This document shows positions 1-64,000 of a stretch of 64,000 nucleotides of DNA, in pieces. Each line of letters opens with the position of its first letter. Position 1 is the stretch's first letter. Below the pieces are notes generated by a model. The model had not been told where the DNA came from. It saw nothing but the letters and a program-made list of their open reading frames with translations, and made no database searches. This stretch comes from Iphione sp. A-MEVVRFRX5 (taxonomy: Eukaryota): assembly GCA_976226885.1 (NCBI GenBank), contig OZ320320.1, forward strand, positions 52,948,001 through 53,012,000, read 5' to 3'. The position numbers were made by a program, and so were the translations under genes.

Positions 1-3000
1 TTGTTGAACTTTAATATGAATGATCTCCTGTTGTTGTTTACATTGAAACTGCAGTGTTAGTAGCCAGGAGTGATTGCACAAACTGTCATTGGGTATTCCT
101 AGCCCATGAATACAGCTACCCTTATTTTGATTCCACATCATGGGAGGCAGTCTCACTTTCCAGATAATTAGTGTAAAACATGGATGATCTTCGTTCCCGA
201 TTTAGAGGTACCTCTTCTCTGTATTTTACTCTCAAGCAGTTTTTTGTACACTTCAAACGGCTCTTTCAGCTGTTTCGGGTGAACCTGTCCTTGACAAGGA
301 CCAATGGCCCCACAAATGAACTGTATCAGTCAACTGAGTGCATCTTGATATCTAGTGATATATTTTGTGGAAGGTAGGGGGGCACCGCTGTTGATGAAAA
401 ACAGGGAACGGATCCAAAGTAGAGTTCGGCCTGAAGAACTGTCAAGTTACCTGCAGTTAATTTTCCAAGAATAAACCTTCTCTATGTACTCAATTTTCAC
501 AAAATAAAACTGTGTATCATATCTAACACTCATAGGAAGTATCATATATTCCTCTCAATGATAATATAATAAAATGCGATGATGGAGTGATTTGAAATTT
601 ACTAGGGCTGGCCTATCTGACAGTTGCTCGAGGGAGACGGATGGCAACCATAATGAAATAAATACAATCATGTTCCTCCCCTCCTCATTTGTGCAGGCAT
701 CGGTGAAAACCTGGCATCTGGAACCTGTGAGGTGATATAACAATTCCATTAAGGCGGATGTCTAATGCATGCCTTTACTGTGCTGTATAGGAGGAGAATA
801 GCGGCACGGAGGCAGTCTACACAACCTATTGATTTCCCTTATTATTGTCAAAACATTCAACGAATATAGTCGTGTATACTTGCATACTATAGAGTGTGAT
901 CTCGCTAATATTGACAGACATAGGACTGGCAAAAACGGTAAGAAGTAAGGATGTCCGCAATAGCATTCCATCACTGCCTAAATACCTTCTCTCCTCCCAC
1001 TCACTTCCCCTAACTCTTTTCTCCTCCTGTTCTCGGAACATGAATTTATAGACTTGGTTCTGTCTCTTTTCTGTCCTTCACGTAAGATGTCCCATTTAGA
1101 GGGCTGTCTACAATGAGGGATTCCACACAGCTGTAAGTGTATGGTCACACCAACCTGTAAGCTCATGAATCATTTCCAGAAATAGAAATGAAGAAGGGGA
1201 GGAGTAACAAAACGATAAAAAGAGAGCTACAGACAGGAAAAAAGTAAAGTGAAAGCTGGTGTGACGGTAAAGAGAATGAAGGAAGATATGGAAAGGGAAC
1301 CAGGCGGATAAAAAACAGTAAATGAAAGGGACAGACATAGACAGATCAAGAACTACTAGTATTCAACTTATATGTTATTGGTTGACGGGCTCAGTAGACT
1401 TTAGGTGACCGAAAGGGGAGGGTGAGGGAATCAGAGATAGGAGGGGGGCAGTGGACCTGGGGTTAAGAGGGCACGATGGCGGGGAGGGGGGTTGAGGATG
1501 CAGGAGGAAGGCGACTTGGCTGGTTGGAAACAGGGCAGGAAGACAAGAGAAAAGATTGTGATTGACGACTTGGAAGTGAACACTAGATTGGCTGGAGACT
1601 GAGTGAGGACCCAGTCCTCATCGACCCACTTAGACATTGTGAACACACACGACGGCACCACTCGGGACCATGTTGCCGGAGGACACTGCCTGAGCCAGCG
1701 CATCGATGGTATGGACTTGCTCCCCCAGTCCCCCAAATATTTCAACACTATTCTGTATCTTGAGGGTGAAATCCTCCTTGATTATTCAAATTTACTCTAA
1801 GCGCAATCCATATTTAAGGCCTCTTATCCACCTGTATATAACTGCTACGATCATTTCTTGCAGCCCGTGCATTGATGCATTTTGTAACGGTCGTTGTGAT
1901 TGTCTTAGTAAACGCAATAATATCCGTAATCTGCCCCTTCACTTGAAGTTCATCAGACTCTCAGGAGTGTAAAGTGAATGATCTTACATGCAAGCTGCTG
2001 TCTTTTATTTCCCTTGACGATGCCACTCCCAAATTCATGAACATTAGTAATGAATATGCACTAATGCAATACTCACCAAGACCATAAGTGTGCACAAATG
2101 ATGTATTCTACACCGTGCATAGAGTGATAGTCTATTAGAGTCAACGCTGCTTGACGGAGCCAGCATGTTTCTTGTCAACGGATTTGGTTAACTTTGGGTT
2201 CAGTTAACCTCAATATGAAATAGAGGAAATGTACTGTTGTATCAGACTGAATGGTCGGTATGAGCGGGGAATTCAGTTAACTTGGGCCCGATGAAGTTGG
2301 ACTCACTGTATTTTTATCAAATAAGAATTGACATGATTCATATTTCAGGCATATTGTAAAAGGTGAGCTTCGGAACAATTCCAGTACATCAGATATAAGG
2401 TAAAATTGCGTCTCATCATCTGTAGAGGGCAAAGACAAGCTACATGAGTAGTAGTATGAGAATGTTCCACATCAGTCAAAGAGGTAGGCCTGTGTCATTA
2501 GATGTAAAAGGAGTGTGAACTTCAGTCACAGAGCTTCTCCGACACTTTTGTCACAGAGGGAGGGTTTGCTATATCAGTCCTGGAAGGAGAGTTCCTTTCC
2601 ACACCAGCCATTCTCCTTACCAGCATTATAAAGATGAATAGAATCATGTCCTCAGATGTGGGGAGATCACAGACAGGTAGCTCACTATAGTCACGATATA
2701 GTAGGCAATGTTTGTATGAGGAGCTATAACGACCGTAAGTATCGTACTGCTCAGATTCCACATAATGTACAGATATGTTGTATTAATGTGGGATAATTCA
2801 GTATTAGATATAGAGACAAATATGGTCCATTCTCAGTTAAGTGTAGCATCAGGTGTCTTCAGTATTGAAGCAGGGCTGAGGCAATGCATGCTGCCAAAGT
2901 GTTAGATATAACACCATTTTATGATTCTAGATGTAATTTCTGTTAATTTGATATATAGTTTTACTAGTCTAAAATAGATATTTATGGTCAAAATTCCATG

Positions 3001-3213
3001 TCAAAGATGCTTTGTGCCTTAAAAACCCCCTGTCCATTGTCTGAGTGGTTAAATAGACATTGACAGTTAATAAATAAATATACATTTAAATGAAGCTGTT
3101 GTTTGTTATTCATTCCTTGCTTGCCTTTGGGTAGCAGAATATGACAGACTTGATTCTTCCTGTTGTATGTCTCATGCCTGAGGTGATGGAATTGGCTTGT
3201 CCATGTATTTTGT

Positions 3214-3938
3214 GTAATCTACGCTATTACACATGTAATGTGTACCAGCTATTATTATATTATGACCCTTGTGATTTAAAAAGTACCAAACAGTAGGCGA
3301 GGTTGGAGCATGTCTGAGGCATGAGCAATTCTGAACATATTCAGTGATAAATGTCCTCAGCTGGAGAAGAATGAAATGAGTTAATAGTAGTTTTTTTAAG
3401 GATGTCATCTACGCTATGTGCATTACTCTAAAACCTACAGTATGACAAGTTTTTTTTATGGTTGTCAAGGAAAAGGGCCTATGTGACAATAAAGTAATAA
3501 TGATAGTGCAACATATCTACAAAATGGTCCAGACATATGATCATTAATGGCCAAAATTGTAATATACGCTATGTGTCATCTACGCTATGTAGAATGGAAG
3601 TTTTAGAAAATGTGGCGAAAATCATGGAATTTGACAAAGAAAACGATAGATGGCAGTACTGTACTTCAGAACGGTACCCTGGTGGCAAAACTATGTACTA
3701 TTGGCGCCCTTGCCGCACCAAGTGGACAAGGACAAGAACCTACTTTCGCGCTCGTCGAGTTTGTGTGAGTATAAATATAAATTGATGGTACTTATCTCCG
3801 AATGTAAAGTAGATTACCATATTTGGCATATAGAGTATAAATTAGCAAGATTTTCTCGAAACTTGGAAGAAAAAACTATGTTTGAGATGTTATTAACCGA
3901 TAATGTTAAGGAAGGTCATAAAATATAGCGTAAATGAC
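3214..3938. repeat. Left subterminal array of GTCATCTACGCTA motif (5 copies)
   Basis: Copies at 3214 (GTAATC variant), 3404, 3559 (variant), 3575 and 3926 (minus strand, GTCATTTACGCTA). Confidence 0.9.
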
Positions 3939-4206
3939 TGAAAAAGTGTCGTATATGACACTATATCATATTAGTATAAAAAGAAGCTGTATTAATCGGT
4001 TATCATCGGGGAATTAATTGCAAGTGACTCTGAAGTGCTTTGTGAATATAAAGCAAGTTGTAAGCTGGAAATGTTGTTTGAAATATATTATCAAAAATGT
4101 ATAACTTGTTGCATAGGAAAATGGCAAGAAAATCAGTCTCACAAATCTGCAAAGACTATCGGCAGAGGAAGAAGAGTGCCCCAGATGGAGTAGAATGGAA
4201 GGCTAA
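3594..4206 (+). CDS. Putative small spliced ORF (86 aa; exons 3594-3764 + 4117-4206) overlapping the transposase start in another frame
   Basis: agaATGG start, TGT|gtgagt donor at 3765, ttgttgcatag| acceptor at 4116. The phase-0 join is open (..RARRVC|ENGKKISL..) to TAA at 4204-4206. No recognised homolog. Confidence 0.45.
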
Positions 4207-7200
4207 AGAAGCTGAACGGACCAGCAGGTATGTAAAACATTTTCTGATGTTTCTCTAATTAATACTGTTGGTAGTCTCTAACATTTGTAGTTGTCTCCGA
4301 CCATTCTCTAACAATTCTCTTACAAACTTTGTTAGAGATTCAAACGACTCATCACTAAGTTCACAATTTCTCTCACAAAATAACAGAGGTAGATGCGTGT
4401 ACGTCTGAAAGAAAATTTTAATGATCTCTAATGTTTCTCGCACAGAATTATTACAGTTTCACAAAATTAAAAAAGATACATGTTCAGGCTTCACTTTTCA
4501 CAAAATTAAAAAAGATGTATGTTCAGGCTTCACTGTTCAATGCAAACTAGTCCAAGTTAAGCCCGGCACGTCCCTGGGCACACGCCACTTTTAGTAGGCC
4601 CACGAGGTACTGCTCCTTAGATTTCGATCCTGCCACTTTAAGGTACCGATCCTGGAGCACTTGGATGTCCGCTGAAGTCAGTGGTGATCTGATCGGTGGC
4701 TCCATTGGTCTACGAGTGAAGACCATGCTGGGGACTGTGGGTGGGACTGTGACTGGGACGGTGGCTGATGCTGAAGCACTCACATCGGGCCTTGACACAG
4801 GTTGTTGAGTAATTTCCATTTCCTGAAGATGTGTCTCCAGCTCATTAACCTTCACTTCCAACTCTAAACGAGTACTGTCCTTTAGAGCAGTGTATTGGTC
4901 TTGTCTGGCCTGGCGCTCCCCTGCCACTGCCTCACGTCGGTCCTGCACCTCAGTGGCGAGAGCAGCAGACAGTGATTGCAGCTCCCCAATCTGTTGCCGT
5001 AACACCCCCAACTCATCTCGAAGTGCCTTGATTTCTTCCTGCTGCTTGTCAGATTCTTCCTTCCGTACGCGCACCTCCACTTTGAGGAGGTCCCTGGTGC
5101 TCTTAACATCCTTCAGGGAAGCGTTGATCCGCCGCATCTCATGCTGCATGTGGTACAGAGCCCGCTCTTTGTGGTTGAGGGACTCTTGCTGCGTGCGAAC
5201 CATCTCCTCCAGCTTTTGTACGGTAACTGCGCCCTTGCCTGTCTTCTGTGATGTTTGAGCGGATGCAGACACGGGTGGGGATGGCGCAGGTGAGACTGAT
5301 GCCCTAGTGCGGCGCTTAGTGGACACGGGTGGGGGTGGCGCAGGTGACGCTCCCTTAGCACTGCACTTAGAAGTTGACTTGGGCCTTGGAATCTTACTTC
5401 TTGACCGGGTCTGTGGCCCTTCAGAGTCAGAGGAGTCTGAGAATGAAAAAAAAACATGCACATATCCAATTAATACCTATGTATATATTCTCATTTCTAG
5501 TGTGCATTGTGCAAACTTTGGTTTAAACATCTGATCTTCAACAATTAATTTAACGCCTCATACACTTAGATCTGCATTATAATCTCTCACATCTTTAACG
5601 ATTACAAGTACATTCCATTGAACATTGTCTTATAATACATTGAGAGGAAGGAATGTATTAAGCCTAGTGAAAAAAATGTCGGTGTTTCCGGCAATTGGAC
5701 GACCCTACATTGTAGCTAGTTGTACCTTTTTTCTTGTTTTGTGAATACAATTACAATGTTGTCTTATAATATTACTGACCCCTATCCTGCAGCAGCTCGT
5801 AACGGCTGAGCTCATTGTGGTAACGCTCCATTTTGGCCTGGTACTCCTCCTCGGTGTCCCTGTCTAGCCGGTAGGGGAGCTTGGGACGCAAACCCTTAGC
5901 TGTAATTTAGCCAATGATACCAAATTTAAAACATACCCATTATACAATAACACATTTATTATGAATGACAGATAAGTAAAATCGTTGTCTTACATAAATT
6001 ATGAAGCTCTAGGTGGTTACTCAAAACAAGACTTTACGTACCTTGTCGCTCCTTTCGCCTACTCTCCTCCATTTGGAGCCTTGCTTTTTTCTTTAATTCT
6101 GCTGGGTCCTGCTTGTCTCTCCACGCCTTGCAGCTTTCAGCGTGGCTCAACTTCTTATCTTCAGGAGTCTCAGCCTGTGGGGTTTCCTGCTCTGTGTCGG
6201 TACTCATGGGACTTGGTTGTTTCTCAGCCATAATGTACTCCTTCTGATCAGCGCAAGGTGTAGCCGCAGAGTGAGCAGTGGTGGCAGGGGAAGCACCGTG
6301 GCCCCCAAAGCGTCCCACGTAGGCGCGCATCAGTTAAGGGCCTATTAAGTGTTGCTAGGCGACGCTCGCCTGATGTGCGCTTTTATGTGGGGTGACTATG
6401 ACCACACTGTTCAGAACTGACACGTTGTTAGACGGCGGATCTCCAGGCCTCCCTGTCTGGTCTGATATTCCATCTTATAAATGCGCTTTGTACTTGCAAT
6501 CTCTCACAAATTGAGTATATAGAACCCATCAACAACACACTGAATTTTCATTATTTCTAGCAATCTTTAACAGAATTCTAATAATCTCGCACAGACTCTA
6601 ACAGAATTCTAATAATCTCGCACAGACTCTAACAGAATTCTAATAATCTCGCACAGACTCTAACAGAATTCTCATCTCGCACAGACTCTAACAGAATTCT
6701 CATCTCGCACAGACTCTAACAGAATTCTCATCTCGCACAGACTCTAACGGAATTCTAATAATCTCGCACAGACTCTCATGATCTTGCACACTAACCTCTC
6801 ACCTTGAAGTGAGTGTTGTCATATTGAAGCAGTGTATATAAACATAGGATGAACACTTTGACACAACATGTCTCTCACATTTCTCTAACAGAATAATTGG
6901 ATTCACTATTTAACCACATTTCAGGTACTATGTTCCAATTAGTGAGGTGAAAAACAAGAAGGAACTGTTCCTGCGCCGAGAACGGAACCGACAAGCACAG
7001 GAGAGGAGGCGTGCACGACTGAAGGCCGAGCGGGAACAGCAGCATGAGCAGCTGACCTCTCAGCAGTCCCCTCTGCAATCTTCCCAGCAATCCTCCCAAA
7101 ACTCATCTCAGGCCAGCACATCATCAATTGGGCCGTCATCTTCTGACTCCACTGGCAATGCAATGCCAGTGGCATTCCCCTTCATGACACCTGCAGGGCG

Positions 7201-9268
7201 CCATAGGAGCAGAAAACGCATCAGCAGGGCCGTAGCCAAGAGCAAAAGGAAAGTAGAGAAGTTGGAGCGGGAAAAGAAGACCTCAGCGAGGCTTGTGTGG
7301 AAACTCCAGAAACGCTTACAGAGGGCACAGGCCAAGATCAAGAAGCTGGCGGCAAAGAAGAAGAAGCGGCCAACCCCTAAGGACAAGGCTATGGAGGACC
7401 TCATGAAGGCAGGTTTAGATCCATTTGAGCATGAAGGACTCCTGCGTAAATTAACTGCACATCACTCCGTCCTGGAACAGATCAGGAGTGGCGCTGTAAA
7501 GAGGATATCACGGCAGAAACATTCTCTAGAGCGAATAATAGCTGGGCGACTGACTCGTAAGTACAAGGTGTTGCGATACCTGGGCCATGAGACCTCACTC
7601 AACCGAAACCATCTAGGCACAAGATCTTTCACAAAGAAGAGGCGCCTTCCTACTCTTCGAGAGGACCTCCGTAAATGTGTCGTCACATTCATGGAACGAG
7701 ATGACATTTCACGTGTGATGCCCGGTAAGCGTGACAACACCCGCATTGGTCCCAAACGAGTGCAGACCCGAGTGCTTACAGATTATGTAGCTAATATCTG
7801 GAACAAGTTCCAGTTGGAGTATCCGAACAAGAAGATTTCCCTCTCCGTTTTCTGTCGTCTGCGACCTGCGCACATAAAGGTTTCAGCCTTTTCCAGCCGC
7901 ACATCATGTCTGTGTGTATACCACCAGAACATGGTACTGAAGCTTAAAGCTGGGGGAATATCCACCTCCCCTGACGTACTAGTCAGAGAGCATGAGTCAA
8001 ATGACAACATCTTGGATGCTTGCACAGTGAATGACCCCGTCACCTACTACACCTGGGAGAAAGTGAAAACTGAAGATAGAAGCCAGGTGAAATGTGTCAA
8101 GAAAACGGAGGAAAGAGATACATTCTTAGCTGAACTACGTGAAGACCTGATCAAGTTCAGGGGGCATGTTGCACGTATTTCACTTCAGTTTACAGCACTG
8201 AGGCAGTTGAAAGACACACTTAATTGCAACGAGGCTATTGTTCATATGGACTTTGCCGAGAATTATACTTGTAAAAATGTGGCAGAAGTTCAGTCTGCAT
8301 ACTGGGCTCAGACCCAAGTCACAGTACATCCTGCCCTTTGTTACTACAGGCAGCGGCCTGGGGAGCAGCTTAAGCACAAGAGCTTTGTTTATGTGAGTGC
8401 CATCAACTCACACAACCCGACAACCGTCACTGCCATTCTCCGAGAGATCAATGATGATCTAGATAAGATGTTGCCTGAAATAAAAACTGTCCACTATGTC
8501 ACAGATGGGCCAACATCCCAATATCGCAACAAGGTCATCTTCCATATTGTTGGGAATCACCAGTTCTACTTTCAGAGAGCTGCAACGTGGACCTACCACG
8601 AGGTAGGCCACGGCAAAGGTCCCTGCGACGGCATCGGCGGTACTGTAAAGCGTTTGGCTGATGATGCTGTAAAACAGAACAAGGCAGTCATAGCCAATGC
8701 CAATGACTTCTACACCTGGATGCAGGGCGAACGTTCCATCATCACAAGTAAATTGCTCACACAGAACCAGGTGGATGCAGCAGAGGAGATGGTGGATAAT
8801 ATGGATGCAAAACCAATCAAGGGTACCCTTGCAATTCACGCTGTTGTTGGGCTAAGACATGGGGCAATTGCGACAAGATCCACCAGTTGCTACTGTGACC
8901 AATGTAAATCCCTTGATCTCTGCAATGGTTGGAATGTAGTGAACGTCAAGAAGCAAGATCAGAAACTGTCACTTGAAAAGGGATCCTGGGTTGCAACTGA
9001 TTATTCAGGAATGGCTTACTATGGACGGGTCGAGGATTGCCGTGATGAAGAGGAAACCACTGAATACAAGATTAATTTCCTACTTCCACGCCAGAGTGAT
9101 CCATCAAAGATGTCATGGCCGAAGAAAAAGGACATCATGTGGCTGACAACTGCCGACATGATTTGCAATGTTCCCGCCCCTACAGAAGTTGGATCAACCT
9201 GCACCTTCCCTAGCAAGATCCTGCGCAGAGTTGACCTGCTTCTTGCAACAAGGAACGAAAACCAGTAA
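4121..9268 (+). CDS. DDD/DDE-fold transposase, 816 aa, exons 4121-4227 + 6925-9268
   Basis: Catalytic-type motifs MDFAENY (D at 8249), VTDGPTSQYRN (D at 8504) and GHGKGPCDGIGG (D at 8627), spacing D(84)D(40)D. Also CLCxxH and CYCxxC zinc-binding motifs and a Tudor-like C-terminus. Exon 1 (MARKSVSQICKDYRQR..ERTS) ends AG|gtatgt in phase 2 and joins catttcag|G TAC TAT in phase 2. No internal stops. Confidence 0.9.
4457..4534. repeat. ~39-bp tandem duplication (2 copies)
   Basis: TTTCACAAAATTAAAAAAGAT(A/G)(C/T)ATGTTCAGGCTTCACT occurs twice. Confidence 0.9.
4547..6231 (-). CDS. Nested antisense accessory gene, ~399-aa coiled-coil protein (exons 6231-6042, 5899-5780, 5436-4547)
   Basis: ATG at 6231, donors G|gtacgt and G|gtcagt, acceptors aaattacag| and ttttcattctcag|. 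All junctions are phase 1 and the frame is open. The protein has a basic N-terminus, an S/P-rich linker, a long heptad coiled coil and a helical C-terminus. A further exon at 4404-4255 is possible but could not be joined in frame. Confidence 0.75.
6568..6775. repeat. Minisatellite, 7 units of 31/28 bp, inside the transposase intron
   Basis: TAACAGAATTCT(AATA/C)ATCTCGCACAGACTC arranged as 3x31 + 3x28 + 1x31 bp. Confidence 0.95.
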
Positions 9269-9407
9269 TTGTTAGAGACATGTATACACGGTTCAAGTGC
9301 AAATTTCGTTAGAGACACATTTCTAACTCATTTTATAGTTCACGATTTGCTAGTCTGTGGCAGGGTTTTAATGTTCTACTCATGCACTAGATCATGTTTA
9401 GAGTTGC

Positions 9408-10677
9408 GTCATCTACGCTACAATGTAAAGAATGCATTCAAATAGTTGTCTAATATCACAAACCTACACACAAAATGTGGAAGATTTGTTAGATATGTTC
9501 ATCAGCTTTACTCCCAAACAGCATAAGACGATTCCAAATGGTCACAGAGAATGTTTGAGAATGTTTGAGAGAAACGTGAAAGATGTCATCTACGCTATGA
9601 AGTTATAGAGGCCTGCAGGTTATTCATGTCAGGGATATGATAGGAAATAATGACAAATATGTTAGAAAATTCATCCATATTATTTACAGTCTAAAAAACA
9701 TACTGATAAAGTATTTTGTGGGAGACTTGTGAGAGATTTGTTAGAGCTGTCATCTACGCTATCCAATTACTGACTTCATTTATTGCATTCCATCTTAATC
9801 CTTCTTCCCAAGTTATTCCTGTTGAATCATGTCAATTAAACTGCATACTTGGGTTCTCATACACATTTGTTGCAATACCATATCGATTCATTGCATTTAC
9901 ACACAAAGAGGGAGTGACCATAGATTATGTCATCTACGCTATCAAGTTTCAGATTCAATGTTTTCGTAACTTGTACATCACTGGTATGCAGCATTTAGAA
10001 AGAATTAATTTAAATGAGTAGCACACATTTCAATTGCACTTTTTGCGTGCACATTCTCTCTATTATTAACATATTTGACATGATCATGGATCTTTCCAAT
10101 ACATGAAATTGCTGTTAAAGATACACTATAAAATGTCATCGTTGAGACACATGCAACCATAGGATGAAAATGGTCTCTTTTTTCAATATTACTGCTCTGT
10201 GCATGATATACTGCTGTTCATTCACTCCAGATTTCAGTCAATATCCACAAATAGACATTTTGTGTGTTATTTACATCTGTGTCATCTACGCTATTCTTAA
10301 CATAACAGATCTGGATCAACTTCTCTGCTGTAATGGTATATAACATGGAATAAATAAGGGATTTACTGCTTTGTAAAAGATTGCCTGTCTGACTCATTCT
10401 AAAATAACACATAATTTGAATTACATTGGCTCCATTAATAACTGTGAAAGTCTGTCTTACTTTCAGACACATTGCTTTTACTTGTAATAGAAAATTTAGT
10501 GGTAATTTCTATGCTGGTTACCACAGATTCATAAAGTCATATAAACAATTTGGGATACATACCTCAAATCAACACATACAATATCATATATTAGTTATTA
10601 AAAATTTTACAATATTTACCTTATAATTAAGTATACCATCGTCTAATGACTTTAAGAGTGATAATAGCGTAGATTAC
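9408..10677. repeat. Right subterminal array of GTCATCTACGCTA motif (6 copies)
   Basis: Exact copies at 9408, 9585, 9749, 9929 and 10281; inverted GTAATC variant at 10665. Confidence 0.9.
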
Positions 10678-11493
10678 ATATCTACTTTTATTGAATTGCT
10701 TTACTTAAGTTTAAACATCCATTCCACAAAATGTATGATACCTTGAATCACAAAAATTTCCAACATTATGCTTCAATGCCTTCTCCATCAAGGAACAACA
10801 GTGAGCTGTCTTTTTGCACAAATTTTTTTTTTTCAAATAGTCTCCTACAGATGCTACACTTAACTGGGAATGGACCAATTACTCCTACCCAATAATGAGT
10901 TAAACCTGCTGAAGGTAATAGACTGATCACGTACATCACGTCGCATGGTCAGTGATCTCTTGGCAGACTCTGATACATTTTGCGTAATACCATATATTTT
11001 TTGTGCTGTTTTCAAATTGTACATGTTCAAGTAATGTACATTGCATGTTCACAAAAATCATCAAGCAAATAAAGTTATTATCTTCACATACATGATTTGT
11101 TTTTGAAAACAGTAGTGCACCACACAAAAATGAGTTATGTACTCCAATACTTGGTGATTTTCATGATTACAGATGCAAATAAAAAATGACAGTGACAAAC
11201 CAACATAAATGTGATGTGGTTGTGTTTTTTTTATTTGTTTTTTAATGTAACTGGGATGCAGAAATATTGTAATGGAATGTGTGAGGCACTCTCTATCTCC
11301 TGAGATTGAGTCACACTACAGACTTTCCAGCATGACTGACTTTAAAATTTCTGATTTACTCGCACCTTTGGGAATATCATCTCTACCTTATGCCTGTACT
11401 TTCCGGCAAGTTGTGCACAGGGATACCTTCATCGCAGAAGGTTATCTTGTCAATTTTAAGTTGACAAAAGTTGGGGAAGAAATCAAGATCACA

Positions 11494-11593
11494 NNNNNNN
11501 NNNNNNNNNNNNNNNNNNNNNNNNNNNNNNNNNNNNNNNNNNNNNNNNNNNNNNNNNNNNNNNNNNNNNNNNNNNNNNNNNNNNNNNNNNNNN
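11494..11593. other. Assembly gap (100 N)
   Basis: Run of N. Confidence 1.
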
Positions 11594-25029: not shown

Positions 25030-26685
25030 GGGTACCACGAGAATTGCCCATTGGCGTGGGGGGAATGGTTCAGTGTGTATACTGAATAACGTCCAAGCTC
25101 AGTTTATGTTAAATATTGAATCTATTCCATGAAAACTCCTTCATAAACCCCACCGAGAAAATGACAATACATCCATGTAAGAGGAAAATTTACATTTCTG
25201 TTAAAAAGCTTGAATTTTTCAGCATCCCCGTCCGCTTGTCTGACGCCATTCTGTTTTTTGTAGCCTGCCTTGCGTTATTTACTTTGTCATATGCAGCCTG
25301 TCATGGTGGCAGTGCGTCCTTTACGGTTATTTATGGGCTAGGGGGCCCGCGGCTCGTGCCCGGTGTCCCTGATGGGTGGTACGCGGCCGCAGGTGAGGAG
25401 GCACCAGTGACGTTATTCTCGGTCCTGACGAGATGCGACGAGAAGCTCCCTGTTTCAGCCACAGCAGGCTGTCCAGGGAGGGCGAGAGAGATTACAAGAA
25501 AAGGGCCACCGGTTCAAGAGGTGAGGGGGGGGGAAGGAAGGGGGGGGGGGAGAGGGAGGGGATGAAACGTTGATGAGGAAAAGAAAGCTATATAGAAAGA
25601 AGGAAAAGCCAGAGGAAAGCAGGAACAAAGGGAAGGAGAGAGAGCAGAGCAAGAGTACGATTAGGGAGGAGAAAGGCAGACAGATGCCGCCAGAATATTA
25701 CGACATGTAGTATTGCCCGTCACTTCACAAAGCTTACCAGGCATGTCAGCACATATGAGCTTCCCAACCTAGGTAGTAAATCACCATATATGAACTACCC
25801 AGTCTTACAAAGCACCATATAGAGATTCCCAACCTAACATATTATGCTATACAGGGACTGTATATGTCATTTAATTTATCAACCGCTCCATAGCTCCCAA
25901 CGCAGCACTCCTGTTCAACAACAGGGAGACTACCCACCAATCCAGCCTGCCTATCTTGTACGTTGAGGCCCTTCCGGCCTGACGTAACGTATGGTGTCCA
26001 AACGCTCCCAATCTGCCCAGCCGTCTTCATAGGAAGCGGCCCGTTCGTAGACCCCAGGGGTCAGCGGGAAGTTTTTGCGGCGGCCACCAGGCGGCGTTGA
26101 TGTTTGAATAATGAATCGCCGCTCGTGCTAGGAGACTATCGATCCTTGTACACGCGGACGCCAGCACGCCCCCCCCCCCAGCGGCTTTATCCTCGGATAA
26201 AAATACAAGAAGAAATGCCAGAACAAGATGAGAAAAAGTAATGAAAATGGAGCCGACGGGTAGATTGGGACTTAGCTGTTGTAAAGGCTAAAGGAAGGGG
26301 AGGTTGGTGATGGAGAGAGTTAGAGATGGGCCTGACTCCTTGTTAACTTGCCATTTATCATTTAGCAAGATAGGTACGGGGTGGCCGGTGCGTGGCCCGG
26401 GATAGGTGAGGGGTTTGTAGTTGCTAATGATGCCAAGCAAAAGCATCGGGCTGGTCAGAGGCGGTACAACGGGCAGGGCCCAATTCATGGTTTCATTGAA
26501 CAAATATGAAGTGGAGGCCAGGCGTTAACATCTCGTGATATATCACACTTGAGATTGTAAGTGAGGGTCGTTATTCTAGTGATTTCTACAAGATGCAGCG
26601 TGTGTAAGGCTTATGCAGTCCTCCTTAATTGATTCTCAGGATATTGTACCAGTGGGAGAGGAGTATAATAATGTACCACATTGTA

Positions 26686-26853
26686 CAGCGGAGACTACGA
26701 TCACTGCTATTTGCGACCTTTCTCTATTTGCGACCATCTGAAATGGGTACCAAAATGTTGATTTCTATTCTTTTGATAACCTATTTGCGACCAAATTCAT
26801 CAATCTGACCATCTCAGCCTCCCAAAGGGTGGTCGTAAATAGGGTCTCCATTG
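26686..26853. mobile_element. MITE (Tc1/mariner-type termini)
   Basis: Left end ta|CAGCGGAGAC, right end GTCTCCATTG|ca (right TA not preserved), internal TTTGCGACC repeats. The right end is nearly identical to the element at 45415-45591. Confidence 0.7.
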
Positions 26854-26904
26854 CAATATAAAAGCTTTTGTTAATGTCGACTTCTGTTAGCAGAATATGA
26901 AGCA

Positions 26905-27170
26905 ATATGTTTGATTATATTGTGTGGGAGCAATGTACGGAAACTTTGAGTTTGAGTTACTGAGTACCTGGTACAACTATTCTCTATAAGCGTAATATTT
27001 TTGATCTGTACGTTTATATGTTGATTATATGTGTGTGAGTTATGTTAGGAACCTTTGAGTTTGAGTTACTGAGTACTTGGTACAATTTTTTCTTTATGAG
27101 CATAATATTTCTAACCTGTATGTTTATATGTTTGATTATATGTGTGGGAGTAGTATATGGAACCTTGGTC
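26905..27170. repeat. ~110-bp tandem repeat, ~2.4 copies
   Basis: Units start at 26905, 27016 and 27126 (ATATGTTTGATTATAT...TTTGAGTTTGAGTTACTGAGTAC). Confidence 0.85.
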
Positions 27171-27793
27171 TAAAGTGTCGTGATGATGTATTCTGGGTTA
27201 TAATTCTATGTATATGTGTTGTTTGTAATAGGTACACTGTAAGTGTTGAGTCATAATTTTTCTCTGTATGCGTGGTATTTGTAGTTCGTACTATTTGTGG
27301 GGGGTTTTTTATTGTAATGTTTATGGGTTCGAGAGTAATGAATGGAAATTTGATCATGTATTATGATGATGTGAATTTGGGTTAAAATTGTAATTGTAAT
27401 ATGTGTAGTATGTTAGTTCATTTATGTGATGTATATGTGTTTGAGCAACCTATGGAAATCTCCTGTATGGGCGAATTTGTGTGCTCAATAAAAATGTTTG
27501 AAATCTGAAATCTGAAATTTGAAAACAGGCGTCATTTGGAATTCAGTTGTTATTTTTACGTGAGAGTACTTTCTTCATGCATGAAGTATTATCTGTTTCA
27601 AGTGTGACTTAGTACTGGATGTGTATTTATCAAGATATTCTATGTGCATGTGGGGCTCCTAGATCTTTGTAGCCCATGCTGGCGATAAAACAGGAGGAAG
27701 CCTATGGGCTTTATCCTAGCTAGGAAAAAGTGAGGTTCAAGAGAGAAGAAAAGTAGTAGTACATCGAGGGAAGGAAAGAGAATATAAATATAT

Positions 27794-27941
27794 NNNNNNN
27801 NNNNNNNNNNNNNNNNNNNNNNNNNNNNNNNNNNNNNNNNNNNNNNNNNNNNNNNNNNNNNNNNNNNNNNNNNNNNNNNNNNNNNNNNNNNNNNNNNNNN
27901 NNNNNNNNNNNNNNNNNNNNNNNNNNNNNNNNNNNNNNNNN
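27794..27941. other. Assembly gap
   Basis: Run of N. Confidence 1.
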
Positions 27942-30900
27942 GAGGTGGAAAATTACACACTGATCAAAAACGCTATTGTCATGGGATTGTTTGCGAGACC
28001 TGACAAACATTGCTGGTTGACCAGTCTCCTCTCACAGAGATGACCTAACGCCCCGAATGTTAACCGGAGCGCAAATCAGTGTACGCCATACAATCTATTC
28101 CTCATTCCAGCGTACTCACGGCCACCATTTATCGGTGTGTTTGCATTGGCAGGTGACAAAACTCTCGGTGAGCTCACTATTACTCGACCGATTGCAAACA
28201 AAGCATGGTGGGTATATGCTTGGGTGGCGGGAATCGCTCTGGTGGAGAGTGCCCCCGTGCTTATGACTTAGTTATGAGATGGTGAGTATTATGTCAGAGG
28301 CAGTCACCTCATTAGGGGAACAGCTGCCGTGATCACAGCGCGTATCAACGGCGTCCCTGGGATAGCACCCTGTAAAGGTACCAGGAGGAGGGAAGCAACG
28401 CAGCTCCGCTAGGATTGAGGTACTCTTAAAGGTATCAGGTGGAGTGGGTTAAATAACCATCCAGTCAAGTGTATGTATCAGTGTAGGCAGTTTATCCACT
28501 CGCATGCCCAGTTCAGCAACCTGTAATATACAAACAAATATCCTAATTTTAGATTTATGGATACTTAGCAGTGCTAACAGATTTCTATCAGTCCGGGCCC
28601 ATTCCAACGCAAACCCAGGTTCCCTATAGCCAGTATATCACACTTTTCAGTATCACTGGGCACACACCACTATCTATTTATAGGTCAGTGGCCACGTATG
28701 CCATGTATTCACGGGTCTTAAAATTCTCTTTGTAGAATAGAATCACTAGTAGGTGACATATTAAGATGAATATACATAGCCTCCTTTACGTGGAATATGC
28801 GTGTAAAAATTGTTTGTATTTCTTGCGCGAGGCCTTTAAGATGTATAATAGAAACAAGGACTAGCTCTCCTATCATCACTGATTCTTTTACCTCCACAGT
28901 ATTTTTCTTAAGTTAATCGATGGATACATGAACTAGAGGCAAAACGTTGAATTGTTACAATCCATACAAACATGAAATTAGGCCTGACAACCATTCGTTT
29001 ACACCTGTACTTGAAGTGAACGATCCATGTGTAATGCCCGTGCTTGGCAGTACAGAATAGGCAAAAATAAAGTATGACGCGAAGTACACGACATGGCTGT
29101 ATATAACGTAAAGGTGAAACCCAGAATATGTGATAGCTTCTTAAAAAACAAGGTTAATCTTCAGCCAACCACCAGCCCAGCCAAGCCTGCATCCCACGAG
29201 GAAATGAGGGACCTCGGTGCGAACATGAGTAGACTTCCCAGAATTAGTTGGTGAGAAAAACCGCCAAGAGAAGACGAAAGGGGACGAGACGCCTAACAGG
29301 CGTTTTTTTCCCGGAGGGACTGGCTATAAAACCTCTTTTTCCTTCTTGATACTAGCCTCTGGCTTTGAAGTAGATCTCCCACTACGGTAACTAATTGACT
29401 GGCTGGTTTATACGCGCTAGTTGACTCCTGTGCGACAAGATGAGGCTTACGTACGTTTTGCTACACTTGGTATGTATTTCACGGGGTATTTTAGTGGTCA
29501 GTAGACTTTGAAGACTGATTTGTGGTTGTCTATCAATACTTCCTTTTTGATTAAATGATATATTCCGCACTTTTATTGCAAACGATAGTTGTTGAAGTGT
29601 ATTTATGAACACATGAATAGCTCTGCCTATGATAAAGTCATCGTTGACAATTCGGCATTGATATACTTAACCGTGAGAGCAGGGTTGCATTAGAGTTAGT
29701 TGTACGATATCTACTATGTATTTCTCAGAAAATGAGTCTGTCAAAGGCCAGGTGTGTAAGGGGATGAGTTGTGTATCCGTTTAAGCGATAGGCTGGACCG
29801 AAATACATTTATGCACTATTGACAGTGCACAGTTCAAGGCTTGTTATATGACATTGATAATAAGCCGTTGTGAAGGTTTTGCTAGAGACATAAGCTTTAA
29901 AGAATTCCACATTCACATTATACCTAAAGTGAGCTCCCATGTTTCATCTTCTCGGGAAATGAGCTCCACACCACACGGCCTAAGCTCATTGGTGTTATAG
30001 ATTAACTATGCCAAATCCATAAATGAGATTACTGGGGCCAGCTGTTGTCCCTTTTCCTCATGTATCGGTCATCTTAGACCTTGACCAGTCCACCCAAATT
30101 GCTGTTATTGCTTCGGTGGTTTGTATATATATATTTATATATGTATATATCAACAACCTCAATATTGAGCCACCCCAGAACAAAGCCACCTGTTTAACTG
30201 GGATGAATTTTGCTGCAACAAAGTCTTTTATCTATAGTTTATTCATCTCAATTTCCGATGAGATCACCAAACCAATATTTCGTCAATTATGTTATCTGCG
30301 TGCACCTTCCAAACGTGTTTATTCCTACGTTAGAATGTTGACTGAGAGTGGTTAGGCCGCTGTAGAACAGTTTGCGTGTGCTTACACAATATCGGCCAGT
30401 ATAACAGGAGCTGGAATAATATTAATAATTGTACGCGATCAATAAGAGTATACACAACTGATTGTGAATTAAACCAGCACATCTGCGGTATTTTTGTATC
30501 CAAAATTGACCGAGTAAGATTATAAGGTGAGAAAGAACTGGTTGAGTACAGTGGAGTAGGAAAGGGAACAGAGACAGATAAACAAAAAAACAGTAGTAGT
30601 AATAGTAGCAGTTGCTGTAGCAATAGTTAGTACCTGTGTTAGTAGTCGGAAGTAATATTAACAATGAGAATACATTGACCATGATTTGTTGAAGGACAAG
30701 CCAGAGGGAAACGTTCAACATATTCATTGTGATATAACCAAGGAATGGATGAACATGGTTATGCCATACGATTAGTATTGTCGTTGTTGATAGCGACGGG
30801 AAGCGGGGTGGTAATTGTCGTACAGTTAAACGGGTGCCCTGGAGGACGCTGTGATTGTAGTAGGGCAGGTACTATTGAGGACGTCCATTGCGTGGCACCT

Positions 30901-33530
30901 TGGCACGGTGCCAGGCACGCATCACCGGGGTTATAACAAGGGAGCCAGAGGGTCTCTTGTTTGTGTGCCCTTCAAGTACACTATTGGCCTGCGCCAGTGC
31001 GCGCACACACACACAACACACACACATATGCATACACACTCACGCACGCACAAACATTGTGTATTTTGGCACAACACATAATTGGGGATTTACCACTCCA
31101 GCTATCCCCTACCATTCTACCTACCTCTTGCGTTTTATTCACAGACCCCATCATCGCCTTGCTATTCAAGCCCAAACCACCCAATTAACTATTAAGTCAC
31201 AGCCCCACTTAAGTCGTCCAACCCAACCAGTACCAGTCTCAAACACCCATCTTCCCCAGCCTAACCCTGCCAACAACACACCATCCTTTCATCCATCCAT
31301 CCATCTGTCGACCCGTCAGTGACCCATTCCTTCACCCATAAACCCACACACCTGTTGGCACACTAACACGCCAATCGTCATCCTTGACTGTATTTTGCAT
31401 TAGCCTACCTCCACGGCCGTAAATGCAGCGATCTCAGTCTGTTTAATCAGTTCAGCCTGGCTTTAACCATTTGAGCTGCTCCTACCATTGATCAGTAGTC
31501 ACTAGTGATTTTGATCTTGGTCTGGCCTGGCAAATCCAGCACTTGGTGCTCGAGTTCCGTATGTCTGCCTGTACTTAGAGTACTCACTATCAAATCCCCG
31601 CCAGTCTGTGAGAGATGGTTAAAAAAAATCAACATGGGGAAAATTGAAAACGTCCGAAGGAACCTGCCTGTAATGATAGTTCCTCATAATATAATATATA
31701 CATCACATTCCTAGGTGATAGCTTTGGTACGTAATGCTAATTGTGTTAAAATTCAGGGCTTTTAGTTCTCTGAAATTAAGGCTAATGAATATCTAGTTTT
31801 TTTTTGTACGTCAGACCATTTAGGAGGAGAGCAGTGCCACTATATATATATATATATATATATATGGACGTATTTATAAGATCGATTAAAAAAGGATCAG
31901 TGTTATTATAATAGTATGCAGAAGTATGGGCATCCCTGGGTTTAGAATGAAAGTGTCTTGACAATACCGCCATACAGTGACCGTCCAAAGATTGAAACAA
32001 GTTTAACTATGTTGCACAAGACCACAGGTCCAGTGAAACGAGTTCCCATGTTTGCATAGCCCCTGTGAGTGTGCGATTGTCTTTATTCCACGCTTTCTGA
32101 AAGATTTCTGATTAATATTTTGCTAGATCAACCGTCATCTTCTCCAAAATCGGGAGTCAGCAAAATGTCAGTCCAATTCCTATACTCAATCTGACCCACT
32201 GAGTATATGGATTGGTAAGTTCTTTGTTAACTTTCTGTTTGAGTGAACATGACGCCCAGCAAAAACCTTTGGCTTAAATAGAAATATGCTTCGAAATGGC
32301 TTGAAAAGAGCTCTAATTGACGTAAACTGTCTTAAATGTAGGTGATCCTATTCACAATTTCACTTCGAACTATATACAAGTATTTTCATTATCTTTCGTT
32401 CTTTAAAAACGCTAATTAATATATCTTCAGCCATTTTTTTATACTTCAAACTTAGAATTCTTGTGTACTATACAATTTTTCTCGTGCAGTACGCACTGAA
32501 ATACTGCACGACTATGGAAGTGTGGTAAAAGTGCGCTTGCACTGCACGAGAGTGAAATACATGTTTTTTTTCTCATATCCGAATATAATCTCAGTGAACC
32601 ATTGCACTCGAAGTCCCTCATTATGATTTCTCGCGTTATCCGAACAAAGCACTTAACCGAATGACTCTACATTCCATTCCACTACTTCGAATTCTGCGGG
32701 TCGCCTATATTATGTGAATATGGATAATAACTAGGAGAATTGCTTCTATACATGTAAGAATGATGAATGGAGAACTGCTAGTATACAAGAATAGATGGAT
32801 GTATCTCGGAGACCGACGTTACACCCCAATTTCAGGGTCTTTGCCAGAGCTTCCTCGCAGCAGTGCGGACGCAAGACTAAGGTCGAACTATGGCACGGAA
32901 CCTACTACAGCCCCGCCCTCCCCACTTCATTTCCAGGCCATCCCACCCCCCTCCCATCATTCCCTGCTTGATGGTGCCATGGCGTGCCACGTTGAGGTAA
33001 CAAACGACCTCCACTTTACTTCCAATACACGCTCCCGTGTGGTATCCCTCAATTTCCCTCCCTACTGTACTTATCGCTCAATCATACCGACCCTTAGCAT
33101 TTATTGATATTCTCTTCAAGTCTGTCGTTTTCTTTATAAGAACTGTCTGGAAGTTTCTCTCTGTGCAAGGGACATTGAGTGATTATCATTATTTTTGAGA
33201 GTGTGTTCGTACTCGGTGGTATAGAAGGACTAATGGAAAGACAGTGTTTTTTATGGTCCTCGCTCATCTACATTGTGACTATAATGTACTGTCTGAAATA
33301 TGAATTTACTGCTACAGTTAGTTCACTTTTTGCCTTTGACTAAAACCCTCCAGTCACCAAGAGGATTTTTTTATACAAAAAAAATCCATAAAACCAAAGC
33401 GACCGCAATAAAATGCAAAGTGAACATACGTCAGTGCCATACTGCATAGCCTACCTGAGCTTTTTAACAAAGTTTACCTGAAATTATATGTATATACACC
33501 GGTAAGAGCAGGGATTCTTTGTCAATATAC

Positions 33531-34120
33531 TTAGTACCATGCCCCATCACCAACCTGAGCTAGTCCCATATGAGTGAAGGTTATTTGTGTAGATATACTT
33601 AGAACCATGCAGCAGTACTAACCTTACCTAGTTCTGATTGACTGAAGGTTATCTCTGCAACTATACCAAATAACATGCACCACAACCAACATGAGCTAGT
33701 TCCATATGCATGAAGGTTATCTGTATACATATACTTTTACTTAGAACCATGCAACAGCATCAACCTTAGCTAGTTCTGTAGTGTGGGTTATCTGTGTAAT
33801 TATTCTTAGAACTATGCAGCAACATCAGCCTTAGCTGGTTCTGTGTGAATTTGGGTTATCTGTGTAATTATTCTTAGAACTATACAGCAGCAGCAACCTT
33901 AGCGAGTTCTGTATGAGTGTGGGTTATGTGTAATTATTCATAGAACCATGCAGCAGAATTAACCTTAGCTGGTTCTGAATGAGTGTGGTTTATCTGTGTA
34001 ATTATTCTGAGAACCATGCAGCAGCACCAACCTGAGCTAGTTTTGTATGATTGTACATAGTTTATATGTACAATCATACTCAGTACCATGCAATAGCACC
34101 AGCCTCAGCTGGTTCTGTAT
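33531..34120. repeat. Degenerate ~65-70-bp tandem repeat (~9 copies)
   Basis: Recurring TTAGAACCATGCAGCAGCA-CAACCTTAGCTAGTTCTG-ATGAGTG-GGTTATCTGTGT, with partial copies out to ~34520. Confidence 0.85.
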
Positions 34121-34145
34121 TCCAGTGAACGTCCTCTTTATACAG

Positions 34146-34171
34146 GAGAATCCCTCATTCCGGACAAGCAT
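34146..34171 (+). other. Candidate 26-nt microexon
   Basis: gtcctctttatacag| acceptor and |gtaagt donor; open as (G)ESLIPDKH with phase 1 in, phase 0 out. Confidence 0.3.
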
Positions 34172-35439
34172 GTAAGTAGGAAATCTCACATCATGGACAG
34201 GCAACAGACAACAAAGTCTATGTCATCATGTACATGTATAAATGTTCATGTTATTCTGGACATCCCTCTGTATGGAGAGTTTTTTTATTCCAGTTCTTTC
34301 GCTGCCCGTATTATTGAGATTCCACTGTGCCCAGAACCGTGCAACACCAACAGCATTCACAGTTCATAAGGTAGTTTGTTTCAGTATGAGTGAAGGTTCT
34401 TTGTGTATACTGTAGTGACATATAGCATCACTACCCCAAACATGGTTATATCTTGAGGAGCACAGCTTCTCTGTATAGACTCAGTACCATAGAACGACAC
34501 CACCAACCGAAATAGTTTATGACTGGAGAACGGTTTACCTCAGGGCACTGTATGGGTGGATTCTTTAAGTGTCGGTTACACCAGCTGAAAGTACACTGTT
34601 TGGTACTGAATATGCCCATCTGTGCCCGACGTCCTTATTTGTGTGCAGGGCTGGACTGGTCGAGCCCCCGTGAATACTTAAAGAGGATAGAGACCTTTCC
34701 GGATTCCATGCGTATTTAGCAATGTCTGCATTGACCAGTCGTTTGAATATAGGGATGCCATTGCATGGCTTTATTTTACCTTTTGCTCTTTAACATAGCT
34801 TTATCAATTCTTACGTTCACCAAAGACTATAACCTCTTCTTGGCGAATTTCCAAATTTAAACAGGAACAAAGTTATCCTCACTACTATGCTACACATTTT
34901 AGAATTGCTTGGTAAAAGTCAGTCTTGATTAATTACGGAACATTGATCATTATGAGCATCTACATCTATAAAGTGCGATGGAAAGGTGTCGCTGCGAACA
35001 ACTATGGGCCAAATCCTAGCTGTCTGCGTTGTCGTCCTAATTAGTCCCCTGATAGTGAGTGTGGGTGAGCTGTTGAGTTGAAGCGTTCACATGCCCGAAT
35101 CATCCATCATCTTGCGTTGCGCATTTACTCAGACCTGAGTAAACATCCATTTTATTTTACTGGCTGTGAATGGCAAGTGACCTAGTGACCCAGTGTCGCC
35201 GCCAACCCATCACCTGGAGACGGTGAAGGTAAATAAACGTTTTGAACAGTCTGCGAGCCTACTGGTACTCACACGAACTAATAATGGCCCTCGGCGGACA
35301 GTCTATCTGGGAATTATTGCTACACCTAGTGGGGTTTCACAACAACCTTGCCCATTGCTCGACTGCAATAGTTCCCATCAACAAACGTTTTTCTCTTTCA
35401 GGTTTAGTTCTTTTTCCCTACTAGAGCTTCGTCTCCCTG

Positions 35440-35574
35440 NNNNNNNNNNNNNNNNNNNNNNNNNNNNNNNNNNNNNNNNNNNNNNNNNNNNNNNNNNNNN
35501 NNNNNNNNNNNNNNNNNNNNNNNNNNNNNNNNNNNNNNNNNNNNNNNNNNNNNNNNNNNNNNNNNNNNNNNNNN
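35440..35574. other. Assembly gap
   Basis: Run of N. Confidence 1.
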
Positions 35575-38064
35575 TCTCTCATAATTTGTCCATCTGTCTT
35601 TTCTGTGTCTCCCTCCACGTCTCCTCCTTTCCCATACCCGTTTTCTGAGATACTTCTCTCTGTCTCTGCCTTTGTCTCTCTGTCTGTATCTCTCTCTGTC
35701 TCCCTCTTTCTCTATGTTTCTCTCCTCCTGCATTTATCTACCTGTTTCTGTCCCCATTTTTTCGATCCAATCTTATGCCTACATGACGTTTGTGACCGTC
35801 CCCCATAGTATCCCTTACTAGCTGCATTAACACTTACCTCAGCGACCTCCAACTACATGAAGTAGTACGCCCCCTGGGGGAGGTGGCATCAATTAGCCTG
35901 AACAGTGCATACACGTGTCTCGATTTTGTGTGAGGGTCCGAGTATTGTCGAGAGGTTGGGCTGTTTGGGGGATGGAGGACAAATGCTTCAAAGCAGTCAT
36001 CTTGCCGGGTCGCCAGTTACCTTCACAAGGGATCGATTTTCCCTCAATACGTATTGACAGGTATTTGATTTGCCAGTGTGTGCGTGCGTGTGTGTTTGTT
36101 GGATGGGGTAGGGGGTTTGGTTTAAAAGGGTTGATGGAAGGTATTTTTATGCAGGGCTTATAGGTGAAGAAAACAGCCGCAATCCTATAATTGTAATGGG
36201 TATTACGTGTACTCTCATCGGGCAGCAAGTCTGTATTATTGGCGTCGTAACTGACGAGCATGAATACAACTGTAAGGCCTTTGCCTCTTGTGGGTATGGT
36301 CTCAGCAGTGGTCTGTCTCAAATATGCGGTTATTTTATCTCTGACATTCAGTCGCTTTAAGTCATCAATTCAGTCGCATTAGTGATATTTGCTGAATATA
36401 TCGCAGTCAGCTGAACCATCTACCTCAAATAACAGTCGCCCCGTTTCGCTCAGTCAGGGAGCTGTCATCCATTGCGTTGGTCAGTGTTTGCATTGACATC
36501 CTCTGGTTATGTTTCCATATCCGGTGACCTTATCTCAGACATGCAGAATGACCAAGTGGAAGGAAATACCTCGACAAGAGTACGTGTAGTACATAAGTAT
36601 GTGTATTGCAAGTCATTGTTAGCTGTCCAGAGTAGAGTTTTGTCATGCCTCAGCTGTTGCGTTGCCAGTCATATAATGGAGCTTCCAAAGAAACAATCTA
36701 GTTGTTCTTCTAGGGATAGGAGTCATGGCACAGTAGTCAGTGCTCTTGGTCTTATGTTAACACGTCCACATGTGAAATAATATAATTCCTGTTTTCCACA
36801 CCTGGTCGTTCCCACGATAAATGTGTGACACGGCGCCACTGCTGGAGCTTCCTTCCCACCTCTCCCGACTGGCAGCCCCCCCCCCCTTGTGTGGTGGTCC
36901 TTCCCCCAAAGGAGCTTACACTGTGGTGCAGAGTGAGTCCTCCACTGAGAGGATTCCGCAAGCGTTCCCTCTAACGTGATTACGTCCGACGTAACGTAGC
37001 TGCTTATAAATGTTGGAGGTTAATGCATATATGAATCCCCCATAACGCGCAATTTCCCTTTTGGTGCGGACAAAGTATGATGGCGCCCGGAAACAAACGG
37101 GATTTAAATAGAAGTCAACCAAGGACAAAGTAGCTAGCAGCAGGTACAGCTGTTGAGTTTCATGGATATAGTGTATAAAATAAATGGTGGATATAGGCAC
37201 AAAGGTGGCAAGTTCCGTAGTGTATCAATTGGTAACCATTGGGAGCCCTCTGGGACAACGGCGGACCGGTGCCAGTTGACCTTTTGTCGAGTAGGAGGTA
37301 TAAATTCAGTACAAAAGGTGCTGGTAGAGTGGTCAGCGCAGTAAGCAGTGGTTAAACAATAGGCACCTCCAGTCATGTTCATTTGAACATCACGTTCAAG
37401 GACATAATTTTTGTGACAACAAAAGGTCAATGGGCTCGTTCCTAGTCACATCAGCCGTTTGGGAAGTCTTCGTGGGAACCATCTCTAATTTTGCTCTGCC
37501 GTGGTGTGCAGTTAGACGCATACATCGAGACCACTTCTAAAGAAAGTAAGATGCTGTTGGCCTGTCCTATGAAACCCTTCTCCCCTCATCTGCCTCCTGT
37601 CTTATTGCCATGGAAACAGGGCGTTAATCACGTTAGCCGGACTGGTCGTGTTCCAGAGGAGCCCGTCATTTCTTCCGTTATCGCTCAGAGCTGGGTATAT
37701 TTCATAGTTTAATGCATTGGGCGGAATGGGGAAGATGCGAAAGGACTGGGTCGTTTGTTTAATCTGTTAGTTATCTTAGCTATCAATGTTGCTCACGAAT
37801 GTGAAAAAAATTCCCCTTATTCATATTACTTAAATGCTTGCACAGCTGAGCCTTACCTACCGTATCCGTTTTATTCTTTAAGAAACTTTCCTCTCTCTCT
37901 CTCAATGCATTGCCATTTCGGGGGGGATTTGTAAATATCAGAATTTTGGGATCCTTGCCGACGAGGCTATCGTTTCCCGTACTACTGCAGTATTCCGCGT
38001 GCTCATCCTGCTGAGCTGGGGAATTTATACATTCGTATGTTAAAATGATAACTATTTTTATATA

Positions 38065-38243
38065 CAGTAGAACTTCACAGATATGACCATCCAAGACAAG
38101 GGACACCCCTTGACTGGGGATACCTTTTCTGGAAGAGCTTCTTGTTTGGGCTATACACAGTACCATCCAGGACTGGGGACACCCCCTAAATGGGGAAGTT
38201 TTCACTGGGAACCAAGGGTGTCTCCATTTGTGAGATTCTACTG
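38065..38243. mobile_element. MITE with TA TSD
   Basis: ta|CAGTAGAACTTCACAGA ... TTGTGAGATTCTACTG|ta imperfect TIRs; internal GGGGACACC repeats. Confidence 0.8.
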
Positions 38244-39789
38244 TACATAAATGACGTGCCAGTTTAAAATGCGTCCTCCCGTTTGTGAATGGGACGAAGG
38301 GAAACCAATTTGAATGACGGGGATGAATTTGCTTCGATCCTCCTCTGCGAGCAGATATAAGAAAGGCTCGATCTGTGTGGTTACCAAGGAGATGGGAGTA
38401 CAAGAGAGTCGTCCATTCTGGCGTCGCTGCTCTTTATATTCCGCCAGGAGATGGAGTTTGCAAGACAGTCCTCTAGAAGAGGATGACGTTCGTAGAAAAA
38501 AAAACAGTCAGGTTGTTATGAGTCATGTATTCAGTGCAGAATGATTACCTCTTTTTTTAAAGAGAGCGGAGAGCTAATTTCTTCTCGTTTTGCCCCGGGA
38601 GGGGGCAAAGATTGAAAGATGGGATCAGACAGACTGGTATAAATGGCCTCCACCCTTGTCAGCTTATTCTGGCGGACAAAATATTGGATGGATTCGGGGC
38701 AAATAGAAACTTGTCTCAATATGTGGGGGTTGAAAAGGTCAAGCACATAAAGCGAAGGGTTGAAAAGGTCATTACGATGTCGCTTTTACTGTAGAAGTAG
38801 CCGTTTGGTCTGTCTACTAAGAGTAGGATCTATAGACGTCTATTCTCCGTAGTCATTAGCGGTTGGTAGGCATTCGTTCTACGAACACACCGTGTTAGAG
38901 GAAAAATCAAGGGCAAGAGAAGGACATGTTTCTGAAAAATTGACTAATTCGAAGAAGGACCGGGGGAGAGAATAACTAGCTTACATCAGCTAGTCAACAT
39001 ACAGTACAGATGCTTCTTTAGTACCAAGTATGAGAAAGAAGACTGGGTGGGGGTGGGGGGTGGCATAGTGTTAGGCATCATAGGTTTTTTGCAGGAATCG
39101 ATACTACCTATGTTGCAAACAATTTCACAGGAAATCACTCTGTTTGTTGCCTGTTTGCTCATGACTGACTACAAATGCATGATGTGAAAAAAATACTCTC
39201 TATCATGTGGAATATATGTAATACCACATACCTTACCTGCCAGACATGTTTTGAAGCTATTATATTGAATGGAAGGATTGCCAACATTGCCTATTTAGAA
39301 CCAGTCAGGCTGTACGATTTACTTTTGTCCTACGTTTTCGAGAGAGGAGTCATTTGACCAGCTAGGAGCTACATTACTGAAAATGGCCTGTTTGAACTTG
39401 TGTTGACCTGCATCCATTTGTAGATGTACATCTACATTTATTATTTATATGTAATATATGCCATGTATATATCCAAATCCACAGTTTTTTTTTAAATTCC
39501 ATGACTTGGTTGCAATGTTTTGGGTGAAGGTTTCAGGCCTAAGCAGCCAGCTTGTAACCACCACCTTGACTAATATTAGCCAGTCTGGAATGGCGCCTGG
39601 TCAGGGTCAGATTATTCGCACATGCAGGGTTTCCTTTAACGGCCAACATGAAATTTACCCGATAACACGCCTCATGAAAGTTTCATTGGGCGCCACCAGA
39701 GGGAGTCCCTCCTGCTTCCCCCGTTGACCCGGATCTCAGCTCAGCAATCATTGTGCCACTACCATTCACTGCGGAGCGCGCCCGGAACG

Positions 39790-40380
39790 AAGTACTTCCG
39801 GTTTATTGTGGGTCTCCTTCGAACGCCCGCTCGGTGCCATTTTTTCCCACTCCCAGCTTCTCTGGTTTCCCGTCACGCCCTGCGCGTCTAGAGTGAGTCG
39901 GATGGCGCGGTGAAGAGGATGGGTCTCTGCCCCGCGAGAGGAGGGAGGGCCACTCAAGTAACAAAACGATAAAGCTAGGGGAAGCCGAACGAGTTCAACT
40001 AGTCGTTCATCTTCTAAGTTGTAAGTGTCCTCCTCGTTACCAGCAATGCTCAGGGCATTGTTTCCATCATTTATATAGTAAGATTCCTGCCATTTCTTTA
40101 CCTCGCTAGATAAAGGGTTGTCTTCCATTCAGCCAGCAAGAGGCTTACTGCGTATTAGTGCTCACCAGGGGGCGCATTGGTTCCAGGCAGTCTTTCAGTT
40201 CCACCAATGAAAGAATGCTGTCGTTTCCCCTAGTCGACAGTCTCGTCGGGAGACGCGAAAAACGTAACCGTTCAAGGGGCGTTTTCTCGCGCATTCACTC
40301 GTAGCCAAATCTCGTCTTTCACGCATCGCATGATCCTAAACTAATCATGGCTGAATGTCATCTGCCGCTGGCTTCCGGTG
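39790..40380. promoter_or_regulatory. Promoter-like CpG patch with ETS, YY1 and CTCF-like motifs
   Basis: ACTTCCGG at 39794, GCCATTTT at 39836, TCACCAGGGGGCGC at 40162-40175, CTTCCGG at ~40372. Confidence 0.4.
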
Positions 40381-41069
40381 TCGCACAGAACAATATTTGT
40401 GTATTCTGACGCTGTTTATATTAAGATGGTAGAGAAGAGACTGGTGTTTTCCACAGTCGCTTCCCCATCCTTACTCAGCTCTCTCATGGCGTCATATATT
40501 TGTTTTGGTTCGCGTAGAAAAGCACAACTGAATTCTACGGTCTTAGGACGACAAGGCTGCATAGAAGAGAGATCTTTCCCCCCCCCCCACCAGATCGACT
40601 ATACGTGTATTAAATATATATATATATATATATGAAATAACGATGTTCAGAACGAACTACGCCGATGATTCCCTACCATTTCTAATCATGTTTCTTGGGT
40701 TAAGAAGAAATGCTAGTTAAACATAAGACAGTCGTAGTCAACCCCCCTTATGAAAAATAGTTAACTAAGGATTTAACATGGGCCAATGATTTGCAGTAAA
40801 CATATACATGTATATACAGGAGTGACAGTGGTATGGGACAGGTGGAGAAAGACAGACGTTAGAGAAAGTCGCTACTTACTAATCTATGAGATTTCTTGGG
40901 GCCATATATAGGTTCAATGTTGTTGGCATCCAGAATCTTTTTCTCAAAAGCGGTACAACACAACAAACCACAAATTTCATTTGAAGTTCATGCTTATGAA
41001 CACATTGAGTAAATGCCAGGGGCATTGCCCCCCCCCCTCCATTTCTTCTGTAACATTATGAGTAACTCG

Positions 41070-41094
41070 TGTCTGTGCTCTTTTTCAGGTGAGT
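41070..41094 (+). other. Candidate recursive splice site (Yn-CAG|GTGAGT)
   Basis: gtctgtgctctttttcag|gtgagt. Confidence 0.45.
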
Positions 41095-41507
41095 TTTCCG
41101 TAACCGCGTCCTCCTCTTGACGGCAGCTCCAGGTAGGCGCGTTCGTGCGGAGACAGGGTACTAGGAAGATGATTGCCCGTACTTAATCTTCCTGCATAAT
41201 GGGAGAGGTTTTGCCAAATCACGGAAGATTGTTTCCCATTTGTTATGCCGCATATCTAAATGTTCATCCTTTGTTCGGTTATTAGTGAGGGGTTTGCATG
41301 AAGCGTCTTACAACAGTGTTACACCTCAGTGCGGCCTTTGCAGGGTTTGCTTGGAGTCTTCCCGTGTGTACATGGTATTGAGAAGTTAACGTGTTACTGA
41401 TCCCCTGGGAGAGACAACTGAGTCAGCATTGTAGGGAAGAGAACGTCTCATGCAGATACTGAAACTCTGGATGGACTGATGTGTCTGTAACGAGATGCTA
41501 CATGTGC

Positions 41508-41628
41508 TGATGTCTGTCACATTATGATGGATGTGTTGATGTCTGTCACATTATGATGGATGTGTTGATGTCTGTCACATTATGATGGATGTGTTGATGT
41601 CTGTCAAATTATGATGGATGTGTTGATG
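41508..41628. repeat. 29-bp minisatellite, 4 copies
   Basis: TGATGTCTGTCACATTATGATGGATGTGT x4. Confidence 0.95.
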
Positions 41629-42069
41629 CGTCTGTAACATCTGAGATTTGTTGGTAAGAATCACACATGTAGATTCAGTTAGAGTGACCTAGCTGGTGCC
41701 TTGACTTTGTACCGCGTGATACTTGCGTTGTATACAATAAAACGATGAAGAGTGTAAACCTGCATGAACACTTTATCCTCAAATATTTATCTTCGGAAAT
41801 ATTCAGGATGTTGTCACAACACAAAGAGGGATCAAAGGTTTTTTTTAAAACCTTGTTTTCTCGCGGTACATTTATGCATACAGTCTCCCCATACGTTTCC
41901 CATGTAACCCCGATTAGGCTGAATAGAAAACACAGGAAAGCTCCCTGCCCGGCTGGTCAGGGCCGGGCCTCGGCGGCCTGTCCCTGACAGCCCTATACAT
42001 CCCTTCATGTCAGCTGACAGTGTGGGCAGACAAGCCTCAGTATCACATTGACACGAACGAACAGTGCGA

Positions 42070-42115
42070 CCACTAGAGGGGCGGTCACGTGATCTGAGGG
42101 TCACGTGACCGGAAG
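42070..42115. promoter_or_regulatory. Tandem extended E-box (CLEAR/USF-type) + ETS cluster
   Basis: GTCACGTGAT at 42084 and GTCACGTGAC at 42100 overlapping CCGGAAG, preceded by CTCF-like CCACTAGAGGGGCG. Confidence 0.4.
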
Positions 42116-45100
42116 GCTGTGCCGGCCGTCCGTCTTGGTTCTTTTGGTGCGCACGAGGTGGCGGGAGCAATGTTGTGTTGCGGCTTAGACGGGTTGATGT
42201 ATGGAGAGCTGGAAGGCGGTGGTGGGATTCTGGTTGGTGTTTTGAGGTAAACGGGAGGCTGTAGTGGTGGTGATGGTGAAGCAAGAGAGCTCAGATTTTG
42301 GCCAATGGAGGAGAGGACTAGTGGTTAATTGTCATGGTGTGTGGAAGGTGGTAAATGATCCGGTCTGTAAGTGAAGTCAGTTGTGAGTTTCGCGAAGAGA
42401 GAGATGACAGAGGTTAGCGATAGATGGAAACGAACTAAGAAATAGTCAAGATCGGTTGTTAAAGCTCATTATGATCGATGGAGAGCAGCGGAGCTGCGAG
42501 ATCGCAGATGGTTCCCGGTGGTGGAGGGCAAGGGTATCAACGGTTGAACGTTGCGGGTGTAAACTAGTGAGGGATGAGGACTTGCTGTAGCCATAGGTGA
42601 TGGGCGTGTGTGTGTGTGGGGGGGGGAGGTGAGCAGAATGTGTTGGTGGTGTGTTCGCAGGCTCGGAGAGGTAGTAGTGACAGGATAGGGATTGACGGTA
42701 CAGGGGAATATTAGCAGGAACCGGTTGTATTATATCAAAGGCTTTTTTGTCAGGGATGGAAACCGCTGATAAAAGAGGACAGCATAGTGGGGAGTTGGTT
42801 ATGGATATAGGGCGAGTCCTTTTGTTACCTTTTTCAAAATATAGAGCTAAAGTGCACTTGGTACAGTCTGAATTTCAAAAGAGCTCAATTATGCACAATA
42901 ATGTTTATATATACACATGTGCACAGTTGGGAAGGTTCTAGAGCAGATGGAATAGTAGAATGTGAGCTATATTGTGCAGCAGTCTTTATCTCAGTTGTGT
43001 GCAGCAGGTTATGCGTTGTATTGTGCAGCAGTGATAGCCCCATGTGGTTACTGTGAGCTGTATTTGCCCCGGCCAGAGTAATAACAAATATTGTACAGCA
43101 AACCTAACCCCTACTAGTTAGCGTGTTTGTACGGGAAACCTAGAGCATGCGGGTTAACGAAACGTGTGTGGTTTTATGCAGTAATCACAGAATCAGCTGT
43201 GTGAGTTGTATTACTCAGTGGTCTTACCGCTACCGTCGCATAGTAGTATGGGGAAATGTGTATTTGAGAACGGCAGGCATCCAAACAAGCAGTGTGCGGG
43301 ATTATTTGAATTTAACTGGAGAATTTAGATTTAGGACATTCGCCTCTTTGATGAAGAACATGCACGGTAAGGGAGAGACACCGTTACCCATATCAAGTTT
43401 TGCTACTGCAAATGCTGACACCTGGCGGTTTACTAAATAACTACTGTACTCTCTCACTCTGGCATGCTCAGTCTTTTCCTGTCGGCTTCTGTTTTAAATC
43501 GTTCGTGTCCTTAAATTCTTTCTTCCTCTCTGTGCCTCGTTACTCTTCGTCTTGACTATTCACATAGTGCCTTTTTCTCATTCTTCTTTTCAACTTTTCG
43601 TTCCCTTCTCTTGATTTTACTCTTCTTCCAAGTCCCGTGCCTGTCTCCCTCCGTCATGAAAGCTTCCCTATTCCTCATTTTCTGCTTCCTCTCTTTACAT
43701 ACCGCAGACCTACTGGCGTGGCTTTTGGCACGGCCTACTCTTAGTCATACAAAAGATGTGTTCTTAGCACAGGTACAGCGCACATTACATGCATCACTCG
43801 ATCTGAAAGATTCTGCTTTCGATGCATGACAGCAAATGTATGTGCGATGGTTTGAATGTAAGTTTTCAGACGGAAAGGCTATAGATTTGCAGTGTTCGGA
43901 TGTGTGTGTTTGTGTGTTTGTGATGTTGCTGTAGTACACAGGAGGGTTTGTATATGCCCTTTTAAGTGCGCATCAGTGTGTGAATAATTGTGTCTCTGTT
44001 ATAGTTTTCTGTTTCTTCAGGCGTGACTAAACTGTGTGTATGACATACTACCGACAGCCTGTGGGTAAACATGTACATGTGTATGCATATTTGGATATAG
44101 GTTCACTTTATGTCCATACGTCCGTGCAGGTGTGGTTCCTCCTGAATGTACTGGTTAATGTGGGAGTGCATATATATATTCATGTATACATACATGCATC
44201 TTTGTGCAGTATTATGACCAGATAGGTGTCAAACTTTAACCTTTACACCACAATTCACGTCTCTTCGACAGTTGCCACGCAACCATCGGGTGAGCCCAAT
44301 ACTTAACTCTTGCTTTGGAACTCACCTGGGTAGTGGCTTCCTGTGATGTTAGCGCTCCCACCTGTCCAGGTAACCAGCACACCTGTAAAAGAATGTGTAT
44401 CTATTCATTTCTGCGGACCAGGTGTAAGCTTGGATTACGGAAGTTGACCTTGCTCATTTAAGTCCTCATACTATTATCAATACCCTCTCGAATTACGTGT
44501 AGTGAAACCTGAAACCTTCGCCGACTCAGGGGACGCCCCGACTAGGATCACAAGAATTCCACACACCTTCCGGGGCTTCCCACGGAATAAGCTGCTTTGT
44601 ATGCCTAGTGTTACTGTGTTAGATACATGTACTGATCTGCTGGTTATCGATGAAGGGTGTATGTTAAAATAATTCAAAAGTAATTGAAACAGTCCAGTTT
44701 GACTCCTGCCAAACATGTCTTTCGTATCATAAGAGAGATCCTATCTAGATATGATACCATTAATCCTTGGATTCATCCAACATGTGTAACTGAATGATTT
44801 GCATTCTGAAGTAGTCTATCACAGGTTCACTTAAAATGAGATAGAGCTAAGGCGCATACTTACATAGAGTAAACTAACGGTAAGCTGTACAAAGCAGACA
44901 AAACCAGAGATTGAAATATGGCATCAACCAGCCAAAGCCAAGAATGTATAGCACGCTACTTAGAGCATCAAAAAGTTTTCAGAGCATCAAATGTTTTAGC
45001 CAATGCAGTCACCTGCCACATGTTGGTGTAACCAACACTAATTTAGTGAATGGCGTAACCAGATTCCAGAAATGTTTGTAGTTGGCAAGAGCGTCTTCTG

Positions 45101-45414
45101 CCATCTGCCACTGCTATATTGGTGGATGGCAGAAGCATATCTAACAATGGTACCTTCCCAATATGTCTGGCATATTGCTACAGGACTGTAAATTATGAAT
45201 CACCATGTTAGTATTTTTTAAAGAACCCTACAAAAGGCAGTAAGGACAATCTAGAGACTACAGTCAGATCTGTCGAACAGAACCTACATAGCAAGGACGA
45301 TAATGAAGAGGCAACTTTACTGAAATCAGTGATGTCGCTATATAAATCATATTGTCATAAGATATCTGACATATAATGGTCTGCGGTACTCTGCTATTGA
45401 ACATACACTATATA

Positions 45415-45591
45415 CAGTGGAGACTCTTTTTACGACCACCACTTGGGACCAAGCTCAAGTGGTCGTATTGGCAAATTTGGTCATAACTTGATCACAATTT
45501 CTATAGAAACTATGATTTTTGTTCCCATCTCAGTTGGTCTCAAATAGAGAATGGTCACAAATCGATGTGGTCGTAAATAGGATCTGCATTG
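45415..45591. mobile_element. MITE with TA TSD, same family as 26686-26853
   Basis: ta|CAGTGGAGAC ... GGTCGTAAATAGGATCTGCATTG|ta. Confidence 0.7.
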
Positions 45592-45767
45592 TATACCCGA
45601 TTTCTCGTTTATCCAGCAAACCTGACAATTTCCTCGCCAACTGTGATCACCAACCTATGGATTTTAGTACATATGATTCATAGTAGATATCTGACAGTTT
45701 GTCTGAAATTTCACATATTCTGCTTAGATCATGGTCAGTGACAAGCTTAAAACATAAGTTTAAGGAA

Positions 45768-46953
45768 AGCTGCAGAAAACAAATGTTTCCCATATCAAAT
45801 GTTGGTATGTTTGGTAATTTTTTTAGCATGGTTTTAAAAGGCTTCACCAACTGACTCTATCTGTATGACTGACAATATCATCTGCAAAGTTCTACTCATT
45901 GTTATATATGCACGCTCATAAAAGTTGTCTGTTTTCTTTACTATTGGTATGGTAATAAATTCCAAGACCAATATTTGTTTCAGAGAGCCCTGCAGAAGTC
46001 AATGTGGACAATCAAGGGTCTGCAGTGACCTCTGTAGTAGAAGAGAACCTAGATAGCAAGAAAGCTTCTGATGAGGGAAATCTACATAGCAAAACTCAAA
46101 CTAGTGGAGTCAACACAGCAGAACTTGAGAAGATACGTCAAAAGTTTGTCAAGTATGATGTTGACAACTCAGGTTATGTAGAATTGGCTGATGTAAAAGG
46201 GCTTCTCAAATTTTTGCCAGAAGATGGACAAGTAGCTGCTTGGAATGTGAGTTTTCTTGTTTTTTTTAAATAGATTTTTGGGAAAATTAGCCACTTATCT
46301 ATCAAATGCTAGGCAGTTATGTCCTTAGAATATTTTGTTCTGTACATTCATAATCCACACTATGCTGTATAAGCTGTAATACATTTCAAACTTGGTTTTA
46401 GTGAAAGAAATTTACAGGCATCAAAGAGACAACAACAAACCATGCATCATTATAACATGTTTCATAAAATTATCATTAATTGGTACATTCAGTACGCCAC
46501 AGTCTAAAGGAGGTTCCTTCAAAGACACTACATCTTTGCAGCTCTTATCAGCAGCAGATAAGTCCGGTGATGGAAAAATTACTTGGGATGAATTCAGACA
46601 ATATTTCTTGCCTTCAAAAGAACCAAAGAGCACAGGTAAGTTTATGTTTGGCTGATCACATAAGCCTTTAACAAGCAGAAAGGCTGAATGACTTACTACC
46701 TTACAGACTAAAACAGTATTTAGCGGCTTAATTGGCTTTGGGTGTGTGCACACGGGGACAAGGTTACAACGAAAGACTAATGAACAGACCATCAGTCAAC
46801 ATCTTATGGTGTGGATTAACTCTTTTATTCCATCATAATGATTTTCAGTCTAGGTAGTTAACAAAGGTTATCAGTCTAATTAGTCAACTAGACTTTTTTC
46901 TTAACAAGCCATTTCTGTGTTCAACTGATTCATTGTGATTGCTGTTGGCATTA
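45768..46953 (+). repeat. Left copy of ~1.19-kb direct duplication flanking the LINE
   Basis: Aligns colinearly with 54212-55889 (offset 8444 at the start) and ends exactly at the LINE 3' tail. Confidence 0.97.
45984..46635 (+). CDS. Two internal exons of a host EF-hand Ca-binding protein (45984-46246, 46542-46635), copy 1
   Basis: EF loops DVDNSGYVELAD and DKSGDGKITWDE lie 35 aa apart after splicing. Splice sites ttgtttcag|, |gtgagt, ctttgcag|, |gtaagt. Phase 1 in, phase 1 out, 357 nt total. Confidence 0.85.
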
Positions 46954-47537
46954 GATAGATAGATAACTTTATTGTCCTCTCTGTGAAGCTACAAAGTTTT
47001 CATTGGACAGTTATGTTGAACAACATGCGAGTCAACATTCACACAGTAATATCATGACTTGAAACAATTGAACATAATTACATACAGCGACATATGACGC
47101 CTTCTTACATACAGTTGGGTATTGTTGCAAGGAATCACCAATCATCAGCATACTGCATTCACAATTCATGCGACATATACAGGTGAGTTCTTTGATCCAA
47201 CATATGAAACAGCTCGCACACAGACAGCGGCAATAGTTGGGCTGGTTTACCTATATACTGGTGCCATGGTACATGTATTAGTTACCTTTCAAGTGTTATA
47301 ATAATTACAGGTCTTGAACCTGTCATAACGCCTTAGGCAAGAACTACCCGTCATGCAAAAAATAAACCATGATAACCCAAGAATGTTAATCTGCTTCCTT
47401 ACTCTCTCTGTTGTGATAATACGAGACTATCGGCCCATGTACCCCCCAGAAAGTTTTATTGCAGATTATTGCAGTCATGAACCATAGCCAGTAGTGTGAC
47501 TGTAGGGGAAAGCGCTGCCACTTCTGGCTCCTTCAAC

Positions 47538-50283
47538 CTAGTCGCATTCGCCCCGGCTCTGCAACCATACCCTGAAATTTGGTTTGGGATGCTGCCTGAG
47601 GTTCAACAGCAGATCATTCCAGTCTTGTACACCCTTGTGCCTAAGATGGCGAGCATTGAAACTTGAACGTGGCCAGTCACAACTGATCTTTACTGTTGTT
47701 CCCCTTCTAGTGCCAGTGTTTTTTGCCCTCGGGAGTGCCTCGAGAGCCACCAGTTTATGGATCACAGATAGAGAATGATGGGCAACTAGCGTATCCACCC
47801 TCTCAATGTTGTGTTTGGCGCAGATGGCTTTAGCCGTTTGGCGCGGGGTGTTTTGCAATGAAACCCTCACGCAGCGATTCAAATGAATCTGCATCTTCAT
47901 CACACATGACTTGGAGCAACCATAGAGGAGGATCACATTGTATTGCAGGTGTGTATACACCAGAGATTTGAACAAGATCAGTCTCGAGGCCAGCGGCAGG
48001 AAACGCTTTGTTCTCCTGATGCTTAGGGCCGCACTCCACATGCGATCCTTCCTCCCCTTTACAGCCTCAGTGAATCTTAGCTTGGAGTCAATAGTGTATC
48101 TGAGTATTCGCATACTCATTGCCATTTCCATCTTCTCCCCGTTGATGTTGATATCAAATTCAGCTCCACTAGCCTTTCCAAGTGGTAGATAACAGCACTT
48201 GCTGACACTTAACAATAGGCCAACACTAGCGCACCACTTTGAAACAGCATTGATGGTGGTTTGGCATGACCATCTTAACCACAATAGATCTCTTGCATCT
48301 ACCAAGATGGTCAGGTCATCCGCATACAAGATAGTGAAGCATTCCTTTGGAATGAACTTCAATATCTCATCTATCTCTGTCTATCTCAAGGATACAAAAA
48401 GCATTCGGACCGAAAATCGATCCCTGCGGAACACCATGATTGATACCTCTTCGATTGGAATCCTCACCCAGCACCTGCACAAATTGTGTACGGTCAGTGA
48501 AGTAGTCCCTAATAAGTCTGCAGACCTTAGTATTTGCACCTACAGATGTCAGTCTTCTGAGGACAACACTCGCAGGCACCAGATCAAAGGCCTTCTGCAT
48601 GTCGAAGGCCATGAGGCATACGTAGGCACCCTTGTTTAGCAGCTCGGTTGCCTTTGCCATGATTGCAGCGATCGCAGCCTCGGTGCTTCTGCCCTTGCAG
48701 AAGCCGTGTTGTTGTGTGCTCCGGAATGCCTTGCCCTCTAGTTTCTGCATCAAAGTGTTAAGAAACCACGCCTCAAATATTTTCCCCGGCAAGGGGAGAA
48801 TTGACACTGGTCTGTAGTTTCCTACAACATTCCTATCCCCCCTTTTGAAGAGCGGGGTGACACGGGCACATTTCCACTCATTCGGGTAGTTCCCCGTGTC
48901 AACTATCCGGGCAAAGATCCAGTGTACCAGATCTAATACCAAGAGAAGTAGTGGTTTCATCACCTTGGTGGGAATCCCTTGTACCCCCGAGGCTTTTTTG
49001 ACCTTCTGCTTCACCACATAAGGTCTCAGTTCAGCAGGCGGTGGCACTTCTATGTCAAAAGAAGGCGCAGTTGTAGCTGATGACCTGTTTGTTTGCGGTC
49101 CTAGCGGCGGTGCCAGTTCGGACACTTTGTCAATAAAGAAGTCATTGAACCTGACTGCGAGGCAACGCACCTCCTCCACATTTTGGGGATCAGCCTGTGG
49201 CAATGTAGTTCGGGTTACTCCCTTACCCATTGCTTCTTTCAGAGCTGCCCACAATTTGGCAGAGTCTCCTCCCGCCTCTCGTAGCCTGTCACTCCAATAC
49301 AATTTCCGGTCTATCCTAATCCCTTTTTTGACCTTTCTGTTATAGAACTGAAAGATCCTATGGGCATCCTCACAACGCTCCTTCTTCCACTTATTGAAGA
49401 AGTAGGCACGCTCTTTGATGAGCTCTAGCATCCCAACTGATGGGCAAAAGCCCTCTAAGTCGCATATTGTGGACACCCTCCTCGCAGGACACCATTCCTC
49501 AAGGATATTGCGGGTAGCCTCTTTGAAATTCGTCCAGCATACGGATGGATCCGGATCAAATCTGAGCCCATCGGCACGTAGGCGATCGTGAATTTGATCA
49601 ATGTCCGCCTTCTGCCATTTCCTGACCAACCTGGACTCCTTGTGCCTTCTCAGGGCACCTTTCTTTATCCACATTTTTACTGGAAGGTGGTCACTTAGGA
49701 ACCACTCTAATGTGGATACACTCAGAGCCCCGTTGTAATTGATCCAGATGTGGTCTAGACAACGATCTGACTCGATCATTCTGCAGTCAGTCACCTGTTG
49801 ACTGAAGCCCTTGGACGATAACAGGTCTGTGATGCTTGTTCCTGCTTTGGCCTTACCATAAAAGTCATAGTTCATGTCACCTGCAATAGTGACATCCCTG
49901 TTCCTAATGGCAAGGCAAGAGTCCACTACCCTGTCAAGCTCTCTTAGTGAGTCACTCATTTTGTTGTGAGGCGGTCTGTAAACAGCTACCATGGCATGAG
50001 GTCTTCTCTTACCAATTTTGACAACAACACTCAGGGCTTCACAGTCACTATCCGAGATTGTAAACTGCATTTCGTCCCCAAATCTCTTGCTCTTGCTGTA
50101 CCTGTCGGCGCGAACAAGGTTGTATCCGGAGATGGTTACCTCACCATTGGTGTGATTGGTATTTAACCAGGTCTCCGTTATGATGCATATATCAACGTCT
50201 ACTTCCAGGAGATGACGTCTCAGATCGTCCACCTTTTTGGCTAAACTGCGTACGTTGTACACAACCAGTGTGACTCCAGGCAT
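47538..50283 (-). pseudogene. LINE ORF2: apurinic endonuclease + reverse transcriptase, broken near 48400
   Basis: APE motifs YNVRSL, ITETWL, VYRPP, GDMN, LDHIW, SDHLPV. RT motifs NYRPVSILP, QHGF, AFDMQKAFD, GVPQGS, YADD. Frameshift plus stop between GVPQGSIFGP and ILYADD. Confidence 0.95.
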
Positions 50284-51500
50284 GGTTATCCCCTACAGTC
50301 ACACACTATGTATCCCCTATCAAATCTCCCTGATAATTGAAGGAATCTATCCAAAATTACCTTCAGTATACAAACAGTTTGGTTGGCGCTCGGTCAGTCA
50401 TTTTACTTGCCCCCCCATTATTCTGATATACACATGTTTACTCTAAGCACACTCTTTTCCATGCTATTGACGTTCATATAACAAAAAACGCCCACCGGTG
50501 GAACTCTACCTCTTTCAGGCCCTTTCAAATACGAGAGCTGCAGGTACATCATAACAACCATACACATAGGGACGTTGGACACAACCAAGGTATTGTGACT
50601 GACATGTATGGCAGACCATCATTGAAAAGATCGACACACCACCACACATATACACAACCATAGACATTGTTAGCAATAATAGCTTCCAGACTTTGCACAA
50701 CATGAAGACAGTACAGCACAGTGACAAGACATGCTACAACGTATATTCTTTCTGGCGAAACTGCATCTCAAGCATGACAATCCAGGCAAGTCTTATGTAG
50801 CCACTAACACCCTTTAAGAAAGCATCTCTTTGTGGTAATTGAATTAAAACTTTTATTTTCAAATACTGTAATTGTGATACTTAAAACAAATAGTGCTAGC
50901 AAACATCCAGGGACTTCCTAACCACCCCTAACTGAAGAGTTTACCTAGTAATCATTTTAGGCTGGCCAATAACTGCAGAGGAACTTGGCCTAGGAACAAT
51001 CCTGCACATTTGAGTACAAAAACAGAAAAAGGATTTGACAGCACTCACTGTATAAGAATTACCACCAACTGTAGATCAATGTCAGAAATAAATCTAACTA
51101 AGGGATTGTCGTCATCTCACATGTATCATGACAATAGTGATTGATTAAACAAGTTATAACATGCTATTGTAGAGCTAAAGCACCCCTATTATTAACTATT
51201 GACTCCACATAACTACTTTAAAGAAGCACAAAAACCCACAATAATTTGTTACAATTTGTATGCTGGTTTTGCTAGAGACAACAGAGACATGATACATGGT
51301 ACGTCAGATTATTATAGAAAATTAAATCTAAACAGAGAATCAAATACCGTACTCTTAATAGAGCAGTAGCAATGATTGTTAAACACTTGTCTTTTAACAG
51401 TTATGGATGGTTCCGCCCGTAGCACCGTAGTGCGACAAAAACAATCATTGAGCCGAAAGTGGTACAGGGTTTGACGACAGTTAACATCACGTTATTGCGC

Positions 51501-52244
51501 TTATGAAGGCCTTGGGTCAGGTACACCAGGGATAGACATTTTTTTGGCAAAAGCTTGCAAAAAGATAGCAATGGACCTTGTCCATACAGCACTCGTTTCA
51601 TTAGTCGGGCGCACCCCATCAACCCCTAAAAATTTCCCCCAGGTAGAGATATTAATATCATTACCCATACCAATACTGTTCACTGGCAGATCTAAACTTG
51701 GTGGCGGAATACCAAATTGCAGTGCTAACATTTTACAGAAGCTGTTGTGGGCGGCAATCATAGCGTTCACAATGACTTGTTCATCAGGATCAATAATGTC
51801 AGGTTCGAGTCTGCTCAGCAAAATGCCCGACATTGGACAGCATACAAGATGTGGACCCATGTTGAAAGGCTCCATGATCCAGTCCTTCAGTTTGCCAATG
51901 TAGGTAGATAAACATTCCAGGTAAAGCATTGGGCTCCTGAATCGTGGGGTCCATTGGCTGGCCTCTTTCCTCAGGATTTCTTGTAGACTAATGGCTATCA
52001 CTACTATGTCATAATTTGTAACATCAATGTACATGCGTTGACGCCACAGTTTCTTATAAGAAGCCTTGTTTATCTGCATGACGGGAATTGTTAAGGGCGG
52101 CAGTTCTGCATTTGCCAAGTCCTCCACCGTACTTGTCATTCTGCTGTCAATCACCAGTAAGACCCTCGGTCTGAAGCAGCTGCAAACATTGTGACCGCTG
52201 ATGATTGACCACTCTGCAAAAACATATGCAAGCACATGTAGCAT
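51501..52244 (-). CDS. LINE-borne SGNH/GDSL esterase-like ORF with degenerate catalytic blocks
   Basis: VLLVIDSR (block I GDS-like), YDIVVIAISLQE (block III strand), GVDGVRP (block V DGxHP-like) followed by a helix. Open 247 codons; a possible acceptor at 52171 means the true start is uncertain. Confidence 0.6.
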   Translation of the reverse strand: MLHVLAYVFAEWSIISGHNVCSCFRPRVLLVIDSRMTSTVEDLANAELPPLTIPVMQINKASYKKLWRQRMYIDVTNYDIVVIAISLQEILRKEASQWTPRFRSPMLYLECLSTYIGKLKDWIMEPFNMGPHLVCCPMSGILLSRLEPDIIDPDEQVIVNAMIAAHNSFCKMLALQFGIPPPSLDLPVNSIGMGNDINISTWGKFLGVDGVRPTNETSAVWTRSIAIFLQAFAKKMSIPGVPDPRPS

Positions 52245-52507
52245 AACAAAATATAGTCAGCCGTACCTATTAGCAAGCAATCAAAACTCCACATGATAAC
52301 AGTATTCTGATGGTAGTCTAATTTGTTGTTCAAAAGGCATTTACAAACTGTTGTACTGGCTATCCTTACATCAACTGATTGTATGCCCACAAGAGCTCCA
52401 AAAATTGCTCCACTATTACAGCAAAAAAGTTTATCCAGGATACCATGATAACAAACTGAGCAGTTTGAAACATAGAACCACACTGTGATTAATTCAGCAG
52501 AGTTCGT

Positions 52508-54130
52508 TTAAGCATTTTCATTTAGTAAAGCATCACAAAGTCGCATCGGCACAGTTCCTATCAGGTTACGACTGGTTAGAACAGCCAGCTCCGACCATTC
52601 ATCATCTAACCTGACACCAGCTCCCCACGATTGGTCGGCATTAGCGTAGAGTAGATGTAGATCACCAGATTTACTTAAAGCAGATGATAGAACCTCAGAA
52701 TATTGTAGTTTAGCACAATAGATATCCTCAAGAATTACCTCTGAATTCACTTCCCATTCTTGATTTGTTGGAATAGTATTTCCGATTCGTTTAGCCTCGA
52801 ACGCGCTCCTTGCTCTGCGAATGTCCTTCACCTTGCCACCACGCTCAGTGACGCGCGATTTGCAGATGTTGAATGCACTCACCACACTACAGAAACTTTC
52901 TCCCTTCCAAAGGAAAGGAGACTCCTCTAAGGGTGAGAGACCTGGTGAATCACAATTAAAAGCCAAAATGTTGCCCTCCGTCCTAGTGGCGGATGTCCCT
53001 GGCTTGATGGCATCAGGCAGAAATACCTCATCTGACGGAGAGAAGCACTCGCCATCAATATGTATGTTAACACCTTTGACAATCGCGCATTTGCCCATAC
53101 CCTTTGCAGCAGATGCTACCCGTTGTTGTCTCCTATGTTTTTCCATCGCACGCTGCGGGATATCTTCTCTGACATAAATAGCCTTCTATTTATGCATACC
53201 TGACATCCGCAATCTGTGACGGAGTAGTTGGTCCCTGACTTCCTTCGTAGTGAACACAATGCCGAGTTTGAGCTGGTTACCCAAATTACCCAGCCACAGA
53301 GTGTCGACTACGTTGTCACGTCTGATCCCAGCGACTTTCCAAGCCATCTTCAAGAGAAAAACGTGACAATCCCTTACTTCACTCTTCTTGACACCCTCAA
53401 CGACCACCTTTCTTGAACGCTCTTCAATTTCCACACGACATAGATCATCATCGAGTCTTGACGCCTTATCTTCAAGATATTTAACTTTGGCATCCAACCT
53501 ACCCACAGTGATGCTAGTTGTGTTGACGATGCGCAATGCGCTTTGCAGATTTTGGCGCAGCACAGCATTCTCACCTCTTAGATCCTTGATCTCTTCTCTC
53601 AGACCTCCAATCTCAGAGTTGTAGTGGTTCCTGAGTGCCACTAACCCCTCACATAGCGTTTCGAGTCCACCGATGTCCATCTGCCCTCCTCTGCTGTCAG
53701 TGCCACTCTGATGACAGCTGTCACTGCCATGTCTGCCTTGGCCTGCGTTGTTTCCTGGTAATGAGTCACCTCCAGGGACTGGGCCAGCTCCAGCACCACT
53801 GGCAAGCCAATCATCGCCCGAAGCATTCTGCTCCTCATCTCCCTTAGCGAGACTGTCATGGTCCCGTCTGCTGTTAGCTGCTCCCACCTCTAGGCCTGAG
53901 CTGTCAACAGTGTCAACGATGTCACTAGTTGCAGGTTAGTCTTTGTTTACGTTCTGCCCTACCGGTGCATTTTCAATGGCAACTTCATCGGTTCCCCTAT
54001 TATCACTCGGCTTTCTTGGGCCTCGGCTGGTTGATCTTCCTGAGCCCCTTGGACGACCTCTAGGACGCAGAGTTGGTGTCTCTACTCCCTCCGAGGCTTG
54101 ATTCTGTGGTTTAATCGAGTTTTTGCCCAT
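52508..54130 (-). pseudogene. LINE ORF1 (~540 codons): AT-hook, coiled coil, RRM-like domain, C-terminal NADAR domain; two in-frame stops
   Basis: The track ORFs 53936-54130, 53186-53887 and 52508-53146 are all in one frame, separated by single TAA (53936-8) and TAG (53186-8) codons. Motifs: RPRGRPR AT-hook, heptads, EERSRKVVVEGV...IYVREDIP RRM-like signature, NADAR motifs at ~52520-52970. Confidence 0.85.
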
Positions 54131-54427
54131 TGTTGCGGCTGTGCGAGCAATCGTCCTGACCGAGCACCGTTACCGTGCAACCTCACGCTACCGCCATTAT
54201 AGTAACATTCCAGCTGCAGATTACAAATGTTTCCCATATCAAATGTTGGTATGTTTGGTAATTTTTTTAGCATGGTTTTAAAAGGCTTCACCAACTGACT
54301 CTATCTGTATGACTGACAATATTATCTGCAAAGTTCTACTCATTGTTATATATGTACGCTCATAAAAGTTGTTTGTTTTCTTTACTATTGGTATGGTAAT
54401 AAATTCCAAGACCAACATTTGTTTCAG

Positions 54428-55078
54428 AGAGCCCTGCAGAAGTCAATGTGGACAATCAAGGGTCTGCAGTGACCTCTGTAGTAGAAGAGAACCTAGATAG
54501 CAAGAAAGCTTCTGATGAGGGAAATCTACAAAGCAAAACTCAAACTAGTGGAGTCAATACAGCAGAACTTGAGAAGATACGTCAAAAGTTTGTCAAGTAT
54601 GATGTTGACAACTCAGGTTATGTAGAATTGGCTGATGTAAAAGGGCTTCTCAAATTTTTGCCAGAAGATGGACAAGTAGCTGCTTGGAATGTGAGTTTTC
54701 TTATTTTTCTAAATAGATTTTTGGGAAAATTAGCTTTTTATCTATCAAATGCTAGGCAGTTATGTCCTTAGAATATTTTGTTCTGTACATTCATAATCCA
54801 CACTATGCTGAATAAGCTCTAATACATTTCAAACTTGGTTTTAGTGAAAGAAATTTACGGGCATCAAAGAGACAACAACAAACCATGTATCATTATAATA
54901 TGTTTCATAAAATTATCATTAATTGGTATGTTCAGTATGCCACGGTCTGAAGGAGGTTCCATCAAAGACACTACATCTTTGCAGCTCTTATCAGCAGCAG
55001 ATAAGTCCGGTGATGGAAAAATTACTTGGGATGAATTCAGGCAATATTTCTTGCCTTCAAAAGAACCAAAGAGCACAG
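54428..55078 (+). CDS. Duplicated EF-hand exon pair (54428-54690, 54985-55078), copy 2
   Basis: Same four splice sites intact, frame open, 3 substitutions versus copy 1 in 357 nt (H>Q plus two synonymous). Confidence 0.75.
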
Positions 55079-55326
55079 GTAAGTTTATGTTTGGCTAATC
55101 ACATTAGCCTTTAACAAGCAGAAAGGCTGAATGACTTACTACCTTACAGACTAAAACAGTTTTTAGCGGCTTAATTGGCTTTGAGTGTGTGCACACAGGG
55201 ACAAGGTTACAACGAAAGACTAACGAACAGACCATCAGTCAACATCTTATGGTGTGGATTAACTCTTTTATTCCATCATAATGATTTTCAGTCTAGGTAG
55301 TTAACATAGGTTATCAGTCTAATTAG

Positions 55327-55791
55327 CTCTGATTTGTGGGAGAGGTGGGTTTATACTGCAAATTGGTGGGTTTATACCACAAATCAGGGGGTTTATACTT
55401 CAAAAGGGTGTCACAAAGTACTTGGAGGGGTGGAACACTTCCAAAGGGACAGTTTAGAGGTGTGGGAGAGGAGCATTACCACTTCTATCAAGCACTATAG
55501 GGACAGGCTGGAGGGGACAGTGCCTTCAAAGGGACAGCTCAGAGTTGTGGGAGAGAAGTGCTACCACATCTATCACATTTCCATACCTACTTGTTCAGTC
55601 TTAGCTACTTGTAAAATATGTCTTTAGGCCACATCTTACTGTATGACTTGTAAAACATGGCCCTAGGAATCATTCTACATGATAACCTGTATAGAGTGGC
55701 CTCAGGCCACAAAGTCTCTAATAGGGACAAGCCTCCATTAGGGACATTTTGGCTAAGAACAGAGGGTGTCCCTAATAGAGGCGTTCCACTG
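55327..55791 (-). mobile_element. One-ended DNA-element fragment flanked by a 20-bp direct repeat
   Basis: TAGGTTATCAGTCTAATTAG at 55307-55326 and 55792-55811. The right end reads as a Tc1/mariner-type MITE terminus (CAGTGGAACGCCTCTATTAGGGACA on the minus strand) abutting TA; no matching left terminus. Confidence 0.7.
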
Positions 55792-56059
55792 TAGGTTATC
55801 AGTCTAATTAGTCAACTAGACTTTTTTCTTAACAAGCCATTTCTGTGTTCGACTGATTCGTAGGTGGTTTGCGATTGCTGTTGGCGTTAATACTGTTAAT
55901 GGTCATGTGGGTACCACTGTGAACAGACAGACTGTTCCTCATATAAATGTGTGCACGACTGATTACAGTCAGTGGTAATAATTGTCTGTGGCGCCATCTT
56001 CAGAGAAAAGCCCAACTAAAAGAATACCTTGTGAAACTGCCGACGGCATGAGCGGCAGA

Positions 56060-56098
56060 CGGATAGAAAGGGCGGGAGATGGATAGAAAGGGCGGGAA
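56060..56098. repeat. 20-bp tandem duplication containing GC-box/E2F-like GGGCGGGA
   Basis: GGATAGAAAGGGCGGGA occurs twice. Confidence 0.7.
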
Positions 56099-58659
56099 CG
56101 TGGTGTCCCTCACCCCAGGAGACGAAAAGGTCGATAATCCCATGGATTATCTTCCGAGAGACAAAGGCGTGTCACCGCCCCGATTAAGACGAATTAGGCG
56201 ATAGAGTCCGCCCCAAAGGTGGCGCCCCTCTGACATTTGATGATCATGTATACACCTCTCACTTCTTCACGTGATGGACCCCCAAACAAGGGCGTGTATG
56301 ACTGATATAATTATGATCTCTAATATGATACTCTTGGACCTGCTGATGTCCTCACAGAATCTCTGTTTACAGGAGAGTATAAACATGCAATTCTGCTTTA
56401 TGTCCCTGCCATTTTTTTATTTATTTTATTTACCCAGGCTGCAAAGGCGCCAGGGCTTCAAACAGGTTACAAAACAAGAGGTACATATACTAGGTACAAT
56501 ACCAATTACATGGTGAATGTTCAATTCGTTTTAAAATAAATATGACTTGGTTATGCTACCCCAGACTTGAATCTGGGAGTAAGAGTATGATACACCATTG
56601 TACACAAAGTACCCGTACTTTGAGTTGACGTATAGATTGTGCAGTTCAAACAAATTATGAGTACGTAGCCAATACTAAGTGATAATATGAATTTTTGAGG
56701 TCCTTAGAGATCATGTGACCGCTTCTCCATGGCAACAATGTAATAGATATTCCCTCAAATTTAGTTTGCGCAGGATTAGAAACAAAATTTTCTTAGTTAA
56801 TCCAAGAAGAAAGCAATTATTTGAATTCTTTGCAGACCATCAATAGGATGAAACGCATCCCGAGTATGTAAATATACACGATTTTCTTACGGGTGGTCCT
56901 TAGACACTAAGCATGACCAACCAAGAAAATCATCACGAGAACTTCGACTTGCGCCGTACACACGTGTACACAACTAGATTGCATATAGGAATACATTGCC
57001 ATAACCTACCAGGAACCATCTATATTTGTGTGCAGTCGCATACGTACACAAACACGCAAATACATCGGTGGTGCCTGAGAGCCCCTCCCTTTCGCCCTAC
57101 CCCAGTTTCTGTGGCTGTGATAGCGACAAGACTTGAAACACCTGTTGTGGGTGTTGGCTTGTGAGATGATCAGAAGGCCCAAGGGGTGAGAGTGGAGGAA
57201 GCTGGGAAGGAAGAATAGTTAGCAAGCATAAAAATAGCGTCACTAGTGAATAAAGTAACAAAAATAACGCTTGTGGTGCTCATAAAAATAATAGACAGTT
57301 ATAGTATAAGTAGTAGTAAGAGAACTGGTAGAGGTATGAGTACAAAATGTAGTTGTACAGGTGGTGTTGATAATTATCGCAGTAGTGGAATGGGTATCAA
57401 CATAAGTCATGGTAGAAGTAATAGGAGCTGTAGATGTATTATAATGGGAATAATAACAGCTCATAGTACCAAATGAATCACTGGCACACTCACTGTCAGA
57501 AACAAACGTACCACGAGAGAGTGCTGTGAGCCCCCCCCCCCCCCCCCACTCACGCACACACATACACATACACACACACATATACACCGCCGTGTGGTAG
57601 CTCGCCTCGATCGTACCATGACCCTCCTAAACCCCCCCCCCCCCATCCGCCCTCCCCGCTACCTTTGCCGCACCTCCCTCCCTCATCCCAACACATCCAT
57701 CCCGTCACCAATCCTTCACTCAGTGCGCGTCCACCGTTGGCGGGAACGAGATGCTGCTTGCGTTCCAGCATAAATCACACCGCCCTGGAGGCTCCCTGGA
57801 GTAACAAGCATTGCCAGCGGTGTTTGGCGACAACTGCTTTCTGCTGAGCGCGCGTTTTTGGCACTCATTTTAGAACGGCTTCCCTCGCCACGTGAGAAGT
57901 CGTCGGGAATGGAAGTAGCTTCGGACTCCGGAATAGAGAAACACCCTAGAGGATACTTTCAGCTGCCTGCTCCTCCTCCTCCTGTGATATGGGAGTAGGC
58001 TAGCAGGACACAGGATAGGCAGATATGGAGAGGCTGGTATCCTTGGCGGCACTAGTGACACAGTGACTTCTGAATGTAGGACAACAGAGCCCTGGCCTCC
58101 GACGCTGGATGTATGCATGGTTAGGGAGTGGTGGATGCGTGACCAATGCGGTAGGGAGGGCCACGGTCCTTACATTTTTATCGAGAGATTAGATAGACTG
58201 ATCAATACATAGATATATAGATAGATAAAGGGAGGTGTGATTCAAGGTAAGGATCAGAGAGAGACAAATGGATAATAAGACAAGGGAATAAAGAAATAAA
58301 ATGAGTGGGGGTAATGTAAGTAGAGAAAGGCAACAAGGGTGATGTTAGAGGGATTGTGAGAACGGGAATGTGGCGTCAGAAGGCAAAGGCAGAGAAGTCA
58401 GAGGTGAAAACGAATAGATAGACAACCAGAGAGCGAAGGGAAGTCACAGGAGCAGAGTCGAGCTGAGAAAGATACTAATCGATAGACACAGCCCGAGGAG
58501 GTCTGCAGATAACAAAGTGAGAAGTGAGTGAGAAAGTAGCCATTGGCGATCCAGAGTGAAAGGTAACTGCCAGGATGCTGAGTGGGGAGGTAATCAATGG
58601 ATACAGAGTAGGAAAGTTACCATGGGGATCATGGGGATGCAAAGGAAGAATGTAGCTAA

Positions 58660-58900
58660 GGAGATGCAGAGTGAGAAGCAACTACCAAGATGCAAAGTGG
58701 GCAGTTAACAAATAAAATTCAAAGTGGGAAGGTAACCGAAGTGATGCAGTGTAAGAACATGACGGTGGAGATGCAGAGTGAGAAGTTATTATCAACATGC
58801 AGAGTGAGAAGGTAACCAAAGAGATGTTGAGTGGAAAGATAACCACTGAGATGTAGCGTGTGTGAATATATAACCAAAGTCATGCAGAGTGGGAAGGAAT
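58660..58900. repeat. Degenerate short-period repeat (GAGATGCAGAGTGAGAAGGTAACC core)
   Basis: About 7-8 diverged copies. Confidence 0.7.
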
Positions 58901-61900
58901 CAATGAGACAGATCGGGCGCTGAAGCAGCACAAACAGGTAGACGCTGCTTGGGAGTGCGCGAGAGAGACTCGTCAGAGGAGGCGAACCTATAGACAGCTA
59001 AATATAAACGTCAGTGTACAGAGCTAGATAGGTCAATAGGGTTGTCAGACCTTCGTTTATATGCTAGTAGTATAGGAAAAAGTAGCTTTACTGCTGGCTT
59101 AATTGGCATTCAAAGACAGGTTAATCACTGCGCGTTGTTGTTCTAGTATAGAAAGTGACAGACTTGTCGATTCCTAGGATGTTTCCAGGTTTGGTAGAAG
59201 ATGAATAAGGCCTAAAAAAAGTTCTGTGTTTCCGGTAACAAGGTGAAAAAATACAGGGTCGGTCAGTAGGTGACATTTTTTTTTATTTTTCAATTTTTTT
59301 AATGTAAAAGGATGCTGAAAACAACAGATGTGTATGGTAATGTTACTTATACTGATAAGATTTTAACAAAACATGCCAAATTCAATCTAAAGATTATTTG
59401 TTGCATGGATTGGCATTCTTCAGGTGTCTCTTTTATGAAGGGCAGTGCTGAACAGGCGAAAAAGCATTGGGGAATTCGCTGAGAGAATTACCTGTCTGTC
59501 TGGTTGCCACCAGAAGAAGCGTTGTTAGGTTTGATCGGTTAACTGATCCACTTCTTTTTGATTGGGATCCTGGAAACCAGCCACACTGCCTGAACAACTT
59601 CCATCTGAAAAGTTTGAGATGATCTCACGTAGGTTTTGTTAAAAGTCAGAAGCGTGGTATACTTGGCTTTTGGTGTTGGAGGGACTCTGAATATACCTAT
59701 GTAAGAAGAATTTCCATACTTGACTTCAGTGATACAGGCGGAAGGGAGAGGTGACACACTGTTGGTGGTTAGATAGATGTAGGACTTTTTAGATTGAGTA
59801 TAACAAAGAGGATATAAATGTAGACTAGATGTATCAGACATAATCATAGAGCTTATATTTATTAAGGATACGTTTCAGAGATTCTAGAGTGATTACTCTG
59901 TATCTCGTATATTAGAGGAATCACCGTTTCAGTTTTGTTGTTCGATGAGCAATTGCACAGTCAAGATAACTCTACCGACGTGCGGAGACGACAGGAGTAG
60001 ATGTGAGAGTCAAGAAGTCATTTGGCGCAATGCCAAGGGTGGGGTTTACTAACGACCTGTCATACACGTGTTGCCAAGGTAACGAAAGATTACCTTTACC
60101 ATGATAGTTGATACGTGAGTAGGTAATAGAGTGGGTAGAGCGTTGCTCAAATTATGTAGTGTTTATATGCACATTATAAAATGGTAGAAATTCAGTCCAT
60201 GATGAAGCAGATTGTACGTAGAAAATAAAAAAGTGAAAAAAACTAGAGGAACGTTCTGGAGAACGTAGAGAAAATAAGAAGATCTAGAATGATTCACCAT
60301 AGGTAGAATAGAGACTAACAGAGTAATCTAAACTGTAAGTGGAATTATACATAGATTCATGTGAGTAGAATTATCTTGAGATAGAAACATCTTTTACCTT
60401 TATTGTCCCCTACCTGATAGAGAGGGGGGACCTTAGGACTGCTGCTGGCTGACTGTCTAACCGTCCTTCACACTCTTCTGTGTATTATAACTCTAAAGCC
60501 CTTCAGTCAAATGAATTGATTTTGATACAGGATACTTATATATAGACCCATGGAACTGGGTTATTTTGATAATAGTTCAAACATTATAAAGGTAAAATTA
60601 TTTCAGTTTACTTCTTTGCTAGCACACCCATAAACATACTTTGTTTAGAGATTCCTAGCTCTGACAATGTACTCATATACAGAAAGAAACACACACTCAC
60701 CAATTCCCTCTCCTACCACCACCACCATGTTACTACACAGTTGCAGTCAGGCATCAAATGGGCAGTTGATTCTGCAAACAAATACATTTAGTATGTACCT
60801 TTACAGTCAATGGGTGTTCATTACAGTGCCTAGAATGAATTCTTGTTCAGTAAGCAATCAGCTCCACTTGATTAAACAGCTTGCGGAAGAAAAGAGACCT
60901 CGCAGGTCACTTTTCTTGTATTGTCCTCATTTTGCTCCCTGTAACTTTCTGGCCTCGCTCTTTTCCAACTTGTCCATTTCATTATACCTGACTGTGTACA
61001 TGTCTCTTTACCAGTGTTTCTGTTTTCTTGCTCTTTTTCTCTGGCATGCATTTTTCCCTTTCTCTTCTCGTTCTTCTCCTTCTTCTCCTTTTCCTTCACT
61101 TTTGTCTGTCCCTATTCCCCATCTCCTCTCTTCTCCTCCTTATAGACACGACTGACGCTGCCGTTATGCTGTGAGTGGGAGATGTTGGGAAATAAATCTG
61201 TGTGGAGGTTGAACCTGGATGGGGTGAGGACTGGTTCACATGCATAACCTTCCTGCATGCGTTTACCTGTCAAGCGTGTATTTGTTGCTGCCTCAACAAG
61301 TCATGGATTATTCTGGTGGCCTGGTTATGTTCACGCATGGCACCAAGGAATTAATGTTCGGTTTATCTTTACATAGTACAGGCAGACATCGAAACAACCA
61401 GGCTGACAAGCGTCTTCTAAAGCTCATGTGAAAAATCAGTTAGCGTTGCGGAAATATGTGTTAGGATCGCGTGAGGAACTGGGCCTTAGCCTTAAGATTT
61501 ACTAGTCGCTGAGTAGCGTATCTATGTCGATTAAACTCCAATAGGGTTAGATCTGTTGTTTACCCCTCCTCCTGTTTCTCAGTGATAACCCTCACTCACT
61601 CTGTGTACCCCTCTTTTTTGCTATCCATCTTCCTCTCTCCTTTCATCTATCCAATGCATTCTACGTATCCCGTCATTACGTTTTCCTTTCATTCCCCTGC
61701 CCAATGCATATCTATAAATATATATATTATGTATTTCCGTGTCGAGGATCATGTTCCGCCATTGTTTGCTAGCCTCTACATCAGCCTGTTATTTGTGCTC
61801 TTTCCGCCTCCTGTTCTGTCCACCGCGGTCTATCTCCATACACGTGTTACGCTCCGTCATACGTGAGGCGTAGAACCGAAGCACCACTACACTCAGCGTA

Positions 61901-62108
61901 CACTTGTTGATTGATTGATAGCCCCAGCTGTCACTACCCCCTTCCCCATCTTGCTGTGTTGTATCACAAGGGGGTGTACCGTATGTGGGGAGAGTCCCTA
62001 TTGTGACGTAAAATATGATTCAGTATCCCTGTCTGTATCTTCTGAAGGGTTATTCTGTTCTCCCTTCTGACACTATGGACACCGTCCTATAGCTCACCTA
62101 CATACTCC

Positions 62109-62110
62109 CA

Positions 62111-62142
<32 letters not shown>

Positions 62143-62160
62143 CATACATACACACACACA
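62109..62160. repeat. (CATA)n/(CA)n microsatellite
   Basis: Visible tandem repeat. Confidence 0.95.
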
Positions 62161-64000
62161 CTCACGAAGATAAAATTGAGTACCTTGTCACGACAGCATG
62201 AGTGCTTTGTTGTCGGACCCAGTGAATACATGTCCATATAAGGTATATATTCTCCACAAGTAGCCAGCAAAGTTTTAGCAATGGCAGTGATAAAAATTCA
62301 CACACTACAAAGCGACATCATATAATCATGACAGATTCACTGGTGAGTCAGTATTAGGGATGATGTCGACAGTCCGTGTGCATCCCGTCTTGATGTTCGG
62401 AATATCCTCAACCCCGTTCAACCTGTGTGTAATGGATCCCTTTGCGAAAGTGTTAGCCACCTAGTAACAACTCTATTTTTTTACCATTTATGAGTGCCCT
62501 CAGACTCTCAAAACACATGATAGCATAACATTCTGGAAATACATCGTACAACTATGCAAATATCACGCTGTAATATTTTATTTTCACCACTTGGTGATGG
62601 GTCCCTGAACACATCCTTGAATCATTCATCAGGGGTATGTTGCTGAAAAATGTTTCATTTGGTCGAGTAGTCAAGAGCAAGAAAAGGTTGTCAAAGTCTG
62701 TGCCTCTAAGCGACGGTTCAATTGACTGACAATATAGCCTGTGGCTCCTGAAGGTCGTGACATTTGTAACAACCTGGCACTCAGCTGCACCATATGTACC
62801 TGAGGTATGGTAGGTAATACTTGAAAGGCGGGGGGCGGGGGTGGTTAGAGGTGTATTTGAGAGACGGACAGAACAACACAAGGGCCGCTGGTAGGTGTAC
62901 ACAGGCAGTATATTGACACGCCCTCACTTAACAACAGGTCCGCCCACATGCTCAGCTTGTTTGACAAGTCCACTGCTCTCCTGTGTGCAGTAGTAGCGAA
63001 GATCAGGCCAGGCGCCCACACGCATATATTGATATGAACACTATGAAATTTTTGCAAAAATACAAACTTAACTACCCGTACTTGAGAAGTGGCCACTACA
63101 AACACAAAAAAGTACGTATACTGAGAGAAAGGATACTACTGAGGTACATATAGGTGCGAAAAGAAAGAAAATGTAAACTGAAGCATGCACTGAACGAAGG
63201 GACATTATGAAGAGAGTCCTACATGTAACGACAGTCAAAATGGGTTTTAAAACACACAACAGGCCACATCTGATCTCGTCAAGCAGTACAGATAGAAGTG
63301 GGAACCCCTTCAAATGTCACAGGTGGTTGTTTTCAGTGAATTGCTGAAAAAAAATATCGGACAACAAAGTCTTTTGTACTGCTAGAGGTTGCATCTATGA
63401 TCTCGTGATTATGAAAGCACGTATACTTTACGCTGAAGATTATTAATAGCCGAACCTTGGTCGCTGCACACTGCAGCCATTGCATAGGCCAAGAGCTTAA
63501 CTGTTTTTCTAAAGAAGCGGTGAGAGGGGGAGGGGGTTCCAACTGCACACACTCTCATGCCACACGAATTCACCGATCGCTTTCTTTTTTAGTGACAGTT
63601 TGAGTCTAGCCAACCACAACCTATCTCCCCAAAAGCATGGGATTTGGAATCATAGACAAACAAGGCTGCCCAGCATTGGAGTCAATGGGAAGGTGGAAAT
63701 TCTGTGCTCATATTACTGATAGAATTATTTGATTTTGTATACATAATGATTTACAAAAACGATTGTATTTTTCCATCAAATAGTTCTTAAGTTTCGAGGG
63801 CTCAAACACGGGCCTTTTAGCTTTGGGAAAGGCCTAGCGAGGCTGCAGAATGGCCTGGCCATAAGCACCTGTCAGTGATGTTTCTGAGTAGGAGGAGTTA
63901 TCAGCTGAAAAGTGATTGGGGAACAGGAGTAGGGCTATTAGGGCTCACGTATGGGAACAAGAAGCTATCAGACTATAACTAGGCTCGCAAACACACTTGA

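What the first reader, a model, noticed from the sequence alone, without database searches (positions are those of the whole stretch)
4121..9268. Transposase gene whose 2.7-kb intron hosts a complete antisense multi-exon gene
Seen: the 773-aa track ORF lacks an ATG. Its missing N-terminal exon is at 4121-4227 and joins in the correct phase at 6925. The intron (4228-6924) contains a three-exon ~399-aa coiled-coil gene on the opposite strand with clean phase-1 junctions. Inference: a nested two- or three-gene architecture in a cut-and-paste element, in which transcription of one gene interferes with or produces dsRNA against the other, giving a self-regulating switch. I do not recall this layout described for Sola-like elements, but cannot check.
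Basis: partly seen in the sequence, partly recalled or inferred. Interest (0 to 1): 0.7.

Follow-up and report, generated by a model that had tools for sequence, protein, structure and literature searches.

The report
Two-gene Sola-type transposon, nested genes
This is a young, multi-copy cut-and-paste jumping gene whose transposase gene is split by a 2.7-kb intron holding a complete opposite-strand gene for an orphan coiled-coil protein; the layout is real and conserved, but what the extra gene does is unproven.

Summary
Window 2824-10876 is an 8,053-bp DNA transposon with 27-bp terminal inverted repeats and 4-bp target-site duplications. At least 16 copies in this genome are 93-100% identical and carry both genes.

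The transposase has two exons, 4121-4227 and 6925-9268, giving 816 aa. Exon 1 is the only ORF piece in the 64-kb window that matches the conserved N-terminus of homologues from other animals (E 4.5e-6).

The intron carries a three-exon, 399-aa antisense gene. Its splice sites are intact in all 9 copies examined and its dN/dS is 0.14-0.27.

Sister families in the same genome (about 53% transposase identity) keep the same nested order. Another family (48%) has the same gene upstream and divergent from an intronless transposase. Others have a short intron and no second gene.

The transposase has an RNase H-like core with an invariant DDD triad and shares ordered motifs with published Sola2 transposases. 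The second gene has no relative outside this genome.

No RNA data could be obtained, so the proposed antisense "switch" is untested. The non-nested layout also weakens it.

This scan has already reported the same architecture on other DNA of this genome (s1-317835, s1-347241).

The parts
2820..2823 (.). left flanking 4 bp (ATAT), the target-site-duplication position
   Evidence: It does not match the right flank in this copy, but matches the right flank of the copy at C1:107.16M.
2824..2850 (+). 5' terminal inverted repeat, 27 bp, starting GGTCCATTC
   Evidence: Homology among 8 copies starts exactly here. 26 of 27 bases are complementary to the 3' end.
3215..3937 (.). 5' subterminal region with 4 copies of the 12-mer TCATCTACGCTA; presumed promoter region of the transposase gene (TATAAA at 3975 and 4047)
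   Evidence: 10 matches in the window, all inside the element, 0.15 expected by chance. TATA positions.
4121..4227 (+). transposase exon 1 (35 codons plus 2 nt), conserved basic N-terminal motif
4228..6924 (+). transposase intron, 2,697 nt, GTATGT...TTTCAG
   Evidence: GT and AG kept in 9 of 9 copies
4243..4450 (+). cluster of TTTCTCT(A/C)ACA-type motifs at the 5' end of the intron
4457..4539 (.). 39-bp tandem repeat (2.1 copies) just past the gene-2 stop; the only minus-strand poly(A) signal (ATTAAA) lies nearby at 4422-4417
4547..5436 (-). gene 2 exon 3 (stop 4549-4547): disordered S/P-rich stretch, about 138-residue single helix, small C-terminal helix pair
5780..5899 (-). gene 2 exon 2, its most conserved part
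   Evidence: 72% identity in nested sister families, 61% in the divergent-layout family
6042..6231 (-). gene 2 exon 1, coding part from ATG 6231-6229
6232..6924 (.). region between the gene-2 start and transposase exon 2; holds a 28/31-bp tandem array (6539-6777) whose copy number differs among copies
6925..9268 (+). transposase exon 2 (stop 9266-9268): coiled helix, CxC..H motif, RNase H-like core, C-terminal chromo-like barrel. Catalytic codons are D435 at 8249-8251, D520 at 8504-8506 and D561 at 8627-8629 (ORF numbering; add 43 for the 816-aa protein)
9269..10849 (.). 3' subterminal region: 6 copies of the TCATCTACGCTA 12-mer and 9 minus-strand TCTCTAACA-type motifs
10850..10876 (-). 3' terminal inverted repeat, 27 bp
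10877..10880 (.). right flanking 4 bp (AATT)

Best explanation
Window 2824-10876 is one copy of a recently active, autonomous Sola-type (most likely Sola2) cut-and-paste DNA transposon that carries two genes.

The transposase gene runs left to right. A promoter in the 5' subterminal region (inferred) drives a pre-mRNA. Exon 1 encodes a conserved basic N-terminal motif, a 2,697-nt intron is removed, and exon 2 encodes the rest of an 816-aa DDD transposase with a C-terminal chromo-like barrel.

Inside that intron, on the other strand, lies a complete three-exon gene for a 399-aa protein. The protein is built around one long coiled-coil helix. It is found only in this genome and always next to transposases of this kind.

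Shown here: the element's ends and target-site duplications, the gene models, their conservation among copies and among diverged sister families, purifying selection on both genes, and the transposase fold.

Inferred: the second protein is an element-encoded accessory or regulatory factor that helps the element but is not strictly needed in cis. The nesting is one of two tolerated placements of that gene, not the working principle.
For: Ends. Homology among copies starts at 2824 and stops at 10876. The 27-bp TIRs match at 26 of 27 positions. Identical 4-bp TSDs flank 7 of 9 copies that have both flanks.

Copies. Ten copies have an uninterrupted 773-codon frame at 98-100% identity. All copies compared are collinear across the nested gene.

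Exon 1. It is supported by the profile hit at E 4.5e-6, the only one in the window, and by direct comparison with homologues that read M..SRAEIQK.YRERKK...KYYVP.

Gene 2. Splice sites are kept in 9 of 9 copies. There are no indels in its exons while introns carry indels. dN/dS is 0.14-0.27, against 0.19-0.37 for the transposase in three of four comparisons and 0.78 in the fourth, which rests on 11 differences.

Other families, by coordinates. Sixteen loci of two sister families (about 53% transposase and 51% gene-2 identity) keep the order exon 1, antisense three-exon gene 2, main ORF. At least 16 loci of a 48% family have gene 2 upstream and divergent from a single 859-codon transposase frame.

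Transposase. The AF2 model has pLDDT 81. Residues 415-613 align to Mos1 transposase (Z 10.6) and to retroviral integrase cores (Z about 10, rmsd 2.5-3.0). D435, D520 and D561 are invariant in 27 sequences. In the model they sit at the end of the first core strand, at the end of the strand 514-520, and at the start of the helix 559-576.

Sola link. The motifs CxC..H, MDFxEN, SDxxxH, W[ST]D and HGK[SG]xxD occur in the same order in Sola2_DFa-2 and Sola2_PPa-1 (PMC3627910, Additional file 3). Sola is defined by a DDD transposase and 4-bp TSDs (PMC10741241).
Against: No RNA evidence exists for any junction or for expression of either gene; none was listed.

The Sola2 assignment rests on motif order read by eye, a DDD triad and a 4-bp TSD. 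No alignment with an E-value to a reference Sola2 transposase could be run. The TSDs here are not strictly AT-rich as reported for amoebozoan Sola2.

Families with a 300-460-bp intron and no gene 2, including the closest relative that shares the TIR, also have intact multi-copy transposase frames. Gene 2 is therefore not required in cis.

The function of gene 2 is inference only: no Pfam family, no homologue, no recognisable DNA-binding domain.
Confidence: 0.8

Rival explanations
1. Gene 2 is a passenger: a captured or de novo coding sequence that is carried along and does nothing for the element.
For: It has no relative in about 15 billion proteins apart from one compositional bacterial hit. 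Related families without it have many intact copies. Its exon 3 differs among copies about twice as much as the rest of the element.
Against: dN/dS is 0.14-0.27. Its exons carry no indels or stops in nearly all copies. The three-exon structure is kept in nested families at about 50% protein divergence, and the gene is kept in two different layouts. A neutral passenger would have decayed.
Confidence: 0.22
2. One reading: because the genes are nested and antisense, transcription of one blocks the other or yields dsRNA, giving built-in self-regulation.
For: The transposase pre-mRNA must be complementary to the whole gene-2 mRNA. This follows from the geometry of the gene models. The nested order is kept in three families.
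Against: No RNA or small-RNA data are available. A sister family keeps gene 2 outside the transposase gene, head to head. Mature mRNAs need not overlap, since ATTAAA at 4422 lies 195 bp from exon 1. Several families lack gene 2 altogether.
Confidence: 0.12
3. Exon 1 is mis-assigned and the two genes are simply divergent from a shared promoter at 6232-6924.
For: This is the layout of the 48% sister family. TATAAA boxes lie on the plus strand at 6476 and 6837.
Against: The main frame has no ATG before residue 73, while homologues align from residue 2-5. The conserved N-terminal motif is encoded only at 4121-4227. It sits at the same relative place in 16 loci of two sister families.
Confidence: 0.04

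Closest known systems
Sola2 DNA transposons (Bao et al. 2009; Sola2-Fanzor elements DFa-2 and PPa-1 of Bao and Jurka 2013, PMC3627910)
   Same: TIRs, 4-bp TSDs, size within the 2-9 kb range, and a DDD transposase with the same ordered motifs (MDFxEN, W[ST]D, HGK[SG]xxD). Like the amoebozoan Sola2-Fanzor chimeras, this element carries a second, unrelated protein gene.
   Different: The second gene is an orphan coiled-coil protein, not Fanzor/TnpB. It lies antisense inside the transposase's first intron. TSDs are not restricted to AT-only tetramers. Membership was judged from motifs, not from a scored alignment.
Two-gene cut-and-paste elements with an accessory protein (PIF/Harbinger Myb-like protein, MuDR mudrB, En/Spm TnpA); compared from general knowledge
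   Same: A transposase plus a second element-encoded protein, and arrays of short subterminal motifs that could be binding sites.
   Different: In those elements the second gene lies beside the transposase gene or is made by alternative splicing. It is not nested antisense in an intron. No DNA-binding domain is recognisable in gene 2 here.
Sister families in the same genome, reported earlier by this scan (s1-317835 with a 3.3-kb intron; s1-347241, an 8.15-kb element)
   Same: The same transposase kind, the same orphan partner gene and the same nested order.
   Different: They are different families or copies. This report adds exact ends and TSDs for this family, the head-to-head layout, the gene-less short-intron relatives, and the motif arrays.

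Membership tests
Sola superfamily | Transposase with a DDD catalytic triad in an RNase H-like fold | tested here: met
   D435, D520 and D561 are invariant in 27 sequences. In the model they lie at the end of strand 429-434, the end of strand 514-520 and the start of helix 559-576. The core aligns to Mos1 (Z 10.6) and to integrases (Z about 10).
Sola superfamily | 4-bp target-site duplications (PMC10741241, PMC3627910) | tested here: met
   7 of 9 copies with both flanks have identical 4-mers. The other two carry each other's 4-mers.
Sola superfamily | Terminal inverted repeats (reported range 11-1124 bp) | tested here: met
   27 bp, 26 of 27 complementary.
Sola2 group | Sequence similarity to reference Sola2 transposases | tested here: inconclusive
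   The ordered motifs match Sola2_DFa-2 and Sola2_PPa-1 as printed in PMC3627910 Additional file 3, but only by eye. The sequences could not be handed to an aligner. A profile word search reached no amoebozoan protein. Repbase and Dfam are not available.
Sola2 group | AT-rich 4-bp TSDs (AWWT, ATAT, AAAT) as reported for amoebozoan Sola2 | tested here: inconclusive
   TSDs here are ATGT, ATAT, CCTA, TAGC, GTTA, TATT and ATAC. Some fit and some do not.
Sola1 and Sola3 groups | Group-specific transposase and termini | not testable with these tools
   No reference protein is held. Two bivalve Sola1 consensus starts (GACGTTCC..., GACTGCCG...) differ from GGTCCATTC.

The most novel reading that the evidence does not exclude
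The orphan coiled-coil protein is a true transposition cofactor or self-limiter of these Sola2 elements. Its antisense placement inside the transposase intron would then couple the two genes' expression inversely, through collision of polymerases or nuclear dsRNA. That would be an autoregulatory circuit carried by a DNA transposon.
Probability: 0.12. Interest if true: 0.7.

Novelty: new variant of a known kind. Interest (0 to 1): 0.45.

Why it matters
Sola transposons are among the least studied cut-and-paste superfamilies, and none has been shown to jump in an assay as far as I know.

This family offers near-identical, apparently intact copies with defined ends. It also offers a natural comparison across relatives in one genome: the partner gene nested, head to head, or absent. 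That makes two questions directly testable: what the partner protein does, and whether gene nesting matters for transposon control.

The full-text searches found no paper describing a gene nested in a transposase intron. That is weak evidence that the layout is undescribed.

Tried and rejected
1. I suspected gene 2 and the transposase share an N-terminal basic motif (SHAESCKAWRDK versus SRAEIQKAYRERK). BLASTP gave E 6.9 and the N-terminus profile did not hit gene 2 exon 1. Rejected.

2. I looked for TIRs or TSDs of gene 2's own inside the intron. Only short direct motif repeats occur at both intron ends, and no flanking inverted repeats.

3. RNA support: no run was listed, so read laying could not be used.

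Their layouts were therefore read from match coordinates only, and no family tree could be built.

6. Bao et al. 2009 and Yuan and Wessler 2011 are not held. The Sola2 alignment supplement is an unreadable image.

7. The single hit of the big protein search (P0050, E 7.7e-7) is a bacterial signal-peptide, P/A-rich, TPR protein. I treat it as a compositional match.

8. The sigma-70 promoter scan does not apply to an animal genome and was ignored.

9. The spliced proteins were never joined for a search. Each exon was searched by reference.
Full report
**What is in the sequence.** The 773-codon open frame at 6947-9268 is real. It has no in-frame ATG before residue 73. It stays open upstream to an AG at 6923-6924. 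At 4121 an ATG opens a 107-nt exon that ends before GTATGT. Joining 4227 to 6925 keeps the frame and reads ...RTSR|YYVPISEV.

On the other strand lie three open pieces: 6231-6042, 5899-5780 and 5436-4550. They are bounded by GT..AG, both junctions are phase 1, and together they give 399 aa.

**Is exon 1 real?** Full-length homologues from other animals (oyster, mussel, sea urchin, amphioxus, acorn worm) begin M..SRAEIQK.YRERKK......KYYVP. I built a profile from 20 such N-termini and ran it against all 1,284 six-frame ORF pieces of the 64-kb window. Only the piece 4082-4255 matched (E 4.5e-6; the next best was 0.62).

**The element.** I compared the window with 12 other copies from the same genome. 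Homology begins at 2824 and ends at 10876, giving 8,053 bp.
- The ends are 27-bp inverted repeats starting GGTCCATTC, matching at 26 of 27 positions.
- Seven of the nine copies for which I had both flanks have identical 4-bp duplications.
- Ten copies carry an uninterrupted 773-codon frame at 98-100% identity.
- About 16-18 copies carry both ends.
- Every copy compared is collinear across the intron, so the antisense gene is not a later insertion into this copy.
- Nothing inside the intron looks like ends of its own. There are only short direct repeats of a TTTCTCTAACA-type motif at both intron ends.

**Selection.** Both ATGs, the gene-2 stop and all six splice dinucleotides are kept in 9 of 9 copies. 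Gene-2 exons carry no indels, while introns and spacers do. Against the four most diverged copies, dN/dS is 0.14-0.27 for gene-2 exon 3. For the transposase it is 0.19-0.37 in three comparisons and 0.78 in the fourth, which rests on only 11 differences.

**Other families in the same genome.** I could no longer fetch letters from the genome. The exon-by-exon searches still gave coordinates.
- Sixteen loci of two families (about 53% transposase identity; gene 2 at 51% in exon 3 and 72% in exon 2) show the same order. A transposase exon-1 homologue comes first, then the three gene-2 exons on the other strand, then the main frame. An example is C2:99,324,991 down to 99,319,182, with an intron of about 3.3 kb.
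- At least 16 loci of a 48% family show a single 859-codon transposase frame that includes exon 1. Gene 2 lies upstream and divergent about 770 bp away, with its exons 2 and 3 fused (for example C11:77,217,676-77,222,335).
- Several further families (50-57%) have exon 1, an intron of about 300-460 bp and no gene-2 match. For gene-2 exon 1 all candidates were scored. One of these families, at C15:18.14M, shares the terminal 38 bp with this element.

So gene 2 travels with this kind of transposase. It is not always inside the intron, and it is not indispensable in cis.

**The transposase.** Pfam finds nothing. An AlphaFold model built on a 27-sequence alignment has mean pLDDT 81. Residues 415-613 align to the catalytic cores of Mos1 mariner transposase (Z 10.6, 177 residues) and of retroviral integrases (Z about 10, rmsd 2.5-3.0).

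D435, D520 and D561 are invariant. They sit at the end of the first core strand, at the end of the strand 514-520, and at the start of the helix 559-576. That is the usual DDE/D geometry, which I state from general knowledge. The C-terminus resembles the MRG15 chromo barrel.

Sola elements are defined by DDD transposases and 4-bp TSDs (PMC10741241; PMC3627910). Two published Sola2 transposases printed in PMC3627910 Additional file 3 show the same motifs in the same order: CxxC-H, MDFKEN, SDVLNH, WSD/WCD and HGKSxxD. I could compare them only by eye. Two earlier notes of this scan also call the family Sola2. That is not independent evidence.

**Gene 2.** There is no Pfam family beyond weak coiled-coil matches. 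The word search found no hit and no Atlas cluster scored above 0.87. In the full phmmer search of 1.84 billion representatives there was one hit, a bacterial P/A-rich TPR protein that I regard as compositional.

A single-sequence model of exon 3 gives a disordered S/P-rich start, one uninterrupted helix of about 138 residues (pLDDT above 96) and a small C-terminal helix pair.

**Possible binding sites.** The 12-mer TCATCTACGCTA occurs 10 times in the window. All copies lie inside the element's two subterminal regions, against 0.15 expected by chance. TCTCTAACA-type motifs occur 26 times in the element, against about 2.4 expected for its length. They are almost all on the plus strand at 4275-6890 and on the minus strand at 9270-10113.

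**How it most likely works.**
- Shown: an apparently intact two-gene Sola-type transposon whose transposase gene contains the partner gene in its intron.
- Inferred: the partner protein is an accessory or regulatory factor that is kept by selection but is dispensable in cis. The nesting is one of two tolerated placements.

It has no evidence, and the head-to-head family weakens it. If the only poly(A) signal after the gene-2 stop (ATTAAA at 4422) is used, the mature mRNAs do not overlap.

**Limits.**
- No RNA run was listed.
- The joined (spliced) proteins were not searched. Each exon was searched by reference.
- No family tree could be built.
- The same architecture was already reported by this scan on other DNA of this genome.

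Noticed in passing
window 2820-2823 and 10877-10880; copy at G000:C1:107163754-107171806 (L013, L030): This copy is flanked by ATAT on the left and AATT on the right. The 99.9%-identical copy on contig C1 is flanked by AATT and ATAT. The two copies have therefore swapped flanks. This is either a reciprocal exchange between two chromosomes at the element or an assembly mis-join through the 8-kb repeat.
   Followed up: partly
window 6925-9268, residues about 680-755 of the ORF: The transposase ends in a small beta barrel that Foldseek matches to the MRG15 chromo domain (probability 1.00, TM 0.58 on the target). It is conserved across the whole family and could steer insertion towards marked chromatin.
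   Followed up: no
window 4547-5436 compared with the rest of the element: Among copies, gene-2 exon 3 differs about twice as much as the transposase exon or the non-coding parts (5.1% against 2.3-3.5% to copy L023; dS 0.115 against 0.048). It still has low dN/dS. Possible causes are CpG decay in this GC-rich exon or exchange with other subfamilies.
   Followed up: no
window 6539-6777: The 28/31-bp tandem array between the gene-2 start and transposase exon 2 varies in copy number among otherwise near-identical copies.
   Followed up: no
G000:C26:29293738-29311410 (L023, L041): One older copy (about 94% identity, 3 stops in the transposase) has its 3' end about 9.5 kb further away than expected, so something has been inserted into it.
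   Followed up: no

What the first reader, a model, noticed from the sequence alone, without database searches (positions are those of the whole stretch)
45768..55889. Full-length LINE flanked by a ~1.19-kb direct repeat with exact target-site-duplication geometry
Seen: unique - T(45768-46953) - LINE(46954-54211) - T'(54212-55889) - unique. The left copy stops at the (TATC)n tail and the right copy starts at the LINE 5' end, with no N gap nearby. Established: TPRT normally yields TSDs of a few to tens of bp, and kilobase-scale TSDs are known mainly from engineered human L1 insertions in cultured cells. Inference: a natural mega-TSD from a distant second-strand nick, or LINE capture at a break during tandem duplication. 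The copies have diverged (~6% by eye in the internal intron), consistent with the few lesions in the LINE.
Basis: partly seen in the sequence, partly recalled or inferred. Interest (0 to 1): 0.85.

Follow-up and report, generated by a model that had tools for sequence, protein, structure and literature searches.

The report
LINE insertion that duplicated two exons
A full-length jumping gene (a LINE) sits exactly between two 97%-identical copies of a 1.19-kb gene piece, so its insertion most likely copied two calcium-binding exons in frame; this outcome is known from cell-culture assays but is rarely seen fixed in a wild animal genome.

Summary
T (45768-46953) and T' (54212-55889) are direct repeats. 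Excluding a later 466-bp repeat insertion in T', they differ at 0.84% of exon sites and 4.0% of intron sites. They abut a 7.26-kb minus-strand LINE (APE + RT + NADAR).

- T ends at the LINE's (TATC)3 tail.
- T' starts 14 nt beyond the family's shared 5' start (ATGGCGG). Those 14 nt are junction filler.
- T occurs nowhere else in the genome, so this is not transduction.
- The LINE subfamily has only one other copy at 90% identity or more, so recombination between two nearby insertions is very unlikely.
- Three full-length relatives show no long flanking repeat.

Dating fits one event. The LINE's private changes are spread evenly over codon positions and amount to 2.4% (1.9% non-CpG). T/T' intron divergence is 2.05% per copy (1.45% non-CpG).

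Best reading (about 0.72): target-primed reverse transcription completed at a top-strand break 1,186 nt away, or an equivalent replicative repair. This gave a kilobase target-site duplication that copied a two-exon EF-hand module in frame.

The mechanism is known from ZfL2-2 (1,228 bp in DT40 cells), L1 in NER-deficient cells and tumours, and Dualen in Chlamydomonas. This is therefore a new natural member of a known kind.

No sequencing runs or related genomes were available, so misassembly is not formally excluded. Other notes in this scan report 46-, 95- and 254-bp LINE duplications elsewhere in this genome; I did not test them.

The parts
45768..46953 (+). T, the left copy of the 1,186-bp duplicated target. 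It is intron, exon A, intron, exon B, intron of an EF-hand gene on the + strand.
   Evidence: 97% identical to 54212-55889; no other copy in the 1.18-Gb genome apart from 71-79% paralogous exons on C15.
45984..46246 (+). Exon A in T (263 nt), with cag|AG acceptor and G|gtgagt donor. It encodes the first EF-hand of the module.
   Evidence: open frame; with exon B it makes 357 nt, which is 119 codons.
46542..46635 (+). Exon B in T (94 nt), the second EF-hand (DKSGDGKITWDEF).
46954..46965 (-). LINE 3' microsatellite tail, (TATC)3 in LINE sense. This is the first-strand (TPRT) junction with T.
   Evidence: the same end, GAGGACAATAAAGTTATC(TATC)n, is seen in the related copies.
46954..54197 (-). 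Full-length LINE, antisense to the host gene and lying in the intron between the two modules. Its reading frames are broken.
   Evidence: collinear with the sister copy C15:67263508-67272699 at 90-94% identity; this copy is the more complete of the two.
47538..50283 (-). ORF2, with apurinic-type endonuclease and reverse transcriptase. It is split into two ORFs (48367-50283 and 47538-48362) by a frame break.
   Evidence: Exo_endo_phos 6e-06, Exo_endo_phos_2 1.6e-06, RVT_1 2e-15 and 1e-05.
52508..53146 (-). NADAR-domain ORF in the ORF1 region of the LINE.
   Evidence: PF08719, E 2.2e-11, 44.7 bits (cut-off 35.1).
54198..54211 (-). 14 extra nucleotides (GGAATGTTACTATA in LINE sense) between the LINE 5' start and T'.
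   Evidence: absent from the C15, C4 and C19 copies; the 21-mer that includes them is unique in the genome; no template within 300 bp.
54212..55889 (+). T', the right copy of the duplicated target. It continues without a break into unique sequence.
54428..54690 (+). Exon A' in T'. Splice sites and frame are intact. It has one replacement (H to Q) and one silent difference from exon A.
54985..55078 (+). Exon B' in T', with one silent difference from exon B.
55327..55792 (+). Later insertion in T' of a 5'-truncated copy of a high-copy repeat. It is flanked by an ordinary 19-bp TSD (55308-55326 and 55793-55811). T keeps the empty site.
   Evidence: more than 1,000 candidates genome-wide, 90-96% identical.

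Best explanation
One retrotransposition event made both the LINE insertion and the duplication.

The element's endonuclease nicked the + strand between ...GGCRTTA and ATACTG, at the T|U2 boundary (U1 and U2 are the unique sequence left and right of the structure). The freed 3' end, with 2 nt (TA) of overlap with the tail repeat, primed reverse transcription of a full-length LINE RNA from its (TATC)n tail. The opposite strand was not broken a few bases away as usual. It was broken, or the new DNA end re-engaged the duplex, 1,186 nt away at the U1|T boundary. The LINE 5' end was joined there through 14 filler nucleotides, and fill-in or displacement synthesis copied the 1,186 nt a second time. 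The product is U1-T-LINE(antisense)-T'-U2, a kilobase-scale target-site duplication.

T holds a complete two-exon EF-hand-pair module of 357 nt, so the event created an in-frame second module separated from the first by an intron of about 8 kb that carries the LINE.

Shown: the geometry, the element ends, the uniqueness of T, the copy number of the subfamily and the matching ages.

Inferred: the order of molecular steps; whether the distal break was an endonuclease nick, a chance lesion or a replicative template switch; and that both modules are spliced into the mRNA.
For: (1) Geometry is exact at all four boundaries. T's last base abuts the tail. T' starts after the LINE 5' end plus 14 nt. 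T's first base follows U1 and T's last homologous base in T' precedes U2. Nothing from the target is missing or overlapping.

(2) The ends are true element ends. The 3' end is shared by 28 related loci. The 5' start ATGGCGG is shared by the C15, C4 and C19 copies.

(3) The polarity is that of a normal TSD, with the top-strand break 3' of the bottom-strand nick.

(4) T is single-locus and absent from the sister copy's flanks, so this is not transduction.

(5) Only two copies at 90% identity or more exist in 1.18 Gb; the next is 77-78% identical.

(6) Ages match. Over 2,071 aligned RT-region sites polarised with a 78% outgroup, this copy has 49 private changes (2.4%). They are spread 14/21/14 over codon positions, which is neutral decay. 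Outgroup differences are 97/69/223 (p = 3e-23), showing that the frame is right and that family-level divergence was under selection. T/T' introns differ by K2P 0.041, which is 2.05% per copy. The non-CpG figures are 1.88% and 1.45%.

(7) Filler nucleotides at the 5' junction are typical of L2-clade LINE insertions (PMC4245944).

(8) There is precedent at the same size: a 1,228-bp TSD in 1 of 25 ZfL2-2 insertions in wild-type DT40 cells (PMC2666801); TSDs over 1 kb for L1 in NER-deficient cells (PMC5223499); 1-10 kb tandem duplications at L1 junctions (10.1101/2024.12.14.628481); and Dualen TSDs with a median of 900 bp (PMC9977147).
Against: - There is no read-level or population check of the assembly: no runs were listed and no related genome is held.
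- The paralogous gene on C15 carries at least 6 tandem copies of the same two-exon module at a period of 1.1-1.7 kb with no LINE between them. This module therefore duplicates by other routes, and T's length falls within that range.
- No long TSD was seen at three full-length relatives or within reach at 28 other 3' ends, so this is a one-off for the group.
- Dating is one-sided. It shows the LINE is not clearly younger than the duplication, within about 0.7% divergence. It does not prove the two events were simultaneous.
- Gene conversion between T and T' could have lowered their divergence.
Confidence: 0.72

Rival explanations
1. Two independent events. An ordinary tandem duplication of the two-exon module came first, as seen repeatedly in the C15 paralog. 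A later, unrelated LINE insertion happened to land exactly on the T|T' junction with no TSD and no deletion of its own.
For: The paralog has at least 6 tandem modules with a period of 1.1-1.7 kb and no LINE. T is 1,186 bp, within that range. LINEs of this group show no clear short TSDs at three full-length copies, so an insertion without a TSD is not odd in itself.
Against: The insertion would have to hit one specific phosphodiester bond (within 1-2 nt) out of about 2,370 in the array. It would also have to come from a subfamily that left only two copies in 1.18 Gb. And it would have to fall within the same narrow time window as the duplication (2.4% against 2.05% per-copy divergence). No part of T or T' is displaced across the LINE.
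Confidence: 0.07
2. Assembly artefact. T and T' are the two haplotypes of one segment that were wrongly placed on either side of a heterozygous LINE, or a chimeric join was made through the repeat.
For: Intron divergence of 4% plus an insertion polymorphism could be allelic in a highly heterozygous invertebrate. No reads could be laid. The look-up of encoding contigs and two metagenome scans found nothing independent.
Against: - There is no N gap within 10 kb.
- Both inner junctions coincide with true element ends. A chimeric join would not respect those ends.
- For both junctions to exist in reads without the duplication, two separate insertions of a two-copy subfamily would be needed.
- The LINE is nearly single-copy, so there is no repeat-graph tangle to traverse.
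- T/T' divergence equals twice the LINE's neutral decay. That is expected for a real duplication and would be a coincidence for alleles.
- No alternative haplotig of T exists in the assembly.
Confidence: 0.1
3. Unequal homologous recombination between two same-orientation LINE insertions on homologues or sister chromatids. One lay at the left edge of T and the other at the right edge, giving U1-T-LINE-T-U2.
For: The product would be structurally indistinguishable from a mega-TSD.
Against: It needs two independent full-length insertions 1.2 kb apart from a subfamily with two surviving copies genome-wide. No mosaic structure is evident: the LINE is collinear with its sister copy, although a mosaic was not specifically tested for.
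Confidence: 0.03

Closest known systems
Long target-site duplication (L-TSD) of the L2-clade LINE ZfL2-2 in chicken DT40 cells (Suzuki et al. 2009, PMC2666801)
   Same: An APE-type LINE with a microsatellite tail. One of 25 wild-type insertions had a 1,228-bp TSD, almost the same size as the 1,186 bp here. The same laboratory reports 5' extra nucleotides as common for these elements (PMC4245944).
   Different: That was an engineered element in cultured somatic cells. This one is a natural, old (about 2% decay) germline insertion in an invertebrate genome. It is full-length and duplicates coding exons in frame.
Kilobase TSDs of engineered human L1 in NER-deficient cells (Servant et al. 2017, PMC5223499), and small (1-10 kb) tandem duplications at L1 junctions in tumours and L1-expressing clones (10.1101/2024.12.14.628481; PMC7058536)
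   Same: The LINE lies exactly between two direct copies of the target, with a TPRT signature at the 3' junction. Proposed causes are a distant second nick, a DNA end arising during replication or repair, or break-induced replication. Servant et al. explicitly predicted that exons could be duplicated.
   Different: Those cases are L1 clade with a poly(A) tail, in repair-defective or cancer cells and not transmitted. Here there is no sign of a repair defect, the event is in the assembly as germline sequence, and both exon copies are conserved.
Dualen-4b_cRei duplications in Chlamydomonas mutation-accumulation lines (Lopez-Cortegano et al. 2023, PMC9977147)
   Same: Spontaneous, not engineered, LINE insertions flanked by duplications with a median of 900 bp, read as very long TSDs.
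   Different: Dualen has both RLE and APE endonucleases, and long TSDs are its habit, seen in more than half of insertions. Here the element has APE only and its relatives show no long TSD. The host is a green alga, not an animal.
R9 LINEs of bdelloid rotifers, with a 126-bp TSD (cited in PMC9977147 as the largest natural TSD reported up to then)
   Same: A long natural TSD of a LINE in an invertebrate genome.
   Different: R9's TSD is a fixed, site-specific 126 bp. The case here is ten times longer and is a one-off.

Membership tests
Non-LTR retrotransposon (LINE), APE type | ORF2 with an apurinic-type endonuclease followed by a reverse transcriptase | tested here: met
   Exo_endo_phos, Exo_endo_phos_2 and RVT_1 on 48367-50283 and 47538-48362 (minus strand); the nearest Atlas clusters are EN+RT proteins of invertebrates.
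Non-LTR retrotransposon (LINE), APE type | No LTRs or TIRs, and a defined 3' end with a simple-repeat tail shared by family members | tested here: met
   no inverted repeats; the 3' end GAGGACAATAAAGTTATC followed by (TATC)n, (AATC)n or (ATTC)n is present at 28 loci.
Non-LTR retrotransposon (LINE), APE type | Full-length copy, with its 5' end at the family's common start | tested here: met
   the C15, C4 and C19 copies all start at (AC)ATGGCGG; this copy lacks the deletion and the nested insert of its sister.
CR1/L2-group clade assignment | Placement in an RT phylogeny with named clade references | not tested
   The microsatellite tail and the multi-ORF layout only suggest this group. No phylogeny was built.
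Target-site duplication made by TPRT | Direct repeats immediately abut both element ends, and the pre-insertion site is reconstructed without loss or overlap | tested here: met
   the boundaries are 45767|45768, 46953|46954, 54211|54212 and 55889|55890. The 14-nt filler is the only extra sequence.
Target-site duplication made by TPRT | The repeat is target DNA, not part of the element and not transduced flank | tested here: met
   T occurs only at this locus; the sister copy has unrelated flanks.
Target-site duplication made by TPRT | The duplication and the insertion have the same age | tested here: met
   LINE private neutral changes are 2.4% (non-CpG 1.88%) against T/T' per-copy divergence of 2.05% (non-CpG 1.45%). 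The test is one-sided and its confidence intervals are wide.
Target-site duplication made by TPRT | An empty site (one T, no LINE) exists in an allele or orthologue | not testable with these tools
   no runs listed. G000 has no relatives in the genome collection. Searches were blank.
Target-site duplication made by TPRT | Junctions supported by single molecules, to exclude an assembly artefact | not testable with these tools
   no runs, so read laying was never used.
Functional tandem exon duplication | The duplicated unit is a multiple of 3, with compatible phases and intact splice sites in both copies | tested here: met
   263 + 94 = 357 nt, and the exon phases match (2 nt at the start of exon A, 1 nt at the end of exon B). 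AG acceptors and GT donors are identical in T and T'; both copies are open.
Functional tandem exon duplication | Both copies are under purifying selection | tested here: inconclusive
   exon 0.84% against intron 4.0%, Fisher p = 0.0027, with 1 replacement and 2 silent changes. This fits constraint on both copies, but the counts are small.
Functional tandem exon duplication | A transcript contains both modules | not testable with these tools
   No RNA runs were listed.

The most novel reading that the evidence does not exclude
A single germline LINE insertion with a 1.19-kb target-site duplication created a functional, selectively retained extra EF-hand-pair module in a host protein. On this reading, TPRT with a distant second-strand break is a natural route to in-frame exon or domain duplication in animals. 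It may recur in this genome and could seed the tandem module arrays seen in the paralog.
Probability: 0.4. Interest if true: 0.65.

Novelty: new member of a known kind. Interest (0 to 1): 0.5.

Why it matters
Kilobase target-site duplications have been documented in engineered or somatic settings and in algal mutation-accumulation lines. In the papers I could search, the largest natural LINE TSD cited was 126 bp (PMC9977147).

This locus would be a natural, inherited animal example. Its age can be read twice, from LINE decay and from repeat divergence, and its outcome has biological meaning: an in-frame copy of a two-exon calcium-binding module with both copies conserved. [quoted passage not shown]

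It offers a concrete case for asking how often retrotransposition, rather than unequal crossing-over, starts exon-repeat arrays. It also gives a fixed record of where the second-strand break fell.

Tried and rejected
- **Sequencing runs.** Two searches (10 kb and 2.2 kb) listed none, so read laying was never used. None was listed, which is not the same as none existing.
- **Independent contigs.** The look-up of encoding contigs with the 638-aa ORF2 piece found nothing on record.
- **Metagenome scans.** Two exact-pattern scans, one with a T-start 26-mer and one with an exon-B 26-mer, gave 0 hits.
- **Homologues of exon A.** The search of protein representatives found no close relative. The best hit was 32% identical, a 5,817-aa protein with 13 matched stretches. 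No orthologue was available to count modules.
- **Phage collection.** A search with the 466-bp insert was pointless and blank.
- **Transduction.** Rejected.
- **Long TSD as a family habit.** Rejected for three full-length relatives with 2.4-3 kb flanks. Not seen at 28 other 3' ends, but there only 1.5 kb upstream was in hand.
- **Template for the 14-nt filler.** None within 300 bp of any junction.
- **Further exons of the host gene.** Comparison with the paralog by tblastx found none outside T and T', so the full gene model remains unknown.
- **LINE clade.** Not determined.


Full report
**Observation.** The window holds a single long direct repeat. T is 45768-46953 and T' is 54212-55889. A gapped alignment shows them collinear from first to last base, apart from small gaps (a 1-nt and an 8-nt indel) and a 466-bp block in T' (55327-55792). 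That block is flanked by its own 19-bp duplication, AGGTTATCAGTCTAATTAG, of which T keeps one copy. Between T and T' lies a 7.26-kb element on the minus strand. No N run lies within 10 kb.

**The element.** Minus-strand ORFs carry an apurinic-type endonuclease and reverse transcriptase (48367-50283 and 47538-48362) and a NADAR domain (52508-53146). The frames are broken in several places.

- Its 3' end...GAGGACAATAAAGTTATC(TATC)3, is the same as in related copies on C15, C4 and C19 and at 25 further loci. Those carry (TATC)n, (AATC)n or (ATTC)n tails. The tail starts at 46954, directly after T.
- At the other end, the closest copy (C15:67263508-67272699, 90-94% identical) starts to align at 54197 with ATGGCGG. 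Two copies at 72-76% identity start at (AC)ATGGCGG too.
- The 14 nt between that start and T' (54198-54211, GGAATGTTACTATA in LINE sense) are therefore junction filler. The 21-mer that includes them is unique in the genome, and no template lies within 300 bp.
- Filler nucleotides at the 5' junction are reported as common for L2-clade LINEs (PMC4245944).
- The copy here is full-length. Its sister has a 244-bp deletion and a 2.18-kb foreign insert.

**What T is.** T contains two exons on the + strand, 45984-46246 and 46542-46635, with canonical splice sites. Together they are 357 nt, or 119 codons, and encode an EF-hand pair. The phases allow exon B to splice to exon A' in frame. Both copies are open and keep all four splice sites.

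Exons differ at 3 of 357 sites (one replacement, two silent). Introns differ at 33 of 828 sites (K2P 0.041), Fisher p = 0.0027. The LINE is antisense to the gene and sits in what is now an intron of about 8 kb.

**Tests that could have refuted a single event.**

1. *Transduction.* T occurs only here. The only other matches are 71-79% paralogous exons on C15, and the sister LINE has unrelated flanks.
2. *Family habit or repeat artefact.* Three full-length relatives have no direct repeat longer than 15 nt between 2.4-3 kb of flank on each side. At 28 other 3' ends, none had a repeat of 40 nt or more between 600 nt downstream and 1.5 kb upstream.
3. *Two insertions plus recombination.* The subfamily has only two copies at 90% identity or more in 1.18 Gb; the next is 77-78% identical.
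4. *Age.* I aligned 2,071 RT-region sites of this copy, its sister and a 78% outgroup (C15:96.9 Mb), and counted differences only.
   - This copy has 49 private changes (2.4%) and the sister has 64 (3.1%).
   - The private changes are even over codon positions (14/21/14 and 22/17/25).
   - Changes separating the outgroup from the shared state are 97/69/223 (p = 3e-23).
   - So the frame is right, the family evolved under selection while active, and the private changes are neutral decay after insertion.
   - T/T' introns give 2.05% per copy. Without CpG transitions the figures are 1.88% and 1.45%.
   - The LINE is thus as old as the duplication within sampling error. A clearly younger LINE would have pointed to a later, unrelated insertion.

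**Mechanism.** In LINE orientation the structure is flankA-TSD-filler-LINE-tail-TSD-flankB, with normal TSD polarity. The + strand was nicked between GGCRTTA and ATACTG, and its 3' end primed cDNA synthesis; TA can pair with the tail repeat. The opposite strand was opened 1,186 nt away at 45767|45768, or the nascent end switched back onto the duplex there. The 5' end was joined through 14 filler nucleotides.

Differences between T and T' cluster at the ends of the repeat: two adjacent mismatches 10-11 nt from its start, and an 8-nt indel plus three mismatches in its last 22 nt. This would fit error-prone synthesis or end processing, but it cannot be polarised without an outgroup.

**Rivals.**

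- *Pre-existing tandem duplication hit later by the LINE.* This deserves attention because the paralog at C15:81.507-81.527 Mb has at least six tandem copies of the same two-exon module at a period of 1.1-1.7 kb without any LINE. But it requires one of two surviving insertions to land on one bond, without a footprint, at the same time as the duplication. I give it about 0.07.
- *Misassembly.* This cannot be excluded without reads. However, both inner junctions coincide with true element ends, the element is nearly single-copy, there is no gap, and the T/T' divergence equals twice the LINE's decay. I give it about 0.1.
- *Recombination between two allelic insertions.* About 0.03.

**Comparison with what is known.** The closest precedent is a 1,228-bp TSD in 1 of 25 insertions of the L2-clade ZfL2-2 in wild-type DT40 cells (PMC2666801).

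Other precedents:

- TSDs over 1 kb for engineered L1 in NER-deficient cells, with fewer than 10% of insertions over 100 bp in HeLa (PMC5223499).
- Tandem duplications of 1-10 kb at L1 junctions in clones and tumours (10.1101/2024.12.14.628481).
- A 22.6-Mb L1-bridged tandem duplication (PMC7058536).
- Dualen-4b TSDs with a median of 900 bp in Chlamydomonas lines. That paper cites 126 bp (R9, rotifers) as the largest natural TSD known up to then (PMC9977147).

The kind is therefore known. What is new is a natural, inherited, dated animal case that copies exons in frame with both copies conserved.

**Earlier notes of this scan.** One note (s1-317877) makes the same in-frame and exon-conservation point, which I re-derived. 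Others report the NADAR/SGNH three-ORF LINE lineage. I reproduced the NADAR hit, but found no Pfam hit at E of 0.01 or better for the proposed SGNH ORF. Three untested notes describe 46-, 95- and 254-bp LINE duplications elsewhere in this genome, which would suggest a long tail of TSD lengths.

**Verdict.** This is a new member of a known kind, with interest 0.5. The main open items are read support, the empty site and expression of both modules.

Noticed in passing
G000:C15:81507398-81527078 (loci L059-L061): A paralogous gene carries at least six tandem copies of the same two-exon EF-hand-pair module (47-66% amino-acid identity to T's exons) at a period of 1.1-1.7 kb, with no LINE between modules. 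The family evidently grows by module duplication.
   Followed up: partly
window 55327-55792 (TSD at 55308-55326 and 55793-55811): A 466-bp insert in T' is a 5'-truncated copy of a repeat with more than 1,000 candidate copies (90-96% identical). It has an ordinary 19-bp TSD. Longer copies begin with a sequence that looks like the inverse of the 3' end, so the element's class is unclear.
   Followed up: partly
window 40074-40087 (minus strand) versus 54198-54211: The 14-nt 5' junction filler matches 13 of 14 nt (15 of 17 with the adjacent bases) at a site 14 kb away on the same strand. The chance expectation is about 0.01-0.02 per window. This is either a templated filler or a coincidence.
   Followed up: partly
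window 52508-53146 (minus strand): There is a NADAR domain (PF08719, E 2e-11) in the ORF1 region of the LINE.
   Followed up: partly
G000:C15:67263508-67272699 (loci L043, L046): This is the only close sister copy of the LINE (90-94% identical). It has a 2.18-kb unrelated nested insert and a 244-bp deletion, and 3.1% private neutral changes. The subfamily apparently made a brief burst that left two copies.
   Followed up: yes
window 45777-45778 and 46932-46953: Differences between T and T' are concentrated at the two ends of the repeat. Two adjacent mismatches lie 10-11 nt from its start, and an 8-nt indel plus 3 mismatches lie in its last 22 nt, against about 4% elsewhere. This may be a footprint of junction processing.
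   Followed up: partly
loci L016-L042: A conserved 3' module of about 60-70 nt (GAGGACAATAAAGTTATC plus tail) is shared at about 90% identity by many loci whose bodies are only 65-77% alike, and the tails vary between (TATC)n, (AATC)n and (ATTC)n. The 3' end seems to be conserved across LINE subfamilies, possibly as the RT recognition site.
   Followed up: no

Follow-up and report, generated by a model that had tools for sequence, protein, structure and literature searches.

Can a single retrotransposition event double a whole protein domain in frame, and would both copies then be put to use? The usual explanation for domain repeats is unequal recombination between introns, and LINEs have been credited with exon shuffling via 3' transduction. 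The locus considered here lies in a window of 64,000 nt, the whole stretch of DNA that we analysed, from Iphione sp. A-MEVVRFRX5 (GCA_976226885.1, OZ320320.1:52,948,001-53,012,000, forward strand; all positions are window-based). Sequence alignment within the window revealed that a 1,185-bp segment at 45768-46952 is present again at 54212-55888. The first match block pairs 45768-46883 with 54212-55326 at 97.0% identity over 1116 nt with 1 gap, the second pairs 46865-46931 with 55793-55859, and the alignment was extended by eye past an 8-nt indel to 46952 and 55888. The duplicated segment carries two exons, whose limits were taken from sequence reading, and is laid out as follows.

45216..45320, plus strand: older partial copy of the start of exon A, taking in its acceptor and roughly its first 100 nt, at 71% identity and with a single 3-nt gap that keeps the frame
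45768..46952, plus strand: copy 1 of the duplicated segment, 1,185 bp, made up of 216 nt of upstream intron, exon A, an intron, exon B and 317 nt of downstream intron
45984..46246, plus strand: exon A of copy 1 (A1), 263 nt, with phase-1 acceptor tttcag/AG, phase-0 donor AAT/gtgagt and His at codon 34
46247..46541, plus strand: module-internal intron of copy 1, 295 nt, with 16 mismatches and 1 indel relative to copy 2
46542..46635, plus strand: exon B of copy 1 (B1), 94 nt, with phase-0 acceptor, phase-1 donor CAG/gtaagt and EF-hand 2 (loop DKSGDGKITWDE)
54212..55888, plus strand: copy 2 of the duplicated segment, split by a later 466-bp repeat insertion, with an 8-nt indel near its end
54428..54690, plus strand: exon A of copy 2 (A2), with Gln at codon 34 and one synonymous difference
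54985..55078, plus strand: exon B of copy 2 (B2), with one synonymous difference
55327..55792, no strand assigned: 466-bp member of a dispersed repeat, in copy 2 only, from a high-copy family with >1,000 candidate copies that are 90-96% identical

The sequence is contiguous, with no runs of N in or near the duplicated region, and no third copy or haplotig of the segment was found elsewhere in the assembly. The 466-bp repeat is bordered by its own 19-nt target-site duplication (TSD; 55308-55326 and 55793-55811) and is found in copy 2 only, so it was inserted after the segment had been duplicated. The older partial copy of exon A, 660 nt upstream, has its acceptor 2 nt off and is thus probably a dead relic.

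Exons A and B together make up 357 nt, or 119 codons, with intron phases 1/0/1; the first 2 nt of exon A and the last 1 nt of exon B belong to split codons, so that the module runs from phase 1 to phase 1. Translation of both 119-codon copies gave no stop codons. Exon A encodes a 47-aa linker and then EF-hand 1 with loop DVDNSGYVELAD, and both 12-residue loops, in both copies, fit the pattern D-x-[DNS]-x-[DNSG]-G-x-[ILV]-x-x-x-[ED]. Position 12 of loop 1 is Asp, not Glu, as is also the case in the modules of a paralogous gene described below. Pfam profiles, scanned against exons A and B separately, place the EF-hands at aa 48-77 of exon A (loop 1) and aa 2-22 of exon B (loop 2). Scanned alone, exon B scored 26.1 against EF-hand_5, above the Pfam curated cut-off of 25.9, and exon A stayed below the cut-offs, with 22.6 against EF-hand_7 (cut-off 30) and 21.9 against EF-hand_6 (cut-off 25). 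The two exons match positions 2-29 and 46-66 of one and the same EF-hand pair profile.

A preliminary description of this DNA had proposed that the exon pair is symmetric and that splicing from 46635 to 54428 would keep the frame, and the exon limits confirm both: the hypothetical junction joins G to AG to form a GAG (Glu) codon, with ...EPKST-E-SPAEV... as the predicted junction peptide. Its observation that all splice sites survive in both copies also holds, as the four sites are identical between the copies and all are GT-AG with U2-type consensus. Acceptor A has its closest difference at -12, a T/C exchange of two pyrimidines, and acceptor B at -24; for the donors the closest positions are +13 (A) and +19 (B). 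Each site in each copy is set in more than 200 nt of intron context. The intron created between B1 and A2 spans 46636-54427, a length of 7,792 nt. It contains a retroelement whose termini (46953 and 54197) were set by its only close genomic copy, which is 91-93% identical and located on contig C15.

46953..54197, minus strand (antisense to the exons): full-length non-LTR retroelement, 7.2 kb, with 3' end ...AATAAAGTT(ATCT)3
48367-50283, with a frame shift into 47538-48362: ORF2 of the retroelement (APE + RT)
51501-52244: another ORF of the retroelement
52508-53146: NADAR-domain ORF of the retroelement
53186-53887: coiled-coil ORF of the retroelement
54198..54211, no strand assigned: 14-nt filler that separates copy 2 from the element's 5' end, absent from the related element copy and from copy 1

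The repeats adjoin both element termini: copy 1 stops at 46952, flush with the element's 3' terminus, and copy 2 starts at 54212 after the filler. The upstream flank, a single copy and the downstream flank are colinear, which allows an uninterrupted empty site to be rebuilt, and the junctions show extra nucleotides at the 5' side of the element and a 1-nt microhomology at the 3' side. This geometry fits the earlier suggestion of a single retrotransposition event. LINE TSDs are typically ~5-20 bp. Like these, the direct repeats in the window start and end exactly at the element termini with an empty site that can be restored, but at 1,185 bp they exceed the expected length of tens of bp at most and are ~100 times as long as usual. 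Further, in the ~40 nt beside its ends the C15 copy of the element is free of direct repeats of 5 nt or more, and no long repeat occurs out to 3 kb. We conclude from these junctions that the duplication behaves as a TSD with a length far beyond the usual range, and that it is atypical for the element family since the sole close copy has no long flanking repeat. A tandem duplication followed later by an independent LINE insertion was also considered and rejected, as the element lies exactly at the unit junction and is without a short TSD of its own. The LINE-flanking duplication of an EF-hand exon pair is real and plausible, with a putative function.

The same two-exon EF-hand-pair module is found in a paralogous gene (C15:81505612-81527066), in which at least 7 copies stand in tandem, six of them with symmetric phase-1 ends. 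This gene opens with an ATG exon that itself encodes EF-hand 1 (MASKK...), and its last module opens in phase 1 and ends at the stop codon. The complete modules (n = 5) are 288, 291, 288, 288 and 273 nt long, all multiples of 3 with phases 1/0/1, and the window module (263 + 94 = 357 nt) shares the two-exon build, the phases and the divisibility by 3. In both places the unit is ~1.1-1.5 kb and the exons are less diverged than the introns, the youngest pair of C15 modules having exon divergence of 7.0% versus 12.5% for introns (p = 0.008). Given an array of at least 7 modules, in-frame multiplication is normal for this EF-hand module family and is the way in which the family is built, and multi-module proteins are viable. 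The paralogue uses its modules additively. The C15 units abut with no element at their junctions, a pattern that unequal recombination or replication-based duplication would be expected to give, whereas exactly one full-length retroelement lies between the units in the window.

An exact alignment of the two window copies gave 3 differences in 357 exon positions, only 1 of them non-synonymous, namely 46087 T/A (His to Gln; A at 54531), 46114 C/T (synonymous) and 46598 A/G (synonymous; G at 55041). The sole amino-acid change, at codon 34 (NLHSK in copy 1, NLQSK in copy 2), falls in the linker and outside the EF-hands. The enclosed intron is the most diverged part, with 16 mismatches in 294 aligned sites (5.4%) and 1 indel, in agreement with the preliminary description, which had counted the same exon differences and about 17/295 in the intron by eye. 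The flanking intron parts differ at 14-16 of 512 positions and all non-coding positions together at 30-32 of 806. Fisher tests on the exact alignment bear out the proposed difference in divergence, with exons versus the enclosed intron at p = 0.0006 (0.004 when adjacent changes are collapsed to single events), exons versus all non-coding sequence at p = 0.0025 (collapsed, 0.014) and exons versus the flanks alone at p = 0.03 (collapsed, 0.076).

The contrast within the exons follows the coding sites (pN/pS = 0.14). One non-synonymous change was seen versus 10.4 expected under neutrality (P = 0.0004; 0.0004-0.004 over the tests of this deficit), and 2 synonymous changes versus 2.9 expected, which is near neutral. 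Expressed as divergence, this is 0.36% at non-synonymous and 2.6% at synonymous sites, the latter close to the intron level. A deficit confined to non-synonymous sites, with synonymous sites evolving neutrally, reads as the signature of purifying selection, and long-term comparison with the C15 modules gave a dN/dS of ~0.32. Under a model in which one copy is neutral and the other constrained, ~4.5-5.2 non-synonymous changes would be expected versus the 1 seen, with P = 0.035 (range 0.004-0.11 by neutral rate, 0.06-0.11 under conservative neutral rates) in a comparison that rests on 3 substitutions, so that constraint on only one copy is rejected marginally. Of the earlier proposal of purifying selection on both copies, selection as such thus finds support in the non-synonymous deficit, while the extension to both copies is marginal. 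The duplication itself does not appear to be recent, given a neutral divergence of 3-4%, the later repeat in copy 2 and the frameshifted ORF2.

The module contains no Met, and we found no credible 5' coding exon or 3' exon of its gene in the window or nearby. Comparing the window with 50 kb of the C15 paralogue by tblastx and blastn matched only modules and shared repeats, stop-to-stop ORFs and a scan for the EF-loop pattern gave no credible extra exon, and genome searches that took exon B and the C15 start exon as queries returned no further exon of the window gene. A counterpart of the start-codon exon is absent from C17 and from the window, and no other EF-hand modules were found on C17. 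A scan for an ATG combined with a phase-1 donor likewise gave no credible start exon; one nearby candidate (43836-43857) would yield TAG at its junction. When exon A was run through a full HMMER search, neither an orthologue nor a predicted protein turned up in public collections: the best matches were generic multi-EF-hand proteins of 32-38% identity, led by a bacterial YadA-like protein, and the protein atlas gave generic EF-hand clusters only. We therefore treat the window locus as no more than a candidate for an active gene.

We hypothesize that a single insertion of the 7.2-kb non-LTR retroelement generated an unusually long, target-site-type duplication of 1,185 bp, and that this took in an EF-hand-pair module, complete with its two exons, from a multi-EF-hand gene specific to the lineage. 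As the default of exon definition, both modules would then be spliced in tandem over the new 7.8-kb intron, and the protein has probably gained a second EF-hand pair, linked via the Glu codon. Both module copies may have been held by purifying selection since the duplication. For the joint reading, in which one LINE insertion with a long TSD-type duplication doubled the module and both copies are spliced in tandem and selected, we estimate a chance that falls just short of even.

Other readings of the locus seem less probable. It is unlikely that only one module is used, the other drifting after being skipped or cut off by premature polyadenylation within the element, with the low exon divergence arising from constraint on the used copy plus chance. 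The one-copy-neutral model would allow for this (P = 0.035-0.06, or 0.11 with the flank-only rate), and the antisense element contains 7 poly(A)-signal hexamers that read in the sense of the gene and could truncate transcripts. However, both copies share the same splice sites and keep at least 200 nt of intron context of common origin around them, nothing in the sequence predicts selective skipping, and synonymous divergence is near the intron level while non-synonymous divergence is not. Between exon B1 and the element there is no AATAAA or ATTAAA, so no transcript end is expected in that stretch. It is common for exons duplicated in tandem to become mutually exclusive, and the window modules resemble such exons in being adjacent, homologous and equal in length and phase, with every combination in frame. 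Either/or cassettes would yield isoforms differing in His or Gln at one linker position, which we consider very unlikely: the sequence was searched for an exclusion mechanism (a frame break, a very short intron or incompatible spliceosomes) and has none, the module being frame-symmetric, the intron 7.8 kb long and all sites U2-type GT-AG. Selection would also not maintain both of two products that are identical but for one residue, and the modules of the C15 paralogue are additive.

The missing Met, the failure to find start and downstream exons or another module on C17, the dead partial exon A copy 660 nt upstream and the weak contrast against the flanks alone (p = 0.03-0.08) would all suit a non-functional remnant, that is, an orphan module from the C15 family without a working 5' end, in which the contrast reflects chance or local mutation-rate heterogeneity. 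We find this quite unlikely in view of the dN/dS against the C15 modules and the non-synonymous deficit, together with two open 119-codon frames, canonical Ca-binding loops and consensus splice sites. The heterozygosity of marine invertebrates ranges widely enough to include a divergence of 3%, and two haplotypes of a single-copy segment assembled in tandem would turn the contrast into allelic polymorphism. Such an artefact is highly improbable, as both junctions match full-length element termini to the base with no overlap by which an assembler could be misled, the sequence runs without a gap, a later repeat with its own TSD sits in copy 2, and the assembly contains no third copy or haplotig. 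Gene conversion, which the preliminary description had offered in place of selection, has possible substrates in the direct repeats, 8.4 kb apart and 97% identical, but is scarcely credible as what keeps the exons alike. Two tracts would need to match one exon each and leave out the 295-nt intron between them, and synonymous sites are not depleted. The longest identical tract between the copies is 144 nt, as expected by chance (P = 0.37), and gene conversion was rejected on these tract statistics.

In our literature search, duplication of an exon by a LINE's own TSD came up a single time, in a human disease caused by the resulting frameshift (PMC8087252). In this case a de novo L1 insertion in CDKL5 produced a TSD containing exon 3, and RT-PCR demonstrated tandem splicing of the exon copies across the insertion (Hiatt et al. 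2021, PMC8087252). The LINE of ~7 kb lies in an intron with a 119-bp duplication holding one 35-nt exon, and the insertion shifts the frame, is pathogenic and is possibly mosaic (PMC8087252). The window locus is similar in combining a ~7-kb LINE with a direct duplication that includes whole exons and their splice sites. Unlike CDKL5, its duplication comprises 1,185 bp and two exons, is in frame (357 nt), is old (3-4% diverged rather than de novo) and is apparently under purifying selection, with tandem splicing predicted.

We tentatively suggest, as a possibility of somewhat less than even likelihood, that one retrotransposition with a kilobase TSD doubled a whole domain, an EF-hand pair, in frame, that splicing joins both copies in tandem and that selection has retained them. 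If true, this would be an evolutionary, non-pathogenic instance of domain multiplication by a LINE TSD, a route distinct from unequal crossing-over and L1 3' transduction, and a fixed, in-frame and selectively kept case would show that the same accident is able to add a working domain. The locus offers a built-in molecular clock in its two repeat copies and a within-genome control in the element-free C15 array.

Three bases (46087, 46114 and 46598) tell the module copies apart.

The window (contig C17, 52948001-53012000) lies in an animal assembly of 1.18 Gb in 89 contigs and holds a direct duplication. Repeat finding and BLAST matched 45768-46883 with 54212-55326 (1116 nt, 97.0%, one gap) and, as a second stretch, 46865-46931 with 55793-55859, and a MAFFT alignment carries the homology of the two copies past an 8-nt indel to end at 46952 and 55888. 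Between them lies a retroelement that has one close copy in the genome (C15:67263508-67272699, on another contig of the assembly; 91-93% identical) and many distant ones; its termini in the window were set by aligning the close copy.

Features of the duplicated region
45984-46246: exon A, copy 1 (tttcag/AG ... AAT/gtgagt)
46247-46541: enclosed intron, copy 1
46542-46635: exon B, copy 1 (ttgcag/CTC ... CAG/gtaagt)
46953-54197, minus strand: retroelement, from coding content and alignment to the C15 copy
48367-50283, then after a frameshift 47538-48362, minus strand: apurinic-type endonuclease and reverse transcriptase ORF (ORF2)
51501-52244, minus strand: 247-aa ORF without a Pfam match
52508-53146, minus strand: NADAR-domain ORF (Pfam E = 2e-11)
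53186-53887, minus strand: coiled-coil ORF
54428-54690: exon A, copy 2
54985-55078: exon B, copy 2
55327-55792: 466-bp insert in copy 2, with its own 19-nt target-site duplication (MAFFT alignment)

Within the retroelement, both the NADAR ORF and the 247-aa ORF lie upstream of ORF2, which is interrupted by the frameshift near 48362-48367. The 5' end of the element is at 54197, beginning ATGGCGGTAGCG..., and its 3' end at 46953 (...AATAAAGTT, then ATCT repeats). Copy 1 stops at 46952, adjoining the 3' end, and copy 2 starts at 54212, separated from the 5' end by 14 nt of filler; judged from the sequence, this is the geometry of a 1,185-bp target-site duplication. The only close copy has no long flanking repeat within 3 kb, nor any direct repeat of at least 5 nt in the ~40 nt beside its ends; the kilobase duplication is therefore an isolated event, atypical of the retroelement family. 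The 466-bp insert is a discrete member of a dispersed repeat family, for which over 1,000 candidate copies at 90-96% identity were counted, and, since it sits in copy 2 with its own target-site duplication, it entered after the segment was duplicated.

Each copy carries a two-exon module of 263 + 94 = 357 nt with intron phases 1, 0, 1 and an open reading frame. In separate protein analyses of the two exons, exon A supplies EF-hand 1 along with a linker of 47 residues and exon B supplies EF-hand 2, with matches to the Pfam EF-hand-pair model at positions 2-29 and 46-66 and canonical patterns in both loops. The preliminary description had noted that the module is symmetric and that its splice sites survive in both copies; indeed, all four sites and their near context are the same in the MAFFT alignment, and splicing copy 1 exon B to copy 2 exon A (46635/54428) would keep the frame through a predicted GAG (Glu) codon. 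The module contains no Met, and a start exon for it and the exon expected after 55078 were sought and not found. There is no AATAAA or ATTAAA between copy 1 exon B and the retroelement, so the pre-insertion transcript must have extended past the duplicated segment; read in the direction of the gene, the antisense retroelement contains seven of these signals.

No orthologue of the module was found in public protein collections, and the only other genomic locus with it is C15:81505612-81527066, a tandem array of at least seven EF-hand-pair modules (14 or more EF-hands) whose protein has no close relative in these collections. The C15 gene opens with an ATG exon encoding EF-hand 1 (MASKKVIREMF...), half a module, followed by exon B and then by five complete modules, each made of two exons and symmetric with phase 1 at both ends (288, 291, 288, 288 and 273 nt). 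In the last module, the reading frame of exon B closes with a stop codon, 10 nt upstream of a consensus donor that has been retained. The units (1.1-1.5 kb) can be aligned to one another across their introns (70-85% identity), modules 2 and 3 are separated by a 10-kb gap, and no elements were found at unit junctions. Given this array of symmetric phase-1 modules, in-frame tandem multiplication of this very module is the normal architecture for this EF-hand family. The dN/dS of ~0.32 between the window module and the C15 modules indicates that the former has a coding history.

Differences between copy 1 and copy 2
Exons: 3/357 (46087 T/A, His to Gln; 46114 C/T, synonymous; 46598 A/G, synonymous)
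Enclosed intron: 16/294 and 1 indel
Outer intron parts: 14-16/512
Fisher, exons vs enclosed intron: p = 0.0006 as counted, 0.004 with adjacent changes collapsed
Fisher, exons vs all non-coding: p = 0.0025 as counted, 0.014 collapsed
Fisher, exons vs flanks only: p = 0.03 as counted, 0.076 collapsed

The exact alignment thus upholds a contrast between exons and enclosed intron that had been counted by eye. Established C15 modules display a contrast of the same kind (youngest pair: exons 7.0% diverged vs 12.5% non-coding, p = 0.008), and in the window it is best read as purifying selection (pS = 0.026, pN = 0.0036, ratio 0.14, Nei-Gojobori). Synonymous changes look neutral (2 seen vs 2.9 expected), and the sole replacement lies in the linker. 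Drift of both copies at the rate of the non-coding sequence would predict 10.4 non-synonymous changes (P(<=1) = 0.0004). Of the earlier claim of selection on both copies, constraint itself stood, and its extension to both is suggested at marginal strength: a model in which one copy drifts expects 5.2 non-synonymous changes against 1 seen (P = 0.035, spanning 0.004-0.11 by choice of neutral rate). That only one copy is used seems unlikely.

We tentatively favor, at somewhat less than an even chance, a single retrotransposition that would have doubled the EF-hand pair in frame, with both modules used in tandem. It is rather improbable that this locus is an orphan relic, and slightly less probable still that the symmetric modules serve as alternative cassettes. 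An assembly artefact is very improbable because both junctions fall on true retroelement termini without an overlap able to mislead the assembler, the region has no gap or N runs, and the genome holds no third copy of the segment. Gene conversion, offered earlier as another way of keeping the copies alike, has the least to commend it and can practically be set aside: the copies share no identical tract longer than 144 nt, a length at chance level (P = 0.37), and the intron between the two exons is the most diverged stretch.

In the literature searched, the nearest precedent comes from human CDKL5, where an L1 inserted de novo with a 119-bp target-site duplication that contains the 35-nt exon 3, and RT-PCR revealed tandem splicing of both exon copies and a frameshift (PMC8087252); we take this case as showing that the tandem-splicing outcome occurs in practice. 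There too the duplication at the insertion contains an exon, but the one in the window has ten times the length and two exons instead of one, and is in frame, old and apparently constrained. No evolutionary example of exon duplication by target-site duplication was found in the literature searched.

Upstream of copy 1, 45216-45320 is an older partial copy that covers the exon A acceptor region and about 100 nt of the exon from its start (71% identical, E = 8e-13), with the frame preserved across a 3-nt gap and the acceptor displaced by 2 nt; it indicates that a local duplication had already happened here before. Nearby, 45389-45593 is a short dispersed repeat with two more copies in the C15 paralogue region (81511728-81511918 and 81530326-81530511, ~75% identical).
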